Shown here: piece by piece, positions 1-64,000 of the stretch | Layout of the letters: every line of letters begins with the position of its first letter | Numbering within the stretch: position 1 is the stretch's first letter | Virus genome (UHGV): UHGV-1378817 | DNA: 64,000 nucleotides | Reading direction: 5' to 3' (one strand) | Source: a virus | The notes under the pieces: generated by a model | Database searches by the model: none | Told to the model about the DNA's origin: nothing | The model's input: the letters and a program-made list of their open reading frames with translations, nothing else | Position numbers and translations under genes: made by a program

Positions 1-321
1 TGCAATAGTCATTACGACATCGGTATCAGCTGCGGCAGCAATACCTTTAAAATCTACAGTGGTCTTTTCTTTGGCCTGTCTGCCGATCATAACGTATTGT
101 GGAGGGAATACACCACCAAAAGCTTTTGCTGCAAACTCATACGCTGCAGAGCCTTGTGCGAAACCATCTTCCACCATCTGATCCAGCTCTGCATATACGC
201 GAGCTCGCTCAGTAAAGTTGTTGTGGATAGCGATGAACAGGGGAGTTTCGAAACCTACAGTGTCTATAGGCTGGGTTCCGAGGTTAACTGTAACATCTAC
301 CACTTTATCTAAATATGGCAT
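1..321 (-). CDS. virion structural protein, N-terminal part only (gene continues past window start); likely tail component by position
   Basis: ATG at 319-321 on minus strand preceded by AAGAGGA SD; frame stays open to the window edge; lies downstream of head/connector genes. Confidence 0.4.
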   Translation of the reverse strand, partial: MPYLDKVVDVTVNLGTQPIDTVGFETPLFIAIHNNFTERARVYAELDQMVEDGFAQGSAAYEFAAKAFGGVFPPQYVMIGRQAKEKTTVDFKGIAAAADTDVVMTIA

Positions 322-393
322 TTGTTTCCTCTTAATATCTGTGCACGGATATCAAACACGCAGTGTAATCATTACACTACACAATTATAACGA

Positions 394-945
394 TTACTGA
401 CCACTGTCTGTAACCGCTTTACCAGAATTGGGTGAAGGGAAGTGTGTGGTTATTTCAGCCTTAATTCCCTGAAGATCCTCAAAAGCCCCAATGTCTGTTT
501 CAACAAACCTTACGTTAAATGTCAGCATCACAGTGGCTCTATTTTCATACATCTGCTTATTCAACGGCACTCTTTGAGGTGAGATTGTTGAATTGTTAGA
601 GTAGGCAAAGCACGATCCCAGAGGGAAATACTTGTCATAAAACATTGGAAGGTTTATTGCTTGCAATACTCTGCTAAGTGCAGCATATGCCCTGCCACGA
701 TAAGCTGTTAACAGATAAGTAACAGTATAGCTGTGGGTGACGTAAGCATTACCCTCCGCGTCTTGAAACTCATTATCTTCCCAAGTGGTTGGATTGATCG
801 CCAAGGTTTGTAAAAGTACAAACTCACCTTCCGGCTTAGGTATGGTAGAGCTTTCTGCCAGAACTACAGTTCTTCCTGTGGCAACCTTGACGAGCTTGGC
901 AATGGTTGTTTCAAGATCAGAAAAAACTTTTTCGAAAGCTTCCAT
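394..945 (-). CDS. hypothetical virion protein (head-tail connector region)
   Basis: 183 aa ORF, co-oriented and tightly packed in morphogenesis block; stop/start overlap with next gene. Confidence 0.35.
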   Translation of the reverse strand: MEAFEKVFSDLETTIAKLVKVATGRTVVLAESSTIPKPEGEFVLLQTLAINPTTWEDNEFQDAEGNAYVTHSYTVTYLLTAYRGRAYAALSRVLQAINLPMFYDKYFPLGSCFAYSNNSTISPQRVPLNKQMYENRATVMLTFNVRFVETDIGAFEDLQGIKAEITTHFPSPNSGKAVTDSGQ

Positions 946-1370
946 CAGTTTTCTCCTTCAGGCTCTTCTACCACAAAAAATCTATATCTCCCACCACCAG
1001 AGGTAACATATGCATCGCATTTTAAAACAGTAAACCATTTCAAGTCACCACGGATGTCGGGCAGCTGAATTTGGTCAGCCATTGCATATGTTCCTTCATC
1101 CGGACTGTACAACTTGGTTGAGGAGTAAACTGTAAAAGCCTCGTACTGTCTGTCACCTTCAGGGTTTATTTGAGAGGAGTAATCTTTGGCTGCCCTTCCT
1201 GTCAACGGCTGCACAACACACTCTAAGACATCAAACTCTTCATACTCAAGTTCTAACCCCTCGTTGGCAAAAGGGCCACCAACTGTTTTGTTATACACTC
1301 TGTGGCGACCTTTGAATGTTTTACGAGGTATTAGTCTGTTCTTTCCTATCAGCTTATAACCTGCTGCCAC
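945..1370 (-). CDS. hypothetical virion protein (head-tail connector region)
   Basis: 141 aa ORF, co-oriented, packed between structural ORFs. Confidence 0.35.
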   Translation of the reverse strand: MAAGYKLIGKNRLIPRKTFKGRHRVYNKTVGGPFANEGLELEYEEFDVLECVVQPLTGRAAKDYSSQINPEGDRQYEAFTVYSSTKLYSPDEGTYAMADQIQLPDIRGDLKWFTVLKCDAYVTSGGGRYRFFVVEEPEGEN

Positions 1371-1385
1371 TCAACCCCCTTATTT

Positions 1386-1856
1386 TCACTGTCCGATTTT
1401 AAAGGTTGCAGATTCAAGCAGCACATCGTAATGCCGCATAGCCTCGTTGAAGCCCTTTTCTTGTGCCCACTGCTCACTAACAGTAGGATTACTAAACTGC
1501 CCAGCCTCAATAACAAACTGAATAGCTTTGGCCCCTGTGTCCCCCATCTGCTTAAGAATATCCTCTGCACTTGATCCTCTAGCCATAGCTCTCAACAATT
1601 TTTCTGTCAAGGTCTGTAGTTGAGTACTATGAAATGCAAAGGCTGTCTCCATGAAATTGCGAACAGGCAGCCCGTTCCAACCGAAGTTGTGAATGGCTGC
1701 CAATGTTGCCATATTTAAGCCTGACGGGTGAGGTTCGTCATAAAAGCCGTAGGTTATTGTTTTACTTTCAAGTCTCACAAGGTCTTTGTAGAAGCGATCT
1801 AAACGCTTTAGGTTGAACCTTGTTTGACATTTAACCTTTAGCATTATATCCCTCAC
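1386..1856 (-). CDS. hypothetical virion protein (head completion/neck region)
   Basis: 156 aa ORF in structural block. Confidence 0.35.
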   Translation of the reverse strand: MRDIMLKVKCQTRFNLKRLDRFYKDLVRLESKTITYGFYDEPHPSGLNMATLAAIHNFGWNGLPVRNFMETAFAFHSTQLQTLTEKLLRAMARGSSAEDILKQMGDTGAKAIQFVIEAGQFSNPTVSEQWAQEKGFNEAMRHYDVLLESATFKIGQ

Positions 1857-1897
1857 TAATGTATTTTACCACAAAGATACATCAAAAGCAACAATTT

Positions 1898-2518
1898 TTA
1901 AAAACTGCGTTTGCGTCTTGGGTGGCGAGGAGGTTGGTTATTTAGACCACTGATAGGTGTAATCCCCTGGACATCAAACGGTCCGTTGCTGTTTTCATTA
2001 AATTTAACCCGAATTCCTTCGTCTACACGAACACCACCAATGATAATCATTCTGCTGTAAGCATCCAGTTCAGAATCTACATAGTCAGGGTGTGCCAGCA
2101 GCCAATCAAGGAAATCTTTCCATTGGGCGTAGGAAGATCCACCACGAATCTCTATGGTCTCATCACCTATTTTTTCCAGACGGGAAGTTATACTTGCATT
2201 ACCGCTGGACACTTCCTGCATCATCAGCCACCTCACAAGCTGCACAAGCACATTGTACTTAAGCAGAGGTAGCTTATCAGGATCTGCCGGATAATTTAGT
2301 TTCAGCTTCTCCATGTCAAGGAATGTTTTAATTACCTCGTCAGGGAGGGTTTCCTCATCAACATTGCCAAGCAACAACCTCATAATATTAATAAGAGGTT
2401 GATCTGGATCAGGTTCCGGAGGTACAGGATCTTCTTTTGGTGGTTCTTCTGGGGTATCAACTACACCATCATGGTTAGGCGGGGACGGGATAATCTCTTC
2501 ATCTTCATACCATGCCAT
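1898..2518 (-). CDS. hypothetical virion protein
   Basis: ORF track 1898-2575 trimmed to internal ATG (MAWYEDEE...) that has a GAGGT SD and no longer overlaps the upstream gene. Confidence 0.35.
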   Translation of the reverse strand: MAWYEDEEIIPSPPNHDGVVDTPEEPPKEDPVPPEPDPDQPLINIMRLLLGNVDEETLPDEVIKTFLDMEKLKLNYPADPDKLPLLKYNVLVQLVRWLMMQEVSSGNASITSRLEKIGDETIEIRGGSSYAQWKDFLDWLLAHPDYVDSELDAYSRMIIIGGVRVDEGIRVKFNENSNGPFDVQGITPISGLNNQPPRHPRRKRSF

Positions 2519-2577
2519 TTGAAAATACCTCGTAAAAATAAAGCCCCATTCCTGATTTGGAAGGGGCCTTAACAAAA

Positions 2578-3426
2578 TTATGCCAGTGCAGCCTCAAAAT
2601 CTTTCATCATATTTTGGAAAGTTTTTGCCTTACTTAAGGTAACACCGTACTCTTTGGCGAAGGCTTGAAGTGCATCTTTTGAACCACTTTTGTCATCTTC
2701 GTTGTTAAGAGCTGCTGCCTGCTGTAGCAGGGCATCAACATCACTGCGAGAAGATCTTGATTCTTGTGCCTGTTCAGGATCCTGCTCAGTGCCTTCCTCC
2801 GGTACAGTCGGGCCTTGGGATTCTTCACCACCACCACCAGGTTCAGTAGGACCTACAGGCGGCTCCGGCTCTGGTTCAGGCGGTGGAGCTATCGTAGAGA
2901 CCAGTCCAAGATTTACAACCTGAGAACGTTTCTTAGGCCACTCAATGGTGAAAGTTTGGGTATCTTCTTCATAAACAATGCTGCATTGCTCATCGTTTAT
3001 GGTCACTTTTTTAGGCATCCCTACAGGGTCCCATAGATGGCCCTCTGCCACGGAAACTTGGAAAGCCGCATCTACCTCTTTAAACACTGACGGGGTGAGT
3101 GTGATATTGACATCCCCGCTTTGCAGTGTTAAAGTGCTTTCATCAAGGTTCTCTGTGAAGAACAGAAGAATAACACCCATACGGATAGTTGAAATACCAG
3201 TATCAATTGGCAGTCCTGTATGTTTTGCAATCTTCTCGAAGAAGTCTACAATCGTTCTGCACGGATAGTGAACACTGCCGATAACGAATTCTGTTGGTGG
3301 CAGCAGGGCTGATAAACCAACATTGATTTCTGGATTATATTGTGCTAAAAATTGATAAAAACTTAACTGATTGTTGAAAACTCTTAATAGAGGATCATAC
3401 TCAACTGGGTAGACGGTTCGCTTCAC
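2578..3426 (-). CDS. virion-associated protein with Pro/Glu-rich linker
   Basis: 282 aa; two domains separated by PPPEPEPEPPVGPTEPGGGGEE low-complexity linker; immediately downstream of capsid gene terminator. Confidence 0.35.
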   Translation of the reverse strand: MKRTVYPVEYDPLLRVFNNQLSFYQFLAQYNPEINVGLSALLPPTEFVIGSVHYPCRTIVDFFEKIAKHTGLPIDTGISTIRMGVILLFFTENLDESTLTLQSGDVNITLTPSVFKEVDAAFQVSVAEGHLWDPVGMPKKVTINDEQCSIVYEEDTQTFTIEWPKKRSQVVNLGLVSTIAPPPEPEPEPPVGPTEPGGGGEESQGPTVPEEGTEQDPEQAQESRSSRSDVDALLQQAAALNNEDDKSGSKDALQAFAKEYGVTLSKAKTFQNMMKDFEAALA

Positions 3427-3446
3427 GGGACACTCCTGTTAAACCC

Positions 3447-3484
3447 TAATAAATAAAAAGGGGAGGGGGAGAACCCCCTCCCCA
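3447..3484 (-). terminator. intrinsic terminator after major capsid gene
   Basis: GGGGAGGGGG-AGAA-CCCCCTCCCC hairpin followed on minus strand by TTTTTATTTATT. Confidence 0.7.
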
Positions 3485-3507
3485 TATGGGATGAATCACA
3501 TCAGTGA

Positions 3508-4518
3508 TTATTCACCACCTTTCAGAGTTGCTTTAACAACCAGCTCTGGACGGGTGTTAACTGCCAGCATGGAAGTTTCAGATTCAATCTTCTCTTCACG
3601 CAGGTATGCAGAGTGTTTATACCACATGTACAGTTCCTGTGCTGGAGTGTTTGCTTCGTTAACATCGTCTGCCGGAGCAAAGTGCAGCTGGAACATCTGA
3701 TCAATACCCATCGGCAGAATGCGAGCTTCTTTCTTAGGAATATTGCCAGAGATATCTTCAATAAAGGTGATACCTTTATGCTCAAACACACGGTATACGC
3801 TGTCTTGACCGCCAGCACCCAGACGGCGACGCAGAGGTTCCTGAGCAGAGCCGTAATAGGTGTATGCCAGTTCTACCAGCGGGTGATGAGTAACAGCACT
3901 GAAGAACTCCGGTGAGCACAGAGCTACAATGCGATAGCCAGCTGCGTTATCACCAGCTTGCAGTGCGATGTGCAGACGAGCTTCTTCCAGAACCTCCATA
4001 GGATCCTGATCTGCTTTTGCAGGGTCGATCTCAACAGACTTCTGAGACACACCCCACAGAGTGTAGTAATCATACTGGCAGGTAGCGTCACCAGGTGCAT
4101 AGGATTTACCAAGAATAGCCTGGAACAGCGCTTTCTCACGCAGTGCTTCATGGGAAACACGGATACGGCGAACAACGCGGGTTACTACGTCCTGAACAGT
4201 TTTCGGAGCATCAGGAGTGAAGTAACGACGGAAGTTCTGGACATCTGCAGCAGTGATACCTTTATCCAGAGGGAAGAACGGGATGTTCAGGTTTTTAACC
4301 TGAGCACGTTCATTACCAACGTAGTTACGCTCACCACCACGACGGCGTGCCGGAATGTCGGTTACAACTTCATCAACACGCTCAATCTGAGCAATTGTTG
4401 AGGTGCCAAGACGAGTTTCGAACAGATCCATGCCGGTAATCAGGCGAAATTGACGCGGAACAAGGTCCAGAGTAGCACCTAAATCGACAATGCCAAATTC
4501 ATCTTTACGAGTAATCAT
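3508..4518 (-). CDS. major capsid protein (putative)
   Basis: 336 aa ORF downstream of scaffold-like and decoration-like ORFs, followed by the strongest terminator in the block; position and size based. Confidence 0.5.
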   Translation of the reverse strand: MITRKDEFGIVDLGATLDLVPRQFRLITGMDLFETRLGTSTIAQIERVDEVVTDIPARRRGGERNYVGNERAQVKNLNIPFFPLDKGITAADVQNFRRYFTPDAPKTVQDVVTRVVRRIRVSHEALREKALFQAILGKSYAPGDATCQYDYYTLWGVSQKSVEIDPAKADQDPMEVLEEARLHIALQAGDNAAGYRIVALCSPEFFSAVTHHPLVELAYTYYGSAQEPLRRRLGAGGQDSVYRVFEHKGITFIEDISGNIPKKEARILPMGIDQMFQLHFAPADDVNEANTPAQELYMWYKHSAYLREEKIESETSMLAVNTRPELVVKATLKGGE

Positions 4519-4569
4519 TTATTTCTCCAAAGTAAAACTTAAATATTTTCCCGAACAATTTAGGGCTTA

Positions 4570-4956
4570 TTATTCACCAAGAGTCTGGACGTGAACTTTG
4601 TTACCTAAAGCTTCCAACTTATCCAGAATTCTTTGGTCTGCTTTAGCTCCATCTGCACCTAACAGCATGTCTTTTGCAAAGGTAACACCATGGACGGCAA
4701 CAACCAGGTTATAGGATTGGCCTACTTCTAACGGTTTTGCAAGATGGACCGTACCAGCATCTTTGACAAGAGCACGGTCAACAAGAACGCCGTACACATC
4801 AGAACCGTCTGCGTTAGCGATGGTACCAGTTTTTGTTACAACAGTGCCAGCGTGGTGATGCTCTGTCAGTGTTACCTTAATCTCTTTAAAATTGTAGCCA
4901 GCATCGCTAGAATCAACTTTGCCGAGCACGATATCAGAATATTGAGCGGTAATCAT
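4570..4956 (-). CDS. putative head decoration/auxiliary capsid protein
   Basis: 128 aa Gly/Val/Thr-rich ORF between scaffold-like and capsid genes. Confidence 0.3.
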   Translation of the reverse strand: MITAQYSDIVLGKVDSSDAGYNFKEIKVTLTEHHHAGTVVTKTGTIANADGSDVYGVLVDRALVKDAGTVHLAKPLEVGQSYNLVVAVHGVTFAKDMLLGADGAKADQRILDKLEALGNKVHVQTLGE

Positions 4957-4976
4957 TTATTTCCCCCGTTAATGTC

Positions 4977-5954
4977 TTATTTGGTAGATTCTGCACGTGC
5001 ACGAGCAAGTGCTTTTGCAACGTTTTCAGCAAGAATTTCTTCTGCGGATTTCGCAATATCATCCACAACAGGTTCGCCATCATTACCATGTTCAGTGGTG
5101 GCAAACTCTTCTTTGGTTTTATGCACCTCTGCTTCCAGCTCTTCAATTTTTGCTTGAGCTTTCTCCAGCATAGCTACGATAGGTTCGTTAGCTTTTTCCA
5201 GCATGAAGTCAACCAGGGTTGCATGATCTTCTTCACCAACAAAGCTTAAAGCTTGAGCCTTAGTCAGCATTTTAGCTTTTTCAACTTCAACCTGGGCCTT
5301 GATGATTTCTTCAGCTTTACTCTGGGTTGCTTTCAGCTCTTCTACTTGCTTCAGCAGATCCAGATACTCTTTAGTTTTGGTTACGTCCACCGGATTCTCC
5401 TCGGTATTTGCGGATTTTGCAACATCATCCACCTCGGCAGTTTTATCCACCTCAGCAGGTTCCTGTACCGCCTTGATCAGGTTCCCTTCTTTATCGAAGA
5501 GATCAGCGGTTACTTGTTCAAAAATCTGTTGTGTTTTTAACAGGCTGTACTGATCTACCACGCTAAGCTGCTTACCTTCTTTTGCAGCTTTATGAATGGT
5601 CACGTTATCACAACGCTCTTCCAGCCATGCAATACAAGACTCTGCGTCAGCTTGCGCCCATTCCCAATCAGGATGCTCTTTAGCCCAAGCCTCCTCTTCA
5701 ATCTCAAAACCAAGCATGTGTGCAAGTGCTTTAGCATCATCATACCACATATCAAAGAAACGACGCAGGTATTCTTCAAAACTAAGCTCCACAGTAACTT
5801 GGCGAAGTGCCTTAACAATATCGTCTGTTAACTGCTCAGGCTTAAGATCACTCTTCATCAAAAGAGATACAGGTCTGTTGTTAGCGCTATAGCCTTGCGC
5901 CTTATGGCACAGGGCAATCCCCTTCTCTTTAATAGTAATCGTTTTTTCAGACAT
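4977..5954 (-). CDS. putative head scaffolding protein
   Basis: 325 aa, highly charged with long predicted coiled-coil stretches (EELKATQSKAEEIIKAQVEVEKAK...); sits between portal-side genes and capsid. Confidence 0.45.
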   Translation of the reverse strand: MSEKTITIKEKGIALCHKAQGYSANNRPVSLLMKSDLKPEQLTDDIVKALRQVTVELSFEEYLRRFFDMWYDDAKALAHMLGFEIEEEAWAKEHPDWEWAQADAESCIAWLEERCDNVTIHKAAKEGKQLSVVDQYSLLKTQQIFEQVTADLFDKEGNLIKAVQEPAEVDKTAEVDDVAKSANTEENPVDVTKTKEYLDLLKQVEELKATQSKAEEIIKAQVEVEKAKMLTKAQALSFVGEEDHATLVDFMLEKANEPIVAMLEKAQAKIEELEAEVHKTKEEFATTEHGNDGEPVVDDIAKSAEEILAENVAKALARARAESTK

Positions 5955-6373
5955 TATTCATTGCCCTCTTCTACAACACTGATCCCGAAGTTTACGTTGG
6001 TAATTTCACCAGTTTCTTCATCAACATTACCTGTTGCCTGAATGCTTAGGCCACCAACAATGCCAGCCTTCTTAGCTTCCCATAATTCAGGATTATTGTA
6101 TTTAACTTTAGCAACCCAAGAGCCAGCCTTGATGACCTGCTCAGTGCCAATTACTACAACATCAAACTCTTCTTGAATCCACGTCTTTTCAATAGTGAAA
6201 GAATCTGTAGAGGTCAAGTGAAAAAGGTTTTCAGAAACTAGGCCTGCGGCGTATGCTGCGTCCCAGTTATCTTTAGCCTTTTTGATGGTGTCTTTACTCA
6301 TCCACTCACCGTGAGCATCTTTAGTGTCAGGTTCGTAGATGATTTCGTAGGAAATCATTTCTTCCTGTGGCAT
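5954..6373 (-). CDS. hypothetical head morphogenesis protein
   Basis: ORF track 5954-6529 overlaps portal; trimmed to ATG at 6373 (MPQEEM...); acidic 139 aa. Confidence 0.3.
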   Translation of the reverse strand: MPQEEMISYEIIYEPDTKDAHGEWMSKDTIKKAKDNWDAAYAAGLVSENLFHLTSTDSFTIEKTWIQEEFDVVVIGTEQVIKAGSWVAKVKYNNPELWEAKKAGIVGGLSIQATGNVDEETGEITNVNFGISVVEEGNE

Positions 6374-6440
6374 CTTATTCCCCATGTGGATTATTTTATC
6401 ACGCCAAAGGAGGTTTTGCAACCCCCTGTGTTGATAATTT

Positions 6441-7997
6441 TTAATTTTCCATGTTGGATATGGAATTATCTCTGGTTGATGACATCTTAGAAGTGCCGTT
6501 GCCAGTGGATCCTGCAGCCATTCCATCACCAGCCCTACTAATGTCCTGGCCCAAGAGCTTCATCAGCTCTTCCTGATCCATGTCCTCGTCAAATCTTTCA
6601 TCAAACCCGCCTACTTCAAGAATCTTATTAATTACTGCAGGAGTTTTTGGCAAGTAACCTACAGCACCGATCCTCTGGACAAACTTGGAGAAGCTCTCCA
6701 TATCCACTTCTTCAATCAGACCAGGTTTCAGTTTAGGCATATCATCATCTTCAAGGATGATACCATTCAATGCCAGAAGCTGTGGAATAAGATCTTTATT
6801 GAAGGCCTCAGTGATAATATCTATATCACGCTGAACAAAATGACCATGGATAGACTGTTTTGACTCAGACAGAGAGAAGGACCCAACGTTATCGTTACCG
6901 AGGTTAATAAAGCCAGCACCGAAACGGTCAAGAATCGCCTTCTTACGGGCATCAATCAAATCTTTAGTGGAATACTGCTTACCCATACCGTCAACCCCCT
7001 TCAGGGTCATGGAGTAAAGCTCTTTACCAGACTTATCTCTATCAGACGGAAGTATAAAGAAACTTTGCTCACCACTATGGGCGTTTGCTGCGTCAAGCAT
7101 AAGGTCTGCAACCATTCTCCCTTCCATTGAATTCGGGTCAATGCTGGCCTTGTTCAAAATATTGGAAGGAATTTTCAGCTCAAGCACACCACCAAGGTCT
7201 TTGGAACAGCCAACAACCTCAAGGTTTTCAATCAGAACTTTCTCACGGAAAGATCTGTAGCAACCTATCATCGGTGACACACCTGCAGGGTTAGATTCTG
7301 TTCCTGACAGGGTCATGAGCATAAGCTTTTTAGCAGGGATGAAAATTTCAGGCTCATTAAAGCCTTTTGAAGGCATTGCAGCAAGAGGTCCAGCCCAGCG
7401 TGCATTCTGAGTGTTTAGAAATGCATTAGGTGATTGATAAATACCTGTCAGTGTTCTACTATTCTTGTCAAAGACAAACGGCTCTGATCTGGACAAACTG
7501 GCCTGAGGTCGGAATGCAATTTTATCAATAAGAAGCATCCCGGTATATTTACCTTCTTTCTCTCTGCGGTATACTTTCTCAAACAGTGAAAAACCATACT
7601 CGTTAAAGGTAGCTGCGCTTCTTGCAATATCTCGAAGAGTTTGTTGGTTTGCCAAATTACGCAAAGAATACTCTATAAGCTCTGCAGCTTTCTTAGAGTC
7701 TTCACTTTTAACATTATAAAGGATCTTAAAATCATTGAATGCTTTCGTGATGAAAACATATTTTGTATCTAAGGCAGTAGCAACTGTGGAATCACATTTC
7801 ATAGTCTCCACTGTGGCAATCAGCTGAGGCCAACGCAATTCCTCAACCATCATAGATTGCGATTCTGCCATAATTTGGGAAAGTGCGCCAGAACCGATCT
7901 CACTCATACGAACATTATGAGTTGGTGCGCCTGCGTTCCCAGATTTATTCACAGTTTTGGCTGTGGCGTTGTGTTTCCTGCGGTTCTTTTTGGACAC
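6441..7997 (-). CDS. portal protein (putative)
   Basis: 518 aa ORF directly downstream of large terminase; size and position typical of portal. Confidence 0.55.
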   Translation of the reverse strand: MSKKNRRKHNATAKTVNKSGNAGAPTHNVRMSEIGSGALSQIMAESQSMMVEELRWPQLIATVETMKCDSTVATALDTKYVFITKAFNDFKILYNVKSEDSKKAAELIEYSLRNLANQQTLRDIARSAATFNEYGFSLFEKVYRREKEGKYTGMLLIDKIAFRPQASLSRSEPFVFDKNSRTLTGIYQSPNAFLNTQNARWAGPLAAMPSKGFNEPEIFIPAKKLMLMTLSGTESNPAGVSPMIGCYRSFREKVLIENLEVVGCSKDLGGVLELKIPSNILNKASIDPNSMEGRMVADLMLDAANAHSGEQSFFILPSDRDKSGKELYSMTLKGVDGMGKQYSTKDLIDARKKAILDRFGAGFINLGNDNVGSFSLSESKQSIHGHFVQRDIDIITEAFNKDLIPQLLALNGIILEDDDMPKLKPGLIEEVDMESFSKFVQRIGAVGYLPKTPAVINKILEVGGFDERFDEDMDQEELMKLLGQDISRAGDGMAAGSTGNGTSKMSSTRDNSISNMEN

Positions 7998-8099
7998 AAG
8001 CTTTACCCCTCAAAACAGTATAACAAAATAGCCCTCGTGTTAGAGGGCTAGTATCTCCGATTACTCTATTCTACCACATCTAATTAAGATTGGCAACAC

Positions 8100-9647
8100 T
8101 TAGATAAAACGCTTGAACATAGAAGGTGATGAGATTGATGGAATCACACAAGGAAGTGCTACCTCCTCTTTCTCCAGGAAATTAATCGCAGAAGCTACAC
8201 AGTCGGCCCAGTCGTCTTTTCTATTAAATGTTGATCTTTCCCCGTTGAATTTTTCAAGTTCAGTCAGAAATGCTTCCAGAGTATCAGGATGGAAACTGGA
8301 TTTTACAATCCTCACCATTCCTTGTTGGGCAAGATTGGCAAAAGGTGAGAACCTTGTCAGTTTAGATTTGTTGGAAGGCATTGGGTCTTCTTCAACCCTA
8401 AACCCTTCGGCGAGCAAGGATCTAGAGGAGGTTAAGAACTCACTCTTACCTGCCTGACCTGGGTCCACAGAGAAGACGATTATGCAATCATCACCATCAA
8501 ACTGCGCCTGTTTCCTGATGATCACATCTCGTTCACCAGCCTTTTTACAGAACTTGCCTTCCAGACCTGTGGAATACCTCCCGTCATCCACGTTCTCAGG
8601 ACAATAATCACCGGACAGGTAATAAAAGCCGTCGCTATCTTTACTTACCTTAACACTGGCGGTAAAGTCAGGAAACTTATTACCAGAAGTTCTCTCGGTT
8701 CCTGCCTTATCCCATGCCCTACAAGATACTGATCCAAGGGGCACTCTGTCGGCATCACGAAGGAAAGATCTTTGAAAATAGTTTGCACCCTCAGGCTTTG
8801 CAAACCAGTTACCATGGAGAAGCTGAGCTTTTTCAAGCTCGGGCAGACCTTCAAGGAAAGCAAGGTATTCTGGGTTGTCTCTTAAGCAGACAGGATTATC
8901 GAATATTGTTGCGCCTATAAACGAGAATGACAACGGTCTTGGCTTGATCTCCACACCCAGTCCGTTAACCGTGGTGTATTTCTCTATCAACTCTTCTTTA
9001 GAGTCTCCCCAGATAAATTCACCGTCGCGTCGGATAAAATATCTTTTCTTACCACATTTCTCCGGATCTGGATACCCTTCATCGTCCAACCACCATCTAA
9101 CCAGTTTGGCAAGCATGTGTTCTGAATCGGGGTTACAGCTGATAACCATTCTTGATGGATACTTTGACTGAGATCGCAGACGAGACATCAGATAGTCTAT
9201 CTGCTCCCATTCGAACTGCGTGCCCTCATCGAAGCAAACCATGGTATACTCAAGCCCTTGATGGTTAAGCTTATCTTGTACATACTCCATGTGGCAGTAT
9301 TTTACAACAGCTCCCTTTTTGCTTCTATCCCACTTGCCAGTGTTCGGATCAAACCGTGGAAAAATGAACTTATGATCCTTCTCTCTGAACTTTGGCTTAA
9401 TGTTTTCAGGCAGATCACTATAAATAGCTACTGCTTTAGGCCATAGTCCACCCTCACCTTCCAACTGTGGGGTTGTTCTTCGGAACATAACCACAGAGCT
9501 GTGGGGGTCATCAATAATTTTAAGTGGCATCAATTGCAAGAGGAACGACTTGCCAGACCCTGCGGCACCGCCGATTACCAAAATATCTGCATCGTTTTCG
9601 AGGATCATCTTCTGCTTTTCAGAACACGGTCCGTAAATCTTAGACAT
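8100..9647 (-). CDS. terL: terminase large subunit
   Basis: 515 aa; N-terminal Walker A VIGGAAGSGKS, central acidic motifs, C-terminal nuclease-like half; first gene of morphogenesis block. Confidence 0.8.
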   Translation of the reverse strand: MSKIYGPCSEKQKMILENDADILVIGGAAGSGKSFLLQLMPLKIIDDPHSSVVMFRRTTPQLEGEGGLWPKAVAIYSDLPENIKPKFREKDHKFIFPRFDPNTGKWDRSKKGAVVKYCHMEYVQDKLNHQGLEYTMVCFDEGTQFEWEQIDYLMSRLRSQSKYPSRMVISCNPDSEHMLAKLVRWWLDDEGYPDPEKCGKKRYFIRRDGEFIWGDSKEELIEKYTTVNGLGVEIKPRPLSFSFIGATIFDNPVCLRDNPEYLAFLEGLPELEKAQLLHGNWFAKPEGANYFQRSFLRDADRVPLGSVSCRAWDKAGTERTSGNKFPDFTASVKVSKDSDGFYYLSGDYCPENVDDGRYSTGLEGKFCKKAGERDVIIRKQAQFDGDDCIIVFSVDPGQAGKSEFLTSSRSLLAEGFRVEEDPMPSNKSKLTRFSPFANLAQQGMVRIVKSSFHPDTLEAFLTELEKFNGERSTFNRKDDWADCVASAINFLEKEEVALPCVIPSISSPSMFKRFI

Positions 9648-9934
9648 TAACCTCTCTCCTTTGGAAACAGTGTTCTAATATAGTCTTGCAAAATGATCAA
9701 TTTAGCTCTATCATTGCTACAAGACAGATTATTATCCCTCATAATGCCAGAATTCACTGCATCTGGAGCACCTTTCTTCAAAGGCATAGCTTTAGCAGGT
9801 GGTTTCATGGCACCTTCCGGGGGTTTAACAATCAACCTTCCTACATCCGGAGGGTCAATCTTGTATTCTCTCTCAACGCTGGTTGCACACCCACATAATA
9901 ACAAGCACACAATAAACAGTGTAGCAACTCTCAT
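9647..9934 (-). CDS. putative o-spanin (Rz1-like outer-membrane lipoprotein)
   Basis: 95 aa; signal peptide with Cys-containing lipobox-like LLLCGCATS, Pro-rich mature part; overlaps preceding gene by 4 nt. Confidence 0.5.
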   Translation of the reverse strand: MRVATLFIVCLLLCGCATSVEREYKIDPPDVGRLIVKPPEGAMKPPAKAMPLKKGAPDAVNSGIMRDNNLSCSNDRAKLIILQDYIRTLFPKERG

Positions 9935-10329
9935 CGATCCTCCTGATTGATACTCTCATTATAAATATCTATAAGCTGATCAGGGAGTGTTGACTTCTTG
10001 CCTTCAGGTGATTGGAGGTAGATAATCTGCTTTTCTTTACCTGCCCTCTCAGCCATATTTAATTTATCCTGCAGATCAGAAAGAGATTTTTCAAGGTTTT
10101 TAACCTCCTCTGCGTGGCCCATTTTAATTTTGTCGGCCTGCTTTTGTTGCTGATCAAGGATCCGTTCCCACTTTAACTCTGTTGCTGACACACCCTCTTG
10201 GTAGGCATCATTAAGCTTGGAGTTAAACCAATACACGGCCCCAAGATAAGCTGTACCTATCGCAGCTGCAAAAACTAAACCTTTTATGATCCCTCTATAC
10301 CTACTCAGCCATGTTAAAACTGAAATCAT
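9931..10329 (-). CDS. putative i-spanin (Rz-like)
   Basis: 132 aa; N-terminal TM helix (GLVFAAAIGTAYLGAVYWF) then charged coiled-coil; immediately upstream of o-spanin candidate. Confidence 0.5.
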   Translation of the reverse strand: MISVLTWLSRYRGIIKGLVFAAAIGTAYLGAVYWFNSKLNDAYQEGVSATELKWERILDQQQKQADKIKMGHAEEVKNLEKSLSDLQDKLNMAERAGKEKQIIYLQSPEGKKSTLPDQLIDIYNESINQEDR

Positions 10330-10434
10330 TTTAAGGCTCCAGAAACGAAAAAACCCCGCAGCTATACAGCTAACGGGGCGGGTTAAAATTGAGTAACCTA
10401 AATAGATCGAAACTAACTAAAAGGAGACTAATAC

Positions 10435-10704
10435 TTATCGAGGCACTCGGTGGATGATTCTAACAGTAACTGCATTTTCATTCATCAAGTATGCATCTAC
10501 ATCTCTGTAAATATAAAACTTCTGCTCACTATCAACAACACAAGCTACCGCCCCTTCAGAGTTGTCTTCAAAAAAGACCACCACTGCATCGCAGCTGAGT
10601 TCATGATATGACTCTCGAAGATTTACAGCCAGAGGATTGAAATCGTCACGAAAATCTACGGTATGGGTTGGATTTACACGCTCTACAATTTTAAGTGTAT
10701 ACAT
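10435..10704 (-). CDS. hypothetical protein
   Basis: ORF track 10435-10794 runs into tRNA-Pro; trimmed to ATG at 10704 (MYTLKIV...) with AAGGA SD. Confidence 0.4.
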   Translation of the reverse strand: MYTLKIVERVNPTHTVDFRDDFNPLAVNLRESYHELSCDAVVVFFEDNSEGAVACVVDSEQKFYIYRDVDAYLMNENAVTVRIIHRVPR

Positions 10705-10750
10705 TTTAAAGGTTCCTTTTGTTTGTATATGTTTAAAGTATAACTGAAAG

Positions 10751-10827
10751 TGGTCTCCACGGAGTGATTCGAACACTCGACCTCCTGATCCCAAATCAGG
10801 CGCTCTACCAAGCTGAGCTACGCGGAG
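10751..10827 (-). tRNA. tRNA-Pro (anticodon UGG)
   Basis: Cloverleaf read by hand: 7-bp acceptor, D arm GCTC/GAGC, anticodon arm CCTGA-TTTGGGA-TCAGG, T loop TTCGAAT, encoded CCA. Confidence 0.8.
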
Positions 10828-10838
10828 TATTTATTATT

Positions 10839-10913
10839 TGGTGGCCCTGGGTGGAATTGAACCACCGTCTGGCGATTATGAGTCGCTTGCTTGAACCTTC
10901 CAGCTACAGGGCC
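10839..10913 (-). tRNA. tRNA-Met or Ile2 (anticodon CAU)
   Basis: Acceptor GGCCCTG/CAGGGCC, anticodon arm GCGA-CTCATAA-TCGC, T loop TTCAATT, encoded CCA. Confidence 0.7.
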
Positions 10914-10914
10914 A

Positions 10915-10990
10915 TGGTGCTGATAGCAGGACTCGAACCTGCAACCTATTGATTACAAATCAATTGCACTACCAATTGTGCTACATCAGC
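10915..10990 (-). tRNA. tRNA-Thr (anticodon UGU)
   Basis: Acceptor GCTGATG, D arm GCAC/GTGC, anticodon arm ATTGA-TTTGTAA-TCAAT, T loop TTCGAGT, CCA. Confidence 0.75.
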
Positions 10991-10995
10991 AAAAA

Positions 10996-11094
10996 GGTGC
11001 TAGGTGATGGAATCGAACCACCTATGTATTCAACGACTACCTCGTCTATTTTCAGGATTAAAAATCCTCGCCCTTGCCAAAGGGCTTACCTAGC
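10996..11094 (-). tRNA. atypical long tRNA-like element (~99 nt; anticodon loop reads UUU with 4-bp stem; long extra arm)
   Basis: Acceptor GCTAGGT/ACCTAGC and canonical T arm GGTGG-TTCGATT-CCATC are clear; anticodon arm and a 30-nt variable region are non-canonical; 3' end ACC not CCA. Confidence 0.35.
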
Positions 11095-11192
11095 TCAGTA
11101 TGTTGACCATGTTGCTAGTCGGCGATGACGACTGTAACATTTGATAATCCGGTTCTGCTTCCGGCTTTCGCTTAATTACAAGGTCAACAATA

Positions 11193-11283
11193 TGGCTGAG
11201 GGTAATGGAATCGAACCATCATCGAGTCATCCTCAACGGGACGGTTTTCAAGACCGCTTGAGCACCATTGCTCCCTACCCTCA
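11193..11283 (-). tRNA. tRNA-Ser (anticodon UGA), type II
   Basis: Acceptor TGAGGGT/ACCCTCA, 3-bp D stem, anticodon arm GCGGT-CTTGAAA-ACCGT, long variable arm, T loop TTCGATT, CCA. Confidence 0.75.
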
Positions 11284-11397
11284 TTTATAAACAATACTGA
11301 TAATGACACTGATTTTCGAGCAGTTAGTGACTAGTATAAACGACGATAAATATCAATGCCATTATCTGTATGATTTATGCATTTAAAACTATAAATT

Positions 11398-11484
11398 TGG
11401 TGGGGAGTGGTGGAGTCGAACCACCCGAGTCGCAATGACAATAGATTTACAGTCTACACCGCTACCTCTACGGGATAACTCCCC
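11398..11484 (-). tRNA. tRNA-Tyr (anticodon GUA), type II
   Basis: Acceptor GGGGAGT/ACTCCCC, anticodon arm GTAGA-CTGTAAA-TCTAT, variable arm, T loop TTCGACT, CCA. Confidence 0.75.
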
Positions 11485-11488
11485 AATT

Positions 11489-11563
11489 TGGCACCCCGTA
11501 CTGGACTCGAACCAGTGTCAACGGCTTAGAAGGCCGCTGCTTTATCCACTAAGCTAACAGGGC
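11489..11563 (-). tRNA. tRNA-Arg (anticodon UCU)
   Basis: Acceptor GCCCTGT/ACGGGGT (two G-U pairs), D arm GCTT/AAGC, anticodon arm GCGGC-CTTCTAA-GCCGT, T arm ACTGG-TTCGAGT-CCAGT, CCA. Confidence 0.7.
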
Positions 11564-11659
11564 ACTGGGTGGCTTTCTTTTACACCTTAGCCGCCAGAAA
11601 AGGTGGGAGACCATGTTTACAATATTACACTGTTAAGCAAAGTTTGTCAAGAAAATATT

Positions 11660-11998
11660 TTAGCTATTGCCAACAGGTTGTATTTCTGTGGTAAATGGCA
11701 TAAAAGGTGCTGGTTTTTCAGCCTCTTCTACTACCACCTCTTCCTCTTCACCAAACATCTCATCATATTCTTCCTGCATTCGGTCTGCCTTATCAAGAAC
11801 ATACTCTGCAATGCTTTGACGAATATTTTGTTTGGTTTTCGGGTCCAACATCAGCTCTCTTAAAACTTTGTGAGCTTCTGGAACCATCGCTATAAAAGAT
11901 TCCTTCATATCAAGGATGTTCTTCTCTAGCTGAATGGCGTTGGACTCCTCTTTCAGAGGTCTGCCTCTACGGCGACGCTTTTTAGTTGTATCCGCCAT
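11660..11998 (-). CDS. small basic/acidic DNA-binding-like protein (AT-hook-like KKRRRRGRP motif)
   Basis: ORF track 11660-12151 trimmed to ATG at 11998 (MADTTKKRRRRGRPLKEES...) with GGAGG SD; acidic C-terminal tail. Confidence 0.45.
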   Translation of the reverse strand: MADTTKKRRRRGRPLKEESNAIQLEKNILDMKESFIAMVPEAHKVLRELMLDPKTKQNIRQSIAEYVLDKADRMQEEYDEMFGEEEEVVVEEAEKPAPFMPFTTEIQPVGNS

Positions 11999-12009
11999 GT
12001 TTCCTCCAT

Positions 12010-12021
12010 TATCACGTGATA
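12010..12021. promoter_or_regulatory. 12-bp perfect palindrome TATCACGTGATA just upstream of AT-hook-like gene
   Basis: Perfect dyad 12 nt upstream of the SD of the 11660-11998 gene. Confidence 0.35.
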
Positions 12022-12039
12022 GGTGGATTTTATCATAGC

Positions 12040-12260
12040 AAATACTGATTGTCAAGTTCGCCGCAGGGTGGTATTCCCTGCGACTTGCCCAGCGTCCTGG
12101 ACCAGCAAGACCCAACAAGTGGGTTTTCCAGCTATACCCATTACCGCACACAGGCTCGACCTTATTACAGGTTGGCTGGGGTCACATCGTCATGTGCTGG
12201 CTGCCCCTACCATTTTAAGTGTGGTGCACTATCAAGCCCTCTAAGGGGAACTCAGCCTTC
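12040..12260. other. GC-rich ORF-poor structured segment (candidate ncRNA)
   Basis: Local GC visibly well above flanks; several perfect hairpins (CGCAGGG-tggtatt-CCCTGCG; ACCCA-acaag-TGGGT; CACA-tcgtca-TGTG); only short multi-frame ORFs without SD. Confidence 0.3.
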
Positions 12261-12346
12261 TCCGAACCCTGTTTCAAAGCATCCGGAGATAAAGCCATCA
12301 AATTCATCTTTAAATTGGATATTCATCATAATACACGAAAACAACC

Positions 12347-12589
12347 TCATTGTAAAGCACAAATAAATAAAACATACTTAATTTGTTTGTTATCAGGCTC
12401 AGGGTAGAAGTAGAAGATCTTGCTATCACCGATCTGAACACCACCATCCCAACAGCATAGCCCATAACCCGTATTCATACAAGCTAAGTCGTTGGCAAAA
12501 TCTATTGCATCATCCAGTGCACGAAATTCACCTTCATCTTCTAAATAATCCTCATTCATGGAACGAAAAACGAGCTTAACCTTAAACAT
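12347..12589 (-). CDS. hypothetical protein
   Basis: 80 aa ORF, co-oriented with neighbours. Confidence 0.4.
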   Translation of the reverse strand: MFKVKLVFRSMNEDYLEDEGEFRALDDAIDFANDLACMNTGYGLCCWDGGVQIGDSKIFYFYPEPDNKQIKYVLFICALQ

Positions 12590-12665
12590 AGCATTACCTG
12601 TAGACCTCGTAAGTTAAAATTGTATCACATCATATTGCAGATCTTATCAGGTAACATTATTTTTG

Positions 12666-12875
12666 TCAACAGATTCCGGCCTTATCTCGCCTGTCTGCGT
12701 ATTCTTTAATCGCAACCTCCTCGGCATGGGTGACTAAATCTTCAAAGTAACTCTCAAGCTCCTCGTCAATGTCAGGAAACCAACTCTTTTTCCTGTCAGT
12801 GTGAATCGCAGACTTGTTGAATTTATTACAGTTCTTTGCTACCGGATTGTTCATTAATCGCCCCTCAGCGTTCAT
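12666..12875 (-). CDS. hypothetical protein
   Basis: 69 aa ORF; overlaps upstream gene by 11 nt. Confidence 0.35.
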   Translation of the reverse strand: MNAEGRLMNNPVAKNCNKFNKSAIHTDRKKSWFPDIDEELESYFEDLVTHAEEVAIKEYADRRDKAGIC

Positions 12876-13443
12876 AGTAAATCTTATTTAACATTACCTC
12901 ATCCTTTGCAGAGAGAATACCGAGATATGCATCACCGAACCTACCTGCAACAACCTCTACATGATACATAACTTCGTTAATATCGTCAAGAGTGATAACT
13001 GGATGACCGTATCTCTCTGAGTATTGTCTCAGAGTGCGATGTAGGGAATCATCATCGTAGGCAGACTTTTTAATATCACAAACACGACGAATAGCCTTGA
13101 TGTCGAAAAACCCTGTGCGATACCAACCAAGAAAAAGGTTTCGTACAGTGTCAACACCTACATCAACACCGTCAAGAACCTTATCTACAAGATAGCTGTC
13201 ATCCTTTGGACCTGCTTCCTTAGTTCGAATGTAGTTGCCATCTTTTCCAGGTGACAGCTCCTTCTCATCACCAACCTGAATGCCATCATTTGGCGGTGTT
13301 AACCACTTATCCGGATGCTTACGATCACGAGCGTTAGAATGATTACGCTGGAAACCTGGCTTCCACTTGAAAGTTTTCTCCATCTGTTCTTCATTCTGAT
13401 AACGTTTTGCAATCTTTTCACGGTCATCTTTGCGTGGACTCAT
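12865..13443 (-). CDS. hypothetical protein
   Basis: 192 aa ORF with complex composition; first gene downstream of GC-rich segment. Confidence 0.45.
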   Translation of the reverse strand: MSPRKDDREKIAKRYQNEEQMEKTFKWKPGFQRNHSNARDRKHPDKWLTPPNDGIQVGDEKELSPGKDGNYIRTKEAGPKDDSYLVDKVLDGVDVGVDTVRNLFLGWYRTGFFDIKAIRRVCDIKKSAYDDDSLHRTLRQYSERYGHPVITLDDINEVMYHVEVVAGRFGDAYLGILSAKDEVMLNKIYYER

Positions 13444-13559
13444 AACTACCTCCTCTTCAAGTTATAGAAAAACTCACTGTATCGCTTTGTAACGAGCTTT
13501 TCTATCAAACTGGTGCGATTGCCTTACCTGGTATAGTTTATATAGCTGTGGAGCGATTT

Positions 13560-13810
13560 AGGTGCCTTCTTGTCCGTTTCCACACATAAACTTCATCCAA
13601 GCTCGCGCGGGAGACTCTCAACCGACTCCTTACGGCGCTGGCAAGCTTTCGTCGGTGGTCCACATCAGTGCTCGGCCTTTGGCCTGCGCTATCGCTTCGC
13701 TCCCACACATGTTAACAGACCTGCATGTATGCACTTCTGTTATTGTGTGCACCAGGGAGGCCCGGCATCTCGCCCCTCGTAGGCGAGTGCCAATGAAGGG
13801 CCGACACTAC
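13560..13810. other. GC-rich ORF-poor structured segment (candidate ncRNA)
   Basis: About 250 bp of high GC in an AT-rich genome; hairpins such as GGCC-ttt-GGCC and CGCC-cctcgtag-GCG; the two ORFs called here overlap in different frames and lack SD. Confidence 0.3.
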
Positions 13811-13947
13811 CCATAGTAAGTAATAAATTTAAAACATGGTACTTAGGATCTAGTATATTCTACATAAGTTAAGTATATGTACTTAGTACCATAAGTACTA
13901 GATCTTTTATTTTTTATTATTTAGTTATTTTAGTTATATTCTTTATG

Positions 13948-14028
13948 TGTCCGTATCACGGACAGTTAGTGTCCGTATTACGGGCAGATGTGTCCGCGTG
14001 ACGGACAGTAGTGTCCGTATCACGGACA
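13948..14028. promoter_or_regulatory. array of four 17-bp palindromic operator-like sites (TGTCCGT-N3-ACGGACA)
   Basis: Sites at 13948-13964, 13970-13986, 13991-14007, 14012-14028; 21-22 bp centre-to-centre; sites 1 and 4 identical. Confidence 0.5.
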
Positions 14029-14103
14029 GTTACTAACCTCTGTTCCATAGCGAACATAAAACATACGAATCCTTATAGTACAGATATTTAAGTTTTTACT
14101 GGT

Positions 14104-14454
14104 CTAACCAGTTGTTGACATTCGAATAACCTCTTCTGGTGGCAAAACTTTGGAAAATGTGCATCTTTTACCTCTCCCTTGTGTGGATATTTCAACCACT
14201 CCTGCACATTCTAAAGTTTTAACGCACGCTGCTGCTTTTGTTTTCTTTATCCCAACATCTGCTGCAATTTTCCTTGTGCTGGGTGTGAAGCGTGAACTTC
14301 CTCCAAGCTTATACCAGTTGTGCAGGTAGCAGTATACGATCTTGTCATACAAGTCAAGAACAACAACCTCCCCAGTTGTGTCATTCAAAACTTTTGACAT
14401 AGACAGTATTTCAAGGGGGACTTTAAGATATAGCAGCTTATCCCCATCTTTCAT
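14104..14454 (-). CDS. hypothetical protein (possible DNA-binding protein)
   Basis: 116 aa basic ORF immediately upstream (on minus strand) of the palindrome array. Confidence 0.4.
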   Translation of the reverse strand: MKDGDKLLYLKVPLEILSMSKVLNDTTGEVVVLDLYDKIVYCYLHNWYKLGGSSRFTPSTRKIAADVGIKKTKAAACVKTLECAGVVEISTQGRGKRCTFSKVLPPEEVIRMSTTG

Positions 14455-14501
14455 ATCTCCTGATTCTCCTTGTGTGGCAATTTTCTTTAAAATAGCAGGG
14501 A

Positions 14502-15056
14502 TTACTCCCCGCTGTCAATAGCAAGACTCATTGCAATACTGTATGCCTCTTCTAATGGTAAGAGTCTACCCCACACATCCCAACCGACATCAAACTGCCT
14601 GCCAAACAACTGTTGTGTGGTTCCGTGAGCATGACCGAACAGTTGTACTGATCCGTGAGGCTTTCTGTTCCACTTTGCAAACTGGTAATGGCTCATACAG
14701 ATCAAATTCTTGTTGTGGCGAAGCTCGTAATAATCTACAACCTCATGATAGAACTCTTTCATAATTCTGACAGTCGTCCTTGTGTCATGGTTGCCACGAA
14801 CAAGAATAATATGTCCGTTCAACATATTTAGAATATCTGGAAGTAAGTTGTTGATATTTTTATCAGTAGTGCACGCAATATCTCCCAAGTGGAACACAGT
14901 GTCTGCAGGTGACACAACAGAGTTCCACTCGGCGATGATTCCCGCATTCATACTGTCAAGATTGTGATCATACTGAGATCTGTGTTTTTGACATGAATCA
15001 AACTCCATGACCCGCTGGTGGAGAAAGTGTGTGTCGCTTGTTACAAAGTATTTCAT
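14502..15056 (-). CDS. calcineurin-like metallophosphoesterase (candidate 2',3'-phosphatase/phosphoesterase)
   Basis: ORF track trimmed to ATG 15056 (MKYFVTSDTHF...) with GAGGA SD; motifs SDTHF (D-x-H), LGDIA (GD), GNHD, GHAHG. Confidence 0.7.
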   Translation of the reverse strand: MKYFVTSDTHFLHQRVMEFDSCQKHRSQYDHNLDSMNAGIIAEWNSVVSPADTVFHLGDIACTTDKNINNLLPDILNMLNGHIILVRGNHDTRTTVRIMKEFYHEVVDYYELRHNKNLICMSHYQFAKWNRKPHGSVQLFGHAHGTTQQLFGRQFDVGWDVWGRLLPLEEAYSIAMSLAIDSGE

Positions 15057-15063
15057 ACATTCC

Positions 15064-15474
15064 TCATTTAAGTTTAATGCAGTTTTTAAGCTGGCGTTCC
15101 ATACGATCCACAACCCTGTCTGGAACATCATGAATGCTTTTATTACCGTGTCGGTTTTCAACCACGATTACGGTATAATTATACCCATGGCTGATTGCCA
15201 TGTCAACATATTCTTGCACATGTTTTTCTTTTGTAAACGTATTACTTACCACGATACGGTCGTATCCCATACGCATCATATCTTCTACGTTATCTTTGCA
15301 CCATTTTGCTGCAAGTGTTACTTTACTTGCATCCCAGTTGTAATTGCCGTCATCGTCGTACCAGAACATGTCGTTCTCAAAATGTGGATACAGACCTTCT
15401 AAAGATAGCGCATTTGCCAGTGTTGATTTGCCAGACCCTGGTAGACCACGCACGATATATAGCATTTTAGACAT
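15064..15474 (-). CDS. polynucleotide kinase-like P-loop kinase
   Basis: Trimmed to ATG 15474 (MSKMLYIV...) with GGAGG SD; Walker A GLPGSGKST; layout resembles T4 Pnk kinase domain (IVVSNTF..., VPDRVVDRM). Confidence 0.6.
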   Translation of the reverse strand: MSKMLYIVRGLPGSGKSTLANALSLEGLYPHFENDMFWYDDDGNYNWDASKVTLAAKWCKDNVEDMMRMGYDRIVVSNTFTKEKHVQEYVDMAISHGYNYTVIVVENRHGNKSIHDVPDRVVDRMERQLKNCIKLK

Positions 15475-15592
15475 AGTAATCCTCCGTTTTAATTTCAAAG
15501 ATAGTATACCTAACTGTTTTGTTAATTTCAAGTGTTGACACTAGGTTATTTGTGTGGCAGGATAGACTGACAAAATGACAAATGAGGAACGT

Positions 15593-16510
15593 ATGATGAA
15601 GTATTTTAATGCAGACGACCTAGTTGACAAAGGTCTTGTAACCAGTAGATATTACCCAGATCTTGGGTTAAAGATCTATAAATACGCCAGAAAAGTATTT
15701 TACAACAATTTATGGCATTTGTCCCCTCGTTTACTGGAGTGCCGAGGCATTGTTGTCGGTAATGAAGGAAATGTTGTGGCATGGCCCTTCACAAAAGTGT
15801 TTAACTTGGGAGAAAACTCCACCAACCTGCCTGACAATAAGCTTGTGACGGCGGTAGAGAAAAAGAACGGATTCCTTGGTGTGGTATCATCTCATAAAGG
15901 TGAACTATTGTTCTCAACAACCGGATCTCTTGATTCTCCATATTGTAACCTTGCAAAGGAAACCATCCAGGAGCAATGCGGTAATTTAGATCTTATCAAG
16001 AAGGTTATGGGCAATGAAAACATGACATTCATGTTTGAAATTTGTCACCCTTCAGATCCGCATATTGTTCAGGAAGATCATGGCGCATATTTGATAGGTT
16101 GCAGGTATAATGATTCTGGAATAATGCTACCAGAGGCAGCTTTAGATGGGATTGCCAAATACCTTGGTGCAAAACGTCCTCACACTGTGCGTGAAATTCC
16201 GTTCAGCTATGCAAAAGAATTGGCTGCAGAAACAAGAGGTGAAGGGTATATGATTCGTAAGCCTTACTATCCTTATGATCTGCAGCTGAAGATCAAGTCT
16301 CCATACTATCTGGCACGGAAGGCCGTAATGAGGGGTAAAGCTTGGAAGATTTGGGATGATGATATCTTTAAACGTGTTGACGAAGAGTTTTACGGCATGG
16401 TAAACTTCATTCGCAACAACTACACAGAGGATGTATGGAACTGCCTCCTGGAGCAGGAACGCCGTGAGATACTTGACTACTATTTCCACAACGAGGACTA
16501 TATGCAATGA
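15593..16510 (+). CDS. RNA ligase-like nucleotidyltransferase
   Basis: Motif I K-x-N-G (EKKNGFLG), motif IV EGYMIRK, motif V LKIKSP; start moved to ATG 15593 with GAGGA SD; divergent from kinase/phosphatase pair. Confidence 0.55.
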   Translation: MMKYFNADDLVDKGLVTSRYYPDLGLKIYKYARKVFYNNLWHLSPRLLECRGIVVGNEGNVVAWPFTKVFNLGENSTNLPDNKLVTAVEKKNGFLGVVSSHKGELLFSTTGSLDSPYCNLAKETIQEQCGNLDLIKKVMGNENMTFMFEICHPSDPHIVQEDHGAYLIGCRYNDSGIMLPEAALDGIAKYLGAKRPHTVREIPFSYAKELAAETRGEGYMIRKPYYPYDLQLKIKSPYYLARKAVMRGKAWKIWDDDIFKRVDEEFYGMVNFIRNNYTEDVWNCLLEQERREILDYYFHNEDYMQ

Positions 16511-16857
16511 AGAAGTTGATTGTGTGGCTGGATGACTTGAGAGACCCGTCAAATTATGGGCTCCCAGACGCTATTTGGCTAAAGAATTCCTCCGAGTTTA
16601 TGGATTTTATTAACGATAATAGAAAGCTCTACAGACGCGTTTCTGAGTGGCATATGGACAACGACCTTGGAGAGGTATTAGAAGGGTACGATTGTCTATC
16701 TATGTTGGAGGAAAAATTTGTATTTGGTAAGCCTCCTGTAGTTGACAACGTGAAGATTTTCGTGCATACTTCTAACCCATCAGCTGCTCGTAAATTCATG
16801 CTTGCAGCTGACTCGTTTAAAAAGTTTGGAATAGAGATTAAACAAAACATCTACTGA
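16507..16857 (+). CDS. hypothetical protein
   Basis: 116 aa; ATGA start/stop overlap with RNA ligase gene; N-terminus MKKLIVWLDDLRDP. Confidence 0.45.
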   Translation: MKKLIVWLDDLRDPSNYGLPDAIWLKNSSEFMDFINDNRKLYRRVSEWHMDNDLGEVLEGYDCLSMLEEKFVFGKPPVVDNVKIFVHTSNPSAARKFMLAADSFKKFGIEIKQNIY

Positions 16858-16865
16858 GGACACTT

Positions 16866-17627
16866 ATGCGACGACTTATTATTATCTCCGGTGCTGGTTT
16901 GAGCGCTGAATCTGGTATTCCCACTTTCCGATCTGGTAGCACTGCAATGTGGGAGAATTTCAGCATCGATGAGGTGTGCAACATCCACACCTTTGCCAAG
17001 AACTACTATAAGGTGCATGACTTTTACAATGCACGTCGTGTAGCTCTAGGCAGTGTTGAGCCTAACCTTGCACATCTTCGGATCGCTGAGTGGTATTCCC
17101 GCTGGTCTGGTCGTGTGATCAACCTTACCACCAATGTAGATGATTTGCTGGAGCGTGCTGGTGTAAAACATGAAGATATTTTACATGTCCACGGGTATTT
17201 GCCAGAAATAGTCTATGAGGACGATGAAGGAAGTGACGTCATTAAGGACATTGGATACTCTGAGGTAGACGCAGGAAAGTATACCTGGGTTAAGCCTAAT
17301 GTGGTGTTCTTCGGAGAAGTAGCTCCGAAGTATACAGACATGTATGACCTGTTGACTTCTCTTACGAGCAATGATATGGTTATCCTTGTAGGGTGCTCCA
17401 ACACAGTTATCAATTTTAACTGGGAGCTATTCCCTGCCTGCAATAAGGGAACAAAACTGCTGATCGTTAACAAATACGACTCACAGCAGCTAGGGGAGAA
17501 TGGCATTTCACGTAGTGATATTTACCAATATGAGGATCGCGGCATCCCAGTTTGGTTTAACGGGGCGGTTGATGCTTTCTCTGATAAAACATTCATTGAG
17601 ACCGTAGAAAACTTTATGGAACTTTAA
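16866..17627 (+). CDS. Sir2-family NAD-dependent deacylase/ADP-ribosyltransferase
   Basis: Sirtuin motifs GAGLSAESGIPTFR, TTNVDDLLERAG, catalytic HG (LHVHGY), VILVGCSNTV; no CxxC zinc module seen. Confidence 0.75.
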   Translation: MRRLIIISGAGLSAESGIPTFRSGSTAMWENFSIDEVCNIHTFAKNYYKVHDFYNARRVALGSVEPNLAHLRIAEWYSRWSGRVINLTTNVDDLLERAGVKHEDILHVHGYLPEIVYEDDEGSDVIKDIGYSEVDAGKYTWVKPNVVFFGEVAPKYTDMYDLLTSLTSNDMVILVGCSNTVINFNWELFPACNKGTKLLIVNKYDSQQLGENGISRSDIYQYEDRGIPVWFNGAVDAFSDKTFIETVENFMEL

Positions 17628-17640
17628 AAGGAGACCTTTA

Positions 17641-18354
17641 ATGCTGAATACCAAATTAATTGACAACCTGGAAAAACTGTCCCAACCTGAAAACTACCTT
17701 TGGTCTGCCAACTGGGTGGAAAACTGGAACCGTGTGGCAGCTAAAGTGAAAAAATCATACACACCATTCGAATTACAGCTTAGCTTCATTGAGGAAGAGT
17801 TCAATGAAGTTTTGGAAGAGCTGGAGAAAGGTGATGGCGGAGATCACCTGCTAAAAGAGGCCTGCGATCTTCACGTTGTCACAAGTTATGCCGCTTATCT
17901 TGTTAATGATAATCACGAAAAGTGGTCAAACCTGTTTGATAATCCACAGGGTCTTAAGTTCAAGATCGGTGAGTTCTATGATACACTGATCGCTGCGAAA
18001 AACACCTCTAAGCAAAAAGCGTCCGCTTACCGCTTAGCAGAGTTGTCAACAGCTTTGCTGTTCCAGCTTCGCGGCGATGTGTGCGGGATGATGCGTAAGG
18101 TTCTCAAATCGAATGACAGCAAGTTTGCACGGGTCAACCATCTACGGTATTCACACGGTGCCAGTGCAGATATGCCTGCTGAACAACTCATCGAGTTGGA
18201 GATTAAAGATCTTGAGCGACGCTTTGATGGTCGATATGAAGGTTTTGTTGCTAAGGAAGAATTCTACAACGGTAATAAAGTTATCATATTCCTTGACAGC
18301 AAAGGTAAGATCATGAAGCCTTCGAGCTTCAAGGATGTAACAGAGTATATTTAA
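17641..18354 (+). CDS. MazG-like nucleotide pyrophosphohydrolase domain protein
   Basis: N-terminal EEEFNEVLEELEKGD...EACDL acidic motifs resembling MazG/HisE fold; 237 aa with an extra C-terminal domain. Confidence 0.4.
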   Translation: MLNTKLIDNLEKLSQPENYLWSANWVENWNRVAAKVKKSYTPFELQLSFIEEEFNEVLEELEKGDGGDHLLKEACDLHVVTSYAAYLVNDNHEKWSNLFDNPQGLKFKIGEFYDTLIAAKNTSKQKASAYRLAELSTALLFQLRGDVCGMMRKVLKSNDSKFARVNHLRYSHGASADMPAEQLIELEIKDLERRFDGRYEGFVAKEEFYNGNKVIIFLDSKGKIMKPSSFKDVTEYI

Positions 18355-18360
18355 CAACAT

Positions 18361-18387
18361 AGCCGGGATTACCCGGCTTTACTTGTT
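18361..18387 (+). terminator. intrinsic terminator-like hairpin
   Basis: AGCCGGG-att-ACCCGGCT followed by TTTACTTGTT, 7 nt after stop of 17641-18354. Confidence 0.45.
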
Positions 18388-18726
18388 GTGGAAAGTATGC
18401 AAGTGAGGAAGATAGTTATGTACAAGCACTCTAGAGATCTTGAAAACGATGCTGTGTTTGGGGATCAGATGAAAGAGTTGGTTAAACTCATAGGCAGGAT
18501 AGAGGATAAGTTTGACACTAAGATCTACATCGACAGCAAAGTATTCAACCACAAAATATGGACAAATCTGTGTGTTGGACTACATGGAGATAAAGATGTG
18601 GTAAATTTAGTTGTAATTAAGTTCATAGTGTGGCAGAATAAAACTATAAATTATTACGATCCACACCTGCTTGTTTACCCGATAAAAGACCTATTAGATA
18701 AGGAGGACTGCAGTGCCGTTATTTAA
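18388..18726 (+). CDS. hypothetical protein
   Basis: 112 aa ORF. Confidence 0.35.
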   Translation: MESMQVRKIVMYKHSRDLENDAVFGDQMKELVKLIGRIEDKFDTKIYIDSKVFNHKIWTNLCVGLHGDKDVVNLVVIKFIVWQNKTINYYDPHLLVYPIKDLLDKEDCSAVI

Positions 18727-18982
18727 TCTTGCTAAACCTGTAGAAGCACACCAGTTTGACGGAAGCTCTTCATCAGTATCTGATCTGCAACGGTGGATTG
18801 ATACAGGTGTGTTTACATCGTCACCTGTTCGTACCAGAGATCTTCGTCGCATGTGTGAGCTTGTCGAGCCGTTTGGTAACCTGGTCTTGTACCAGGGAGA
18901 TTGGTTAGTTGACTTTATGGGAGACTGGTTGGTAATGAGTAAAGAAGAGATGTTTAACATTTTTAAGGAAGAGGCCGAGTAA
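18713..18982 (+). CDS. hypothetical protein
   Basis: GTG start with AAGGAGG SD 6 nt upstream; 89 aa. Confidence 0.4.
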   Translation: MPLFNLAKPVEAHQFDGSSSSVSDLQRWIDTGVFTSSPVRTRDLRRMCELVEPFGNLVLYQGDWLVDFMGDWLVMSKEEMFNIFKEEAE

Positions 18983-20265
18983 TGCATCAGATCAAAACAA
19001 CACTGTACGCACTGAACAAAGATGGCAGCTACCAACAGTGGAAAGTATTCACGGATGGTGATAAGGTTATCGTAGAGTTTGGCAAGCTTGATGGTAAACT
19101 GCAATACAAAGAGACGGTATGCACGCCTAAGAACGTAGGTCGTGCCAACGAGACTACCGCTGAGCAACAGGCCGAGCTTGAGGCTATTAGCAAGTGGGAA
19201 AAACAAGTCCGTCTTGGGTATGTTGAGAATATGGAAGATTGCGAGCAGGGTGTTGACCTTTTACCCATGCTGGTGCATGACTACCTGAAGCGTGGCAAGG
19301 CTCTTAAATTACCTTGCTGGATCTTGCGTAAGTTAGATGGCCTTCGTCTACTTGTTGTTTTCCAGAATGGTGAGCCCAAATTTATTTCCCGTGGTAATAA
19401 GTCCTACCCTATTCAAGGAAAGCTTCTGGAGCAACTTCGCTCTTTCCACCTCACCACTGGGATTAAACAGCTCGACGGAGAGCTCTATATTCATGGTCTG
19501 CCTCTGCAGAAAATAGTTTCTCTTGCTAAACGATGGCGCACACAGGAAGAAATTCAGGCCGAGATCGATAAAGACTACAAGGCAGATAAAAAACGCCGTC
19601 AGGCTGCTATTAAGGCAGGTTTAGCAACATACAAAAACTTCAATAAGATGGACATTCCTGTTGATGTTGAGCCTGTTCGTGATGATTTGCGTTACGGAGG
19701 GTATTGCAGCTACGACTTAGAGTATCATATTTTCGATATCCCTAGCGATAAGGTGTGGTGGGATCCTGAAACAGAGTCTGGGCGCTGTAAGGATCTTATG
19801 GAGGCAAATGGTGCCATTTCTTCTTTGATGCTTGATCATATTAAGGTTGTTGATGCAGAGCTTGCATATACAGTTGATCGGTGCGAAGAGTCTGTTGGTA
19901 TATTTATGTCTGAGGGATATGAAGGTACCATTATGCGTAACTTCTGTGGTAAGTATGAGTATGGTCAGCGAACATCTGAAGCATTGAAATGGAAAAAGTT
20001 CAACGACGCAGAGGTGAAAGTTATTGACGTTGAGAAAGATAAGAATGATGAAGGTGTTCTTATCTGTGTTGACAAGGAGGGTGTTGTTGTTAAAATGAAG
20101 ATGAAAGGCACGCACGAGGAGCGTAGCTATGACAGGATGCAGGAAATGATCGGCAAGTTTGTCACCTTCAAATATCAAGCAAGGACAGAAGACAACAATT
20201 ACCAATTCCCTGTCGGTATCTGCGTCCGAAATGTTAACCCGGACACTTGGGAGGTGCTGGAATGA
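18982..20265 (+). CDS. ATP-dependent DNA ligase
   Basis: Motif I KLDGLR (K-x-D-G), EGTIMR motif IV-like, LKWKK motif V-like; 427 aa. Confidence 0.65.
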   Translation: MHQIKTTLYALNKDGSYQQWKVFTDGDKVIVEFGKLDGKLQYKETVCTPKNVGRANETTAEQQAELEAISKWEKQVRLGYVENMEDCEQGVDLLPMLVHDYLKRGKALKLPCWILRKLDGLRLLVVFQNGEPKFISRGNKSYPIQGKLLEQLRSFHLTTGIKQLDGELYIHGLPLQKIVSLAKRWRTQEEIQAEIDKDYKADKKRRQAAIKAGLATYKNFNKMDIPVDVEPVRDDLRYGGYCSYDLEYHIFDIPSDKVWWDPETESGRCKDLMEANGAISSLMLDHIKVVDAELAYTVDRCEESVGIFMSEGYEGTIMRNFCGKYEYGQRTSEALKWKKFNDAEVKVIDVEKDKNDEGVLICVDKEGVVVKMKMKGTHEERSYDRMQEMIGKFVTFKYQARTEDNNYQFPVGICVRNVNPDTWEVLE

Positions 20266-20389
20266 TGTAGTGAGGTTCAGTAGGTAACGGTAGCCAATTG
20301 AATGATGGTTTTTCAATTGGCACCTACATAACCACACTATGTAGTGTTGTTGATCGGGTTAGTTATGAGTAAACTGGAGAGTATGAAAG

Positions 20390-20860
20390 ATGAAACTTGA
20401 TAAAAATGTTCAACGAAAAGCTTTCTTGGATATGATCGCATATTCGGAAGGCACAGATAATGGTAGACAACCTACCAAGGATCGGGGGTACGATGTCATA
20501 GTCGGAGGCAAGCTGTTCAGCGATTACAGCAAGCATCCCGGTGTTTACGTTAAGCTAAATGCTAAGCTTACCTCCTCCGCTGCTGGGCGTTACCAGGTTT
20601 TGGAGAAGTTTGCTAAACACTACATGAAACAGTTAGGATTACCAGATTTTGGCCCTGCCAGTCAGGACAAGATTGCGTTGCAACTGATCCGTGAGTGCAA
20701 GGCTCTCGCCGACATTGACGAAGGGCGTATCCACGAAGCTATCCGCAAATGCCGTTCCCGCTGGGCTTCGTTACCCGGTGCCGGATATGGTCAGCATGAA
20801 CAGAAGATCGAGAAGTTGATCGAGGTGTTTAAAAAGGCAGGCGGCATTGTTCTGGATTGA
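20390..20860 (+). CDS. endolysin, lambda R-like lysozyme/lytic transglycosylase
   Basis: Near-colinear with lambda R as recalled (QRKAFLDM.A.SEGTDNGRQ...GYDVIVGG...AGRYQ...WASLPGAGYGQ). Confidence 0.8.
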   Translation: MKLDKNVQRKAFLDMIAYSEGTDNGRQPTKDRGYDVIVGGKLFSDYSKHPGVYVKLNAKLTSSAAGRYQVLEKFAKHYMKQLGLPDFGPASQDKIALQLIRECKALADIDEGRIHEAIRKCRSRWASLPGAGYGQHEQKIEKLIEVFKKAGGIVLD

Positions 20861-20923
20861 TCATTGACATAACCACACGGACGTGGTATTGTTACCTCAT
20901 AAGATGTTCAGGAGGGTTTAACC

Positions 20924-21130
20924 ATGAAAGATTTTCTGTTGGCAATTTTGTTCATGGCAGCATGTCTGTCCTGTGGTGTCGTGTTTGCAGGTGAAACAGC
21001 GTATCTTGTCGATGTGTATCGGGACAATGGTAAACGTATTTGCCTTTATGAGACAAGCCAAGGTGAGCTCTACGAGCTTGTGAAACAAGGCGAGGCAGGT
21101 TCCTGCCCTCGCACCCATTTCTTTGAATAA
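20924..21130 (+). CDS. small secreted protein
   Basis: 68 aa with N-terminal signal-peptide-like hydrophobic segment (LLAILFMAACLSCGVVFA). Confidence 0.4.
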   Translation: MKDFLLAILFMAACLSCGVVFAGETAYLVDVYRDNGKRICLYETSQGELYELVKQGEAGSCPRTHFFE

Positions 21131-21139
21131 GGGGGATAC

Positions 21140-21604
21140 GTGGAAGACGGACGTTTAATGAAGTCTGAACGCAGGCTTATTGTGCAACTGATCCCAGAAA
21201 CAGCTTGGTATAATAACCTCCGAAACGCTGTGAAGAAGAGTGAGTGGGATAAGATCCGTAAGAAGTGCTACAGAGAAGCCAACTACACTTGTGAGGTGTG
21301 CGGCGGTAAAGGCAGCAAACATCCAGTGGAATGTCATGAACTTTACACTTTCGAAGAGGGAGTGATCCGGCTTGTCGGACTGATAGCGTTGTGCCCAGAT
21401 TGTCACACATCTGTGCATCCTGGGTTAGCAAATATCCGTGGAAAGTATGCTCAGGCAGTTAGTCAGTTGGCTAAGGTGAATAAGATCACTAAGGGTATGG
21501 CAGAGGCGTATTACCGAGACTGCTTTGCAGAGTGGCGTGAGCTTAGTAAAGTTCCGGAATGGAAGACTGACTTTTCTTGGATACATCAGTATTTGGAGAG
21601 TTAA
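21140..21604 (+). CDS. HNH endonuclease
   Basis: CEVCG...HELY...CPDCH zinc-finger HNH pattern. Confidence 0.55.
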   Translation: MEDGRLMKSERRLIVQLIPETAWYNNLRNAVKKSEWDKIRKKCYREANYTCEVCGGKGSKHPVECHELYTFEEGVIRLVGLIALCPDCHTSVHPGLANIRGKYAQAVSQLAKVNKITKGMAEAYYRDCFAEWRELSKVPEWKTDFSWIHQYLES

Positions 21605-22461
21605 GTGTGGTATACTACAATGACAATGATAAAGATGCAGTTGCTTGGTTGAAGAATCTAATATCTTTAGGACTACTTCCTCAAGGCGAGGTGGATGATC
21701 GTTCTATTACAGAGGTTACTGTAGAAGATCTTAGAGGTTTCACTCAGTGGCACTTCTTCGCTGGCATAGGTGGATGGCCTTTGGCCTTGAAACTTGCTGG
21801 CATTCCAGAAACTTGGTCGGTATGCACAGGATCTCCGTGCTGCCAACCTTTCTCTCAGGCAGGTAAGCAACGTGGAAAATTTGACCCAAGACATCTTGCA
21901 CCAACATACCTCCGGCTCGTTAAACAGCTTAAACCTGAGTTCATGTTTGGAGAGCAGGTTGCAAAAGCGGTTGAATCTGGATGGCTCGACGATATGCAGA
22001 ATGAAATGGAAAACTCTGGTTACAGCTTCGGGGCTTCCATACTTAATGCTGCAATCCTCAACGCCCCGCACCGCCGCGAACGACTTTACTTCGGGGCAGT
22101 TAGCAACGTGGTTAACCCCTACGGTAACTCAGGTAGGGTGCAGATCTCAGGAAGCGATGGAAAGGCGCAAGCAACAACGCTTAGCAACTGGCAGGAAGTC
22201 ATTAAGTCCTGGGAATCTGTGGGAGCAGGTGAGGATGTATTACGGGTGTGGGAGCATACAAGACAGTATCTATGCCGAGACGGAAAATGGCGTAAACTTC
22301 CTGAACCCGGCATTCCCTTGTTGGTTGATGGGCTATCCACCCCAATGGGATTGTCTCGCCACAAAGGCTTCGGTAACGCTATAGTTCCGCAAATAGGGGC
22401 ACTTTGGGTGCAAGAGTTTATGAAGTCAGTGGATGATTGTGTAAGAGGTGAGTATGGCTAA
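21577..22461 (+). CDS. DNA (cytosine-5)-methyltransferase
   Basis: Motif I FFAGIGG, motif IV PCCQPFSQAG, ENV-like FGEQV, motif X GNAIVP; start uncertain (overlaps HNH gene by 28 nt). Confidence 0.75.
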   Translation: MDTSVFGELSVVYYNDNDKDAVAWLKNLISLGLLPQGEVDDRSITEVTVEDLRGFTQWHFFAGIGGWPLALKLAGIPETWSVCTGSPCCQPFSQAGKQRGKFDPRHLAPTYLRLVKQLKPEFMFGEQVAKAVESGWLDDMQNEMENSGYSFGASILNAAILNAPHRRERLYFGAVSNVVNPYGNSGRVQISGSDGKAQATTLSNWQEVIKSWESVGAGEDVLRVWEHTRQYLCRDGKWRKLPEPGIPLLVDGLSTPMGLSRHKGFGNAIVPQIGALWVQEFMKSVDDCVRGEYG

Positions 22462-22744
22462 GAAACCTGTAAAAGAGAAATTTGATAAGACAGCTTTTGT
22501 ATTCGATACACCTCTGGACGACATCATCAGAGGTATGCAATCCTTGTATCGGAAGGCTGAATCTGAGCAGTTGTCTGAATCAGAACTTTACTGGCTTGGT
22601 TGGTGGGAGTTAAACCTGCCTAAAGCTGAAAGTTCTTGTCTGAGAACTGTTAAAACGTGCGCCCAAGAAAACGCTGCACTTGGAATCTACCACAAAAGGA
22701 AAAGATCAACAAAAAGCTCTCCAAGAAAGACCAAAAAGTCTTGA
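22448..22744 (+). CDS. hypothetical protein
   Basis: 98 aa ORF with basic C-terminus. Confidence 0.4.
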   Translation: MSMAKKPVKEKFDKTAFVFDTPLDDIIRGMQSLYRKAESEQLSESELYWLGWWELNLPKAESSCLRTVKTCAQENAALGIYHKRKRSTKSSPRKTKKS

Positions 22745-22770
22745 CAAAAGTGTTATTAATCTGATATTAT
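22741..22770 (+). promoter_or_regulatory. sigma70-like promoter
   Basis: TTGACA, 17-18 nt spacer, ATATTA/TATTAT; upstream of 22804 gene. Confidence 0.55.
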
Positions 22771-22803
22771 CGGTCAGATATCTATAAACTAGGAGAACTA
22801 GAT

Positions 22804-23112
22804 ATGCTTAAAATTTTTATTGTTGAAGATAAAGATATTGTCCAGTTGTATGCAAACGAGAATCATAAAGGTATGATTCTGAAGAAGGCAAGCAACCTTC
22901 ATGAAAACACAATTCAACCTGGCGATGTAATTAAGATCTGTGGTTATATGATATCAGACTCCTTGATGAAAATAACCCACCACTGGGGGTCTAATCCGTT
23001 CCTTTTTGAAAAGTATTGGGATGTTGAGTCACTTATTGCAGAGAGTGATGATGCATTCCATTACAGCATCCAACCATCTTGCAGAATAACTAACAGGAGG
23101 GTCTTTGAGTAG
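22804..23112 (+). CDS. hypothetical protein
   Basis: 102 aa ORF after promoter and AGGAG SD. Confidence 0.4.
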   Translation: MLKIFIVEDKDIVQLYANENHKGMILKKASNLHENTIQPGDVIKICGYMISDSLMKITHHWGSNPFLFEKYWDVESLIAESDDAFHYSIQPSCRITNRRVFE

Positions 23113-24244
23113 AGAATATCCACTTATTGAGTCCATAGATTGTCTGGCTGATCTTCTTGAACCTGACGCTATAGTTTATTATGACTTCGATCAAGTTGCA
23201 TATCAAGCTGCAGCAAGTTGTGAAAAAAGGACAATTGAGGTAACACACAAAGCCTCCGGACGTAAGAAGATGTTTAAAACACGAACAGAGTTCTGGGGGC
23301 GGCAGAAGAACACCGTTGGTGGTTGGTTAAAAGCTGAGAATACCAACCGTGAAGCTGCATGTAAAAAGGCTGGCAAGGAGTTTATTCCGTGGACACGAGA
23401 AGATTTCGATGTCTTGGATATCCAAACCCCTGATCCTGTAGAGAACTGCTTGCACACAATTAAGTGTAAAGCTAATGCAGTCCTTAATTATCTCGGTATT
23501 CCGGAAGATCGGTGCGTGGGGGTACTTGGAGGCACAGGTAATTTCAGACTAGATCTTCCCATGCCGGAAAGATATAAAGCCAACCGTAACAATACTCTTC
23601 GACCACTGCTGCTTGGAGATGCAAGACAGTATCTCCAAAAGCAGTATAATGCTCAAGTGATCAACGGTATCGAGGCTGACGACTGGTTAGCTATCCAGCA
23701 ATTTGAAGGTTGGAACCACTACCAAAAAACAGGTAAGTTCAACAAGTTTATTATCTCTATTGATAAGGACCAAAGAACACTACCGGGGCTTGTGTTCGAT
23801 CCCATGCGAAACGATAAGGGAGATTTTGTAAGAGAAACCCCTATGCTGATCGATAACGGTATGGGAAACATCTTCATGAAGCCTAATGGAGAGGTTGGTG
23901 GTTACGGAATGCTGTTCTTCGGATACCAAATGCTGTGTGGTGATTCTGCTGACAACATCAAGCCGTATCAGGGACTTATCGGTAAGGGTAAGTTCGGAGA
24001 TGCCTCAGCATTCTACCTACTGTCTCAGTGCAGCACTCCAAAGGAGATGTGGATGGCTATTATTGATCAGTACAAGAAGTGGTTCCCGAAAGGTGTTGTT
24101 AAGTATACTGACTTCAATGGTATTGATCGTAGAATTTCCGTAGGTCAATGGATGAGTATAATTTTTGACTGTTTGTATATGAAGCGAACATTCAATGATC
24201 AAACAAAACTTGTTAACGTTCTTAGAAATGTTGGAGCAATTTGA
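23105..24244 (+). CDS. 5'-3' exonuclease / flap endonuclease (RNase H-like)
   Basis: Acidic metal-binding clusters (GIEADDW, IDKDQ) and H3TH-like GDSADNIKP. Confidence 0.6.
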   Translation: MSREYPLIESIDCLADLLEPDAIVYYDFDQVAYQAAASCEKRTIEVTHKASGRKKMFKTRTEFWGRQKNTVGGWLKAENTNREAACKKAGKEFIPWTREDFDVLDIQTPDPVENCLHTIKCKANAVLNYLGIPEDRCVGVLGGTGNFRLDLPMPERYKANRNNTLRPLLLGDARQYLQKQYNAQVINGIEADDWLAIQQFEGWNHYQKTGKFNKFIISIDKDQRTLPGLVFDPMRNDKGDFVRETPMLIDNGMGNIFMKPNGEVGGYGMLFFGYQMLCGDSADNIKPYQGLIGKGKFGDASAFYLLSQCSTPKEMWMAIIDQYKKWFPKGVVKYTDFNGIDRRISVGQWMSIIFDCLYMKRTFNDQTKLVNVLRNVGAI

Positions 24245-24576
24245 TGACTAAAAATTCTGTAGATAACGCAATTATGGAAGCTGTTTTTGAGGATGATCAC
24301 ACAACAGGGACACTTAAAACAAAAAATACATTCGTTGTTGCCACAGGTATGTGGCGGTTGTATGAAGATGACACCATTTCATACATCCTGTACACGGATG
24401 ATTACGCAGATGACCGTGTATGGTCTGCTGTTTTAAAAGAGGATTGTGAGCTGATTGAGGGCGAGCGGTTATGCATGTTCACCAGTGTGGAAACAGATGT
24501 TAAGCTTTGCTCTCTCGTATTGTTCAAAGATAAGGCTTATGCTCCTGATGAAGGAGAGGAGGATGAGGAAGCATGA
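24241..24576 (+). CDS. hypothetical protein
   Basis: 111 aa acidic ORF. Confidence 0.4.
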   Translation: MMTKNSVDNAIMEAVFEDDHTTGTLKTKNTFVVATGMWRLYEDDTISYILYTDDYADDRVWSAVLKEDCELIEGERLCMFTSVETDVKLCSLVLFKDKAYAPDEGEEDEEA

Positions 24577-25202
24577 GAGAGCGTCTATTATCCATAGACC
24601 AGTCGTTGACACACACAGCTTGCGTTGTATGGGACGATGGAAAGCCTGTTCATAAGGTTGTGTTACGAACTCAAAGCTCATCTGCAAAAGAGAAGAAACC
24701 AGGGACGGTTTCTTTTGCAACAGCTGCTGAGCGTATTGACTGGATCTGCAAACAGGTCAGATATTATATCCACACGCACGGCGTTGACACCGTAGTTATG
24801 GAAGGGCTTTCCTTTGGATCACGCGGGGATGCCACACGTGAACTGGCTGGGTTGTTTTACGGTCTTGAAGTTATGCTTTGGGATGCCTTAGCTGATTGTG
24901 AAAATGACGGCCTGTTTAAGGTCCACACAGTGACACCAACAACTGCCAAAAAGTTTGCTCGTAGTCATCTTCCTGAGGAACTGGCTTTCGAGGAGAAGAA
25001 AAAGCTTGACAAAAAGACAGGTAAAGAGCATACTGTGAAGAAACCTGTTACAATGGATAAAAAGTTGATGGTTAAGGCCTGCGAAGTATCTGAACCTGGG
25101 TTCCTAGATGGGATCAATTTGGTACAAGGTAAGGCCGATCTCGCAGATGCTTATTGGATAGGCAGGGCGCATCTGGAGGGATTATCGCAAAGCGTAAAAT
25201 AA
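24573..25202 (+). CDS. RuvC-like Holliday junction resolvase
   Basis: LSIDQSLTHTA (catalytic Asp), VVMEG (Glu), DLADAYWIG acidic motif. Confidence 0.55.
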   Translation: MRERLLSIDQSLTHTACVVWDDGKPVHKVVLRTQSSSAKEKKPGTVSFATAAERIDWICKQVRYYIHTHGVDTVVMEGLSFGSRGDATRELAGLFYGLEVMLWDALADCENDGLFKVHTVTPTTAKKFARSHLPEELAFEEKKKLDKKTGKEHTVKKPVTMDKKLMVKACEVSEPGFLDGINLVQGKADLADAYWIGRAHLEGLSQSVK

Positions 25203-25759
25203 GAAAGAAAGCTGTCAAAGCCCCCGTTCATAACGGGTGGTTAAAAGATTCTAAGGACATAGCCAACTTTCGAAAAGAATTGTCAGAGGAGCAGGATGGT
25301 CTTGATCCGATCTTGTGCGAGCCACTTCGTAAGCCTTGTTTGGATCATGACCATCTGACTGGTCGTTGCAGGGGTGTTTTGTCACAATGCACTAATACCT
25401 TTGAGGGGTATGTGCTTAAATACTGGATGAAATACTGTAACGAGTATACAGATTGCAGTTTATCAGAGGCGTTGCGCCGGATGGCTGACTATTTGGAGAA
25501 AGACTACAGCGACTTCCCGCTCCACAAAAACTACAGAGATGATATGACAAAGTTCTTGAGGAGATGCTCTAAAGCTACGATCATTGCACGAGCAGAATCA
25601 GATCTCAATCTTGTCATTAATCCAGAGTGCACCAAGCATGAGGCTATTGAGTTCTACATGCAGGAGTTTATAAAGAAAACTGAGGAGAGAGATTTCTATG
25701 GGGATGAAAAAGGTATTCAATCCTTGCGACTCAGTCCTGATCAGGATGAAATACCGTAA
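25154..25759 (+). CDS. endonuclease VII-like (HNH-type) nuclease
   Basis: C...CLDHDHLTGRCRGVL.QCTNTFEG matches T4 endo VII zinc/active-site pattern; start unresolved (track start is TTG overlapping upstream gene). Confidence 0.55.
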   Translation: MDRQGASGGIIAKRKIRKKAVKAPVHNGWLKDSKDIANFRKELSEEQDGLDPILCEPLRKPCLDHDHLTGRCRGVLSQCTNTFEGYVLKYWMKYCNEYTDCSLSEALRRMADYLEKDYSDFPLHKNYRDDMTKFLRRCSKATIIARAESDLNLVINPECTKHEAIEFYMQEFIKKTEERDFYGDEKGIQSLRLSPDQDEIP

Positions 25760-25919
25760 CTGGAAAGGTGTTGTTGCAGATCGCTGCGTTACTGAGCCTA
25801 ATTTATGGTTTGGCTCTACAGAGTATCATAAAGAAGAGCAGTGGTTGATGCGTGCCTTCGATGTAGACAAGGGCGAATATCGTGACTTCGCTTTAAAAGA
25901 CATTCTTCAGTTTTACTAA
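25698..25919 (+). CDS. hypothetical protein
   Basis: 73 aa ORF overlapping end of previous gene in another frame. Confidence 0.3.
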   Translation: MGMKKVFNPCDSVLIRMKYRNWKGVVADRCVTEPNLWFGSTEYHKEEQWLMRAFDVDKGEYRDFALKDILQFY

Positions 25920-25931
25920 GGAATCTTAACG

Positions 25932-26915
25932 ATGATGACAAAGTTAACTCTTGAGCAAATTTTAACACTAAAGCAACAGGGATACACTAATAGACAAATT
26001 GCTCGTGAATTTTTAGGCCGTGAGTCACGTGAGAGCTGGATCCGACTACAGCTTAAACGTGCACAAGAGAATATGTCAGAGATTGTAGGAGAAGCAACGG
26101 AGCGCTTCCTTGAAGAGCACAAAGGTGCTAAAGTTTGGGTGTATGATACAGAGACATCTCCAACAAACGGCTGGTTCTTTGGGCACTATAAGACCAACAT
26201 TCAAACCTGCGGTATTGAAATTATGCCCTACATGCTAACTTTCGCAGGTAAGTGGTTAGACAGTCCTAGTGTGGTTGACTGCGCTCTTCCTGATTACAAA
26301 ATGTGGGATGAGGATATTCACAATGATCTCGAATTGATTCAGGATTTGTGGTATTATCTGGATACATGTGATGTCGCAGTAGCCCACAATTCAGGTTTTG
26401 ACTGTGGGTGGGCCAACCAACGATTTGCATTTCACGGATTGCCTCCAACAAGCCCCTACAAAGAGGTTGACACCCTTAAAATGATCAAGAAGGCATTCCG
26501 TTTGAATGCAAACACTTTGGAGTATGCATGCAAATACTTCCAACTTGCCCGACAGAAACTGATTGACCACACATTTGAAATGTGGATCAAGTGTGTTCAC
26601 GGTGATCTTGAGGCGTTTAAACAGATGCGGGAGTACAATGTTGGCGATATCCTATCTCTGGAAGGCCTGTATTTGCTGGCTCGCCCGTTTGCTAAGCAGC
26701 ACCCCAACATGTCATTGTACTACCAGGATGAGGAGCCAAAAGTTCGTTGCCCACGCTGTGGTGGAGAACACCTTCACGAGGAAGAAGCTTTGGCGTATAC
26801 TCAACTGAGTGCATTTAAAACATACCGCTGCGAAGGTTGTGGATCTGTTGTTCGTGACCGTAACAACATCCGCACCAGAGAAGAAATGAAAAATACCCTG
26901 ATTCAGATAATCTAA
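25932..26915 (+). CDS. DnaQ-like 3'-5' exonuclease with C-terminal zinc ribbon
   Basis: Exo I VWVYDTETS, Exo II VAHNSGFDCGW, Exo III YNVGDILSLEGLY; C-terminal CPRCGG...CEGCG. Confidence 0.7.
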   Translation: MMTKLTLEQILTLKQQGYTNRQIAREFLGRESRESWIRLQLKRAQENMSEIVGEATERFLEEHKGAKVWVYDTETSPTNGWFFGHYKTNIQTCGIEIMPYMLTFAGKWLDSPSVVDCALPDYKMWDEDIHNDLELIQDLWYYLDTCDVAVAHNSGFDCGWANQRFAFHGLPPTSPYKEVDTLKMIKKAFRLNANTLEYACKYFQLARQKLIDHTFEMWIKCVHGDLEAFKQMREYNVGDILSLEGLYLLARPFAKQHPNMSLYYQDEEPKVRCPRCGGEHLHEEEALAYTQLSAFKTYRCEGCGSVVRDRNNIRTREEMKNTLIQII

Positions 26916-26923
26916 CAATTATA

Positions 26924-26951
26924 GGGAGGCTTGCGCCTCCCTTTTCCTTTT
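26924..26951 (+). terminator. intrinsic terminator
   Basis: GGGAGGC-ttgc-GCCTCCC followed by TTTTCCTTTT, 9 nt after exonuclease stop. Confidence 0.65.
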
Positions 26952-26960
26952 GGAGGCACT

Positions 26961-27779
26961 TTGAGCAAGAAAGAGTCCAACGACAAATACTACACAAACC
27001 CTGAGTATGCAGAATATCTTGTTGGTAAAGTAAAAGATAAGTATGGGAATTGTGCATACGTTGAGCCTTCTGCTGGAAGGGGTTCTTTTTCAAAACTATT
27101 TTCAGAGATACTGTCGTACGATTTAGTACCAGATCCTGAATTTGAAGGACCAACACCGTGCATTCAGGCAAACTTCTTGGAGGTGCATCCCAAGGCAGAT
27201 GTCTTCATAGGTAACCCACCATTTGGCAAGAATTCATCCTTAGCTTGCAAATTCTTTAACCATTGTGCATCATTGCTAGAGCTTGGAGGGGCTATAGCCT
27301 TCATCTTGCCACGGACATTTGAAAAAATATTTTTTGCAAACAAACTGGACATGTCGATGCACCTTGTCTACAGCGAAAGGTGCCCTAAGAATTCGTTTTT
27401 ACTTAATGGCAAACCTTATGACGTGCCATGTGTTTTCCAAATTTGGGAGAAAAAGGCGTGCAATAGGGATCCTGTAGAGATTGGAGAGAATAAGTTATTT
27501 TCTTTTAGCACACCAGATGACTACGACTTCTGTGTAAGACGTGTTGGGTATAATGCTGGAAAAGTATTGGGGGATGATGACCCAAAATCTGAAGAATCAA
27601 CATATTTCATAAAATCTTTAGTTAACGGTGTTGACAGAGTGTTTGCTGAATGCTATTCTTCTTTTCAAGAAGAAGCAGGTAAGACTGCTGGAATGAAGAG
27701 TATAGGTAAGAAAGAACTACAATACATTTTGGAGACCAGGTATGATCAAAAGCATAGACTTGACCAAAGAACTTACTGA
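26961..27779 (+). CDS. DNA N6-adenine (or N4-cytosine) methyltransferase
   Basis: SAM motif VEPSAGRGSF and catalytic NPPF; track start (TTG 26931) lies inside the terminator, moved to TTG 26961 with GGAGG SD. Confidence 0.65.
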   Translation: MSKKESNDKYYTNPEYAEYLVGKVKDKYGNCAYVEPSAGRGSFSKLFSEILSYDLVPDPEFEGPTPCIQANFLEVHPKADVFIGNPPFGKNSSLACKFFNHCASLLELGGAIAFILPRTFEKIFFANKLDMSMHLVYSERCPKNSFLLNGKPYDVPCVFQIWEKKACNRDPVEIGENKLFSFSTPDDYDFCVRRVGYNAGKVLGDDDPKSEESTYFIKSLVNGVDRVFAECYSSFQEEAGKTAGMKSIGKKELQYILETRYDQKHRLDQRTY

Positions 27780-28200
27780 TGCAAAAGCTTTTGGTGAGAC
27801 AGCGGTACAAAGAGGACAGGCGATGGGACTGGCACTACCTTTCGTCTTAAAAGAGCACTTTACAGATTTTCAACTTATCAAAGGTGATAAGGGAATGCTT
27901 ATCCTGGAGCATAAGTTGAGTAAGAAACGCTATAAAGTCGTTTTTAATTCTAAAGCTCCAACAAAACTGGGATTCAGAACTTACAATCTTAACCCTTCCT
28001 ACACTAAGGGTGTTGGAAGGGTAGAACAACAGCATTTCAGTGCCAGAGCTTCTTTAGCCCCTTTGATGCTAAATTTCTCAGGGGTGGCTTTAGGATACCT
28101 TGATAAGAAAAGGGTTCTTCATGTTCGTTTCACAGACTTTGTAACGCTTTTAGCTAACAACGAGGTTGATGAGAAGGGACGTGTAAAAACAAACTTCTAA
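27742..28200 (+). CDS. hypothetical protein
   Basis: 152 aa ORF. Confidence 0.4.
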   Translation: MIKSIDLTKELTDAKAFGETAVQRGQAMGLALPFVLKEHFTDFQLIKGDKGMLILEHKLSKKRYKVVFNSKAPTKLGFRTYNLNPSYTKGVGRVEQQHFSARASLAPLMLNFSGVALGYLDKKRVLHVRFTDFVTLLANNEVDEKGRVKTNF

Positions 28201-28215
28201 TAACGCATAGTATGA

Positions 28216-28419
28216 TTGGAGACCGAAATGACACTAGAGTTAACAATTCCAGACAGCTTTTCAGAAAACTTTATCCCAGAAATGATGAGTAAGATGCGAT
28301 CATTGCTTGATCAGATTGAGGAGGCTGTTTGGGAAGACGATGCTGTAGTGGCTAACGAGCTGGTAGATAAGTGTAAAAGTATTATTGATGCAGTTGAAGA
28401 ATACCACGGAGGTTTTTAA
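28216..28419 (+). CDS. hypothetical acidic protein
   Basis: 67 aa ORF. Confidence 0.4.
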   Translation: METEMTLELTIPDSFSENFIPEMMSKMRSLLDQIEEAVWEDDAVVANELVDKCKSIIDAVEEYHGGF

Positions 28420-29033
28420 TGGATATTATTGTTCTTAACGCCCCACCCAGCAGTGGTAAGGATCACATTGCAGATCTCTTGTTGGAAGCTATTCCTAACT
28501 CACACCACCGTGAGGTTAAGGAAATGCTCTTCAGTGTGGCAATTAAGGCAGCTGGTGTAACTCCTCAACTCTGGAATGCACTTTATGACCGCCACTACAA
28601 AGAAGAGCCTTGCCCTTTCTTAATGATAGACGGCAAGCATGTTTCTCCGCGAGAATGGATGATCCATTGTAGTGAAAATCTGATTAAACCTATCTTTGGT
28701 GAAGATGCTTTCGGTAAAGCCGCAGTCGCATCTTTGAAGAAAGATTTCCCTGAAGGTAAAGGGGTTATTGTTTACTCCGATGGGGGATTCAAAGAGGAGC
28801 TGGCATGCCTTAGCGAGTACGCATACAGCACAGGTGGAGATCTGTTGTTGTTCCGTATTCACCGTGTAGGATATGACTGGGGAAATGATTCCAGAACCTA
28901 TCTAAGTCTGGAAAAGAACGGAATAAAAGGGGTTGAGTTTGATGTTGTAAACCCTGAAGGTGCACCTTGGGAGTGTGCATCGGAGATTGTGTGCAAGTAT
29001 ATTGATGCTAAAGAGGCCCAAGAAGAATGTTAA
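28419..29033 (+). CDS. P-loop kinase, dNMP kinase-like
   Basis: Walker A-like NAPPSSGKDHIAD at N-terminus, as in phage deoxynucleotide monophosphate kinases. Confidence 0.45.
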   Translation: MDIIVLNAPPSSGKDHIADLLLEAIPNSHHREVKEMLFSVAIKAAGVTPQLWNALYDRHYKEEPCPFLMIDGKHVSPREWMIHCSENLIKPIFGEDAFGKAAVASLKKDFPEGKGVIVYSDGGFKEELACLSEYAYSTGGDLLLFRIHRVGYDWGNDSRTYLSLEKNGIKGVEFDVVNPEGAPWECASEIVCKYIDAKEAQEEC

Positions 29034-29620
29034 TCGGAATTGATGTAGATCTGACACTGGTAGATTCAGGAACAGCATGGTGGGAGTGGTTGGAGCGTTT
29101 GTATGGTCCAGCCAGTAAGACAGTAGCTAAACCTTCTAATGGGCTAATGTATTACGATTTGTCAAAGTATTGGCCTGATCGTCCCAAAGAAAACATCATA
29201 GGACCTTTTGATTTCTGGAGTGATCCGTTCCTCTACGACTTCCTTAAGCCTGAAGAGGGGGCTATTGAGGTTATGAAAGATTTGGTGGCTCGTGGTCACA
29301 AGCTTGCATTTATCTCGGTATGCAAGAAAGGTCACCTTGCATCTAAATCAAGGTTCTTAAAGCGTTGGACCAGTGATTTTATGGACCTGGACGATCACAC
29401 CCAGGGCCACGGCTTCTACGCCACACATTTCAAAGGGAATGTGGCTGTAGATGTTATAATTGACGACAGGCATGAATACCTGAACCAATTCGCTTCACGA
29501 CCTGAAGTTATTAAAATCCTAAAAGATACGCCTTATGAGCAATTCGAGGAGTTAAAGGTCAGTGTTGACTATACCGCTAATAGCTGGTATAAAATAGGAA
29601 AATTTTTAGAAGGTATTTGA
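29027..29620 (+). CDS. HAD-superfamily 5'(3')-deoxyribonucleotidase-like hydrolase
   Basis: Motif I GIDVDLTLVD (DxD), later IIDD. Confidence 0.55.
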   Translation: MLIGIDVDLTLVDSGTAWWEWLERLYGPASKTVAKPSNGLMYYDLSKYWPDRPKENIIGPFDFWSDPFLYDFLKPEEGAIEVMKDLVARGHKLAFISVCKKGHLASKSRFLKRWTSDFMDLDDHTQGHGFYATHFKGNVAVDVIIDDRHEYLNQFASRPEVIKILKDTPYEQFEELKVSVDYTANSWYKIGKFLEGI

Positions 29621-29621
29621 A

Positions 29622-29822
29622 ATGGGCAGATGTTCTAAAGGTGGCGATCCTGTAGTCAGATACGGTGACTGGCTAGAGGTGTATGATCTAGGAGGTAAGC
29701 TAGTGTATGCCTCTAGGATCACCCAAGATATGTGCTCTGACATGTTCAACAGATACCTTGCATTTAAGGCCAACATAAACCCAGACGAAATTTCCAAAAT
29801 TAAAACAAGGAGAGCTAAATAA
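29622..29822 (+). CDS. hypothetical protein
   Basis: 66 aa ORF. Confidence 0.4.
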   Translation: MGRCSKGGDPVVRYGDWLEVYDLGGKLVYASRITQDMCSDMFNRYLAFKANINPDEISKIKTRRAK

Positions 29823-30805
29823 TGCTAAAACTGTGCACTGCAAAGATTATTGCTGACAGCATTTCCGAGAAAGGTAAGCGTATCACCACTTTTGAACTAG
29901 AGTATCCTCGAATTATTCACTCAGAGCTTATGACGCACCGAGTGTTCAGCCGAAACGCCATGTCTTCCCGTGCAGTACCTGTCGGCAAGATGCTGCAACA
30001 GATTGTGGAGAATCCGGCAATGCCAGTTCGCTTCGGTGTAAATAAGCGAGGAATGGAAGATGGTGGGGAACACGATCAAAAGATCCGTGTAGAGTACACT
30101 GACATGGAGCTAACTCCTGAAGAGTTTTGGAAAGAAGCTGCAAAAAACGCCGCTTGGCATGCAGAGAAGTTCGCCCTTGCTGGTTACCATAAGCAAGTAT
30201 GTAACCGCTTAGTGGAGCCGTTCCAGCGCATGAAAACAGTTGTAACAAGCACCGAGTGGAATAATTTTTTCCACCTCCGTTGCTGGCACGATGCGGATCC
30301 TACGATTCAGATGTTAGCTAATTGTATGTGGGAGGCTCTTGAGAATAGCACTCCTGAAATCCTTAAACCGGGTCAATGGCACACCCCATATGTAGAGCAC
30401 GTTTATTTGGACGGAGAGTTTAACTACGCTGTACGTGACACAGAAGGAAAGCTCTGCATTCTCGATACTAAAGAAGCTCTGTCTATCAGTGCTAGTTGCT
30501 GTGCACAAGTATCTTATCGAAATATTGACAGCACGTTTGAAAAGGCAGATAGTGTGGCTAAAAAATTGATTGGTGGGGATCGTATTCATGCAAGCCCTTA
30601 CGAGCACCAGGCAACACCTATGGATCACGATAACGCAATGGAACGTTTAAACTACTACCTGTCTTCATGTGAAATCACACAAGACATCAGTACTTGGCAG
30701 GAAGGTGTAACCCATCAAGACCGTGATGGTAAATTCTGGTCTGCCAACTTTTGTGGGTGGGTTCAGCACAGACAACTGCTTAATAACCACTTCGTGAAAG
30801 GTTAA
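29822..30805 (+). CDS. thyX: flavin-dependent thymidylate synthase
   Basis: ThyX signature RHR-x7-S present as THRVFSRNAMSSR. Confidence 0.8.
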   Translation: MLKLCTAKIIADSISEKGKRITTFELEYPRIIHSELMTHRVFSRNAMSSRAVPVGKMLQQIVENPAMPVRFGVNKRGMEDGGEHDQKIRVEYTDMELTPEEFWKEAAKNAAWHAEKFALAGYHKQVCNRLVEPFQRMKTVVTSTEWNNFFHLRCWHDADPTIQMLANCMWEALENSTPEILKPGQWHTPYVEHVYLDGEFNYAVRDTEGKLCILDTKEALSISASCCAQVSYRNIDSTFEKADSVAKKLIGGDRIHASPYEHQATPMDHDNAMERLNYYLSSCEITQDISTWQEGVTHQDRDGKFWSANFCGWVQHRQLLNNHFVKG

Positions 30806-30834
30806 TCCTATCACAGTGATAGGTAACTTTTGTG

Positions 30835-30863
30835 TTGACTAATAGTATTAGATAATCTATAAT
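30835..30863 (+). promoter_or_regulatory. sigma70-like promoter (consensus)
   Basis: TTGACT, 17-nt spacer, TATAAT. Confidence 0.65.
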
Positions 30864-30891
30864 AATGGCTCACTTTGTTGGTGAGCCAGAA

Positions 30892-31365
30892 ATGGAGACA
30901 GATATGAGTAATGTTATGATTCCTAAAAAGACATTTATTTCAGTTACTTTAGATTTTCTATCTACCGTCCCCGGGTTTAACGTTCGCACACGAAACGGTC
31001 TCCGAGCTGCACTCTTTGCCGTAGGGTTTGATTTAAAAAGTATTGATGTTCTTCGTGGAAAAAACGTTCGATGCAAAAATAAGCCAACACATTATCGAAA
31101 GGCAGATGTATTTGCTGGTGTCATGCGTGCAGACTTTAGATACCCACAAATGTATAACGGTGTAGATATTTTAGATGTAGATAAAGCACCTGGTGAGGCA
31201 ATGCTTGTTCAAGATCTCCCGTATGATATCCCCGTAGAGGATCGTGTTAATGTAAGAAAGTATACAAAACAATCTGAAAAGGCTGAAGATATTCATATTG
31301 TTGATGAACCTTTCAATTTTGAAGATCTGCATCGCCTGGAAAAATTATTCGGTATTGAAAGCTAA
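30892..31365 (+). CDS. hypothetical protein
   Basis: Track start 30865 lies at or upstream of predicted TSS; start moved to ATG 30892 (alternative 30904). Confidence 0.4.
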   Translation: METDMSNVMIPKKTFISVTLDFLSTVPGFNVRTRNGLRAALFAVGFDLKSIDVLRGKNVRCKNKPTHYRKADVFAGVMRADFRYPQMYNGVDILDVDKAPGEAMLVQDLPYDIPVEDRVNVRKYTKQSEKAEDIHIVDEPFNFEDLHRLEKLFGIES

Positions 31366-31375
31366 GGTGGTGAAG

Positions 31376-31606
31376 ATGAATCATAACTCCAAGTGGAAGG
31401 ATCTTGGTTTTGCAAGTCGGGCAGAATATGTTGGTTGGCTTTGGTTCAACGGCCTGACAAACGATATTAAAATGTATGATGATGTTTATTATGACGAGTA
31501 TACAGGTAAAATTATAAATATCTCTGTAGAAGAGGATACCTTTATCCAGCAAGATACTGATACCTGCCTTGATAAATACGTTAATGAAGTGGAGGAAGCA
31601 AATTGA
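31376..31606 (+). CDS. hypothetical protein
   Basis: ATG 31376 with AAGGTGG SD; track 5' extension overlaps previous gene. Confidence 0.4.
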   Translation: MNHNSKWKDLGFASRAEYVGWLWFNGLTNDIKMYDDVYYDEYTGKIINISVEEDTFIQQDTDTCLDKYVNEVEEAN

Positions 31607-33918
31607 TCACCAAGGTAATTAAAAGCAACGGATGTGAAGTGGCATTCGATCCAGAACGTTTAAATAAGGCAGCTATTTTCGGTGACGACGGTAACGGCAA
31701 TTGGTCACACATTGCACTGGATGCATACAAACGACTGTATGATGGATGTACAACCAAAGAAGTTAACCAAGCTATCATAGACTCCTGTGTTAGCCGTAAA
31801 GACGAAGCACATTCCCGTATGGCTGGTCGTGTTCTTATTGGTCAGATTTATAAAGAGGCTTTTGGAGGGTTTACAAAGATCCCTTCCTTACCATCATTTT
31901 ACAATGACATGGTTGAGAAAGGTTATTGGGAGGATATGGGTTATAGCTTTACCGAGCTAAACACTTTAGACGCTGTTATTGACCACAGTAAAGATCTCGG
32001 TTATGGCTATGCAGTCCTTAAACAGTTTCGCGACAAATACGGGATCAAGGATACTCTTAAAGACACCTTGTTTGAATCTCCCCAGATGATGTTTATGGGG
32101 ATAGCAATGGCTGTCATGAAGAATATGCCGAAAGAACGTCGTATCAACGATGTTGTAAAATTATACACTTATCTGTCCGACTTAAAGATCAATGCCCCGA
32201 CACCGTACTTAAACGGGCTACGCACAGGTAAGACAGGGTATGCATCTTGTTGTGTAATAAAAGCTGACGATACAGCAAAATCTATCGGTGTGGCACGTGA
32301 AGTTGCGTACACAATGACGGTTAACCAAGCAGGTATCGGCTACTATTTATCATCAAGATCTGCAGGCGATGGTGTTCGTGGTAACACTATTAAACATATG
32401 GGTAAGATTCCATATTATCGAGGTATTGATGCTGGGGTTAAGGAGAACAGACAACAATCACGTGGCGGTTCTGCAACAGTATCATTCCTTGCACTGGACC
32501 CGCAGATTGATGAGCTAATCCGTTTGAGAAACCCTATGACTGTTGCTTCAAAAAGAATCAACACCATGGACTACTCCATCGGTATTAATAGGTCGTTTAT
32601 CAACCGTGTGGCTAAGAATTTAGATTGGATGCTTGTTTCTTATAAGCACGCGCCTCAACTGCATGAGGGTATCTTCACCATGTCTATGGAGGAGTTTGAT
32701 GCAGAGGTTGATCGTATTGCTAAAGATGACAGTATTCCTAAAACATGGATCCGAGCTAGAGATCTTGCTGTTGAACTGATCACGCAGCGCACTGAGGTGG
32801 GAAGGCTGTACGTATACTGGACAGATGAGATGAATAGACATACACCTTTTAAAGATGTGATCTATTCAAGCAACCTGTGTGCAGAAATAGCCCTCCCGAC
32901 AAAAGGCTATTCAGATATGCGTAATATCTTCAAGTACGATGCTGATGATGGAGAGGTTGCATTGTGCTTCCTGTCATCTCTTGTAGCTGGGAGGGTTACT
33001 CCAGAGGAGTATGAGGATGTTGCATACTATACGGTGCTTATGATTGACAATGTTATGGAAATCATGACATATCCGTATGAAAATATGGAAAGCACAGTTA
33101 AAAAACGCAGATCCATCGGGGTTGGCCTTACCAATGTTGCACATTTTATTGCCAGCCACAAGGTTACTTACGGGTCTCCTGAAAGTAAACAGCTCGTTCA
33201 CGATCTTGCAGAACTTCACAGCTATAGCTTGCATAAGGCAAGTTTACGGTTGGCAAAAGAGCGTGGTGTCTGCGAGTGGATGCATAAAACAAAATATCCA
33301 GAAGGTTGGTTACCAATCGACACCTATAACAAAGAGGTCGATAGCGTGGTGAAAGATCCTTCTCTTAAACAGAATTGGGAAGGGTTACGTAAAGAAATCA
33401 TTGAGAATGGTGGGCTACGTAATAGCGTTCTTGAAGCATATATGCCTAATGAAAGCTCTTCGCTGGCAACAAACACCACTAACGGGGTTTATCCTGTCCG
33501 TGAGCACATTATCTTTAAAAAGTCGCCACAAGGGCAGGTGCTGTTTATCGTTCCTGACTATGATGAGTTGAAAGAGTATTACACCTCGGCTTGGGACGTT
33601 GATACTAACGACATGATCGATATGTATGCCGTGATTCAAAAATTCACAGGTCAGGCAATCAGCGCGGATTTATACATAGACTACACCAAGTTGAAAGATG
33701 GTAAAATTTCAATGAAGGAGCAGTTAGGGTACCTTATCCGTGCCACTAAATTCGGGATGAAGACATGGTATTATTTAAACTCTAGGGTTGGTGCTGGTGA
33801 CTCCTTGGCAGAGGAACTTCATGCCAAGAAACAGGCTGAAGATGAAACCAGAAAGAACTATCCTTTGATTGCAGATAGTTCAGTTGAAGATCCGTATTGC
33901 GAAAGCTGTGCACTATAA
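31603..33918 (+). CDS. nrdA: ribonucleotide reductase class Ia alpha subunit
   Basis: 771 aa; active-site NLCAEIALPT, C-terminal Cys pair CESCAL. Confidence 0.9.
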   Translation: MITKVIKSNGCEVAFDPERLNKAAIFGDDGNGNWSHIALDAYKRLYDGCTTKEVNQAIIDSCVSRKDEAHSRMAGRVLIGQIYKEAFGGFTKIPSLPSFYNDMVEKGYWEDMGYSFTELNTLDAVIDHSKDLGYGYAVLKQFRDKYGIKDTLKDTLFESPQMMFMGIAMAVMKNMPKERRINDVVKLYTYLSDLKINAPTPYLNGLRTGKTGYASCCVIKADDTAKSIGVAREVAYTMTVNQAGIGYYLSSRSAGDGVRGNTIKHMGKIPYYRGIDAGVKENRQQSRGGSATVSFLALDPQIDELIRLRNPMTVASKRINTMDYSIGINRSFINRVAKNLDWMLVSYKHAPQLHEGIFTMSMEEFDAEVDRIAKDDSIPKTWIRARDLAVELITQRTEVGRLYVYWTDEMNRHTPFKDVIYSSNLCAEIALPTKGYSDMRNIFKYDADDGEVALCFLSSLVAGRVTPEEYEDVAYYTVLMIDNVMEIMTYPYENMESTVKKRRSIGVGLTNVAHFIASHKVTYGSPESKQLVHDLAELHSYSLHKASLRLAKERGVCEWMHKTKYPEGWLPIDTYNKEVDSVVKDPSLKQNWEGLRKEIIENGGLRNSVLEAYMPNESSSLATNTTNGVYPVREHIIFKKSPQGQVLFIVPDYDELKEYYTSAWDVDTNDMIDMYAVIQKFTGQAISADLYIDYTKLKDGKISMKEQLGYLIRATKFGMKTWYYLNSRVGAGDSLAEELHAKKQAEDETRKNYPLIADSSVEDPYCESCAL

Positions 33919-33925
33919 TTTTAAA

Positions 33926-33946
33926 GGGGCTTCGGCCCCATTTTAG
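33926..33946 (+). terminator. hairpin between nrdA and nrdB (possible attenuator/partial terminator)
   Basis: GGGGC-ttcg-GCCCC followed by ATTTTAG. Confidence 0.35.
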
Positions 33947-33956
33947 AGGTAGAATA

Positions 33957-35045
33957 ATGGCTGTATTTAATGCTGAGAACACCGCTCATAAAACTGGTGA
34001 CTATCCGCTGTTTCTGGGACAGCAAATGGGTATGTACGATTCTATCAACAAAAAATATCCACAACTGTTTGAACTATACAAAAAACAAAAAGAGCAAGAT
34101 TGGGCAGAGGATGAAGTGGATTTGTCGCAATCTATTTCAGATTTTGTAACATGCTCAAAGTCAACTTATGACGTGATGGTGCAGACCTTGATGTGGCAAT
34201 GGGAGGCTGATAGCGTTGCGGCAAGATCGATCATCTGCCTCTTTTCACCATTCATCACTAATAGTGAGCTTTTCACTCTATTGATGAAACAGTCGGAGAT
34301 TGAAGTTCTTCACGCACTAACTTACTCAGAGATTGTTAGACAATGCCTCCCCAATGCCCGTGAGATTATAGAAGAGATTCAGGAAAACCAAAACGTTCTG
34401 AGCAGATCCGGCGTTATTGTCAAATACATGCAAGAGCTTGAGGTTATTGGTGCAAAATACCGACTGGATCCTTCTAGTGTTGAAGAAGATGTTGTGCGGA
34501 AATGCATTCTTAGAGCGCTTTTTGCACTTTTAGCTCTGGAAAGTATTGAGTTTATTGCAAGTTTTGCATGCACTTTTGCAGTAGCTGAACAGGGTATCTT
34601 TGTTCAGGTGGCGCAGCTTGTTCAAAAAATCATGCTTGACGAAATGCTACATTCGAAAGGGGATTTTGCCATCATTGATATCCTGCTTAATGATCCCGCA
34701 TGGGAGAAAAGCTTCCTTGAGATAAAGGGGGAGTTAAAAGAGATTCTTGATGAAGTACGAACCAAAGAGTACGGTTGGAGTGACTATATTTTCAGCGAAG
34801 GAAGAGCGATTATAGGTCTTAACTCCCCGTTGCTTAAAGAGTGGGTTGACTATAACTGCTCACCGATTTATGATTACTACGACATCGACAAAGACTTTGT
34901 GCCGCCAACAAAGGACCCGCTACCGTTTATGCAGGTGTGGATGAAACCTTCATTGCAACAGACGGCGAACCAAGAAATGTCGAACACTGACTACCGCGTC
35001 AACACAACTGTTAACGACGCTGAAGAAGAAATTTGGGAGTTTTAA
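33957..35045 (+). CDS. nrdB: ribonucleotide reductase class Ia beta subunit
   Basis: Di-iron ligand motifs (EVLHALTYSEIV, EFIASFACTFAV...E, MLDEMLH); start set to ATG 33957 with GAGGT SD. Confidence 0.85.
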   Translation: MAVFNAENTAHKTGDYPLFLGQQMGMYDSINKKYPQLFELYKKQKEQDWAEDEVDLSQSISDFVTCSKSTYDVMVQTLMWQWEADSVAARSIICLFSPFITNSELFTLLMKQSEIEVLHALTYSEIVRQCLPNAREIIEEIQENQNVLSRSGVIVKYMQELEVIGAKYRLDPSSVEEDVVRKCILRALFALLALESIEFIASFACTFAVAEQGIFVQVAQLVQKIMLDEMLHSKGDFAIIDILLNDPAWEKSFLEIKGELKEILDEVRTKEYGWSDYIFSEGRAIIGLNSPLLKEWVDYNCSPIYDYYDIDKDFVPPTKDPLPFMQVWMKPSLQQTANQEMSNTDYRVNTTVNDAEEEIWEF

Positions 35046-35048
35046 TAT

Positions 35049-35327
35049 ATGAGCTGCGAAAAATCTTTTTTCATCATCATTTACGGTAAGGATAACTGCC
35101 CACATTGTGTCAGAGCAAAAGAATTTGCAATCAGCAAAGGTCTGCCTTTTGTATATAAGACACTTGGCGAGGGCTACACAAAAGAAGAGCTTATTGAGAA
35201 GTGCAGTCCAATTGTCCCTAGAACGTTGCCGCAGATCTTCTTAGAAAGCGATCTTGACAGTGTCCATATAGGCGGTGCCGACGATTTCATCTCTTTTGTT
35301 AAGAATGGTTTTGGAGAGAAAAAGTGA
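35049..35327 (+). CDS. glutaredoxin-like protein (NrdH/NrdC-type redoxin)
   Basis: CPHC active site in KDNCPHCVRAKEF; 92 aa; between nrdB and nrdD. Confidence 0.7.
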   Translation: MSCEKSFFIIIYGKDNCPHCVRAKEFAISKGLPFVYKTLGEGYTKEELIEKCSPIVPRTLPQIFLESDLDSVHIGGADDFISFVKNGFGEKK

Positions 35328-37447
35328 AAGTTGTAAAACGGGACGGTAGAGAAGAGTTCTATAACGGAATTAAGGTGATCAAGGCGGCAGAGTCCGCCTT
35401 ACTTGAGTCTGGGCATACTGAAGAAGAAGCTTACCGGATCGCCTGCGCGGTTAATGAAGTTGTTGCTAACAATCTACCAACCGACCAGTGCACGATCTCT
35501 GTAAAAAATATCCATATCCTTGTTGAAGATGCTCTTATGGATATGGGTTTAAAATGTGCAGCCAGAGAATACATCCAGTATAGACAGACAAGAGATAATA
35601 ACAGAGAGGCAGGTGGAAAACTGCTTGCAGATATTAGTGGCTTCTTGGATCGAACTTGTGATGAATTTACAAAAGAAAACGCAAATAAGCCTACTAATCA
35701 TGTACACACTCATCGCGACCTGCTTGCGGGTATTCTTAGCAAACACCTTGCATCAACACAGATCCTGCCAGACCGTGTCTCCGAAGAGCACAATAAGGGC
35801 TTCATCCATGTGCATGATCTTGACTACTTGATCAGTCCGTTAACAAACTGTTGTTTGGTAAACTATCCAGATATGTTGGAAAACGGATTCAACATTGGTA
35901 ACGCCCATGTCAGTAAGCCGAAGTCAATAGGGGTTGCAACAACAATCCTTAGCCAAATCTCTAGTGCGGTAGCTAGTGCTCAATATGGTGGTCAGACTAT
36001 GAGCCATATTGATCATTATCTGGCACAGTATGCTGAAGCAACCTATGAGAAGAACCTTAAATTTTGCCAGGAACATTGGTTGCCAGATGCTGAGAGTGTT
36101 GCAATGCAAATGACAGATAAAGACGTATTTGACAGCATGCAGACTTTGCTCTATCAAATCAATACGTTAACTTCTGTCAACGGGCAAACTCCATTCATCA
36201 CATTGAGTTTAGGACTGGATACCTCGGTCTTTGGTAGAATGATTACCAAAAACTACCTGAAAGTCCACAAAATGGGTCTTGGTGAAGAACGTATTACACC
36301 TGTGTTTCCTAAAGTGCTGTTCTTCCTAGAAGAGGGTGTCAACATGAACCCTGGGGATCCTAACTATGATTTGAAACGATTAGCTCTGGAATGCTGTGCA
36401 GAACGTATCTACCCTGACTTCGTGTCTGTACCACTAAATAGAAAAGTGACAGGCTCGACAGATGGCAAAGTAACGAGCATGGGTTGCCGGAGTTTTCTTA
36501 GCAAATACAATGACTTGGAAACAGGCGAGGAGAAATATCTTGGCAGATTTAACTTAGGCGTTGTTAGCCTTAACCTGCCAATGATTGCGGCAAAAGCTAA
36601 GACGGAAGGTGTTGATTTCTTTGCAGTTCTTGACGAATACTTGGATCTTGCATACGAGGCTCACCTTGTAAGGGTTAATCGTCTAAAAGGAACAAAGGCA
36701 GGGCAGAACCCCATCATGTGGTGTGAAGGCGCTCTTGCTCGCCTGGATCCTGAAGAGAGTATTGATAAACTCTTCTATGACGGGTACGCTTCCATCAGTA
36801 TTGGGTATATCGGTGTGTATGAAACCTGTCAGATTTTGGGTAGAGAGGGTGACAAGGCTTTAGCTCTTGGAATCCTTCAGCACATGAGAGATGCTTGTGA
36901 GCGATACAAGAAGGAAAGTAGACTAGCATTTAGCTTGTACGGCACTCCTTCTGAGAGTCTATGCTATAAAGCTGCAACCTGTCTGGATCGTGAATATCCG
37001 GAAGTGTTAAAGCACGATCATGAATATCTCACCAACAGTTTCCATCAGCCAGTATGGATAAATAGCTCTCCTTTTGATAAGTGGGAGTATGAGGAAGGTT
37101 TTGCTATGATCTCCTCTGGTGGCAACATCGGATACGTAGAGACACCTAACCTGAAAAACAACCTGGATGCTTTAGAGGCTCTTGTTGACTTCGGGTATAA
37201 ACACATTATGTATTTTGGTATTAACCAACCTGTGGATAAATGTCTCAAGTGCGGTTTCTCTGGTGAGTTCAGTGCAACAGCTAAAGGCTTTGTATGCCCA
37301 GAGTGTGGAAACCATGAAGAGGGAACGATCAGTGTAATTCGACGTGTGTCTGGATACCTTTCCAGTCCTAACTCCCGTCCTTACAATAAAGGTAAGCAAG
37401 CGGAAGTTATCGAGCGAGTTAAGCACTACGGAAGTTGTGGTTGCTGA
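35324..37447 (+). CDS. nrdD: anaerobic ribonucleoside-triphosphate reductase
   Basis: 707 aa; C-terminal zinc ribbon CLKCG...CPECG and glycyl-radical motif RVSGYL. Confidence 0.9.
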   Translation: MKVVKRDGREEFYNGIKVIKAAESALLESGHTEEEAYRIACAVNEVVANNLPTDQCTISVKNIHILVEDALMDMGLKCAAREYIQYRQTRDNNREAGGKLLADISGFLDRTCDEFTKENANKPTNHVHTHRDLLAGILSKHLASTQILPDRVSEEHNKGFIHVHDLDYLISPLTNCCLVNYPDMLENGFNIGNAHVSKPKSIGVATTILSQISSAVASAQYGGQTMSHIDHYLAQYAEATYEKNLKFCQEHWLPDAESVAMQMTDKDVFDSMQTLLYQINTLTSVNGQTPFITLSLGLDTSVFGRMITKNYLKVHKMGLGEERITPVFPKVLFFLEEGVNMNPGDPNYDLKRLALECCAERIYPDFVSVPLNRKVTGSTDGKVTSMGCRSFLSKYNDLETGEEKYLGRFNLGVVSLNLPMIAAKAKTEGVDFFAVLDEYLDLAYEAHLVRVNRLKGTKAGQNPIMWCEGALARLDPEESIDKLFYDGYASISIGYIGVYETCQILGREGDKALALGILQHMRDACERYKKESRLAFSLYGTPSESLCYKAATCLDREYPEVLKHDHEYLTNSFHQPVWINSSPFDKWEYEEGFAMISSGGNIGYVETPNLKNNLDALEALVDFGYKHIMYFGINQPVDKCLKCGFSGEFSATAKGFVCPECGNHEEGTISVIRRVSGYLSSPNSRPYNKGKQAEVIERVKHYGSCGC

Positions 37448-37510
37448 TTCTTGACAAAAGCCACAAGGATGTGGCATATTATTGACACACAGTGAGCTAG
37501 GAGGTGCAGT

Positions 37511-37627
37511 ATGTCATCAGGTATTTATAAAATTTGCAAGTGCGGCTGTAGTTGCAATCTTCGTTGGTGCAAGGCACTAGACGATTTTATTTGGCATTGC
37601 CCTAAATGTGATGCGGAGTATCTATGA
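37511..37627 (+). CDS. small Cys-rich zinc-ribbon-like protein (38 aa)
   Basis: MSSGIYKICKCGCSCNLRWCKALDDFIWHCPKCDAEYL; GGAGGTG SD 6 nt upstream; ATGA overlap with nrdG; below ORF-track size cutoff. Confidence 0.4.
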   Translation: MSSGIYKICKCGCSCNLRWCKALDDFIWHCPKCDAEYL

Positions 37628-38097
37628 ACATTGTCGGATACACAGAAATATCTTACACCGAAGGGCCAGGTATTAGAACTGCCTTGTGGGTATCTGGGTG
37701 CCCACACGCTTGCCCTGGTTGCTTTAATCAGGCATTTTGGTCAAAAGATAAGGGGAGGGAGTTCACTGAAGAAGACTTGCAAAAAATCTTGTCAGATTTA
37801 GATAACCCGTCTGTGTGCGGTATCTCTCTACTGGGTGGAGAACCCTTAGCATACTATAATGAGCCAGATATTATTAGCCTGATGGAGAAAATTAAGGAAA
37901 AATTTGGTGACAAGAAAACTATTCTTGTATATACTGGGTTCACATTTGACCATATCTCTAGTGATGTTCTTAAACTGGCTGATATCATCATTGACGGTAA
38001 GTATGTAAAAGATTTACCAACCAAGAAACCGTTCAGAGGCAGTGATAACCAAAGAATGTTTAAAAAAGTATCAGGCGGTTGGGTTCAGGTAGACTAG
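37624..38097 (+). CDS. nrdG: anaerobic ribonucleotide reductase activating protein (radical SAM)
   Basis: Cys cluster GCPHACPGCFN near N-terminus. Confidence 0.85.
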   Translation: MNIVGYTEISYTEGPGIRTALWVSGCPHACPGCFNQAFWSKDKGREFTEEDLQKILSDLDNPSVCGISLLGGEPLAYYNEPDIISLMEKIKEKFGDKKTILVYTGFTFDHISSDVLKLADIIIDGKYVKDLPTKKPFRGSDNQRMFKKVSGGWVQVD

Positions 38098-38100
38098 TTG

Positions 38101-38130
38101 TTGACAAAGCTTTGTTGAGTTGGTTATAAT
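38101..38130 (+). promoter_or_regulatory. sigma70-like promoter
   Basis: TTGACA, 18-nt spacer, TATAAT. Confidence 0.6.
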
Positions 38131-38159
38131 TGCCGTAATGAAAGCAGAGGAGGTGCAAA

Positions 38160-38273
38160 ATGGCTAAAAAAGCCTTGAAGAAGGCGTACAAGAAAGAGAT
38201 TGCGCTTGAGCTTAAGAAAAAACACAAGCGTGAAAAGAAACATCATGAAGATGAAGAGGGGGTGCAACAGTGA
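38160..38273 (+). CDS. small highly basic protein (37 aa)
   Basis: MAKKALKKAYKKEIALELKKKHKREKKHHEDEEGVQQ; AGAGGAGGTG SD; below ORF-track cutoff. Confidence 0.35.
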   Translation: MAKKALKKAYKKEIALELKKKHKREKKHHEDEEGVQQ

Positions 38274-38620
38274 CACAAGAACGTATCGATTTGGCTAATA
38301 AGTTTGTAGACCTCATTTTGCCACGGTTAGTTACTCAACATGCAGATGCTATTTCTACTAATCTTGATGGCTTACGCCTAATGCTGAATCGCACAGATGA
38401 CCCTCGTATTCGGGCTGATTTAGAAGCCTCTGCCAACAAACTGGAAAAGTTCTTGCAAGTAGACACGCAAGAAGCCTTGCACAAGATTATGGTGGAAGGT
38501 TTCTCTAAAGAATTTACCATTAAAGAGCTTAAGGAGCTGATCCACCAAGAAGAGATGAATATCCGAGTTCAGGCTGTTGCAAGCAGCATGGAAGCGGCTA
38601 TTGAAAAACTGTTGCAGTAA
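38270..38620 (+). CDS. hypothetical protein
   Basis: GTG start overlapping stop of previous small ORF; 116 aa helical. Confidence 0.4.
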   Translation: MTQERIDLANKFVDLILPRLVTQHADAISTNLDGLRLMLNRTDDPRIRADLEASANKLEKFLQVDTQEALHKIMVEGFSKEFTIKELKELIHQEEMNIRVQAVASSMEAAIEKLLQ

Positions 38621-38658
38621 AAGTACTTGGCACATCTCAATCTGAAAGGAGTCCCAAC

Positions 38659-39447
38659 ATGGGTCGAGCTAAAGAAACAAAACGCATGCGTGATGAAGCT
38701 AGAGAGGCTCGCAAATCTGATCGCCTGCGTAAGGCTGCTGAGAAATTTGCTGACGAACGAGAGCACACTGCTCCAGCTCTCCGACCAATGAATAAGAAGC
38801 AGCAAAAGTATCTTGATTATCTAGGGTCACGTAAGATTATTATTGTAAACGGTGTGTTTGGATCCGGTAAGACATTCATGGCATCTGCATATGCAGGTGA
38901 TCTTCTGCGTAAGAACGAGATTGATAAGATCATTGTTGCACGTCCTTACGTTCAGACAGGAAAGACTTCAGGATTTAAACCTGGAAATGCAATGCAGAAA
39001 TTGTGGCCCTATCTTCGAAGCATGATGGACACGATTTGTCGTCGTGTTGGCAAAGGTGCTTTTGCCGCAATGCTGGGAGACGGTCAGAACAGCCGTATCG
39101 AGATTTGTGAAGTTGAAAGCATTCGTGGTCGTAGTTTCGATGAGCGATGCTTTGTCCTGATTGACGAGGCACAGCAAACTAACCCTGAAGAAATGTTGTC
39201 AATTATCACAAGGATCTCTGATCAAGCCACCCTTGTAATTATGGGTGATAATAGCCAACGTGACATCCCTGGTAAATCTGGCCTTGCATGGGTGACGGAT
39301 TTCTTTACTCGTCATCCAGATCCTGAGGTTGGAATGATCAGCTTTGATAGTCCAGACGATGTCGTTCGTTCCGGGTTGGGTCGTCAGATCGCACTCAATC
39401 TTATTGAGGATCGTGCAAATCATATTTGGACCCCTGTTTCCGAGTAA
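38659..39447 (+). CDS. phoH: PhoH-like ATPase
   Basis: Walker A GVFGSGKTF, Walker B VLIDEAQ, PhoH-type C-terminal region. Confidence 0.8.
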   Translation: MGRAKETKRMRDEAREARKSDRLRKAAEKFADEREHTAPALRPMNKKQQKYLDYLGSRKIIIVNGVFGSGKTFMASAYAGDLLRKNEIDKIIVARPYVQTGKTSGFKPGNAMQKLWPYLRSMMDTICRRVGKGAFAAMLGDGQNSRIEICEVESIRGRSFDERCFVLIDEAQQTNPEEMLSIITRISDQATLVIMGDNSQRDIPGKSGLAWVTDFFTRHPDPEVGMISFDSPDDVVRSGLGRQIALNLIEDRANHIWTPVSE

Positions 39448-39492
39448 TACAGAAGGGTGGTTATTCCACCCTTAAAATGTCTAAAACGGTTG

Positions 39493-39521
39493 TTGACAAA
39501 TAGGTAAGCTTTAGATATTAT
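39493..39521 (+). promoter_or_regulatory. sigma70-like promoter
   Basis: TTGACA, 17-nt spacer, TATTAT. Confidence 0.6.
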
Positions 39522-39549
39522 TATCGGACAAAACAGAGAGAAGGACAGT

Positions 39550-39861
39550 ATGGCTACAATACAAGAGAAACTGAATAAAATATACTGCCTGTTTGTCTAT
39601 AACGGCGAGACAATTTTGGCAAATAAAGGATCCAAGAATGTGTGGATCAAGGACAGCGGTGGTAACATAATTAACTTAGCGTTGCTACGTGAGCGCCGAC
39701 ACAGATTCTTTATCGAGTCTCGAATTATTGAAAGCAGCACTTGCTACAGAACAGGCGATAAAGTAATTGTTGACAATGATACGTGGTATGTGGTAGACTG
39801 GCAATCATTGAGTTGTGATGCTTCTGACAATCGTAAGTATTCCATAGTGATTGCTAAATAA
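39550..39861 (+). CDS. hypothetical protein
   Basis: 103 aa ORF after promoter. Confidence 0.4.
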   Translation: MATIQEKLNKIYCLFVYNGETILANKGSKNVWIKDSGGNIINLALLRERRHRFFIESRIIESSTCYRTGDKVIVDNDTWYVVDWQSLSCDASDNRKYSIVIAK

Positions 39862-39921
39862 AGGTAAATGTGAATCAGGTTTAAATAAATAGCTTTCAAC
39901 TTCCAATATTAAGGATTTCTC

Positions 39922-40971
39922 ATGAATTTAACACCTCGCAGCACCATGGTACACGGCATGAAAGAAAAACAGAACGGTTTCGAACCTATGAGTAATAAAA
40001 TGTTTGGTATGCCGGGCGGTATTATGGAAACATACAGCTACCCAACACCTGTTGTTGACCACGTTCTTTATATCGACGATTTGGAGGACCTGCAGGATCA
40101 TATGTCTCGTCTGCAGACGATTCGTATGGCTCAGCCGGAAGAAAGCATTCGCGTGATCATCAATAGCCCCGGGGGTTGCGTGCACATTGCAATGGCTTAT
40201 CTGCAGGCATTCCGCGAGTCTCAGGCAAGCGTTGTTGCACATGCTGAAGGGATGTGCTGCTCTGCTGGAACAATCTTATGGCTTGGTTGCAAAGAACGTA
40301 CTGTGGCTCCGGACACAGAATTTATGTTCCACTACTATCAAGGTGGCACTTATGGTAACGGTGTTAACATGAATATTCAGGTCAGCTACTGGAAAAAACG
40401 TTTTGAACACCTGATCGAAAAATACTACGGTGGGGTGCTGACAGAAGATGAGATCGCATCCATCACAGCTGGTGGCGAAGTGTGGTTGGACGGAGAAGAG
40501 TTGGCAGCACGTACTGGAGCTATTATTCTGGATGAAGGTAACATACAACGCATCCAGAATGGACAAAAACCGAAAAAGCTTCTGGCAAAAGGGGATGAAG
40601 AAGGCGTGTTAGGTGAAGCAGGTCTTCCGGAGATTCACCAGTGCACCTCTTTAGATGAGTTAGTTCATGCTGTTGAATCTGCAAAAGCGGGTGGTTCGAA
40701 AGGTGATGTTCACACTGTGTTCCTGAACCTGCAGATGGAAAGTGGTGAGACCGTTAAGATTGCCTTAGGTGAGATCACCTCAGAAGATTTGCAGCGATTC
40801 TCTGTTGTTGAACTTCAAGACATTCTGTCCCAATTGAAGACAACCCTGAACGGCGGTGAAGAGGTTAAGGTAAAAGATAAGACTCGTAAGCGTCTGGTGG
40901 ACAATATTATTAAAACAGCAAAAGAGCTTAATGAAAAAATCCTGGGTGCAGGAATTGTCGAAGAAGCTTAA
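39922..40971 (+). CDS. ClpP-like serine peptidase with C-terminal extension
   Basis: INSPGG and catalytic-Ser context GMCCSAGT resemble ClpP/S14; about 150 aa extra C-terminal region. Confidence 0.6.
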   Translation: MNLTPRSTMVHGMKEKQNGFEPMSNKMFGMPGGIMETYSYPTPVVDHVLYIDDLEDLQDHMSRLQTIRMAQPEESIRVIINSPGGCVHIAMAYLQAFRESQASVVAHAEGMCCSAGTILWLGCKERTVAPDTEFMFHYYQGGTYGNGVNMNIQVSYWKKRFEHLIEKYYGGVLTEDEIASITAGGEVWLDGEELAARTGAIILDEGNIQRIQNGQKPKKLLAKGDEEGVLGEAGLPEIHQCTSLDELVHAVESAKAGGSKGDVHTVFLNLQMESGETVKIALGEITSEDLQRFSVVELQDILSQLKTTLNGGEEVKVKDKTRKRLVDNIIKTAKELNEKILGAGIVEEA

Positions 40972-40983
40972 ACATTAATTCTA

Positions 40984-41006
40984 AAGCCCTCTTCGGAGGG
41001 CTTTTA
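40984..41006 (+). terminator. intrinsic terminator
   Basis: AGCCCTC-ttcg-GAGGGCT followed by TTTATGAT, 13 nt after ClpP-like stop. Confidence 0.55.
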
Positions 41007-41022
41007 TGATCTGGAGATTTGC

Positions 41023-41556
41023 ATGACTTGTGCTAGAAAACCTGATGAACAACGTAACGCCTACGACGAGTATGTGACACCGGAGTGGTGTGCAGAAGGG
41101 CTGTATGACCTTATTCCGTTCCCAGAAGACTGGACCTACTTAGAGCCTTGCAGGAATAGTGCCTCAGGTGTGTTTTACTCCCGTATGCCGTTAGGATCTG
41201 CATGGGGAGAAATCCAAGAAGGTGTTGACTATCTGAATACAGAATACAACCATGTTGACTGTATTATCACCAACCCACCATACAGCCTAGCTCGTGAGTT
41301 TGTAGACAAGGCGTTGAAAGATGCTGACGTAGTTATTATGCTTTTGCGTCTTAATTTTCTGGAAAGCAAAGCCAGATTTGAATGGTGGCTTGATAATGCA
41401 CCCACTACTGTGATCACAATATCTAAGCGTCCATCATTTCAATCAAATGGTAGAACTGACGGGCAAGCATATGCGTATTTTGTGTGGGATAAGAAAAACC
41501 GTTTAGGCTTGCCGCCATTTATGTGGTTGGCACCACCAGAGGTGGACCTGAAATGA
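41023..41556 (+). CDS. small N6-adenine methyltransferase-like protein
   Basis: Catalytic-type motif IITNPPY; 177 aa. Confidence 0.5.
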   Translation: MTCARKPDEQRNAYDEYVTPEWCAEGLYDLIPFPEDWTYLEPCRNSASGVFYSRMPLGSAWGEIQEGVDYLNTEYNHVDCIITNPPYSLAREFVDKALKDADVVIMLLRLNFLESKARFEWWLDNAPTTVITISKRPSFQSNGRTDGQAYAYFVWDKKNRLGLPPFMWLAPPEVDLK

Positions 41557-41837
41557 AAATGAGTGCTAAGGACAAATTACACCAGTTAGCGCTAAAACGT
41601 CCTGTAACGCTCCCTGACGAGCTTAACTCCATTTATGATGCGATTGTAGGGGAGATACAAAATAAAGCGTTAGCAGGCTTTCTGGGATGCGGATTTTCGA
41701 TAAATCTACCCTCGCATCTCTCAGACTACTTCCCGCACATTGTTGGAGATTTAAGGGCAGGAGGTCTGCAGGTAGATGTTGTTGGCATCTCCCCAGAGAA
41801 AAATAATACGGTTGCCTACTTGACAGTAACCTGGTAG
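41553..41837 (+). CDS. hypothetical protein
   Basis: Start set to ATG 41553 (ATGA overlap; GAGGTGG SD). Confidence 0.4.
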   Translation: MKMSAKDKLHQLALKRPVTLPDELNSIYDAIVGEIQNKALAGFLGCGFSINLPSHLSDYFPHIVGDLRAGGLQVDVVGISPEKNNTVAYLTVTW

Positions 41838-41873
41838 TTGTGTATTGTTGTTTTCAACAAGAGGGGGTCATTT

Positions 41874-42113
41874 ATGTACAAGTCATTTTCAATCTACTCA
41901 AGACAGGCGAAACACTACACAGAGATCCTGATCACTCAGAAAAAATCTGTGGAAGGTGAGTGGGAATATCACCATAAAATGTTGCGTCCAGACTGGGTTT
42001 TTGATAGACTTATTGCTATGATCCCTCTCGGAGAAGTATACCCTCTGACAGCCCATCGCGATGCTTGGGATTTAATTGATTACATAGATTCATTTAAGGA
42101 GCCTAGATTATGA
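41874..42113 (+). CDS. hypothetical protein
   Basis: Start set to ATG 41874 with AGAGGGGG SD. Confidence 0.4.
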   Translation: MYKSFSIYSRQAKHYTEILITQKKSVEGEWEYHHKMLRPDWVFDRLIAMIPLGEVYPLTAHRDAWDLIDYIDSFKEPRL

Positions 42114-42508
42114 AGATTGAGATTACTAAAGAAGGTAATAAAGTGTCCGGCAACTATGCAACAGTAATTCGGGATTTAATGTTTGAAGCCACCAAGATCG
42201 GTACATCTAAAGTTGGTCAAACTGTTAGTGTGAAAAGTAATATCGCCACAGGAGAGAAGGTATTCATTGTGGTCAAAGGGCAGGATCCCGTGGAAGGAAC
42301 AGTGGGCCGAGGTGGCTACCTGTGCATTTCTGAAGAGCCGCGTATGTTAGTGGCTGACGCTACTATGGGTGGGAAACGTGTGTGCGAGGCGGATGAGGTA
42401 ATGATTATCCAACCTGTTGATCCAGATGACCCAGCAACTTGGGTGGTAGGAAATGAAATCTTCTCTTTAGAAGAGTTATCCTTCCCAGCACCGCGCTCTG
42501 TTCAGTAA
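42110..42508 (+). CDS. hypothetical protein
   Basis: 132 aa; ATGA overlap with previous gene. Confidence 0.4.
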   Translation: MKIEITKEGNKVSGNYATVIRDLMFEATKIGTSKVGQTVSVKSNIATGEKVFIVVKGQDPVEGTVGRGGYLCISEEPRMLVADATMGGKRVCEADEVMIIQPVDPDDPATWVVGNEIFSLEELSFPAPRSVQ

Positions 42509-42545
42509 TAATTTATCTTACCAGGGACGGTAGGTAGGAGGTAGC

Positions 42546-42779
42546 ATGAAAGTTAAATTTCTTACAGATTTAGGGTACCCTTCCTTGGTTGACTGTGTTG
42601 GTAAAATTGTGGAAGCAAAACGGCTATCTGCAAACGAGAATGTTGTCCTGGTTAAAGGGAAGGATTTACTAGCTGCAGGTGCAGAGTCTGGCAGGATCTC
42701 TCCTGATTATATGTATTACCTATCTTTAAGTAATCTGCCAGAGCGAGGCGGTAAAGGCCTTGAAGTTGTGGAGGAGTGA
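42546..42779 (+). CDS. small protein, paralog family A (MKVK...G.DL[IL]AAGA...VEE)
   Basis: Shares N-terminal MKVKFL, central KGKDLLAAGAESG and C-terminal EVVEE with 46201 and 46418 ORFs. Confidence 0.45.
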   Translation: MKVKFLTDLGYPSLVDCVGKIVEAKRLSANENVVLVKGKDLLAAGAESGRISPDYMYYLSLSNLPERGGKGLEVVEE

Positions 42780-42784
42780 CAGGT

Positions 42785-43309
42785 ATGCTTCTGATTAACT
42801 GGGAAGACCTCTATGGGGACAAAGACCCTGTTGCGTTTGTTGATCGTAGGTGGAGATACACTGAAGAACAACTGGCGGCAAAAAATTTAACTGCAAAACG
42901 CAGAAAGATCATCCAGTGCAAGTACAAATACGCACAGTTTGCTGCAAAAGTGTCTCCACAAATCGAGAGCTTTGTGCTTAAATTGTATGACGAGTACCTC
43001 AAATTCCAATTGGATTTTGTGCAGGTGTACCGTGCACAGGTACGACCAGATACCAACATATGTAGATGGAAGGTTGTTTGTGAAGGTAAAGATTTGCCGC
43101 TCAGCTTGACAATTGAGTGGCGTTATGGGTATCATGAGTGTGGTCTGTATGATATTTGGGATGTCATTGTAGATCCTGCTAAGCATCTGAACACAGAGGA
43201 GCTGGAATATATCAATAAGGTTATTCTCGATATGTTTTTCAGCTACACACATGAAAACTCTGAGAAAGAACGGGATAATTTTCTTGACACCCTCAGCGAC
43301 CATTTGTAG
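42785..43309 (+). CDS. hypothetical protein
   Basis: Start at ATG 42785 with GGAGGAG SD; 174 aa. Confidence 0.45.
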   Translation: MLLINWEDLYGDKDPVAFVDRRWRYTEEQLAAKNLTAKRRKIIQCKYKYAQFAAKVSPQIESFVLKLYDEYLKFQLDFVQVYRAQVRPDTNICRWKVVCEGKDLPLSLTIEWRYGYHECGLYDIWDVIVDPAKHLNTEELEYINKVILDMFFSYTHENSEKERDNFLDTLSDHL

Positions 43310-43339
43310 TATACAATTTAACCTACAAAGGGAGGACCA

Positions 43340-43567
43340 ATGAGTATAAATGTTGTGCTAATAGGTTACCTGGTAATGTCCGTTATAACAGCGGTATTCT
43401 TGACAGGTGTATGCATCGTGTCCAGACGAAGGGTGAAGTTTGATGATTTTATCACCATCATCACTGCTGCACCTTTTTGGCCTGTTGTTATCTTCATCGT
43501 AATAATGTGCCTAGTTGATTACTACAAGAATATCAGGAAGGAGAGTAGGGATGGAGGCCGCACCTAA
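43340..43567 (+). CDS. small membrane protein (two predicted TM helices)
   Basis: 75 aa; hydrophobic segments VVLIGYLVMSVITAVFLTGVCIV and ITAAPFWPVVIFIVIMCLV. Confidence 0.45.
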   Translation: MSINVVLIGYLVMSVITAVFLTGVCIVSRRRVKFDDFITIITAAPFWPVVIFIVIMCLVDYYKNIRKESRDGGRT

Positions 43568-43786
43568 AACTATCTATACTGTTCTTAAAGAGATTGCGTT
43601 CTACGCAGATCTTAGCCAGGCACCTTTATGGGAAAAGAGCATGTATTTAAAATGGTGCGTTAATTTAGGGAGACCTTCCAGTGTTTCAAGCCATGTTTAT
43701 TGAGATGCTATCTGGGATATTGTTACTGGTAGCCATCTTAGGTGGTGCAGTTCTGATGTATAACTATCTTGAAAAAGGAGACAGCA

Positions 43787-43972
43787 ATGGTAAAAAATAA
43801 ATCTTTAGAGCAGGCTGAAAACCTTCTCCACGAGCTGGTAAAGGAGTGGAAAGTTGAATACTCAGATTTTAATGCACGAGAGGGTGAAGATTATTGGCCT
43901 ACGGAGCGCTCAGAGGGCGAATGGTATCAAGATTTTATAGAGTGGTTATATCAGACGTGCGATGAGGGGTGA
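43787..43972 (+). CDS. hypothetical protein
   Basis: ATG 43787 with AAGGAG SD (track start is upstream TTG). Confidence 0.35.
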   Translation: MVKNKSLEQAENLLHELVKEWKVEYSDFNAREGEDYWPTERSEGEWYQDFIEWLYQTCDEG

Positions 43973-43974
43973 CG

Positions 43975-44439
43975 ATGTTTGTTAAATATGTAAAAACGTG
44001 CCTCAACAGTCTTGGCAGAGAGCATTGGTACACCTTGCTTGAAAAAGGGGAAATTTTAACAAAATCTGGAAAGATAACTTTGATACCTCTTGATAGTAAA
44101 GGTAAAGACCCGTCACGACTTGTTATAGATGATTACGTTACAGGTGTGACGTTCGAGGTCTCTGTGGAGAGGTTAATACGCAGAGCTGGCGGCCCTTATG
44201 ACCGAAGAGAGTATGTTTTCGATTCCGTTACAGAGATGGGGGAGCATCCGTCTTTAATGTTCAGGATGGTAATCAGAGATATGAGGTCATCTATAGATAG
44301 GATCGTAAAGGACATTAAGGAACCTTTTAGAGTAAAAGTTAAGAAGTTTTTCGATTCTAAGATTAACATACTCGCCGTTGCACTAGGTGTAGTTCAACTT
44401 CTGTTAATTTTGCACTATTTTGAACTACTATTTAAGTAG
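43975..44439 (+). CDS. hypothetical protein
   Basis: ATG 43975 with GAGGGG SD; C-terminal hydrophobic segment. Confidence 0.4.
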   Translation: MFVKYVKTCLNSLGREHWYTLLEKGEILTKSGKITLIPLDSKGKDPSRLVIDDYVTGVTFEVSVERLIRRAGGPYDRREYVFDSVTEMGEHPSLMFRMVIRDMRSSIDRIVKDIKEPFRVKVKKFFDSKINILAVALGVVQLLLILHYFELLFK

Positions 44440-44501
44440 TAGTTGAGATATGGCACAAAGGATGTGCCATAGTGAAATAAACTAAGAAAGAGGTAGAGAG
44501 A

Positions 44502-44849
44502 ATGCCAAAGATTAAAACGTTATTACTGTGGGTAGCTGTTTTAGCTTTTATAGGGTACTGGACTTGGGAAACTGAATTAAAAGATATCGGATATACCAGT
44601 CTTGAGAGCAAGGCGTGCATTGGCATAACCGATGCGTTCAGGCAAAATGCTATGGATCACGAATGTGTTGATGCAGATATAGATGAGAAACTGTCTAAGG
44701 ACAAAGATTTTTACCATGGGCATGCTTTACTTGATAGTGGTGACACTGTAGAGTTCTGGTCGTGGTTTCGTGAAGATGGAACAATAAAAACAGCAGTAAA
44801 GATCTCTAACAAAGAGTTAATGCTGTTGCAGCAAAAGGAGGCTCAATGA
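44502..44849 (+). CDS. membrane-anchored hypothetical protein
   Basis: N-terminal TM (LLLWVAVLAFIGYW); 115 aa. Confidence 0.4.
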   Translation: MPKIKTLLLWVAVLAFIGYWTWETELKDIGYTSLESKACIGITDAFRQNAMDHECVDADIDEKLSKDKDFYHGHALLDSGDTVEFWSWFREDGTIKTAVKISNKELMLLQQKEAQ

Positions 44850-45133
44850 TCTGGATATCCTATGCTGATGGCACCATGCTGTATACTGCAGGTACCAGAT
44901 ATGAAGTTCAGGAGAACGATAAAAAATTTATCGTAAAAACATTTGACAAGGACGACAACCTTTTGCTAGAATTGACTTACAAGGTTGGAGAGGTATCCAA
45001 TATCCAATTGGATTGTGGTCATAAAGATAATCCACTCAAAAAACCTGGAATAGGCAAGGCTTCAGAAGAACGTTTGTCTCGTATTGCAGAAAGCGTTTCT
45101 ACACAAAAATCTAAGAAGGGGACTAGAAAATGA
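44846..45133 (+). CDS. hypothetical protein
   Basis: 95 aa; ATGA overlap. Confidence 0.4.
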   Translation: MIWISYADGTMLYTAGTRYEVQENDKKFIVKTFDKDDNLLLELTYKVGEVSNIQLDCGHKDNPLKKPGIGKASEERLSRIAESVSTQKSKKGTRK

Positions 45134-45324
45134 AAAACTTACGTTTTAACACTTATTACTACAACACATTAAATGATTTGTACTATATTGTTCGAAGTAA
45201 AAGTCCTGAAACAGTCCTATTCTGCCGTGAACCCTTCAAAGGGGAGGAAGTAGAGTCTGAGATGAATGTTAGCCAAATCACCTCTTTGTTGCTCTCAGGC
45301 GCAATGGAAGAAGTAATATTCTAA
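45130..45324 (+). CDS. hypothetical protein
   Basis: 64 aa; ATGA overlap. Confidence 0.35.
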   Translation: MKNLRFNTYYYNTLNDLYYIVRSKSPETVLFCREPFKGEEVESEMNVSQITSLLLSGAMEEVIF

Positions 45325-45342
45325 ACCAGGCGGGAGGGTTTT

Positions 45343-45528
45343 ATGAAGCACTATTGCCTGTCTGGTAGAATGGGTGCAGATTGTGATTGGGTTTTCTTAA
45401 AACTTGTCAGCATTCGAGAGTTCATCCCAGAGGAAGAGCAAGAAAGTGAGCTGATGTCATGGATCAACCATTACGGTAACACTTTTCGACATGTTAAGGT
45501 AGAAGAGTTGCCAAGCGAGGCTGATTGA
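45343..45528 (+). CDS. hypothetical protein
   Basis: 61 aa ORF. Confidence 0.35.
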   Translation: MKHYCLSGRMGADCDWVFLKLVSIREFIPEEEQESELMSWINHYGNTFRHVKVEELPSEAD

Positions 45529-45530
45529 CT

Positions 45531-45620
45531 ATGATTGCATCAATATTAACGTTTATGGGTGGCGTGGCATTCGGATTCATTGTTTGCCTGTTTATAGTGA
45601 TTATGTCTATGCGAGGCTGA
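45531..45620 (+). CDS. small hydrophobic peptide (29 aa, single TM)
   Basis: MIASILTFMGGVAFGFIVCLFIVIMSMRG; starts 3 nt after previous stop; below ORF-track cutoff. Confidence 0.3.
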   Translation: MIASILTFMGGVAFGFIVCLFIVIMSMRG

Positions 45621-45623
45621 ATT

Positions 45624-45920
45624 ATGAAACTTTTTGAGTGGTTTAAAAAGTTTAAATATAAAGCTGTAGCCATCGTGCCGTGGTCAATTCAGTGGGTTGA
45701 TGAAGGTGGTCTACCAATACCTGGTGACAAAGATACTGGGTACTGGATTATGATGGAGAACGGGTTTGGAAAGCGAAAGTATACGTGCACAAACTCTACT
45801 CGATCTGCACTTAATAGAGTGCCTGGTTACAAACTTATGGTTGTGTGGAAAATGTCAGGCGTCCCTCCAGCCAATGCTCAATTTCTTACTGACAATCCTA
45901 CCACGGTAGAGGGAGATTGA
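45624..45920 (+). CDS. hypothetical protein
   Basis: 98 aa ORF. Confidence 0.4.
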   Translation: MKLFEWFKKFKYKAVAIVPWSIQWVDEGGLPIPGDKDTGYWIMMENGFGKRKYTCTNSTRSALNRVPGYKLMVVWKMSGVPPANAQFLTDNPTTVEGD

Positions 45921-46204
45921 TAATGAAAAAGATTAACAGTAGTGAAGTCGAGTTTAAACTTGTCGGAAAAGGCACTTACTGGGAAGTTCGTCAAAAGGTA
46001 TATTTGTTCGGTCTTATTCCTTACTGGTCTAAATTCTACTGGGGAGCTAACGAGTGGGGAAGATACGCCACCAAATCAATGGCACTTATTGGTATAGCAG
46101 AGTACATTGCAGCCAGAGATAGGGTTGGAGACACTTATTACTATACTGCGGACGATATTCGTAACAGTGTTTACGTCCCACAACCACCTGATGGAGACCG
46201 TTGA
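45917..46204 (+). CDS. hypothetical protein
   Basis: 95 aa; ATGA overlap. Confidence 0.4.
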   Translation: MIMKKINSSEVEFKLVGKGTYWEVRQKVYLFGLIPYWSKFYWGANEWGRYATKSMALIGIAEYIAARDRVGDTYYYTADDIRNSVYVPQPPDGDR

Positions 46205-46428
46205 TGAAAGTTAAAGTTTTAGATTCAAGCTTCTATATTGGTCAGGAGCCCTTAGTGGGGAAAGTGTTTACTGCTGTCCCTAACGAAGATTACCCCGACC
46301 TTTTAAAAATAAAAGGGGCAGATCTTATTGCCGCTGGTGCATCTCAGGAATGCTTTGACAGTCAGTGGACCTACAACTTTGCCCTAGGTGAGGATGTAGA
46401 GATAGTGGAGGACAATCATGAAGGTTAA
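46201..46428 (+). CDS. small protein, paralog family A
   Basis: MMKVKVL...KGADLIAAGASQE...VEIVED; paralog of 42546 and 46418. Confidence 0.45.
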   Translation: MMKVKVLDSSFYIGQEPLVGKVFTAVPNEDYPDLLKIKGADLIAAGASQECFDSQWTYNFALGEDVEIVEDNHEG

Positions 46429-46672
46429 AATTCTTGATTCTAACGTCTACTTGGGACAATCCTTCCTGAAGGGAAAAGTCGTTCCTGCGGTATACTTTGA
46501 AGGGTTGCCGTGGGATGATCCTGTTCGGCAACATCACAGTTATGTAGGCCACAACGTAGTGTTTATCTTAGGAGCAGACCTGATCACCGCTGGTGCACCT
46601 GAATATTATTTCGGGGAAGAGTCCTATTATGCCTTTGGGGTAGGGTCAGATGCAGATATTGTAGAGCTGTGA
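46418..46672 (+). CDS. small protein, paralog family A
   Basis: MKVKIL...LGADLITAGAPEY...DIVEL. Confidence 0.45.
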   Translation: MKVKILDSNVYLGQSFLKGKVVPAVYFEGLPWDDPVRQHHSYVGHNVVFILGADLITAGAPEYYFGEESYYAFGVGSDADIVEL

Positions 46673-46684
46673 TGGGTAACCGTT

Positions 46685-47083
46685 GTGAAAAATAAACTGT
46701 TCAAAGTTACAATGAAAATTCGCGGAGCTTGGAGCGTAAAGCAAGGGCGTATTCCAGAATTTGAGAAAGACTTCTACGTAGTCTCCACCTCGGAGGAGGC
46801 TGCATGCTGGCAAGCTGGCTATGCCTATGCAAGAACCTGGTACGAAGGATACCAGACTGGGGGCTATGACGGAGAAATTATCAGCAAGAGTGTAGAAGAA
46901 ATTAATGTGTTGACAAGTGAAAAAGTTTTTGTTATAGTGCATCCAGATTCCAGAGTGAAGCATTACTGGAATGCCAGAACAAAAACTTGGACACCGTTTG
47001 CAGATTCTGCTACGCCACTTTTAAACCAGAAAGCTCTTGACTCTGCCCCAAGTTATGGGGTTGTTGAAGAAAAGCTAAACTGA
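46685..47083 (+). CDS. hypothetical protein, paralog family B
   Basis: Paralogous to 48894-49289 (FVIVHPDSRVKHYWNARTKTWTP vs FVMRHPHSNIAYYWDVLNNEWTP); GTG start. Confidence 0.45.
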   Translation: MKNKLFKVTMKIRGAWSVKQGRIPEFEKDFYVVSTSEEAACWQAGYAYARTWYEGYQTGGYDGEIISKSVEEINVLTSEKVFVIVHPDSRVKHYWNARTKTWTPFADSATPLLNQKALDSAPSYGVVEEKLN

Positions 47084-47100
47084 AACAGTGAGGTGCCACT

Positions 47101-47391
47101 ATGATGGATTTAGTTCTGAATATTGATAACGCAGGAGAGCTTAAAGACGATGGTGTAACAAGTATGGACAAACCCTGCTCTGCCGAGGTTGACTCAAAAT
47201 GGACCTACAAGTTTGACGGAGAGATCTTCGCAAATGATGAGAAGGTTGTAGATGCTGCAGCCATTTTGAACGCTTTAGGGTACGACCCTGTGAATTCTTT
47301 GATCAAGGATCCTGTTGAGTTTGCAGAGTATGTTCGAAAAATGGCAGATCTTGCTGTAGATATTTTAAGAACTATCGACAACAAGCTATAA
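47101..47391 (+). CDS. hypothetical protein
   Basis: 96 aa acidic ORF. Confidence 0.4.
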   Translation: MMDLVLNIDNAGELKDDGVTSMDKPCSAEVDSKWTYKFDGEIFANDEKVVDAAAILNALGYDPVNSLIKDPVEFAEYVRKMADLAVDILRTIDNKL

Positions 47392-47396
47392 AACTG

Positions 47397-47425
47397 TTGA
47401 CACAACGCTTCGGCTATAGTATTAT
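47397..47425 (+). promoter_or_regulatory. sigma70-like promoter upstream of hpf-like gene
   Basis: TTGACA, 17-nt spacer, TATTAT. Confidence 0.6.
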
Positions 47426-47474
47426 TGTTTTCAAAGAGAGATAGTTATTCCCTCTTCCTTAAAAGGAACACGTT

Positions 47475-47795
47475 ATGCAAATTGAAATCACTGGCAACAA
47501 TGTAGAAATCACAGAAGGTATGGTATCTTTTATTTCCCGCAAAATGTCCAAGCTGGAGCGTTTACATCCCTCTGTTAACTATGCACGTGTGAGTGTAAAA
47601 GTTGAAAATGATCACCAGGAAGTTATGGCGTTCATTTTTGACAATTCTGGAAAAGAAGTTATTGCCAAGGCTAAAGGCAGTGATGCTTACGAGGCAACTG
47701 ACCGTATGGTAGATGTTGCAGCACGTCAGCTGGCTAAATGCGGTGGAAAGAAAGGTAAGGGGAAAGGCAAAGTAAAGATTGACTTTGGAGAATGA
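47475..47795 (+). CDS. hpf: ribosome hibernation promoting factor / RaiA-like protein
   Basis: N-terminus MQIEITGNNVEITEGM...KLERL...VKVE close to E. coli HPF/RaiA as recalled; Lys/Gly-rich C-terminal tail. Confidence 0.7.
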   Translation: MQIEITGNNVEITEGMVSFISRKMSKLERLHPSVNYARVSVKVENDHQEVMAFIFDNSGKEVIAKAKGSDAYEATDRMVDVAARQLAKCGGKKGKGKGKVKIDFGE

Positions 47796-47804
47796 GGTGC
47801 TACA

Positions 47805-47906
47805 ATGGGTGTGATTAAGAAATTAGTCCCAAATGTAGAGATTGCATGCTTTGAAATTATGTTTGCAATCGCAGTTGTAGTTAATGTGTTAGGTTACGGC
47901 TATTAA
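47805..47906 (+). CDS. small hydrophobic peptide (33 aa)
   Basis: MGVIKKLVPNVEIACFEIMFAIAVVVNVLGYGY; GAGGTG SD; below ORF-track cutoff. Confidence 0.3.
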   Translation: MGVIKKLVPNVEIACFEIMFAIAVVVNVLGYGY

Positions 47907-47932
47907 TATCAAATAATTGAGGAGACCTCTAA

Positions 47933-48202
47933 ATGAAAATTAAATTATTCAAAACTGAGCTGGCAGACAAAAACTGTGGACTGGTTGAAGGCATGATTGT
48001 TGAAGCACAACCAGTGGACTATATGAAGGTGGTTCGTGATGCCCTGGGTGAAGGTTTTGATCTGATGGAGCCAGCTCTGCGAGAAGATGTTATCGAGATG
48101 GCTAAAAAGCACACACCTGAAGGTTTGGTGGTGTTTGTTGCACCGGGTAACGGAGAAGAGTTGATTGTAACTCCTGATGTGTATGAGATTGTAGAGGAAT
48201 AA
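47933..48202 (+). CDS. small protein, paralog family A-like (C-terminal EIVEE)
   Basis: MKIKLFK... N-terminus and ...YEIVEE C-terminus. Confidence 0.4.
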   Translation: MKIKLFKTELADKNCGLVEGMIVEAQPVDYMKVVRDALGEGFDLMEPALREDVIEMAKKHTPEGLVVFVAPGNGEELIVTPDVYEIVEE

Positions 48203-48293
48203 TCCTACTTGGATTAGCATACTTCCTCGATAAGGAAGATCTGTAATTATTTGTGGGAAAGGAATCCCAATCTCTTACCAGAGGTGATACTAT

Positions 48294-48557
48294 ATGATTG
48301 TTTATTTTAAAACTTCAGGTGGATACCCTGATTCTCAAAGTTTGATCGGAAAAACGTGCACAGCATACTCACCTCTTGATGAGGAGGTAAGCGATATTCT
48401 ACGAAATATGTATCGGATTGACCCACAAGAAGCCTTTGATCAAAACCTTGTATTTGTCAAGGGCTCAGACATGAAGTCTTTGGGAGCATTCCCTGAAGCA
48501 GATGATGATGCCGTTTATTCGTTCATGACCCCTTTTGAAGCTATGGTTGTTGGGTGA
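48294..48557 (+). CDS. small protein, family A-like
   Basis: 87 aa; VFVKGSDMKSLGAFPE resembles the family A central motif. Confidence 0.4.
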   Translation: MIVYFKTSGGYPDSQSLIGKTCTAYSPLDEEVSDILRNMYRIDPQEAFDQNLVFVKGSDMKSLGAFPEADDDAVYSFMTPFEAMVVG

Positions 48558-48561
48558 TAAT

Positions 48562-48894
48562 ATGAAAGTACGCTTTATTGGTGAAACAATTCCTGTGCAT
48601 CTCCGGTCTCCTGAGGATTCTGCAGATCTTGCATCTCAAAAGGCGAGAGGTTATGATAAGAAAGTAACCTCAACCGATGTAGTGCTTGAGGCTACCAGTC
48701 TACCTGACCCTGCTGCATTCTTTAATCATTATGGGTACTATTTCAGCAATCTGATGAATATCGGTGAGCTTGTGTTTATCAGTGGTGGAGAGATTGTTAG
48801 CAAGCTTGGCGGCGATCCGGATGTCTTTCATGAAACCTGTCCTTTTGCATTTGTGGTAGGTTCAGATGTGGAAGTTATTGAGGAGGTGCGGTAA
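48562..48894 (+). CDS. hypothetical protein (C-terminal VEVIEE)
   Basis: Start at ATG 48562 (MKVRFIGE...); track 5' extension overlaps upstream gene. Confidence 0.4.
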   Translation: MKVRFIGETIPVHLRSPEDSADLASQKARGYDKKVTSTDVVLEATSLPDPAAFFNHYGYYFSNLMNIGELVFISGGEIVSKLGGDPDVFHETCPFAFVVGSDVEVIEEVR

Positions 48895-49289
48895 TGGTAA
48901 GCCTATACCGTGTTGAGTATAGCTCAGATACTGTATACAACGTAAGAAGCAAAGATCGCAGCGACAGAGTGCAAGAAATGTATGTTCTTGCCGACAGTCC
49001 GTTATCTGCAGCGTTCAAGGCAGGGGCTCTTGCATCTCGTTGGAAATTCGAAGGTGGATCTTTCTATGAAGAAACCCTTGAAGATTCTGTTGTTATTTCT
49101 TCTGTAGAGGTTTCAGATGACTACGAAGGGAAAAAGTTCGTAATGCGGCACCCACACAGCAACATTGCGTACTACTGGGATGTTCTGAACAACGAGTGGA
49201 CCCCAGATCTTCAGAAGGCTACTGTGCTAACACCGTTTTTGGCAGATAAGTTCCCACCAGAAGGTAATTTATCCGCACTGTTTCAGTAA
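48894..49289 (+). CDS. hypothetical protein, paralog family B
   Basis: Paralog of 46685-47083; GAGGAGGTG SD. Confidence 0.45.
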   Translation: MVSLYRVEYSSDTVYNVRSKDRSDRVQEMYVLADSPLSAAFKAGALASRWKFEGGSFYEETLEDSVVISSVEVSDDYEGKKFVMRHPHSNIAYYWDVLNNEWTPDLQKATVLTPFLADKFPPEGNLSALFQ

Positions 49290-49308
49290 TTTTCTTGCAC
49301 ACAGGTGT

Positions 49309-49337
49309 TGACAACGCCAACCCTGTGTGAAATAATA
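49309..49337 (+). promoter_or_regulatory. sigma70-like promoter
   Basis: TTGACA, 17-nt spacer, AATAAT; embedded in inverted repeat CACAGG...CCTGTG. Confidence 0.45.
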
Positions 49338-49365
49338 CCTTCATCTTAACAAGACAGGAGACCGA

Positions 49366-49626
49366 TTGATGAAGATTAAATTGAAAAACCTTGAAACGGC
49401 AGAGATTCAGGACGGTGTTGATTTCCGTTCTAAAGATGGTGACATCTTAGAGGTAAATATTCCAACCTACGAGCTGATTAAAGGTTTTGGCAACGTCCCA
49501 GAGGAAGGTATCGCAGACGTTCTTCTAATGTTAATCGTTAGTGGGACAGTGTTCTTGGGTGAAGGTGAGAACGCTATTGCAATCCCAAGCCATTTTTATG
49601 AAGTAGTTGACGAAGAGGTGCTGTAA
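49366..49626 (+). CDS. small protein, family A-like
   Basis: MMKIKLKNL... N-terminus and ...YEVVDEEVL C-terminus. Confidence 0.4.
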   Translation: MMKIKLKNLETAEIQDGVDFRSKDGDILEVNIPTYELIKGFGNVPEEGIADVLLMLIVSGTVFLGEGENAIAIPSHFYEVVDEEVL

Positions 49627-49977
49627 ATGAAAGTAGAAATTACCGGTTTTGATATTAATATGGTTCCGGAAGATATTTTAGCTAAATTGCCGGAAGGTTT
49701 TGGTAACGGTGTTGTGGTGGATGCTGTTCCTCCTACCAAAGACATTCTGCTGCAGTATGGTGTAGCAGAGGAAGATGTCGATAAAGTTCTTACAATGATG
49801 GCAATCGATCGTGTTGTCGTTGTTAAAGGTCTCGATAATTTTGAGAGTGATCCCCTGATTATTCGTGGAGATGACTACAAAATCATCGATAATGAAGGCC
49901 AAGAGTTCTATGAGCCTTGTGCAGAAGATATTCTTAACTTATTACTGGAAGCAGGTACCGAAGAGGAGGACGAATAA
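49627..49977 (+). CDS. hypothetical acidic protein
   Basis: 116 aa, MKVEITG N-terminus, acidic tail. Confidence 0.4.
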   Translation: MKVEITGFDINMVPEDILAKLPEGFGNGVVVDAVPPTKDILLQYGVAEEDVDKVLTMMAIDRVVVVKGLDNFESDPLIIRGDDYKIIDNEGQEFYEPCAEDILNLLLEAGTEEEDE

Positions 49978-50306
49978 TGAAGATTGACCCGTTACTGAAG
50001 GCTCGTGCAGAAAAAGCGTACACCATTAAGCTGACCAACCTGGTTCCTACTTGTCATCCAGATGTAGGTTGGCCTGAAGGTCTGGTAGAGGGGACTGTAA
50101 CAGCTGCATACCTCCCTAACATCAAATACCTCATGGAGATCTTAGAGATGGATGAGGAAACTGCAGAACAGTTCCAGTTGGACATGAAACAAAGTGGGAC
50201 TCTGGTTATTCACGGGTGGTACAATACTAAAGATGCAGAAGACCCTCTTGTAACTTCTAATCTGGCATATGAAATCTTAGGACCTTTGAACCTGGGGGAA
50301 GACTAA
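49977..50306 (+). CDS. hypothetical protein
   Basis: 109 aa; ATGA overlap. Confidence 0.4.
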   Translation: MKIDPLLKARAEKAYTIKLTNLVPTCHPDVGWPEGLVEGTVTAAYLPNIKYLMEILEMDEETAEQFQLDMKQSGTLVIHGWYNTKDAEDPLVTSNLAYEILGPLNLGED

Positions 50307-50593
50307 TGAAAGATCTGGTTAAGATTAAGATTAAAGATACCAACGGCGAACTCAGCCATTTTGGAATTAATGATGGTGACGAGCTGATCGCACACCTACC
50401 TACCAAGGAAGTTGTAAGCAAAGCAGTTGCCGGAGAAGAAGATGCAATGCAGGCTGCAGGTGTGGATGAAAACTATGTAGCCATGTGTATGTGCCGAGAT
50501 CAGGTTGTTCTGTATAAAGCGTATCGACCAAACGGAGCCACGGAGTGGCTTGTATTCCGACCTGAAGGATATGAAATCCTAGAGGCACTATGA
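50306..50593 (+). CDS. hypothetical protein
   Basis: 95 aa; ATGA overlap. Confidence 0.4.
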   Translation: MKDLVKIKIKDTNGELSHFGINDGDELIAHLPTKEVVSKAVAGEEDAMQAAGVDENYVAMCMCRDQVVLYKAYRPNGATEWLVFRPEGYEILEAL

Positions 50594-50682
50594 TAAATCT
50601 TGCCAAGGTTGCAATGGTCCTGCTAATTATTTGCTGGTCAGTAACCTTAACACTGTGTCTTGTATTTCAGTAAGGTGCTTAT

Positions 50683-50946
50683 ATGAACATCCTGATGTGG
50701 GTTGTAGCAGTGGCGTTTGTTGCATGTTTTTGCTGCTGGGTTGCGGTGAGGATTTCTGTAGCTACCCTTCGGAAGTTGGGGTTCTCAGAGTGGGATATTA
50801 ATATTCTTTCTTTTCGCAATGAAACAATCTCAGCCGCCCTGCTCTGTAAGAAATTCAAGTGGGAACCTTGTGAGGTCATGAGCTATCTAAGAACAGGTGA
50901 TATCCCTGAAAGATTTAAAAAAGTTCTTGACGGCGATGATAAATGA
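50683..50946 (+). CDS. membrane protein (N-terminal TM)
   Basis: 87 aa; MNILMWVVAVAFVACFCCWVAV hydrophobic N-terminus. Confidence 0.4.
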   Translation: MNILMWVVAVAFVACFCCWVAVRISVATLRKLGFSEWDINILSFRNETISAALLCKKFKWEPCEVMSYLRTGDIPERFKKVLDGDDK

Positions 50947-51101
50947 CAGTATAGTGACTAACAAGAGGTGGTGAGTGATTGATTTTACTGAAGCTTTAAT
51001 GATGGCCTTGTCTGTTTTAGCGCTATCGGTGTGTTTTGGGGCGTTATTCACATCTCTGGTTAAAGTTTTACATACAGTATTATTACCCAAGGAGCGCAGT
51101 A

Positions 51102-51353
51102 ATGACGAAGATTGACTTGAATGCTGGCGACCATGTTGTTGTCAAATGCATTGGAGATTATCTTGGATTCACAATCGGCAATACTTACGAAGCGGTAGTG
51201 GCGAAGGTTTATCATGATAAAGTCCTCAGTCTTGTATTTGACTGCGATGATGATGGGGATGACCGATACGTCTGTGAGGTGCTGGCACGAGACGATAGTG
51301 AAGACCAGAAATTCCTGGTTATTGAACTGAACGGTATTTTTGTAGAACGTTAA
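51102..51353 (+). CDS. hypothetical protein
   Basis: ATG 51102 with AAGGAG SD (track start is further upstream). Confidence 0.4.
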   Translation: MTKIDLNAGDHVVVKCIGDYLGFTIGNTYEAVVAKVYHDKVLSLVFDCDDDGDDRYVCEVLARDDSEDQKFLVIELNGIFVER

Positions 51354-51381
51354 TTTAAAACAACATAAGGAGACTCTTACT

Positions 51382-51687
51382 ATGGCTAAATCTAAAGTTG
51401 AACTGTTCACCTCTCTTCCTTCTGACACTGCAGAACGTGATCGCCTTCGCAAAACAATCGAAGAGCTGGTGGAACTCCAGCTTCAGATTAAAGATCTGAA
51501 AGATGCCATCAAGGATATCATTCTCGTTGAGAAGCAGGATCATCTGTATTCTCCTAAATTCATCAAATCTCTGGTGGCTACAGAGTTCGATATTCGCTAT
51601 GAGGCTGAAAAACGTCGCGCTAAAATCGAAGAAGAGGTTGAGCACATGTCTGAGGCAGACATTCTGTTCAAACGCTCTGTAGAATAA
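51382..51687 (+). CDS. hypothetical protein
   Basis: 101 aa helical ORF. Confidence 0.4.
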   Translation: MAKSKVELFTSLPSDTAERDRLRKTIEELVELQLQIKDLKDAIKDIILVEKQDHLYSPKFIKSLVATEFDIRYEAEKRRAKIEEEVEHMSEADILFKRSVE

Positions 51688-51692
51688 TGACA

Positions 51693-51725
51693 AAGAGAGG
51701 GGCCTGGGCCCCTCTTTCACTATTT
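51693..51725 (+). terminator. intrinsic terminator-like hairpin
   Basis: AGAGGGGCC-tgg-GCCCCTCT followed by TTCACTATTT, directly after 51687 stop. Confidence 0.5.
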
Positions 51726-51741
51726 GCAAAAGGAACCAGCT

Positions 51742-52068
51742 ATGAGAATGCCAATCACTGTGAAAGAGCTAAATGAACGTGATGCAGGTGGTCTATGGCC
51801 TGCACGAAAAATCCGCTGCGTCTATATGAAAGAGAATCTTGAACATCTTGATCAACAGATCAAGGTCGGTGATATTTTTGAGGTCTTCTATTCCAATCGT
51901 CGTAACTGGGAAACCATTCAGCCTTCTGGTTTTGTTCTTGCCAAACTTGACACTGGAGAAGTGATTATCCCTGGGTTGGATATTGTCTTCGAAATTATCC
52001 AGGAGTGGGATCCGGATAAGATTAGATACGAAGAATTATTCGGTAAAGGTATTATCAAACCTGTGTGA
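51742..52068 (+). CDS. hypothetical protein
   Basis: ATG 51742 with AAGGA SD. Confidence 0.4.
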   Translation: MRMPITVKELNERDAGGLWPARKIRCVYMKENLEHLDQQIKVGDIFEVFYSNRRNWETIQPSGFVLAKLDTGEVIIPGLDIVFEIIQEWDPDKIRYEELFGKGIIKPV

Positions 52069-52076
52069 GGTGGATT

Positions 52077-52376
52077 ATGTCTACAAAGGCGGCTAAATAC
52101 TCCTACATGCCATCAACCTCTGCAGAGGTAGACTTTAGTTTCGATGTGTTTCCACTGTTTGAGGCGGTTCTGGCATACCCAACAATACTATCTACTCCTG
52201 AATCACTTGTGCCTGTTAAGTTGCAGAACGCTATGCATTCTATGCACTACAACAATAAATGTAGGCACAGATGGTGTCAGGACGAGGAAAAAGATTTGGA
52301 CAGTTTGAGAGATTTTGACAGTCACCTTTTGACACCTTTCAGCTACTCCAACCTTGATAAGCCCTCATGGGTATAG
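52077..52376 (+). CDS. hypothetical protein
   Basis: ATG 52077 with GAGGTGG SD. Confidence 0.4.
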   Translation: MSTKAAKYSYMPSTSAEVDFSFDVFPLFEAVLAYPTILSTPESLVPVKLQNAMHSMHYNNKCRHRWCQDEEKDLDSLRDFDSHLLTPFSYSNLDKPSWV

Positions 52377-52531
52377 CAAAATATCAAATTTAAGACACCT
52401 AGGACGCTCTGTGGCGTCCTTTTCTTTATCTGGTGCACGATTGCATACCTTGGACAGGTAATCTCATTATAGAGCGCTTTAGAAAGAATTTGACTGTTTT
52501 CCTAAACCACCAACATCTTGAGGTATCATTT

Positions 52532-52753
52532 ATGAAAATTGTTCTATACGACGATAACGATATTGCTCTCAGTACTGTATATTTTGAAGATGATGATCTG
52601 CCAGATTTTCTACGTGTCTCCACATTTGCTGCAGAATACGGTGTGAGCCGTCAGGCAATGCATAAGTACCGAGAGTATCAGAATTGCTCATGGGCTGAGA
52701 CCTTTATGCACTTTATCCAACGTAAGCAGGCTCTGGACCGCAAAAAGCTTTAA
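52532..52753 (+). CDS. hypothetical protein
   Basis: ATG 52532 with GAGGT SD (track start is far upstream). Confidence 0.4.
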   Translation: MKIVLYDDNDIALSTVYFEDDDLPDFLRVSTFAAEYGVSRQAMHKYREYQNCSWAETFMHFIQRKQALDRKKL

Positions 52754-52853
52754 GTGTATATACTTTTTATTTCGAGCGTAGCGAGAACGCACGTCCGTTT
52801 TGACCCAAATCACCATACGCTCGGATTTTAACCAAACCCTCGCGGCGTTTCTG

Positions 52854-52882
52854 TTGACACATTACCGCTCTCGTGATAGTAT
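52854..52882 (+). promoter_or_regulatory. sigma70-like promoter
   Basis: TTGACA, 17-nt spacer, TAGTAT. Confidence 0.5.
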
Positions 52883-52902
52883 CCACACATCGTTTGGAGA
52901 AT

Positions 52903-53004
52903 ATGGGATACACAATGAGAACATTGTCCGAAGTTTTAGTGGTGATCCTGATGATCATTACGTCCATAGCGGCTGTTGCCGGAATACTCACGGGTGGAAC
53001 ATGA
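52903..53004 (+). CDS. small membrane peptide (33 aa)
   Basis: MGYTMRTLSEVLVVILMIITSIAAVAGILTGGT; GGAGA SD; ATGA overlap with next ORF; below ORF-track cutoff. Confidence 0.35.
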   Translation: MGYTMRTLSEVLVVILMIITSIAAVAGILTGGT

Positions 53005-53213
53005 TCAACACGCATGCATCTGAAGAGACATCTGAAGGAGTGACCATATGTCCATTGGCTGATCCAGTGAAAGGGGAAAACTTCGATTCTGAAGATTCTC
53101 CATCTTCGCTCCAGATAGATCCTGAGGCTGATGACTTGACGTGGGGAGACATCGTAGATATCTGGTTCTCTATTATGCCTGAGCACGAAGAGTTCAGAGG
53201 TGGTAGACTATGA
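53001..53213 (+). CDS. hypothetical acidic protein
   Basis: ATG 53001 overlapping stop of the small TM ORF; the track ORF 52800-53213 begins upstream of the promoter so was trimmed. Confidence 0.35.
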   Translation: MINTHASEETSEGVTICPLADPVKGENFDSEDSPSSLQIDPEADDLTWGDIVDIWFSIMPEHEEFRGGRL

Positions 53214-53334
53214 AGCACCGAGCCCACACAGGTTCCTCATGCTAAAGCATGGCCTGAAGAGGCAAACGTGCATAATTCCCGTGCATTGGAACGTATAAAA
53301 CCCTGTTCACACTCTCATTTCCAGAGGAGATTTC

Positions 53335-53550
53335 ATGAAGATAGAAATATTTGGTGGGGCTGACAACACTCGTGGCCTGATTTACCTTGAATTTGATGAA
53401 TCATACCTGCCAGAGGTGTTAAATATAGACTCTGTTGCTGAGGCTTTGGGAGTAAACCCTAAAGAACTCCACTCTTGTGCTGAGATCGATGGTTGGGAAG
53501 AGACCATGAACATTGATTTCAGTGAAGTAGAGGACGAACCGCTGGACTGA
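53335..53550 (+). CDS. hypothetical acidic protein
   Basis: 71 aa; MKIEIFGG N-terminus; last plus-strand gene before non-coding region. Confidence 0.4.
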   Translation: MKIEIFGGADNTRGLIYLEFDESYLPEVLNIDSVAEALGVNPKELHSCAEIDGWEETMNIDFSEVEDEPLD

Positions 53551-53679
53551 CACACAATTAGCTGCCCGGCTAAAGTGCTGGAAGCGCACCTATAACACAT
53601 CTTTCAACTAAATTTCCTACCACCACAATCACTTACCTCCAACACATGACTGTTTGCTTGTTTAGTGAGCAGTCATGCC

Positions 53680-53707
53680 TTGACATTCTTGCCTATCCTG
53701 ATAAAAT
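53680..53707 (+). promoter_or_regulatory. sigma70-like promoter firing into ORF-poor region
   Basis: TTGACA, 16-nt spacer, TAAAAT; no convincing ORF downstream. Confidence 0.4.
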
Positions 53708-55021
53708 TAAGTTCTTCTCTTTTCTTTTACCGAGTAATTCGGGTTTTCTGTTCTCTTCGGTTTGAAGGGGTATGGAGATACACCTGAGTGAACAGGGTGA
53801 ACAACCGAACCATTGGCTATGGCATTAGCATGGCGAAGCGGACGGGTGACGAAAGAGGGGCCGGAGGACACCAGTCACTGCCATATGATATATGGGTGAT
53901 AACCTGAAGAGTCTGAATAAGTGTTTAAGTACCAGTCAGAGGAAAAGGTGAATGGTAGCCGAAGGGGGAGGGGGGTTTCTTGTATCTTTAATTTGTATAT
54001 TATGTATACACTTGTAAACCAATATCATCTAGATCTGTTTACCACACAAAGTGGATAGAGACAAATATTACCTATTAAACTTGAATTATTTATAGAAAAT
54101 ACCACAACACCACTTAAGTCTTTGATTTTACACACAAATCTTACAGATATTCAACCTCCATATTTAACATACCTGTAACATATTCCATACTCTACCTGCC
54201 TGATCAATTTCCCCAACTACATCCCTCATATTTCCCCTGTCTGTACTACCCTGCCCCACCGGGAGTCCCGTCATATCTGGCTTTCCAGCAAATATCACAC
54301 CCACAAATATCATGCCTGAAGAGGGTTTCATCCCATAATACCTGCCTTGCCTGAAGAGCGCTTCATACACCACGTAAATTTTTTAATTGACCTCCCCTGC
54401 CCCGCCGGAGAGGTTGGCTTTTCCCACACAGACCTGAAGAGTCAGCCAGAAATATCTGAATAGGCCCAGTTCTACCACGATTTTGACCTGACCTACAGGA
54501 GCGCTGCCAGGCGGACGAAATGGGAATACTTCTCATTCTTATAACAATTCTCAAATATCGAGGCAGTGAGGCAAATTAATAGGCCAGGCCGTTCACACAG
54601 TGGCACAACATTTGCAACCTATCTTGTGGGGGTGAATGAGAATACCTATCATTGTGAGAACCATTATCATTACGGGCAATTTAACATAATACCCATTATG
54701 CGCACCACTGGTGATACATACAGGGATTGATAACACGAGTTACAGTTTACGCATATAACAATCATATTTCTTACTATTTGTGTGGGATATAGTTAGCAGC
54801 CGATAGATTAGATATTGACCTGTGGACTTCCAACCGTCTAGACGTCTAAGCGCCCACACAACAAGGCTTATACATACATTACTGAATGTAAACAGGGCCG
54901 CAAAAATGCTACCATACCAGTTTGTAAATTTTCATGCAGCACTTGACAAAGAGGAGGAAAACTTGTCTGACACAATGTCACACAATATGACACAATAACG
55001 GCTGTTACCATTCCATATCTC

Positions 55022-55077
55022 ACTGTTTACGCATAGACTGTTTACGCCTGGATAGTTTACACCTTGACAGTTTACAC
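55022..55077. repeat. four direct iteron-like repeats with exact 15-bp periodicity (ACTGTTTACGC x2, ATAGTTTACAC, ACAGTTTACAC)
   Basis: Repeat starts at 55022, 55037, 55052, 55067; further copies of the core at 54742-54752 and 55493-55502. Confidence 0.7.
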
Positions 55078-55150
55078 AGATATGATAAGCCATGACATTC
55101 GTTTGCATGAAAACAATTAGCAAGTTAACAATTAACAAGTTAATAATATA

Positions 55151-55303
55151 TGACATAATATAAAAGCAGGGCAACTATTAGAAGATCTATAGTTGCCTTG
55201 CTTGTTATGTCATGATTAACTAAATACAAGGCAACTATGATCTGATTAATAGTTTGCAGACAAACTATCACGGGGGTGATGGTTACTGCTTTTATATTAT
55301 GTC
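55151..55303. repeat. ~150-bp element bounded by perfect 18-bp inverted repeats, containing internal GGCAACTAT palindromes
   Basis: Left arm GACATAATATAAAAGCAG (55152-55169), right arm CTGCTTTTATATTATGTC (55286-55303); inside, GGCAACTAT-N10-ATAGTTGCC. Confidence 0.6.
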
Positions 55304-55946
55304 GCGACTCCGTCGCGCCATGCCATTCGTTTGCATAGTTGCCTTATTGTTACAGATAAAATAATTGTATTGTTAATTATTTCTTATCTTTCTATTAGTC
55401 ATCTAATGATTCCGGTTAGTATAGTAACGTACAGTAAACATTAGACGACTAAATATTTCTATGTTTATGATAACCTATCGTGACAATTCCGGACTGTTTA
55501 CGAAAAATGTTGACACCTGAGCTGATTTATGTTATGCAATTTAAACGAATAATTATTTTATGCAGGTATTGACTATTCCGTTATTCTATGGTTGGAATAA
55601 ATACTTAGCAAGCTATAGAATGGTGAGCGTACGTAAATTCTGAGATTTGTCGGCTATAGTTATACTCGATTTTTCACGTAGAACACGCTTTTTGGTTTGT
55701 GTAAGTGTATGACTTATAAAGATTTTTAGTTGTTGACAAGATATTGAAGATGTGCATCAGGTTAAATTTTGTGCAATAGCTGCATTACGTGCAATTTTGG
55801 AAGGAAAACTGGTAAAAATAGCACCGATACCACACAATGAAAGGTTATGCAATAGCTATTTTATATGTATATTTGTACAGTGTGCAGGATTGATGGCTCG
55901 TCAATTATTCCACTTGCCAGGTAGGGCCGTTTATGGTAGGGGAAGA

Positions 55947-55977
55947 GCAGACAAAAAGAAAGGGGCCTAAGCCCCTT
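55947..55977 (-). terminator. intrinsic terminator closing the minus-strand gene block
   Basis: AGGGGC-ctaa-GCCCCT hairpin followed on minus strand by TCTTTTTGT, about 20 nt after stop of 55996-56415. Confidence 0.6.
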
Positions 55978-55995
55978 GATAATTCAGTTAAAAAA

Positions 55996-56415
55996 TTATA
56001 ATGATTCGTATATTTCAAAAATCCGATTTGCCAGGTCGTTACGGTAGCGGAATTTTTCCTCACGTTTGATCATCAGATCTTTAAAGCCGTATTCTTTAAG
56101 CACTTCATTAACTTTATGGCGGCATACCTTCATATTATCTTGAGCGTCACCAATAAACTTGTTGCTGTGGTGCATTGCTTTAATTTCTTCTTCCAGGACC
56201 AGGGCAACTACCCGTACCGGATCAAGCTGGTAGGCGGTAACATCGATGCGGCATTGTAGACGGCTTTTAACGTCTGCCACCGGATATACTGCAACCTCTT
56301 CCCCGTCAACATTGACAATAATTAGTTTACCATCGATTTCGAATCCTTTCGCCGCCGGACCGTGACAAAAAGCGTTATCAAAGCTATATGCCGGATTATT
56401 AGATTTAATGTTCAT
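55996..56415 (-). CDS. hypothetical protein
   Basis: 139 aa ORF with own promoter and terminator. Confidence 0.45.
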   Translation of the reverse strand: MNIKSNNPAYSFDNAFCHGPAAKGFEIDGKLIIVNVDGEEVAVYPVADVKSRLQCRIDVTAYQLDPVRVVALVLEEEIKAMHHSNKFIGDAQDNMKVCRHKVNEVLKEYGFKDLMIKREEKFRYRNDLANRIFEIYESL

Positions 56416-56464
56416 GGTGTTTTTACCTCTTAGTTAATTTTCTTACAACTTCCCTTCAAAAAAG

Positions 56465-56493
56465 AATATAGCAAAACTGCCGATCCCTGTCAA
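56465..56493 (-). promoter_or_regulatory. sigma70-like promoter (minus strand)
   Basis: On minus strand TTGACA, 17-nt spacer, TATATT; upstream of 55996-56415. Confidence 0.55.
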
Positions 56494-56559
56494 CCAAGGA
56501 TGGCATAATTTTTATGTGATCAAGGGGCTTTATTGCCCCTGACCATGTAACTTGTTGTA

Positions 56560-56823
56560 TTATTTGTTATTCATCCAGTTTTCCCAAGCTGCCTGATAAT
56601 CTGCCTCACTGCGGCGGATCTCTTCTTGCTCTTCAAGCCGGATCTCTTCTTCTAGGTACCCCAAGATATCGGCTTTTTTGGTCTGGCGTAACATCCAATC
56701 ATCTTTTTTACGGGTAAAGATCTTATATGCTTTCTCGCAAACCTCTTTTTTGCTACCTTTTTGGACTTCAAGAACTTTGTAGGCCATGTACTGAACTAGT
56801 TTGAGCTGATCAAGACGTTTCAT
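56560..56823 (-). CDS. hypothetical protein
   Basis: 87 aa charged ORF. Confidence 0.4.
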   Translation of the reverse strand: MKRLDQLKLVQYMAYKVLEVQKGSKKEVCEKAYKIFTRKKDDWMLRQTKKADILGYLEEEIRLEEQEEIRRSEADYQAAWENWMNNK

Positions 56824-56886
56824 GATGTTTACCTCTTTATGGGGTTCTGGTTTGGTGTGGGCCTTTTGGCCCGTGTCATTATCTTA

Positions 56887-57159
56887 TTACTTACGGCGGC
56901 AAAATTCAAGTGTTTTTAATTGATAATCTTCCTCAGCTTGGAGTACAACCGCCTCGATCATTTCGTTGGCATTGGTGAAGCCATACCCTTGAGCGAACTC
57001 ATCCGCGCCACCTTCGTGATCATGTTCTGCGTTCATCGCTTCCACAAAATGGAATTCAAGATTATTGAGGTAAGGGCTTGATGTTCCGTCCTCTTTTTCG
57101 ATGAGATCCCAGATAGCATTAAAACGTGATTCGACTTCTTGATTAATCCAGCTTGACAT
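56887..57159 (-). CDS. hypothetical acidic protein
   Basis: 90 aa ORF. Confidence 0.4.
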   Translation of the reverse strand: MSSWINQEVESRFNAIWDLIEKEDGTSSPYLNNLEFHFVEAMNAEHDHEGGADEFAQGYGFTNANEMIEAVVLQAEEDYQLKTLEFCRRK

Positions 57160-57321
57160 AATGTTTTCCTCTCTTCTGGTTGTTGTGTGGGCACTTTTGC
57201 CCCTTCAAGATAAATGATACCCCCACCACCTGGCAGATGTCAACGGTTTTTATAGTTTTTTATATAACAGGCACCCCCGGTGATTGTCTCCCCCCGTCGC
57301 CAGGTGCCTGCCGTGAAACAA

Positions 57322-57356
57322 GTATAACAAAAAACAGGACCATTGCAAGCCCTGTT
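57322..57356 (-). terminator. intrinsic terminator
   Basis: AACAGGGC-ttgcaatgg-TCCTGTT hairpin followed on minus strand by TTTTTGTTAT, after stop of 57373-57564. Confidence 0.55.
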
Positions 57357-57372
57357 TTGTAGTTTATAAATA

Positions 57373-57564
57373 TTATATTTTTTCGCCTATGTAGTCCGGT
57401 CGGTTTTTCTCTGTCATGCGCTTTAGCAATTCTTGCATGTTGCTTATGGCTTGTAGTGTATCCCCTTCCAGGCTTGAATCGACATAATCAGGATCGTCTA
57501 TGACCTTTCTATGATTATGATAACGCAGTACCGCCAATACCTTTCTAACTTGTTCGATATTCAT
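57373..57564 (-). CDS. hypothetical protein
   Basis: 63 aa ORF. Confidence 0.4.
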   Translation of the reverse strand: MNIEQVRKVLAVLRYHNHRKVIDDPDYVDSSLEGDTLQAISNMQELLKRMTEKNRPDYIGEKI

Positions 57565-57713
57565 TTTTACCGCTCTTTAAAACAAGGTGCCAACCGTTTC
57601 CAATAGATCACTAACTATCAGGACAATACTGATCAGCACATATCTAACCATAAGGGGAAAGAGCGCCAGCGATCCCGCCACAATCCCCAAGGTGATGATT
57701 ATCTTTCTCATGG

Positions 57714-57998
57714 TTAACGGTTTACGTAAGTTTTCCCGTTCACGGTTATGGGCAGATCCTCCAGGTCTGGATCTTCCTTAAGGTCGCGAGCAAGCTCACC
57801 GCACCGGATACCCTCGAATCCGTAGTACTCTGTCGTGCCGTCCTTAAAAGTTTTAGCGGCAAGGCATAAGCGATAAGTAACCCCGATTCGATTGACGGCA
57901 TGAATATCCGTTAGATTAACCTCTTTTGCCAGCTCTTTAGCCATTACAGGCGCATTAAGTCCAACAACCAGGGCAACCACTGCGATCATCTTTTTCAT
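57714..57998 (-). CDS. secreted/periplasmic small protein
   Basis: 94 aa; signal-peptide-like N-terminus MKKMIAVVALVVGLNAPVMA. Confidence 0.45.
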   Translation of the reverse strand: MKKMIAVVALVVGLNAPVMAKELAKEVNLTDIHAVNRIGVTYRLCLAAKTFKDGTTEYYGFEGIRCGELARDLKEDPDLEDLPITVNGKTYVNR

Positions 57999-58089
57999 TG
58001 TGTCTATCCTCTTTCTGCTACGTTTAAGGCGGAGGTAACCGCCTGTTTATGCTTTGTTGGTTAATTTTCGGGTATCGGTATAAATTAAA

Positions 58090-58305
58090 CTATGCTGTAC
58101 GTTCAACTATAACAACGGTTTGGGGGATCTCACCTTCCACCACTAATAAGGCCTTTTTCTGCGTGATGGATATCTTTACCCGTTGCAGCGTGGCGGTGAA
58201 GTCTTTCATTTCGTCACGTGGTGTTTTAGTGCAATACCAGATCTCAGGCTTGCCGATCTGTAAGTTGCGTAAAAATTCCGTTTTGCCTGTTTTGTTAGTG
58301 ATCAT
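58090..58305 (-). CDS. hypothetical protein
   Basis: 71 aa ORF. Confidence 0.4.
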   Translation of the reverse strand: MITNKTGKTEFLRNLQIGKPEIWYCTKTPRDEMKDFTATLQRVKISITQKKALLVVEGEIPQTVVIVERTA

Positions 58306-58314
58306 TTGCCAACC

Positions 58315-58419
58315 TCACCCGATACCGTTGGAAGACAAGATCACATTAGCCATGGTTGCAATCAGGCCAATACCCAGGGCAATAACCAGGATCACCGCAT
58401 CAATTAATTTCTGTTTCAT
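58315..58419 (-). CDS. small membrane peptide (34 aa)
   Basis: MKQKLIDAVILVIALGIGLIATMANVILSSNGIG; below ORF-track cutoff. Confidence 0.3.
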   Translation of the reverse strand: MKQKLIDAVILVIALGIGLIATMANVILSSNGIG

Positions 58420-58496
58420 GGTGTTTATTCTCTTCTGTTAGTAACCTTATTCATGGGGCCGCTACTACAGCCCCAGGGTAAGGCGGCTATGTGCTT

Positions 58497-58742
58497 TTAG
58501 TGTTTCATTCCAACCATCGCGGCACGGATCGCCGTAGTGCTGTACTTGAAGCCGTCCGGGGTCTTATCTTGTCCGGTTAGCTCCAGAAAAAGCATCATAT
58601 CCCGCGCCGCATCATTACGATTAGCATTAGCGTTAATAAAGCCTTGGGCCAACCGGTACAATGACTCATCGTTATTAATCCAAAGGCTTACATTCCAATG
58701 AGTTTTGTTTTTGTAACCGTTATAACCTTTATTGCTTTTCAT
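58497..58742 (-). CDS. hypothetical protein
   Basis: Start set to ATG 58742 (MKSNKGYNGYKNKTHW...) with AGAGGT SD. Confidence 0.4.
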   Translation of the reverse strand: MKSNKGYNGYKNKTHWNVSLWINNDESLYRLAQGFINANANRNDAARDMMLFLELTGQDKTPDGFKYSTTAIRAAMVGMKH

Positions 58743-58833
58743 GGTGTTTACCTCTTCTTTGTTCCAGGTGGCGGACCATTCCACCGCCTTATGTATTATG
58801 CTTTGTTAGATGGTTGTTTGTTGTCAAACTATT

Positions 58834-59013
58834 TTAACGATAATCATCGTACGCTTTATTAACCTGGCGAATATAACATTCAAAAGCCAGATCAATAGAT
58901 TTATATTCACGGATATATTCACCATAGGAAACCACATACATTTCTATAGCTTCCTCATATGCGAGGAGAATAGAATCTAAGCCTACGATCTCAGTCTTTG
59001 CAATAATAGCCAT
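58834..59013 (-). CDS. hypothetical small protein (59 aa)
   Basis: MAIIAKTEIVGLDSILLAYEEAIEMYVVSYGEYIREYKSIDLAFECYIRQVNKAYDDYR; GAGGATAAAAATC-ATG; below ORF-track cutoff. Confidence 0.35.
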   Translation of the reverse strand: MAIIAKTEIVGLDSILLAYEEAIEMYVVSYGEYIREYKSIDLAFECYIRQVNKAYDDYR

Positions 59014-59088
59014 GATTTTTATCCTCTTTGTGGTTGGTGGGGCTTGTTGCCCCCTTTGATTTATATACTACAGTCTTATATGGTCATG

Positions 59089-59322
59089 TCAACTATTTTC
59101 AAAAAATTTTTCTGCTGTAATATTTTTCCCGGTAGGGTTCGCTACTTTCAAAATTTTATCATGCACTGGACGCCCAAAAGAATAAGCGCCGTACACAGTG
59201 CACCAATAATCGCCGTCAGGCTGTACTATTACCGCCGCATAGGGTACGCCTTTTTCGTTTTTGCTGACAAAATAGATCACGTTGCCATTAATAGCCTCGG
59301 CGCGTTTAATTTGTTCCATCAT
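59089..59322 (-). CDS. hypothetical protein
   Basis: 77 aa ORF. Confidence 0.4.
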   Translation of the reverse strand: MMEQIKRAEAINGNVIYFVSKNEKGVPYAAVIVQPDGDYWCTVYGAYSFGRPVHDKILKVANPTGKNITAEKFFENS

Positions 59323-59378
59323 GATGATTTGCCTCTCTTTATTTTCATAATTGGGGGGCCTTTTCGGCCCAGCCAGGT

Positions 59379-59663
59379 TTATTTATTGATAGCGTGCAGC
59401 GGGAAAGGTACGCCAGGTTGATAGATAACTTTTACAACCTCATCAGGACAAAAGAAGTTGCAGAACTCACCGCAATAGGCCTCATCCTCTTTCAACTCTT
59501 CATCAATATACTCAAAAAAGTAGTCGATGCTTGGATAATCTTGCCCTGGGTTATAGTCAACCATTGTCAGGACCAGTTCAAGATCGTTGCGTAGGATATG
59601 CATACCCGCTTTTAAGTATTTTGCTTCCATTTCTACTACATCGCCAGCGGTAACAATAGCCAT
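59379..59663 (-). CDS. hypothetical protein
   Basis: 94 aa ORF; promoter-like TTGCAT/GATAAT plus G-rich hairpin upstream. Confidence 0.4.
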   Translation of the reverse strand: MAIVTAGDVVEMEAKYLKAGMHILRNDLELVLTMVDYNPGQDYPSIDYFFEYIDEELKEDEAYCGEFCNFFCPDEVVKVIYQPGVPFPLHAINK

Positions 59664-59890
59664 GGTTTTAACTCCTATCTATCCGGTTAATGATTGGGGG
59701 CCGCCCCCCTGATGAGTCCTATTATCCATATTGTAGGGCTTGATGCAAGTACTTATTTAAAAAATTTTTTAAGCGCTCCGTATGCCGTTGTAACGCCAAA
59801 ATAATAAAGGCCATGCAACCGCATAGCCTTTATGTGATTATATCGCTGCAGGCCCTGCCAGGGGCCTTATTTTGCATCATTTTACCGGAA

Positions 59891-60199
59891 CTATACAGAG
59901 AAAACATCGTTCACAATAGCGATCACAATGCCGCCCACCTTGTCACGGTCAACAATGCACAAATCACCATAAATCATGTGGTAGTCTGGATGATCTTTCA
60001 CGGAATAGTCAATGAGTGTTTTCTTGTCGTCCAGCTTTGTAACTTCCATTCTCATAACGATATGAGAATCATCAAAGGCATTATTCCGAAAAGTCATAGC
60101 CTGACCACCAGGGCACCCAGTGATCTCAACTTCCACACCGTCTACGATCTGACCATCAAAGAAATAAAGATTATTAGCCGGGATAAACATGTTTATCAC
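59891..60199 (-). CDS. hypothetical protein
   Basis: 102 aa ORF with AAGGAG SD; preceded by conserved 40-bp intergenic element. Confidence 0.4.
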   Translation of the reverse strand: MINMFIPANNLYFFDGQIVDGVEVEITGCPGGQAMTFRNNAFDDSHIVMRMEVTKLDDKKTLIDYSVKDHPDYHMIYGDLCIVDRDKVGGIVIAIVNDVFSV

Positions 60200-60240
60200 T
60201 CCTTGTTAACTGCGTGTTATTTTACCACGATTAAAATTTA

Positions 60241-60280
60241 CTTTACCGATGGCCCTGAAGTCAAGGCCATCTAAAAATAA
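60241..60280. repeat. conserved intergenic element, copy 1 (hairpin GATGGCC...GGCCATC with TTGACT in loop)
   Basis: 37/40 identical to 63961-64000; perfect 7-bp stem GATGGCC/GGCCATC enclosing TTGACTTCAG on minus strand. Confidence 0.6.
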
Positions 60281-60282
60281 AT

Positions 60283-60483
60283 TTACAGGCCTACAATCTC
60301 TTTGATTCGTTTTACTGCTGCCTCAGCGCCTTGGGGGTAGAAATTATGGTAACCGATCACGCGAGTGATACTAATCGCCGTTTGATGATCTTCATAATCG
60401 CCCTTGAAGATTTCTTGACCGTCAATCAGCACGGCAATTTTTTCTTCTTTTTTGAAGTTAATAACGCGGATATTGTTGCTCAT
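60283..60483 (-). CDS. hypothetical protein
   Basis: 66 aa ORF. Confidence 0.4.
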   Translation of the reverse strand: MSNNIRVINFKKEEKIAVLIDGQEIFKGDYEDHQTAISITRVIGYHNFYPQGAEAAVKRIKEIVGL

Positions 60484-60621
60484 TTTGTTTCTCCTTTCTG
60501 GTTTTTGTGTTGGTGGGGATTAGCTCCCCGTTGATTGTCATTATCCACATTCTGGACCGGATTGCAACACCCCGGAAGAAAAATTTTTTAAAAAGATAGG
60601 CCCCATGATCGGGGGCTGTTC

Positions 60622-60741
60622 TTAGTTACTTACTGCGATAAAGTACATCCCTACGCCTAGCAATATTTCAAGGGCGATGATCTCAAGCCATACCATAACC
60701 CGGCGCGCCTTATCGGTGCGGGGCTTATCCTTGGTTGTCAT
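60622..60741 (-). CDS. small membrane peptide (39 aa)
   Basis: MTTKDKPRTDKARRVMVWLEIIALEILLGVGMYFIAVSN; strong SD AGGAGGAAAGGGGGAG; below ORF-track cutoff. Confidence 0.35.
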   Translation of the reverse strand: MTTKDKPRTDKARRVMVWLEIIALEILLGVGMYFIAVSN

Positions 60742-60910
60742 CGTCTCCCCCTTTCCTCCTGGTAGTAGTGACGCGATCTACAATGACCCCCAGGAGTCCT
60801 ATCACGACACACATCACGAGAAAAATTATCTCCGCTGTTGTTCGGTCCATTATTATAAAAGTCCTCAAGATCAGGCCTGAAAATAAAGCTTTCGTTATTG
60901 AATCCATCAC
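60725..60910 (-). CDS. small membrane protein
   Basis: 61 aa with hydrophobic core (IIFLVMCVVIGLLGVIV). Confidence 0.3.
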   Translation of the reverse strand: MMDSITKALFSGLILRTFIIMDRTTAEIIFLVMCVVIGLLGVIVDRVTTTRRKGGDDDNQG

Positions 60911-60960
60911 GCCAGGCGGCTGGCTTCAAATCTTCATTAAAGGGATTAATTAACGTGGTA

Positions 60961-61332
60961 TTATTTAAACGGCTGGCCCACATATTTTCTATTCCTCTCA
61001 AATAGGCGATCCGCCTCAGTTAAACATATCTCATGGGCTTGATCTCTGGTTTTAGCTTCATCAAAAACCTGTTGCGCCAGGCTGCAACGTAGGGAGACTG
61101 GAAGATCACTATAATAGGCGTTGACAAACGTTTGAGCGTCGTACAGGTCTGAAAATACTTTACCCTTTCTATTATCGCCTTTGTCAACAATTGCAAGGAT
61201 AACAAGTACAATAGTTGCAACCACCCCCAGGAAAATAGATATAATAAACCATAAAAAGGCGGATCTACCTATCTTGCCAGCGATCCAGGCGTTGAACAAG
61301 GCAACTACTACAGCCAAAATAATAAATTCCAT
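60961..61332 (-). CDS. membrane protein
   Basis: Start set to ATG 61332 (MEFIILAVVVALF...) with AAAGAGG SD; two hydrophobic segments. Confidence 0.4.
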   Translation of the reverse strand: MEFIILAVVVALFNAWIAGKIGRSAFLWFIISIFLGVVATIVLVILAIVDKGDNRKGKVFSDLYDAQTFVNAYYSDLPVSLRCSLAQQVFDEAKTRDQAHEICLTEADRLFERNRKYVGQPFK

Positions 61333-61396
61333 TCTATGTACCTCTTTTGTAGTTCTGTTTAACAATAAGGCGGCAAATATGCCGCCTGTTACCTGA

Positions 61397-61777
61397 TTAA
61401 AAATTATCGCCGTAAATCTTTCCGCTTTCTACCCATACCACCACGCGAGGCATACTATCCCACACGTCTTGTTTTAGATTGAGCGCGTGCAATTCTTCGG
61501 TGGTGCTCATACCGGGCACGGGCTGATTGTATACTGCAAAACGACCGCCTGCATAATCATAGGCCAGGGTTAAATCACACTGGATCATCTTTTTGATCAT
61601 GGCATTAAGCATGGCGTTAGCCGCATATTGATCACGTTTTAAAGGCAACTCTTTGATTAGTTTGCGATAGTTTTCGATATGGTCGCACACTGTTTCACGA
61701 GGAAGATCTTTCATATCTTCACGGAATGTAACCAGGTTAAACATAACGGTGTCAATAGCCTTGGTAGTGTTTTTCAT
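61397..61777 (-). CDS. hypothetical protein
   Basis: 126 aa ORF; promoter TTGCAA/TATATT and 5' hairpin upstream. Confidence 0.4.
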   Translation of the reverse strand: MKNTTKAIDTVMFNLVTFREDMKDLPRETVCDHIENYRKLIKELPLKRDQYAANAMLNAMIKKMIQCDLTLAYDYAGGRFAVYNQPVPGMSTTEELHALNLKQDVWDSMPRVVVWVESGKIYGDNF

Positions 61778-61867
61778 GATGTTATCCTCTTTGTTTTGTG
61801 TTGGGGCAAACGTCTTGCCCCCTTGAGTTTTAATATAGCAGGTTTTTAGGTTATTGCAACACTTTAT

Positions 61868-62491
61868 TTATGAAAAAGTCATCTCACCATATTCATCGAC
61901 ATCAAACCGCCAATCATTGGCCTCGATAAGGCCGATCAGGTTTTCTGCGGTGAACTGTTCTAGATAGGCCTCCTTCAGGTCTACGTAAACCTTGCGGGAT
62001 AGCTCCCGTACCGTCTCGGTGATCAGTTCTTCCAGGTCTTCCACTTTGTTTTCTTGTTTGGCGGTCAGATCTAGCCAAGTGGTATCAATGTACCCGCTTA
62101 CAGTGTTTTCATGGCTGTAATGGCTGTACTTGTCGCGTTCAACACTGGCTGATAACTCGCCATCGTGCATTGTGCCGAACAAGTGACGAATTGATCGGAA
62201 CTTGGTCAGGGCCTTTACTTTACGCAAAAATTTTTCTAAATCCACGTTTTCAGCACTGATTGACGCGCCGTCACCCTGGCACCAAAAGCCGGACCAATGT
62301 ACTTCGGTATCTTCAAGGCCGTACTCTGGAAAGATATATTCTTTGTAGTGTTCAATTACACTTTCTGCAAAAAAGTTATCCCCGCTGTGTTCTTCTCTTT
62401 CGCGGACCATTTCAATAGCTTTTTCTTTTTGTTCGTCGGTCAGCACGTCGAAAGATAAATTGTAACCTGTGGTAATGTTAACGGTGGTCAT
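61868..62491 (-). CDS. hypothetical protein (207 aa)
   Basis: Largest gene of the block; conserved-looking HWSGFWCQGDGASI motif; own promoter. Confidence 0.45.
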   Translation of the reverse strand: MTTVNITTGYNLSFDVLTDEQKEKAIEMVREREEHSGDNFFAESVIEHYKEYIFPEYGLEDTEVHWSGFWCQGDGASISAENVDLEKFLRKVKALTKFRSIRHLFGTMHDGELSASVERDKYSHYSHENTVSGYIDTTWLDLTAKQENKVEDLEELITETVRELSRKVYVDLKEAYLEQFTAENLIGLIEANDWRFDVDEYGEMTFS

Positions 62492-62548
62492 GATATTTTC
62501 TCCTATTTTCTTTGTTAGTGGCGGGAAAACTTCCCGCCTGTGTGCTTA

Positions 62549-62576
62549 AGTATACTTATTGAGATTTACTTGTCAA
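62549..62576 (-). promoter_or_regulatory. sigma70-like promoter (minus strand) with 5' leader hairpin
   Basis: On minus strand TTGACA, 16-nt spacer, TATACT, then GGCGGGAA-gttt-TCCCGCC hairpin before SD. Confidence 0.55.
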
Positions 62577-62826
62577 CACTATTTTTTAAATTATTGTGGC
62601 GTAAAATATTCAAGATCTCTTCAACGTCATCAACACGGCGGCAATTTTTAAACGCTACCAATTGCCCCAGGATTTTAATCACTGGACGGCCTTGCCAGTG
62701 CCCTTGGAGAAAGCGCGCTTTAACTTTATCGGTGGAACTATCACGCCACCAAATAGCCTTGTTGTTGCAGTAGTAAAAATTATTCAGGATAACATCAACT
62801 TTATCAAAATTTTTTAATTTACGCAT
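62566..62826 (-). CDS. hypothetical protein
   Basis: 86 aa basic ORF. Confidence 0.4.
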   Translation of the reverse strand: MRKLKNFDKVDVILNNFYYCNNKAIWWRDSSTDKVKARFLQGHWQGRPVIKILGQLVAFKNCRRVDDVEEILNILRHNNLKNSVDK

Positions 62827-62858
62827 GGCGTTTACTCCTTTCTCTCTTTGATGTGGTT

Positions 62859-62886
62859 AGTATAGCTAACCTGTTGACGATGTCAA
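62859..62886 (-). promoter_or_regulatory. sigma70-like promoter (minus strand)
   Basis: On minus strand TTGACA, 16-nt spacer, TATACT; upstream of 62566-62826. Confidence 0.55.
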
Positions 62887-63002
62887 TGATATTTTTAACG
62901 CCATGAAACGGCCCTGGGCGATGTTTTCAGGTTAAAGGGGGCGATTGCATAGGTGGGGCCTTTTTGGCGCTTACAGGGCCAACCAGGGGCGCTATTCGTA
63001 GG

Positions 63003-63036
63003 ATAGAAATAAAAAGCCCCGCACAATGGCGGGGCG
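63003..63036 (-). terminator. intrinsic terminator
   Basis: GCCCCGC-acaatg-GCGGGGC hairpin followed on minus strand by TTTTTATTTC, just after stop of 63044-63265. Confidence 0.65.
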
Positions 63037-63043
63037 TTGGTTG

Positions 63044-63265
63044 TTATTTGCCTTTGTGGCGGTATCGTTCCGCCTGTCGTTCACGTTCCAAAAGCAGGCC
63101 CGGTAATTTGCGATCATAATGATTCCGCCAGATCTTCCCAAATCTTTTTGGCTTATTCAGTTTATTGTTGCGCTGGCGGCGTTCCGGCAGCTCTTCGGAA
63201 GCATGAGATCGCTTTACAATCTTCTCAAAATTAATCTTCATATATTCCCCCCTTGCTAACTTCAA
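63044..63265 (-). CDS. hypothetical basic protein
   Basis: 73 aa, Arg/Lys-rich. Confidence 0.35.
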   Translation of the reverse strand: MKLARGEYMKINFEKIVKRSHASEELPERRQRNNKLNKPKRFGKIWRNHYDRKLPGLLLERERQAERYRHKGK

Positions 63266-63584
63266 TATTGGCCTGAATAGCCCGGATACGGCGCTTTATA
63301 ACTTCCTGATCTGTGTGATCGTATCCCCAAAAGTCTACGATTTTTGCGCCTCCAGCCTTTAGGCGGTATAGTGTTTCTTGCATCTTGTAAGCCGGGATCG
63401 GTCGCGGTGTTACCTGGTCGCCCTTCTCATTCTTGTACTTGATAATGTAGTCTTCATTGTCGTTGAATACCCAAAATGGGTATTCTGTGAGCGCGTTGCT
63501 CTCTTTTTCGTTTTTAGATTGGATCTTGTTTACAATTAAAGCCGTAGCAATAGCGCCAATAATAAAACTTGCCCCGCTGATCAT
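63231..63584 (-). CDS. membrane-anchored hypothetical protein
   Basis: Start set to ATG 63584 (MISGASFIIGAIATALIV...) with AAGGAG SD. Confidence 0.4.
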   Translation of the reverse strand: MISGASFIIGAIATALIVNKIQSKNEKESNALTEYPFWVFNDNEDYIIKYKNEKGDQVTPRPIPAYKMQETLYRLKAGGAKIVDFWGYDHTDQEVIKRRIRAIQANIEVSKGGIYED

Positions 63585-63659
63585 GTACTTTCTCCTTTCA
63601 TTGTGTTGATAAACTGTCTTTATAGATGGCCCTGCTACCAGGACCACCGAAAAAACAGC

Positions 63660-63905
63660 TTATTTGACGATACCGACAAAACAGATCCCGCCTTCCCCTA
63701 TATAGGCAATATCGGTAATTTTATAATTTGTCAAGATCCGCGTGTTCAGATCATTAATAAAATCGGTCATCGCGTTGGTGTAGTTGTCTTCCGTGTCTAA
63801 GGCATAATCCCAGGTGTAAACCTTTTTACGTCCGAAGCCTTTTACCATGATACGGGCGCTTTTGGTGTTGGTAGGGGCATAATATTTAGTGATTAGTGCT
63901 GCCAT
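63660..63905 (-). CDS. hypothetical protein
   Basis: 81 aa ORF preceded by copy 2 of the conserved intergenic element. Confidence 0.4.
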   Translation of the reverse strand: MAALITKYYAPTNTKSARIMVKGFGRKKVYTWDYALDTEDNYTNAMTDFINDLNTRILTNYKITDIAYIGEGGICFVGIVK

Positions 63906-63960
63906 GGTTTTAACTCCTATGCATTAGTTCAGTGTTAACAGTATAAAGTTTACTTTATTG

Positions 63961-64000
63961 ATGGCCCTAAAGTCAAGGCCATCTAAAAATAATCTTACTC
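63961..64000. repeat. conserved intergenic element, copy 2
   Basis: 37/40 identical to 60241-60280, including GATGGCC/GGCCATC hairpin and TTGACT. Confidence 0.6.

What the first reader, a model, noticed from the sequence alone, without database searches (positions are those of the whole stretch)
9647..10329. Lysis genes are split: spanin pair beside the terminase, endolysin 10 kb away on the other strand, no adjacent holin
A separated i-spanin/o-spanin candidate pair lies immediately upstream of the large terminase, whereas the lambda R-type endolysin (20390-20860) is in the plus-strand metabolism block with no membrane protein next to it. This implies separately regulated lysis components and an unidentified holin elsewhere.
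Basis: partly seen in the sequence, partly recalled or inferred. Interest (0 to 1): 0.4.

Follow-up and report, generated by a model that had tools for sequence, protein, structure and literature searches.

The report
Known spanin genes beside phage terminase
The two small genes are the already-annotated outer-membrane-disruption (spanin) genes of an rV5-like E. coli phage, and their separation from the cell-wall enzyme gene and the lack of an identified holin are already published, so the finding is correct but ordinary.

Summary
The window is a Vequintavirus (rV5/FV3-like) E. coli myophage, 98.8% identical to deposited genomes. The ORFs at 9931-10329(-) and 9647-9934(-) exist as described. 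They are a separated i-spanin/o-spanin pair.

- **i-spanin:** N-terminal transmembrane segment, then a long helix, a linker and a C-terminal helix.
- **o-spanin:** lipobox LLCGC with Cys16, Ala at +2, and 9 prolines in the 80-residue mature part.
- **Packing:** the genes overlap by ATGA, and the o-spanin stop overlaps the TerL start (TAATG).
- **Family:** both match "Rz-like spanin" PHROGs (1.6e-49 and 1.3e-22).

The order tRNAs, i-spanin, o-spanin, TerL, portal is kept in four Vequintavirinae genera, with an invariant lipobox Cys. The endolysin at 20390-20860(+) is a lambda R homologue (E 1.5e-56) with no signal or SAR segment.

All of this is published: GenBank and UniProt annotation, the Kongari 2018 "rv5" spanin family, the CB7 paper (spanins next to TerL), and the LL12 announcement (holin not identified).

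One correction: a 68-aa ORF with an N-terminal hydrophobic signal sequence lies 64 nt downstream of the endolysin, but it looks secreted rather than holin-like. The published rV5 "putative holin" gp129 corresponds to 43340-43567(+) and is unproven. The verdict is already known and of low interest.

The parts
9931..10329 (-). i-spanin gene (132 aa). It has an N-terminal TMD at about residues 14-36, a periplasmic helix to about residue 101, a linker, and a C-terminal helix carrying the invariant DIYNES motif.
   Evidence: ORF. phrog_4297 'Rz-like spanin' 1.6e-49, plus weaker hits to two other spanin PHROGs. Hydropathy. AF2 secondary structure. Conserved in 4 genera. Annotated as i-spanin in Murica and UniProt.
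9647..9934 (-). o-spanin gene (95 aa). It is an outer-membrane lipoprotein precursor with lipobox L-C-G-C (Cys16), Ala at +2, and a Pro-rich mature part with one further Cys (Cys72).
   Evidence: ORF. phrog_1267 'Rz-like spanin' 1.3e-22. Lipobox regex and composition. L13, G15 and C16 are invariant across 4 genera. Annotated as o-spanin.
8100..9647 (-). Large terminase subunit, intact here with no intron. Its ATG shares one base with the o-spanin stop codon (TAATG).
   Evidence: phrog_979 1.7e-208. Sequence. Annotation.
10347..10379 (-). Intrinsic-terminator-like hairpin plus U-tract that ends about 17 nt before the i-spanin ATG. There is no room for a promoter between the two.
   Evidence: RNA fold -20.3 kcal/mol, z -2.24. 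Annotated as a terminator in Murica.
8029..8050 (-). Terminator-like hairpin just downstream of TerL. It is preceded, between TerL and the hairpin, by an extended -10 type promoter-like site (8096-8068) that would serve the portal gene. The spanin-TerL block therefore appears to be bounded by terminators.
20390..20860 (+). Endolysin, a lambda R-type lytic transglycosylase (GH104). It is cytoplasmic, with no signal or SAR segment.
   Evidence: PDB 1am7 1.5e-56. phrog_90 4.7e-56. Hydropathy. Source names.
20924..21130 (+). 68-aa ORF (rV5 gp90 equivalent) 64 nt downstream of the endolysin. It has an N-terminal signal peptide (VFA|GE) and a roughly 45-aa mature part with two conserved Cys. It is most likely a small secreted periplasmic protein and not a holin.
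   Evidence: phrog_4641, function unknown. The Acinetobacter phage ABPH49 homologue has an AHA|SQ site and the same two Cys, with no lambda-R endolysin beside it.
20864..20892 (+). Sigma-70-like promoter (TTGACA-17-TATTGT with an extended TG) in front of the 68-aa ORF. It contains one of the two exact ACATAACCACAC copies that flank the endolysin gene.
   Evidence: Equals rV5 P090.
43340..43567 (+). 75-aa protein with two TMDs, the homologue of rV5 ORF129, which is the only published 'putative holin' for this phage type. It is an unproven candidate.
   Evidence: 87% identity to rV5 94058-94291 (H111). rV5 paper and Table S3. No holin family match in PHROGs, Pfam or NCBIfam. Alignment.

Best explanation
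The window belongs to an rV5-like Vequintavirus. The ORFs at 9931-10329 and 9647-9934 (minus strand) encode a two-component spanin of the 'separated' architecture.

Inferred mechanism, from the lambda Rz/Rz1 and T4 PseT.3/PseT.2 paradigms:
- The 132-aa protein is anchored in the inner membrane by its N-terminal TMD and extends a mostly helical domain into the periplasm.
- The 95-aa protein is lipidated at Cys16 and sorted to the outer membrane, since residue +2 is Ala and not Asp.
- The two C-termini bind, so the complex spans the periplasm through the murein meshwork.
- Once the endolysin has degraded the peptidoglycan, the complex fuses the inner and outer membranes and completes lysis.

Shown from the sequence: the genes are packed against TerL and probably translationally coupled to it, inside the structural/late gene block.

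The peptidoglycan step is supplied by a cytoplasmic lambda R-type transglycosylase at 20390-20860, on the opposite strand in the DNA-metabolism block. That enzyme needs a hole-forming holin encoded somewhere else. The holin is still unidentified. The lysis genes are therefore dispersed as in T4 rather than organised as a lambda-type cassette.
For: - **Genome identity:** 98.8% to Shigella phage CM1 and Escherichia phage FV3. Many records already annotate the i-spanin, o-spanin and TerL here.
- **Family:** PHROG spanin families at 1.6e-49 and 1.3e-22.
- **Sequence features:** lipobox, +2 Ala and Pro richness; a single TMD followed by helix-linker-helix.
- **Conservation:** the order tRNAs, i-spanin, o-spanin (4-nt overlap), TerL, portal is kept in Henunavirus, Seunavirus and Mydovirus at only 26-30% (i-spanin) and 35-42% (o-spanin) identity. 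The lipobox L..GC, the TMD and the C-terminal motifs are invariant.
- **Literature:** rv5 is listed as a family of separated spanins (PMC6139136). [quoted passage not shown] For LL12, the endolysin, i-spanin and o-spanin were identified but the holin was not (PMC6658697).
- **Endolysin:** lambda lysozyme 1am7 at E 1.5e-56, with no hydrophobic segment.
Against: - I found no experimental test of these particular proteins, such as complementation of Rz/Rz1 or lipidation. The function rests on architecture, family membership and synteny.
- The i-spanin has no Cys, and the single periplasmic Cys of the o-spanin (Cys72) is not conserved in the other genera. Kongari et al. describe intermolecular disulfides as a near-universal spanin feature.
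- A terminator-like hairpin lies directly upstream, and there is no recognisable promoter for the spanin-TerL block, so the time of expression is unknown.
- The AF2 model was made from a single sequence (mean pLDDT 74, pTM 0.31) and only supports secondary structure.
Confidence: 0.93

Rival explanations
1. The position just upstream of TerL is where a small terminase subunit usually sits. On this view the 132-aa helical protein would be TerS or another packaging factor. The 95-aa lipoprotein would be an unrelated moron, for example a superinfection-exclusion lipoprotein of the Llp or Cor type.
For: The position is immediately 5' of TerL with translational coupling. The protein has a long helical region as in TerS oligomerisation domains. 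No TerS is annotated next to TerL in these genomes. One source even calls the protein a 'nucleic acid-binding Zn-ribbon protein'.
Against: The protein has a conserved N-terminal TMD, no helix-turn-helix and no Cys at all, so it cannot be a Zn ribbon. It is always paired by a 4-nt overlap with a lipoprotein gene whose lipobox is invariant across four genera. It also gives specific hits to three different spanin PHROGs and none to TerS families.
Confidence: 0.03
2. The dispersal of lysis genes has no regulatory meaning and is a historical product of modular replacement. The spanin-TerL linkage would be ancestral to Vequintavirinae, while the endolysin is an exchangeable cassette dropped into the DNA-metabolism block. 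This is compatible with the best explanation and rivals only the 'separately regulated' inference.
For: - Spanin-TerL synteny is kept in four genera.
- The related Acinetobacter phage ABPH49 has the ligase and the 68-aa ORF homologue in the same order but no lambda-R endolysin between them.
- Relatives of PVP-SE1 are reported to carry their lysozyme in the structural module, plus a SleB-like hydrolase elsewhere (PMC12210895).
- An exact 12-mer, ACATAACCACAC, occurs only twice in the window and brackets the endolysin gene.
Against: A 12-mer pair within 1 kb is only marginally beyond chance. My rough estimate of about 0.03 was not produced by a tool. The second copy lies inside a promoter-like site, so the repeat may simply be two related promoters. 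That reading would favour regulation instead. There are no expression data either way.
Confidence: 0.45
3. The missing holin is the 68-aa ORF right after the endolysin. On this view a normal endolysin-holin pair exists after all and the first reader overlooked it.
For: The ORF is adjacent, 64 nt downstream on the same strand. It is small and has a very hydrophobic N-terminal segment (KD 2.6). Some records call it a 'putative membrane protein'.
Against: - The hydrophobic segment is followed by a signal-peptidase-type site (VFA|GE, or AHA|SQ in the ABPH49 homologue).
- The conserved part is the soluble 45-aa domain with two invariant Cys, not the hydrophobic segment.
- There is no charged cytoplasmic tail.
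- In ABPH49 the homologue is not next to this endolysin.
- It has no holin-family match.
- Annotators who specialise in lysis genes left it as hypothetical and reported the holin as not identified.
Confidence: 0.04

Closest known systems
rV5 ORF66/ORF67 and the 'rv5' family of separated two-component spanins (Kongari et al. 2018, PMC6139136; annotated i-/o-spanin in phages Murica, LL12, A51.2 and the BASEL Vequintaviruses)
   Same: These are the same genes. The i-spanin is 96% identical to the rV5 protein (H177). Lengths (132 and 95 aa), gene order and position next to TerL are identical.
   Different: There is no functional difference. Here TerL is uninterrupted, whereas rV5 and several relatives carry introns or a homing endonuclease in TerL.
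T4 PseT.3/PseT.2 spanins and the dispersed T4 lysis genes (e, t, pseT.2/3)
   Same: Both have the separated spanin architecture with stop/start overlap. [quoted passage not shown]
   Different: No sequence relationship to the T4 proteins was tested or found. No match to a T-type holin family was found for any candidate tested. The endolysin is lambda R-type (GH104), whereas T4 E is, from my own knowledge, GH24.
Lambda Rz/Rz1
   Same: The two-component logic is the same: an inner-membrane protein with N-terminal TMD and helix-linker-helix, plus a Pro-rich outer-membrane lipoprotein. Both partner with a lambda R-type transglycosylase.
   Different: Lambda Rz1 is embedded inside Rz and sits in an S-R-Rz/Rz1 cassette behind one late promoter. 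Here the genes are separated, sit next to TerL, and lie 10 kb from the endolysin on the other strand. The i-spanin has no Cys for the disulfide links described in lambda.
Lambda R lytic transglycosylase (PDB 1am7, 3d3d)
   Same: The endolysin at 20390-20860 aligns over its full length at E 1.5e-56 and keeps the catalytic Glu motif SEGT.
   Different: The genomic context differs. It sits between the DNA ligase and an HNH endonuclease, with no holin upstream.

Membership tests
Two-component spanin (i-spanin/o-spanin) | The i-spanin has a single N-terminal transmembrane domain. | tested here: met
   There is one hydrophobic segment at residues 14-32 (KD 1.8). It lies inside predicted helix 12-101. 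It is present in all four genera aligned.
Two-component spanin (i-spanin/o-spanin) | The i-spanin periplasmic domain is mainly alpha-helical, with two helical stretches separated by a linker. | tested here: met
   AF2 gives helices 12-101 and 115-127 with a low-confidence linker at 102-114. This is a single-sequence model and was used for secondary structure only. Heptad a/d hydrophobic occupancy is 0.62-0.75 over residues 57-105.
Two-component spanin (i-spanin/o-spanin) | The o-spanin has a lipoprotein signal with a lipobox Cys and no Asp at +2, which directs outer-membrane sorting. | tested here: met
   There is a PS51257-type match, LFIVCLLLCGC, with Cys16, Arg2 in the n-region and Ala at +2. 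L13, G15 and C16 are invariant across four genera, which otherwise read LVGC. Actual lipidation cannot be tested here.
Two-component spanin (i-spanin/o-spanin) | The o-spanin is small and proline-rich. | tested here: met
   The mature part is 80 aa with 9 Pro.
Two-component spanin (i-spanin/o-spanin) | The two genes are adjacent in an embedded, overlapped or separated architecture. | tested here: met
   The architecture is separated, with an ATGA stop/start overlap. The same arrangement is seen in Hena1, PVP-SE1 and KPP-1.
Two-component spanin (i-spanin/o-spanin) | Periplasmic cysteines are available for homotypic intermolecular disulfide bonds. | tested here: inconclusive
   The i-spanin has no Cys. 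The o-spanin has one periplasmic Cys (Cys72), which is absent from the three other genera.
Two-component spanin (i-spanin/o-spanin) | The pair is needed for outer-membrane disruption, shown by complementing lambda Rz/Rz1. | not testable with these tools
   This needs a wet-lab complementation experiment. I found no published test for the rv5 family.
Two-component spanin (i-spanin/o-spanin) | Sequence membership of a curated spanin family. | tested here: met
   phrog_4297 at 1.6e-49 and phrog_1267 at 1.3e-22, both 'Rz-like spanin'. The rv5 family is listed in PMC6139136.
Lambda R-type (GH104) canonical endolysin | Homology to lambda lysozyme with the catalytic Glu conserved, and no signal or SAR segment. 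| tested here: met
   1am7 at E 1.5e-56 with the aligned SEGT motif. Maximum 19-residue hydropathy is 0.42. Pfam-A gave no hit at E<=0.1 in this copy, but PHROG, PDB and source names agree.
Lambda-type lysis cassette (holin-endolysin-spanin in one late operon) | The holin, endolysin and spanin genes are contiguous on one strand. | tested here: not met
   The spanins and endolysin are 10 kb apart on opposite strands. No holin-family protein is adjacent to either.
Holin (candidate ORF 43340-43567, homologue of rV5 ORF129) | A small protein with at least one TMD and a charged C-terminal tail. | tested here: met
   It is 75 aa with two hydrophobic segments (3-21 and 40-58) and the tail YYKNIRKESRDGGRT.
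Holin (candidate ORF 43340-43567, homologue of rV5 ORF129) | Membership of a described holin family, linkage to a lysis gene, or class II topology (N-in/C-in with an uncharged periplasmic loop). | tested here: not met
   It gives no holin-family hit in PHROGs, Pfam or NCBIfam. Its neighbours have no lysis function. The inter-TMD loop SRRRVKFDD is strongly basic, which by the positive-inside rule argues against a periplasmic loop (sequence; this step is inference). The family is restricted to the genus Vequintavirus.
Holin (candidate ORF 43340-43567, homologue of rV5 ORF129) | Hole formation that releases the endolysin and can be triggered by energy poisons. | not testable with these tools
   This needs expression and complementation experiments.

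The most novel reading that the evidence does not exclude
The holin of rV5-like phages may belong to a family not yet recognised as holins, and it may not be the published candidate.

None of the membrane-protein ORFs I tested matches any curated holin family. That covers ten in the window plus rV5 gp029 and gp031.

The sharpest version of this reading places the real holin outside this window. It would be one of the small membrane proteins conserved throughout Vequintavirinae directly after the tail-fibre assembly gene:
- the rV5 gp029 family, about 88 aa, in which I read two weakly hydrophobic TMDs and a charged tail from the sequence;
- the rV5 gp031 family, which has a TMD followed by a coiled coil.

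This echoes the position of T4 t next to gene 38. The Sec-signal-bearing SleB-like hydrolase next to rIIA might provide a second, partly holin-independent route to the murein.
Probability: 0.3. Interest if true: 0.35.

Novelty: already known. Interest (0 to 1): 0.1.

Why it matters
The finding matters little as it stands. The spanin pair, its location beside TerL, the distant lambda-R-type endolysin and the failure to identify a holin are all in GenBank and UniProt annotation and in several papers (PMC6139136, PMC7344957, PMC6658697, PMC3606486).

The remaining open point is the identity of the holin in Vequintavirinae, which are widely used therapeutic and biocontrol phages. That is a modest, well-posed question. 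It can be answered with a few cloning experiments, and it would improve annotation of several hundred genomes.

Tried and rejected
1. **Holin family searches.** I scanned ten of the window's membrane-protein ORFs, plus rV5 gp029 and gp031, against PHROGs, Pfam and NCBIfam. No holin family matched.

2. **The 68-aa ORF as holin.** I rejected this. It has a cleavable-signal-like N-terminus. The conserved part is a soluble domain with two Cys. In phage ABPH49 it is not linked to this endolysin.

3. **The 132-aa ORF as TerS.** I rejected this (see rivals).

4. **The rV5 'late promoter' motif TGGTAAAATA.** The motif is enriched in the window (16 matches against 6.6 expected). No copy lies in front of the spanins, the endolysin or ORF75, so it gave no timing information.

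5. **Sigma-70 and terminator scan around the spanins.** It found no promoter between the upstream terminator and the i-spanin ATG.

6. **'Putative glycosidase' upstream of ORF75.** This BASEL annotation (window 42776-43309) has no Pfam or PHROG support for any hydrolase. It does not make ORF75 part of a second lysis pair.

7. **Literature search for Vequintavirinae transcriptomics.** It returned nothing usable.

8. **Rfam scan of the window.** It found only tRNAs.

9. **Searches not run.** I did not run the expensive whole-database protein searches, because the answer was already decisive.
Full report
**What the window is.** Megablast of 8000-12000 against GenBank phages gives 100% coverage at 98.8% identity to Shigella phage CM1 and Escherichia phage FV3. 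A long series of rV5-like myophages (genus Vequintavirus) follows. Many of these records already label the features under the match as 'terminase large subunit', 'i-spanin', 'o-spanin' or 'Rz-like spanin'. The curated annotation of phage Murica maps one-to-one onto the window here:
- TerL at 8100-9647
- o-spanin at 9647-9934
- i-spanin at 9931-10329
- a terminator at 10354-10378
- a small hypothetical gene, then seven tRNAs

**Check of the observation.** The ORFs exist at exactly the stated coordinates on the minus strand. The sequence shows three tightly packed genes, each with its own Shine-Dalgarno sequence. The i-spanin stop overlaps the o-spanin start (ATGA), and the o-spanin stop overlaps the TerL start (TAATG).

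Both features are present.
- The 95-aa protein matches a PROSITE-type lipobox (LFIVCLLLCGC, Cys16). It has Arg2 in the n-region, Ala at +2 (no inner-membrane retention signal) and 9 prolines in the 80-residue mature part.
- The 132-aa protein has one hydrophobic segment at residues 14-32.
- A single-sequence AlphaFold model of it (mean pLDDT 74) gives a continuous helix 12-101, a low-confidence linker at 102-114 and a helix at 115-127. This is the TMD plus helix-linker-helix layout of Rz-type i-spanins.
- Both proteins hit PHROG families described as 'Rz-like spanin', at 1.6e-49 and 1.3e-22. The i-spanin also hits two further spanin PHROGs more weakly.

**Comparative evidence.** tblastn with the i-spanin finds 195 phage records. 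About 76 of them are below 60% identity and come from Klebsiella, Salmonella, Cronobacter, Erwinia and other hosts.

I examined three diverged genera: Henunavirus Hena1, Seunavirus PVP-SE1 and Mydovirus KPP-1. In all three the order is tRNA array, (hypothetical), i-spanin, o-spanin with 4-nt overlap, TerL, portal.

The alignments show the following:
- In the o-spanin, the lipobox residues L13, G15 and C16 are invariant. The other genera read a canonical LVGC. A C-terminal block NNL..R.KL..LQ.Y.R..F is conserved.
- In the i-spanin, the TMD and a C-terminal DIYNES motif are conserved at only 26-30% overall identity.

Conservation of the signals rather than of the bulk sequence is what a functional spanin pair predicts. 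One feature does not fit the usual picture. The i-spanin has no Cys, and the only periplasmic Cys of the o-spanin (Cys72) is confined to Vequintavirus.

**The endolysin.** ORF 20390-20860(+) aligns over its full length with lambda lysozyme R (PDB 1am7, E 1.5e-56), including the catalytic SEGT motif. Sources name it endolysin, GH104 or Lysozyme R. Its most hydrophobic 19-residue window scores only 0.42, so it has no signal or SAR segment and must be released by a hole-forming holin. It lies between the DNA ligase and an HNH endonuclease in the plus-strand DNA-metabolism block, 10.06 kb from the spanins.

'No membrane protein next to it' is not literally right. A 68-aa ORF at 20924-21130, equivalent to rV5 gp90, starts 64 nt after the endolysin. 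It sits behind a sigma-70-like promoter (TTGACA-17-TATTGT), and its N-terminus is very hydrophobic (residues 4-22, KD 2.6).

It is unlikely to be the holin, for four reasons:
- The hydrophobic segment ends in a signal-peptidase-type site, VFA|GE.
- The only distant homologue I inspected, in the Acinetobacter Vequintavirinae phage ABPH49, has AHA|SQ at that position. It conserves the soluble ~45-residue part, including both cysteines, rather than the hydrophobic part.
- In ABPH49 the gene keeps its place between the ligase and the exonuclease, with no lambda-R endolysin next to it.
- It matches only an unknown-function PHROG.

I read it as a small secreted periplasmic protein of unknown role.

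**What is already published.**
- Kongari et al. 2018 list 'rv5' (rv5, 2_JES-2013, FV3 and others) as a family among separated two-component spanins (PMC6139136).
- The CB7 paper states that in CB7, rV5 and PVP-SE1 the spanin pair is not part of a classic lysis cassette but lies next to the large terminase gene. It adds that this makes holin identification difficult (PMC7344957).
- The rV5 genome paper names gp89 as the lysin. [quoted passage not shown]

The finding therefore reproduces existing knowledge almost sentence for sentence.

**The holin question.** The window homologue of rV5 ORF129 is 43340-43567(+), 75 aa, 87% identical at rV5 94058-94291. It has two hydrophobic segments and a basic tail.

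Several points weaken it as a candidate:
- It matches no holin family.
- It is restricted to the genus.
- Its neighbours have no lysis function. The BASEL label 'putative glycosidase' on the upstream gene has no profile support.
- Its inter-TMD loop (SRRRVKFDD) is strongly basic, which argues against the class II N-in/C-in topology. This last point is inference.

Within the genus, TMD2 and the loop are invariant while TMD1 and the tail drift. The gene is therefore real and under selection, but its function is open.

Other genuine small membrane-protein genes in the window are listed below. Those scanned against PHROGs, Pfam or NCBIfam hit no holin family; the ORFs at 57577-57711 and 60622-60741 were not scanned.
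- 43681-43800 (39 aa)
- 43969-44439 (C-terminal TMD, 'virion structural protein')
- 50683-50946
- 50975-51115
- 57577-57711
- 57714-57998 (signal peptide)
- 60622-60741
- 60725-60910
- 60961-61365 (two TMDs)
- 63231-63647

Three genes outside the window also bear on the question:
- rV5 gp002 is a SleB-like Hydrolase_2 enzyme with an N-terminal signal sequence, next to rIIA.
- rV5 gp029 (phrog_1322) and gp031 (phrog_5345) are small membrane proteins in the tail-fibre cluster.

Both gp029 and gp031 are conserved throughout Vequintavirinae, in 369 and 224 phage records respectively. In Seunavirus and Certrevirus they form a contiguous run of three membrane-protein genes right after the tail-fibre assembly gene. 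I regard these as at least as plausible as ORF129, but nothing here proves any of them.

**Regulation.** The spanin-TerL block is bounded by two hairpins. One hairpin plus U-tract ends about 17 nt before the i-spanin ATG (-20.3 kcal/mol). Another terminator lies just after TerL. No sigma-70-like site and no copy of the rV5 'late' motif lies in front of the spanins.

The endolysin and the spanins do belong to different, divergent transcription units as proposed for rV5. Whether they are expressed at different times is not known, and I found no transcriptome data.

An alternative, non-exclusive reading is that the dispersal is historical. The spanin-TerL linkage is ancestral, while the endolysin is an exchangeable gene. 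An exact 12-mer (ACATAACCACAC) occurs only twice in the window and brackets the endolysin gene. The significance of that repeat is marginal.

**Verdict.** The finding is already known, and its interest is low. The only open point is the holin, which is a defined experimental question rather than a surprise.

Noticed in passing
window 20924-21130 (+): A 68-aa ORF lies directly after the endolysin and has its own promoter-like site. It has a signal peptide and a ~45-aa domain with two conserved Cys (LVDxYRD...C.Y...AGxCP). It is conserved at 38% identity in Acinetobacter phage ABPH49, where the ORF is unannotated. It is a small secreted protein of unknown role, possibly periplasmic immunity or lysis control.
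   Followed up: partly
window 20326-20337 and 20867-20878 (+): The exact 12-mer ACATAACCACAC has only two exact copies in the 64 kb window, and they bracket the endolysin gene. The downstream copy lies within a TTGACA-17-TATTGT promoter-like site. The pair could be two related promoters or the edges of an inserted cassette.
   Followed up: partly
window 10347-10379 (-): A strong terminator-like hairpin ends about 17 nt upstream of the i-spanin start codon, with no recognisable promoter for the spanin-TerL block. Expression would need read-through or an unrecognised promoter type.
   Followed up: partly
window ~53230-55990: A 2.7-kb stretch between the convergent plus- and minus-strand gene blocks has no ORF longer than 80 aa. 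The rV5 paper calls the equivalent stretch non-coding. It contains short tandem repeats (54970-54997, 55025-55075, 55112-55147) and nearby inverted repeats (55152-55169/55286-55303 and 55221-55239/55334-55352). It has no Rfam match. I have not tested whether it is an origin-like or regulatory region.
   Followed up: partly
window 10996-11094 (-): A 99-nt tRNA-like gene is reported by ARAGORN with a 4-base anticodon (atcc). It gets only 35.5 bits from the Rfam tRNA model. GenBank records annotate it inconsistently as tRNA-OTHER, Asp|Gly or Lys.
   Followed up: no
window 21577-22461 (+): The window carries about 0.9 kb more than phage Murica after the HNH endonuclease gene. The extra ORF is 294 aa and looks like a C5 cytosine methyltransferase (GIGGW and PCCQPFSQAGK motifs). 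I did not check it against profiles.
   Followed up: no
window 8100-9647 (-): TerL is uninterrupted here. In rV5, slur12/16 and O157 typing phage 14 the TerL match is split into two pieces by an intron or homing-endonuclease insertion.
   Followed up: no
GenBank MG0656xx records (hits to window 8000-12000 and others): About 18-20 records named 'Campylobacter phage' with host C. jejuni are at least 98% identical to this E. coli phage type. The host labels are probably wrong, or the samples were contaminated.
   Followed up: no
outside the window: rV5 NC_011041.1 1980-2480, 20937-21203, 22348-22662; L011 3001-4070; L012 3001-4081: rV5-type genomes encode a second muralytic enzyme, a SleB-like Hydrolase_2 with a signal peptide, next to rIIA. 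They also carry small membrane-protein genes after the tail-fibre assembly gene that are conserved throughout the subfamily. In Seunavirus and Certrevirus these form three consecutive genes. They are unstudied candidates for the missing holin or antiholin.
   Followed up: partly
window 43340-44439 (+): Membrane-protein genes cluster in the small-ORF region. They are the 75-aa two-TMD protein (rV5 ORF129 homologue), a 39-aa single-TMD protein at 43681-43800, and a 156-aa protein with a C-terminal TMD that PHROGs call a virion structural protein.
   Followed up: partly

What the first reader, a model, noticed from the sequence alone, without database searches (positions are those of the whole stretch)
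10751..11563. Compact tRNA cluster with decoding identities typical of anticodon-nuclease targets
Seven tRNA-like genes lie within 813 bp with 1-110 nt spacers, all on the minus strand. Tyr, Arg, Ser, Thr, Pro and Met/Ile are among the isoacceptors phages commonly supply. Their position right beside the RNA repair genes suggests both are part of one strategy to keep translation running during infection.
Basis: partly seen in the sequence, partly recalled or inferred. Interest (0 to 1): 0.4.

Follow-up and report, generated by a model that had tools for sequence, protein, structure and literature searches.

The report
Phage tRNA cluster plus tRNA mimic
This is the already described transfer-RNA gene cluster of an rV5-like E. 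coli phage: six ordinary tRNAs that read the codons the phage over-uses, plus a seventh, non-standard tRNA-shaped RNA with a lysine-like anticodon loop that is conserved across a phage subfamily but has no known role.

Summary
ARAGORN finds seven tRNA-type genes at exactly 10751-11563, all on the minus strand, and none elsewhere in the window. The window is a Vequintavirus (99.8% identical to Escherichia phage ime). The rV5 genome paper already describes this cluster as six tRNAs.

Six genes are canonical: Arg(UCU), Tyr(GUA), Ser(UGA), Thr(UGU), Pro(UGG), and a CAU tRNA that is Ile2 (AUA) rather than Met. Nine of the ten codons most enriched in phage over host ORFs can be read by this set (P about 6e-6). 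Five of the six are shared with T4. Codon supply is therefore the best-supported function.

The anticodon-nuclease reading is partly supported. Tyr, Thr(UGU) and Lys(UUU) are published targets of E. coli defence tRNases. The RNA-repair genes lie 2.9-4.0 kb away, not adjacent.

The seventh gene (10996-11094) is the unexpected part. It belongs to a tRNA-shaped RNA family found once per genome across Vequintavirinae and in one N4-like phage. All stems covary, as does the tertiary 19:56 pair. The variable region is long and conserved. The anticodon loop differs by lineage and is non-canonical in most genera. Here it mimics tRNA-Lys(UUU). I found no description of this family.

The parts
11622..11650 (-). 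Sigma-70-type promoter match (TTGACA, 17 nt, TAATAT) about 58 nt upstream of the first tRNA
   Evidence: Consensus scan, 10 of 12 matches. The leader/promoter segment has only 3% variable columns among 8 Vequintavirus genomes, against 21-22% in the long spacers. Function as a promoter is inferred, not shown.
11489..11563 (-). tRNA-Arg(UCU), reads AGA/AGG; CCA encoded
   Evidence: ARAGORN. RF00005 67.8 bits. 74% identical to E. coli argU, with the same anticodon loop CUUCUAA. AGA and AGG rank first and second among phage-enriched codons.
11398..11484 (-). tRNA-Tyr(GUA), class II (long variable arm); CCA encoded
   Evidence: ARAGORN. RF00005 29.9 bits. 71% identical to tyrU, with the same anticodon loop but a different variable arm. 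A diverged allele in phage SYGMH1 keeps all pairs.
11284..11397 (-). 114-nt A+T-rich spacer that folds into one long hairpin
   Evidence: MFE -26.4 kcal/mol, z = -4.2, 0 of 200 shuffles as stable. Found only in Vequintavirus. 21% variable columns. Role unknown; a processing site is a guess.
11193..11283 (-). tRNA-Ser(UGA), class II with an atypical D arm (4-bp stem, 6-nt loop, A at position 8); G73 and CCA encoded
   Evidence: ARAGORN. Missed by RF00005 at gathering threshold. tRNA-Sec model 40.2 bits, below its threshold of 47. Anticodon loop identical to serT. Close homologue of the tRNA-Ser(UGA) of P1-like phage D6.
11095..11192 (-). 98-nt spacer holding a roughly 70-nt conserved element that is also present in lambda and in P1-like phages
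   Evidence: 83% identical to lambda 44866-44952 (between orf-64 and S) and 88% to P7/D6. In D6 it also lies directly 3' of tRNA-Ser(UGA). The hairpin GUCG/CGAC here corresponds to GGCG/CGCC there, a compensatory change. Fold z = -2.8. Never annotated.
10996..11094 (-). Non-canonical tRNA-shaped RNA. It has a 7-bp acceptor, a 6-bp D stem with a 4-nt loop, and a 4-bp anticodon stem plus a G.G mismatch. The loop is UUUUUAA (Lys-like UUU). The variable region is 31 nt and contains a 5-bp hairpin. The T arm is canonical, the discriminator is A73, and CC (not CCA) is encoded.
   Evidence: ARAGORN '???(atcc)'. RF00005 35.5 bits. Covariance model R1: 101 bits here, 95-133 bits for family members, no more than 35.5 bits for ordinary tRNAs. 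99% of cells paired, and 11 of 24 pairs show compensatory changes, including the tertiary 19:56 pair. 5% variable columns within the genus, all preserving pairing.
10915..10990 (-). tRNA-Thr(UGU), reads ACA (and ACU/ACG by wobble); CCA encoded
   Evidence: ARAGORN. RF00005 76.2 bits. 76% identical to thrU. The loop is UUUGUAA (U32 where the host has C32). Positions 36-41, UAAUCA, are identical to the host. ACA ranks third among phage-enriched codons.
10839..10913 (-). CAU-anticodon tRNA, assigned here to tRNA-Ile2 (lysidine-dependent, reads AUA) rather than Met; CCA encoded
   Evidence: 76% identical to E. coli ileX against 66% to metT/metU. Positions 28-42, GCGACUCAUAAUCGC, are identical to ileX. 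It has C4:G69 and C5:G68. It lacks the initiator C1xA72 mismatch and the three G:C pairs in the anticodon stem. ATA ranks seventh among phage-enriched codons, while ATG is not enriched.
10751..10827 (-). tRNA-Pro(UGG); CCA encoded
   Evidence: ARAGORN. RF00005 66.4 bits. 82% identical to T4 tRNA-Pro and 78% to proM, with the same loop UUUGGGA. CCT ranks fifth among phage-enriched codons.

Best explanation
This is the tRNA operon of an rV5-like (Vequintavirus) coliphage.

How it most likely works: it is transcribed leftward from a near-consensus sigma-70 promoter as one precursor (inferred). Host RNase P and 3' trimming enzymes cut that precursor into individual RNAs (inferred from established tRNA biology).

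The six canonical tRNAs are Arg UCU, Tyr GUA, Ser UGA, Thr UGU, Ile2 CAU and Pro UGG. They enlarge the pool of decoders for codons that this 43% G+C phage uses far more than its 51-53% G+C host: AGA/AGG, ACA/ACU, AUA, UCA/UCU and CCU. The set is essentially the one T4 carries.

A secondary role is likely but unproven. By dosage, the Tyr and Thr(UGU) genes would also buffer the phage against host defence tRNases that deplete exactly those species.

The seventh gene is not a decayed tRNA. It belongs to a conserved, L-shaped tRNA-like RNA family. The body of the RNA is under strong structural selection. The anticodon loop is free to change between lineages. In this lineage the loop (UUUUUAA-UCC) and the discriminator (A73) have become tRNA-Lys(UUU)-like. 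It therefore acts either as an unusual Lys acceptor/decoder or as a non-decoding mimic of tRNA-Lys.
For: Identity and prior knowledge:
- 99.8% identical to Escherichia phage ime. The cluster is annotated in more than 100 records.
- The rV5 paper reports six tRNAs and higher phage use of AGA (26% against 5.1%), ACA (35% against 14.6%) and CCA (29% against 19.1%) (PMC3606486).

Codon match, my own count:
- 63 window ORFs (12.9k codons) were compared with 24 ORFs of an E. coli K-12 locus.
- Enrichment ranks are AGA 1, AGG 2, ACA 3, TCT 4, CCT 5, ATA 7, AAG 8, ACT 9, TCA 10.
- Nine of the top ten are readable by the set, hypergeometric P = 5.8e-6. Without the odd gene it is eight of ten, P = 3.7e-5.

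Overlap with T4: Arg UCU, Ile CAU, Thr UGU, Ser UGA and Pro UGG are shared.

Ile2 assignment: ileX-identical anticodon arm, C4:G69 and C5:G68.

Promoter match.

Seventh gene:
- One copy per genome in Vequintavirus, Avunavirus, Seunavirus, Henunavirus, Mydovirus and one Schitoviridae phage.
- Family members score 95-133 bits against no more than 35.5 bits for ordinary tRNAs.
- 99% of cells are paired, against 34-47% in slid controls. Eleven of 24 pairs are compensatory, including G19:C56 changing to U19:A56.
- Within the genus it is as conserved as the real tRNAs: 5% variable columns against 21-22% in the long spacers.
- U34, U35, U36 and A73 are the known LysRS identity elements (established knowledge). 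A73 occurs only in this lineage; the other lineages have U73.
Against: - The host codon sample is one 40-kb locus and the phage sample is half a genome.
- The wobble assignments assume that host enzymes modify the phage tRNAs.
- Tyr codons are not enriched as synonymous fractions (ranks 21 and 27). CCA itself ranks 31. Codon supply therefore does not explain Tyr well.
- No expression, processing or charging data exist for any of these genes.
- For the seventh gene, decoding competence is doubtful. The anticodon stem has 4 bp plus a G.G mismatch, or alternatively 5 bp with a 5-nt loop. Positions 8 and 14 are A and U instead of U and A. The variable region is 31 nt. In most genera the loop has 6 or 8 nt and lacks U33.
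Confidence: 0.8

Rival explanations
1. The cluster is primarily an anti-defence device. The phage supplies Tyr, Thr(UGU) and a Lys(UUU)-like RNA because host abortive-infection tRNases (PARIS AriB, PrrC/RloC, Retron-Eco7/Septu PtuAB, Schlafen) destroy those species. It works together with the nearby Pnkp/Rnl1-type repair cassette.
For: - Published targets: AriB cuts Lys(UUU) and Thr(UGU) (major) and Asn (minor) between positions 40 and 41. T5 tRNAs rescue infection (PMC12409363).
- The Lys-like RNA carries C41, the same change as T5 'Mut2' (A41 to C), which 'substantially inhibits' AriB.
- Thr and the Lys-like RNA are the only two with a loop change relative to the host (U32 for C32).
- A strong promoter match is present.
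- The repair cassette lies in the same arm in this phage and in KB57.
- Tyr is not explained by codon bias.
Against: - Four of the seven identities (Arg UCU, Ile2, Ser UGA, Pro UGG) are, as far as I know, not reported defence-tRNase targets. They are the top codon-bias matches.
- Thr keeps the exact AriB site UAAUC|A.
- The Tyr anticodon loop equals the host's.
- The repair genes are 2.9-4.0 kb away, in other transcription units.
- No phenotypic data on Vequintavirinae turned up in the defence papers I searched.
Confidence: 0.3
2. The seventh gene is a non-decoding tRNA mimic. Candidate roles are a decoy or competitive inhibitor for tRNA-binding defence nucleases, or a ligand for some other tRNA-binding protein. 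The L-shaped body gives binding. The lineage-specific anticodon loop sets which tRNA it imitates.
For: - The loop is the fastest-evolving paired-region neighbour in the family. Variants seen are CAUCCA, CCUCCA, CCACCA, CAGCCA, CUUCCA, CAUCAAA, UAUCAAA, UUUAUAA and UUUUUAA. The body, by contrast, covaries and is conserved. That pattern is the opposite of a decoding tRNA.
- Most loops have 6 or 8 nt, or lack U33.
- The elbow pair 19:56 covaries.
- The same arrays in relatives hold other conserved tRNA-likes with short loops.
- The authors of the AriB study raise the possibility that viral tRNAs inhibit AriB by competition.
Against: - No direct evidence for any binding partner.
- In this lineage the loop is a canonical 7-mer with U33 and A37, plus A73. 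That looks like selection for charging and decoding rather than mere mimicry.
- I know of no demonstrated precedent for a dedicated phage decoy tRNA.
Confidence: 0.4
3. The seventh gene is a bona fide, if odd-bodied, tRNA-Lys(UUU) that decodes AAA/AAG. Vequintavirus has lost the canonical Lys tRNAs that its relatives carry.
For: - It has a 7-nt loop UUUUUAA with U33, UUU and A37, and A73 only in this lineage.
- RF00005 scores it at 35.5 bits, above the threshold of 29.
- tRNAscan-based annotations in the BASEL phages call it tRNA-Lys.
- AAG is the eighth most phage-enriched codon.
- Relatives encode ordinary Lys(CUU) and Lys(UUU) tRNAs, and this genus does not.
- The 7/5 acceptor/T geometry fits EF-Tu.
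Against: - Other annotators call the identical sequence OTHER, Pseudo, Stop(tta) or ???(atcc), or leave it unannotated.
- The anticodon stem has 4 bp plus a G.G mismatch, and there is no clear nucleotide 26.
- Positions 8 and 14 are A and U.
- A 31-nt variable region is unknown for Lys tRNAs.
- The sister lineage Av-05 differs by one loop base (UAU), has U73 and has no CCA.
Confidence: 0.3
4. The seventh gene is a decaying pseudogene, and the two long spacers are debris of lost tRNAs.
For: - Vequintavirus has 7 genes where relatives have 20 or more, so gene loss has occurred.
- Some annotation pipelines flag the gene as pseudo.
Against: - Compensatory changes occur in every stem and in a tertiary pair across at least six genera.
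- There is one copy in every genome.
- Within-genus conservation equals that of the real tRNAs.
- The spacers give no tRNA signal even at E = 10.
Confidence: 0.04

Closest known systems
The tRNA cluster of Escherichia phage rV5 and other Vequintavirus genomes (Kropinski et al. 2013, PMC3606486)
   Same: It is the same locus. The cluster is 99-100% identical in more than 100 records. The six tRNAs reported there are the six canonical ones here. The codon-usage rationale is already published.
   Different: The paper lists the CAU tRNA as Met; here it is assigned to Ile2. It does not mention the seventh gene. GenBank records label that gene inconsistently: Lys, OTHER, Pseudo, Stop(tta), ???(atcc) or nothing.
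Phage T4 tRNA gene cluster (eight tRNAs plus the stable RNAs rnaC and rnaD)
   Same: A compact polycistronic array in a virulent coliphage. Five anticodons are shared: Arg UCU, Ile CAU, Thr UGU, Ser UGA and Pro UGG. Pro is 82% identical. Both arrays contain extra stable or tRNA-like RNA genes of unknown function.
   Different: T4 also has Gly, Leu and Gln, and lacks Tyr and any Lys-like gene. T4 rnaC and rnaD are not homologous to the seventh gene (6 bits or less with model R1). Here all six canonical genes encode CCA, whereas T4 Ile, Pro and Ser do not.
T5 anti-defence tRNAs: tRNA-Lys(UUU)/Thr(UGU)/Asn(GUU) against PARIS, and tRNA-Tyr against Retron-Eco7
   Same: The same anticodons (Tyr, Thr UGU, Lys-like UUU) sit in a phage array behind a strong promoter match. 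The Lys-like RNA has C41, as T5 tRNA-Lys does ('Mut2').
   Different: There is no U39-to-A change here. Thr is unchanged at the AriB site. The Lys-like RNA has a non-canonical body. No rescue experiment exists for this phage group.
Class II tRNAs and tRNA-Sec/allo-tRNAs (long variable arm; Sec has a 6-bp D stem with a 4-nt loop)
   Same: The seventh gene has a long extra arm. Its D arm folds as 6 bp with a 4-nt loop.
   Different: The acceptor/T geometry is 7/5, not 8/5, 9/4 or 8/4. The discriminator is U or A, not G. The variable region has long conserved single-stranded flanks (GAAAAUAG and AAUACAUA) that no class II tRNA has. Only two lineages have a UCA-centred loop, and that loop has A33.
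Bacterial tRNA mimics such as YrlA/Y RNA-like RNAs (PMC4201824)
   Same: A non-coding RNA that keeps the tRNA elbow (D-loop/T-loop interaction) while departing from a decoding anticodon arm.
   Different: YrlA replaces the anticodon and acceptor parts with a Ro-binding stem. This RNA keeps a full acceptor stem and, in most lineages, an encoded CCA. The weak Rfam YrlA match in the cluster (25 bits against a threshold of 69) lies over the Ile2 and Pro genes, not the seventh gene.
T4 Pnkp + Rnl1 tRNA-Lys repair pathway against PrrC
   Same: The window encodes an Rnl1-family ligase (PF09511, phrog_562), a PNK-like P-loop kinase and a phosphoesterase.
   Different: The healing phosphatase is a calcineurin-type metallophosphoesterase on a separate protein, not T4's HAD-type domain. 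The cassette is 2.9-4.0 kb from the tRNAs and is not co-transcribed with them.

Membership tests
Canonical bacterial-type tRNA (Rfam RF00005), the six ordinary genes | Cloverleaf detected by two independent tRNA finders at their normal thresholds | tested here: met
   ARAGORN finds all six. RF00005 is at or above its gathering threshold for five of them. Ser is found only by ARAGORN and by the clan-mate tRNA-Sec model, below that model's threshold.
Canonical bacterial-type tRNA (Rfam RF00005), the six ordinary genes | 7-nt anticodon loop with U33 and a purine at position 37, a 5-bp anticodon stem, and a T loop of the UUCRANY type | tested here: met
   Read from the sequences. Five loops are identical to the E. 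coli isoacceptor. Thr differs only at position 32.
Canonical bacterial-type tRNA, the seventh gene (10996-11094) | Standard cloverleaf dimensions: U8/A14, nucleotide 26, a 5-bp anticodon stem with a 7-nt loop, and a variable region of 4-5 nt or a class II arm | tested here: not met
   It has A8/U14. The anticodon stem is 4 bp plus a G.G mismatch with a 7-nt loop, or 5 bp with a 5-nt loop. The variable region is 31 nt with conserved flanks. RF00005 still scores 35.5 bits. Homologues in KE22 and Av-05 are not called by ARAGORN or by Rfam at gathering threshold.
tRNA-Ile2 (lysidine-dependent, AUA) | CAU anticodon with the TilS determinants C4:G69 and C5:G68, and an ileX-type anticodon arm (criteria recalled from Ikeuchi et al. 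2005) | tested here: met
   The acceptor is GGCCCUG/CAGGGCC. Positions 28-42 are identical to ileX. Identity is 76% to ileX and 66% to metT.
tRNA-Ile2 (lysidine-dependent, AUA) | C34 actually converted to lysidine, and charging with Ile | not testable with these tools
   Needs mass spectrometry or charging assays.
Initiator tRNA-fMet | C1xA72 mismatch and three consecutive G:C pairs at 29-31:39-41 | tested here: not met
   It has G1:C72, and the anticodon stem is AGCGA/UCGCC.
Nuclease-evading phage tRNAs (T5 type) | Same anticodon as a host tRNA that a defence tRNase cleaves | tested here: met
   Tyr GUA, Thr UGU and the Lys-like UUU match the published targets. The other four do not.
Nuclease-evading phage tRNAs (T5 type) | Substitutions at or next to the cleavage site relative to the host tRNA | tested here: inconclusive
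   Thr has U36AAUCA41, identical to the host (not met). The Lys-like RNA has C41 (met) but keeps U39. The Tyr variable arm differs from tyrU, but the cleavage site cannot be mapped onto it with confidence.
Nuclease-evading phage tRNAs (T5 type) | Rescue of infection on a host carrying the defence system | not testable with these tools
   Needs plating assays.
tRNA-Sec / allo-tRNA | 13-bp (8/5, 9/4) or 12-bp 8/4 or 9/3 acceptor-T branch, G73 and a UCA anticodon | tested here: not met
   The geometry is 7/5. The discriminator is A73 here and U73 elsewhere. The anticodon here is UUU. Only the 6/4 D arm resembles Sec.
T4 rnaC / rnaD stable RNAs | Sequence and structure homology | tested here: not met
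   Model R1 run with filters off on the T4 tRNA region scores rnaC at 5.8 bits (E = 0.78) and reports nothing over rnaD beyond a 2.6-bit opposite-strand hit; the family scores 95 bits or more.
T4-type tRNA repair (Pnkp + Rnl1) as part of the same unit as the tRNAs | Ligase, 5'-kinase and 3'-phosphatase activities encoded | tested here: met
   PF09511/phrog_562, AAA_33/phrog_505 and Metallophos/phrog_547. These are domain-level assignments only.
T4-type tRNA repair (Pnkp + Rnl1) as part of the same unit as the tRNAs | Adjacency or co-transcription with the tRNA genes | tested here: not met
   The gap is 2,939-4,012 bp and holds at least six ORFs. The ligase is on the opposite strand. The tRNAs have their own promoter match. 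In KB57 the gap is about 6 kb.

The most novel reading that the evidence does not exclude
The seventh gene represents an undescribed class of phage RNA: a tRNA-shaped scaffold conserved across Vequintavirinae and exchanged with an N4-like phage. It keeps the tRNA elbow, the acceptor stem and the CCA end. Its anticodon loop is re-tuned from lineage to lineage. It would act as a non-decoding mimic, either a decoy or an inhibitor, of whichever host tRNA is attacked by defence tRNases. In E. coli rV5-like phages it would imitate tRNA-Lys(UUU), the commonest known target (PrrC, PARIS, Schlafen). It already carries the C41 change that blunts PARIS AriB. Other aberrant tRNAs in related phages would belong to the same arms race: Asn with an extra arm, Lys with an expanded D loop, and tRNA-likes with 6-nt loops.
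Probability: 0.25. Interest if true: 0.75.

Novelty: already known. Interest (0 to 1): 0.33.

Why it matters
As a tRNA cluster the finding is ordinary. The locus is annotated in over a hundred rV5-like genomes, and its codon-supply rationale was published in 2013. Two corrections are useful to annotators. The 'Met' gene is almost certainly Ile2 (AUA). The RNA-repair cassette is a neighbour, not a partner in the same operon.

The part that could matter is the seventh gene. The identical sequence is currently labelled Lys, OTHER, Pseudo, Stop or nothing. In fact it belongs to a structurally selected tRNA-like family with a hypervariable anticodon loop. Several E. coli defence systems are now known to kill phages by cutting tRNA-Lys, tRNA-Thr, tRNA-Asn and tRNA-Tyr. 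That makes this RNA a concrete, easily testable candidate for either a nuclease-resistant replacement tRNA or a tRNA decoy. rV5-like phages are widely used in phage-therapy cocktails and are part of the BASEL collection, so the experiments are straightforward.

Tried and rejected
- Homology of the seventh gene to T4 rnaC/rnaD: rejected (6 bits or less).
- tRNA-Sec or allo-tRNA membership: rejected, because the geometry is 7/5 and the discriminator is wrong.
- ARAGORN's 'atcc' four-base anticodon rests on an AUUUU/AAAAU stem that exists only in this lineage. The 'Stop(tta)' label in SophiaRose is for the identical sequence. Both are software artefacts.
- A host or chromosomal origin for the family: none of 185,579 species genomes matches its conserved 22-mer.
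- Antisense targets for its two conserved single-stranded flanks within the window: no more than chance.
- A k-turn or C/D-like motif in the flanks: dropped on inspection, because the GA dinucleotide is not conserved in Mydovirus members.
- Hidden or decayed tRNAs in the two long spacers: nothing even at E = 10.
- A small ORF in the lambda-type spacer element: a 1-nt indel shifts the frame between lambda and the window.
- Other weak Rfam matches are the antisense or flank of real tRNAs, all far below threshold. These were Plastid-ycf2, mascRNA, YrlA, permuted tmRNA and the microRNA families.
- Literature searches for a description of the family found none within the library searched.
Full report
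**1. Observation**

ARAGORN run on the whole 64-kb window returns seven genes and nothing else. In transcription order they are:
- Arg(tct) 11489-11563
- Tyr(gta) 11398-11484
- Ser(tga) 11193-11283
- an unassigned 'tRNA-???(atcc)' 10996-11094
- Thr(tgt) 10915-10990
- Met(cat) 10839-10913
- Pro(tgg) 10751-10827

Rfam's general tRNA model passes its gathering score for six of them. Ser fails that model. It matches the related tRNA-Sec model at 40 bits, below that model's threshold of 47. The cause is a 4-bp D stem with a 6-nt loop and an A at position 8. The spacers are 4, 114, 98, 5, 1 and 11 nt.

**2. What the window is**

The 1.6 kb around the cluster is 99.8% identical to Escherichia phage ime. 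It is 99% or more identical to rV5, FV3 and many other Vequintavirus genomes. In 113 phage records a single match covers at least 80% of the query. In ime the same seven features are annotated, the fourth as 'tRNA-OTHER'.

The rV5 genome paper reports six tRNAs: Arg AGA, Tyr, Thr ACA, Met, Pro CCA and Ser. It explains them by codon usage: AGA 5.1% in the host against 26% in the phage, ACA 14.6% against 35%, CCA 19.1% against 29% (PMC3606486). The cluster as such is already known.

**3. Surroundings**

Downstream, in the direction of transcription, lie a small ORF, the i-spanin, the terminase, the portal and a head protease.

Upstream lie six small ORFs, an HTH regulator, a metallophosphoesterase (14502-15161) and a PNK-like P-loop kinase (15064-15531), all on the minus strand. 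Transcribed divergently on the plus strand are an Rnl1-family RNA ligase (15575-16510), a cREC_REC protein, two Sir2-like proteins and a DNA ligase.

The repair genes start 2,939, 3,501 and 4,012 bp from the cluster. A near-consensus sigma-70 match (TTGACA, 17 nt, TAATAT) sits 58 nt upstream of tRNA-Arg. That segment is well conserved within the genus. The tRNAs are therefore neighbours of the repair cassette, not part of its operon.

The same loose arrangement recurs in the Mydovirus KB57: terminase, then the tRNA array, then small ORFs, then the divergent phosphoesterase/RNA ligase/Sir2/DNA ligase genes. There the gap is about 6 kb.

**4. The six canonical tRNAs**

I fetched the E. coli K-12 isoacceptors and the T4 tRNA region and compared them with the phage genes.
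- All six phage genes encode CCA.
- The anticodon loops of Arg, Tyr, Ser, the CAU tRNA and Pro are identical to those of argU, tyrU, serT, ileX and proM.
- Thr differs only at position 32 (U for C).

The CAU tRNA is 76% identical to ileX but 66% to metT/metU. Positions 28-42 are identical to ileX. It has C4:G69 and C5:G68, which from my knowledge of Ikeuchi et al. 2005 are the TilS determinants. It lacks the initiator features. It is therefore tRNA-Ile2, reading AUA, like the T4 'Ile' CAU tRNA.

Five of the six anticodons are the ones T4 carries: Arg UCU, Ile CAU, Thr UGU, Ser UGA and Pro UGG.

**5. Codon usage**

I compared 63 non-overlapping window ORFs (12,862 codons, 43% G+C) with 24 ORFs of a 40-kb K-12 locus (53% G+C). 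The codons most enriched in the phage are AGA, AGG, ACA, TCT, CCT, CTT, ATA, AAG, ACT and TCA, in that order.

With standard E. coli wobble rules the seven RNAs read 16 of the 61 sense codons. Those 16 include nine of the top ten (hypergeometric P = 5.8e-6). Without the seventh gene the figure is eight of ten (P = 3.7e-5). With strict Watson-Crick cognates only, four of seven fall in the top ten (P = 0.011).

Tyr codons are not enriched as synonymous fractions, so Tyr is the one canonical gene that codon supply explains poorly.

**6. The anticodon-nuclease reading**

Recent papers show the following:
[quoted passage not shown] T5 versions of these tRNAs rescue infection. U39-to-A abolishes cleavage and A41-to-C 'substantially inhibits' it (PMC12409363).
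- Retron-Eco7 and Septu PtuAB cut tRNA-Tyr in the variable loop. Phage tRNA-Tyr expressed from a strong promoter rescues infection (PMC11555353, PMC13096335).
- PrrC and a bacterial Schlafen also hit tRNA-Lys(UUU).

Three of the seven identities here (Tyr, Thr UGU, Lys-like UUU) therefore match known targets, and four do not. The phage Thr keeps UAAUC|A unchanged. Any benefit from it would come from dosage, not resistance.

The idea that coliphage tRNA-Lys(UUU) goes together with rnl repair has already been voiced (PMC10264068).

**7. The seventh gene: what it looks like**

Rfam aligns it with a 26-nt insertion in the variable region, one deleted position in the anticodon stem, and the loop UUUUUAA. 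The identical sequence is labelled in GenBank as Lys, OTHER, Pseudo, Stop(tta) or ???(atcc), or is left unannotated.

**8. The seventh gene: distribution**

BLAST with a Seunavirus copy finds homologues in 187 phage records. These come from Escherichia, Klebsiella, Salmonella, Cronobacter, Erwinia, Enterobacter, Raoultella and Proteus phages, and they are almost never annotated.

I fetched loci from Avunavirus, Seunavirus, Henunavirus and Mydovirus, and from one Schitoviridae (N4-like) Salmonella phage. In each the element sits inside the tRNA array, abutting real tRNAs.

A covariance model built from 14 copies scores family members at 95-133 bits and ordinary tRNAs at 35.5 bits or less. It finds exactly one copy per genome.

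The family's conserved 22-mer occurs in 12 IMG/VR contigs and 18 metagenome contigs. It occurs in none of 185,579 bacterial and archaeal species genomes.

**9. The seventh gene: structure is under selection**

On 17 distinct sequences, 99% of cells form standard pairs, against 34-47% when partners are slid. Eleven of 24 pairs show changes on both sides. No shuffle reaches the observed covariation score.

The compensatory pairs lie in the acceptor, D, anticodon and T stems. The tertiary elbow pair also switches, from G19:C56 (10 sequences) to U19:A56 (7 sequences). This may be a single evolutionary event, but it is what an L-shaped tRNA fold predicts.

Each member folds on its own into a five-arm cloverleaf with a 6-bp D stem and a 4-nt loop.

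The variable region consists of a conserved GAAAAUAG, a hairpin whose sequence and length change completely between genera, and a conserved AAUACAUA.

Within Vequintavirus the gene has 5% variable columns. All of the changes preserve pairing. The two long spacers have 21-22%. The gene is not a pseudogene.

**10. The seventh gene: the anticodon loop**

The loop is the least conserved part. The variants are:
- CAUCCA, CCUCCA, CCACCA, CAGCCA or CUUCCA (6 nt, or 8 if the closing C-G pair opens) in Seunavirus and Mydovirus
- CAUCAAA or UAUCAAA in Henunavirus, the N4-like phage and some metagenome contigs
- UUUAUAA in Avunavirus
- UUUUUAA in Vequintavirus

Most lineages encode U73 followed by CCA. 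Only Vequintavirus has A73. U34, U35, U36 and A73 are the known LysRS identity elements (established knowledge).

In this phage positions 31-41 differ from E. coli lysT only at position 32 (U for C) and position 41 (C for A). The second is the T5 'Mut2' change.

Relatives carry ordinary Lys(CUU) and Lys(UUU) tRNAs, and this genus does not. AAG is the eighth most phage-enriched codon.

These facts fit two readings that I cannot separate. One is an odd-bodied but chargeable tRNA-Lys. The other is a non-decoding mimic of tRNA-Lys. The family-wide pattern of a constrained body and a free, mostly non-canonical loop favours a non-decoding ancestral role. The coordinated loop and discriminator change in this lineage favours charging.

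**11. What it is not**

- T4 rnaC and rnaD are not homologues.
- It is not a Sec or allo-tRNA, because the geometry is 7/5.
- No Rfam family other than tRNA matches it.
- I found no paper describing it, within the limits of that library.

**12. The spacers**

The 98-nt Ser-to-odd spacer contains a roughly 70-nt core that is 83% identical to lambda 44866-44952, between orf-64 and S. It is 88% identical to P7/D6. In D6 it follows a closely related tRNA-Ser(UGA), so Ser plus this element is a shared module. One hairpin shows a compensatory U:A to G:C change. The element is present in 426 of 5,426 complete E. coli genomes and is never annotated.

The 114-nt Tyr-to-Ser spacer folds into a long hairpin (z = -4.2) and is confined to Vequintavirus.

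**13. Verdict**

The finding is a real but already known phage tRNA operon. Its composition is best explained by codon supply. Dosage-type protection against Tyr- and Thr-directed tRNases is a plausible secondary role. The link to the repair genes is loose.

The one thing worth following up is the seventh gene, an apparently undescribed, structurally selected tRNA-like family with a lysine-mimicking loop in this lineage.

Noticed in passing
window 11095-11192 (core about 11108-11177), minus strand; lambda NC_001416 44866-44952 (L002:1201-1287); D6 L003:1501-1566: A conserved, never-annotated element of about 70 nt with two hairpins (CCGG..CCGG, and GUCG..CGAC here against GGCG..CGCC in lambda). 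It is shared by Vequintavirus, lambda-type phages, P1-like P7/D6 and a Salmonella siphovirus. In D6 and here it directly follows a related tRNA-Ser(UGA). It is present in 426 of 5,426 complete E. coli genomes. Function unknown.
   Followed up: partly
window 11284-11397, minus strand: The 114-nt A+T-rich spacer between Tyr and Ser folds into one long hairpin (-26.4 kcal/mol, z = -4.2). It is found only in Vequintavirus and is fairly variable. It may be a processing site.
   Followed up: partly
L013:5498-5586 (GAP31), L015:5890-5974 (KB57), L013:5242-5328: Related phages encode a tRNA-Asn(GUU) with a class II-like long extra arm and a tRNA-Lys(UUU) with an expanded D loop. Cellular Asn and Lys tRNAs do not have these architectures. 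Asn and Lys are PARIS targets.
   Followed up: partly
L015:2911-2985; L015:4587-4656, identical to L013:4318-4387: Further tRNA-like genes with shortened anticodon loops (ARAGORN '???(ga)' and '???(gt)') sit in Mydovirus and Seunavirus arrays. One is 100% identical between two genera. This suggests that non-decoding tRNA-likes are a recurrent feature of this subfamily.
   Followed up: no
window 14502-18354: A cassette of metallophosphoesterase, PNK-like kinase, Rnl1-type RNA ligase, a cREC_REC 'cyclic-phosphate processing receiver' protein and a Sir2-family protein followed by an ORF that ime annotates as a second Sir2-like protein (no Pfam match here), with a DNA ligase further on. The order is conserved in KB57.
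   Followed up: partly
window about 13946-14030 (ime repeat_region 8554-8638): The ime record annotates an overlapping pair of repeat regions in the intergenic gap upstream of the HTH regulator. I did not examine it.
   Followed up: no
GenBank MG0656xx records: About 18 records named 'Campylobacter phage' are 99% identical to E. coli rV5-like phages across this locus. The host label is probably wrong, or the preparations were mixed.
   Followed up: no
L039:516-603 (phage SYGMH1), against window 11398-11484: One Vequintavirus carries a tRNA-Tyr allele with 14 differences confined to that gene. All stems are kept by compensatory changes, while the flanks are nearly identical. It looks like allelic replacement of a single tRNA.
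   Followed up: partly
L019:2999-3113 (Salmonella phage UTK0002, Schitoviridae): The tRNA-like family occurs in an N4-like podovirus. That copy is most similar to the Erwinia Henunavirus version, which implies horizontal transfer between unrelated phage families.
   Followed up: partly
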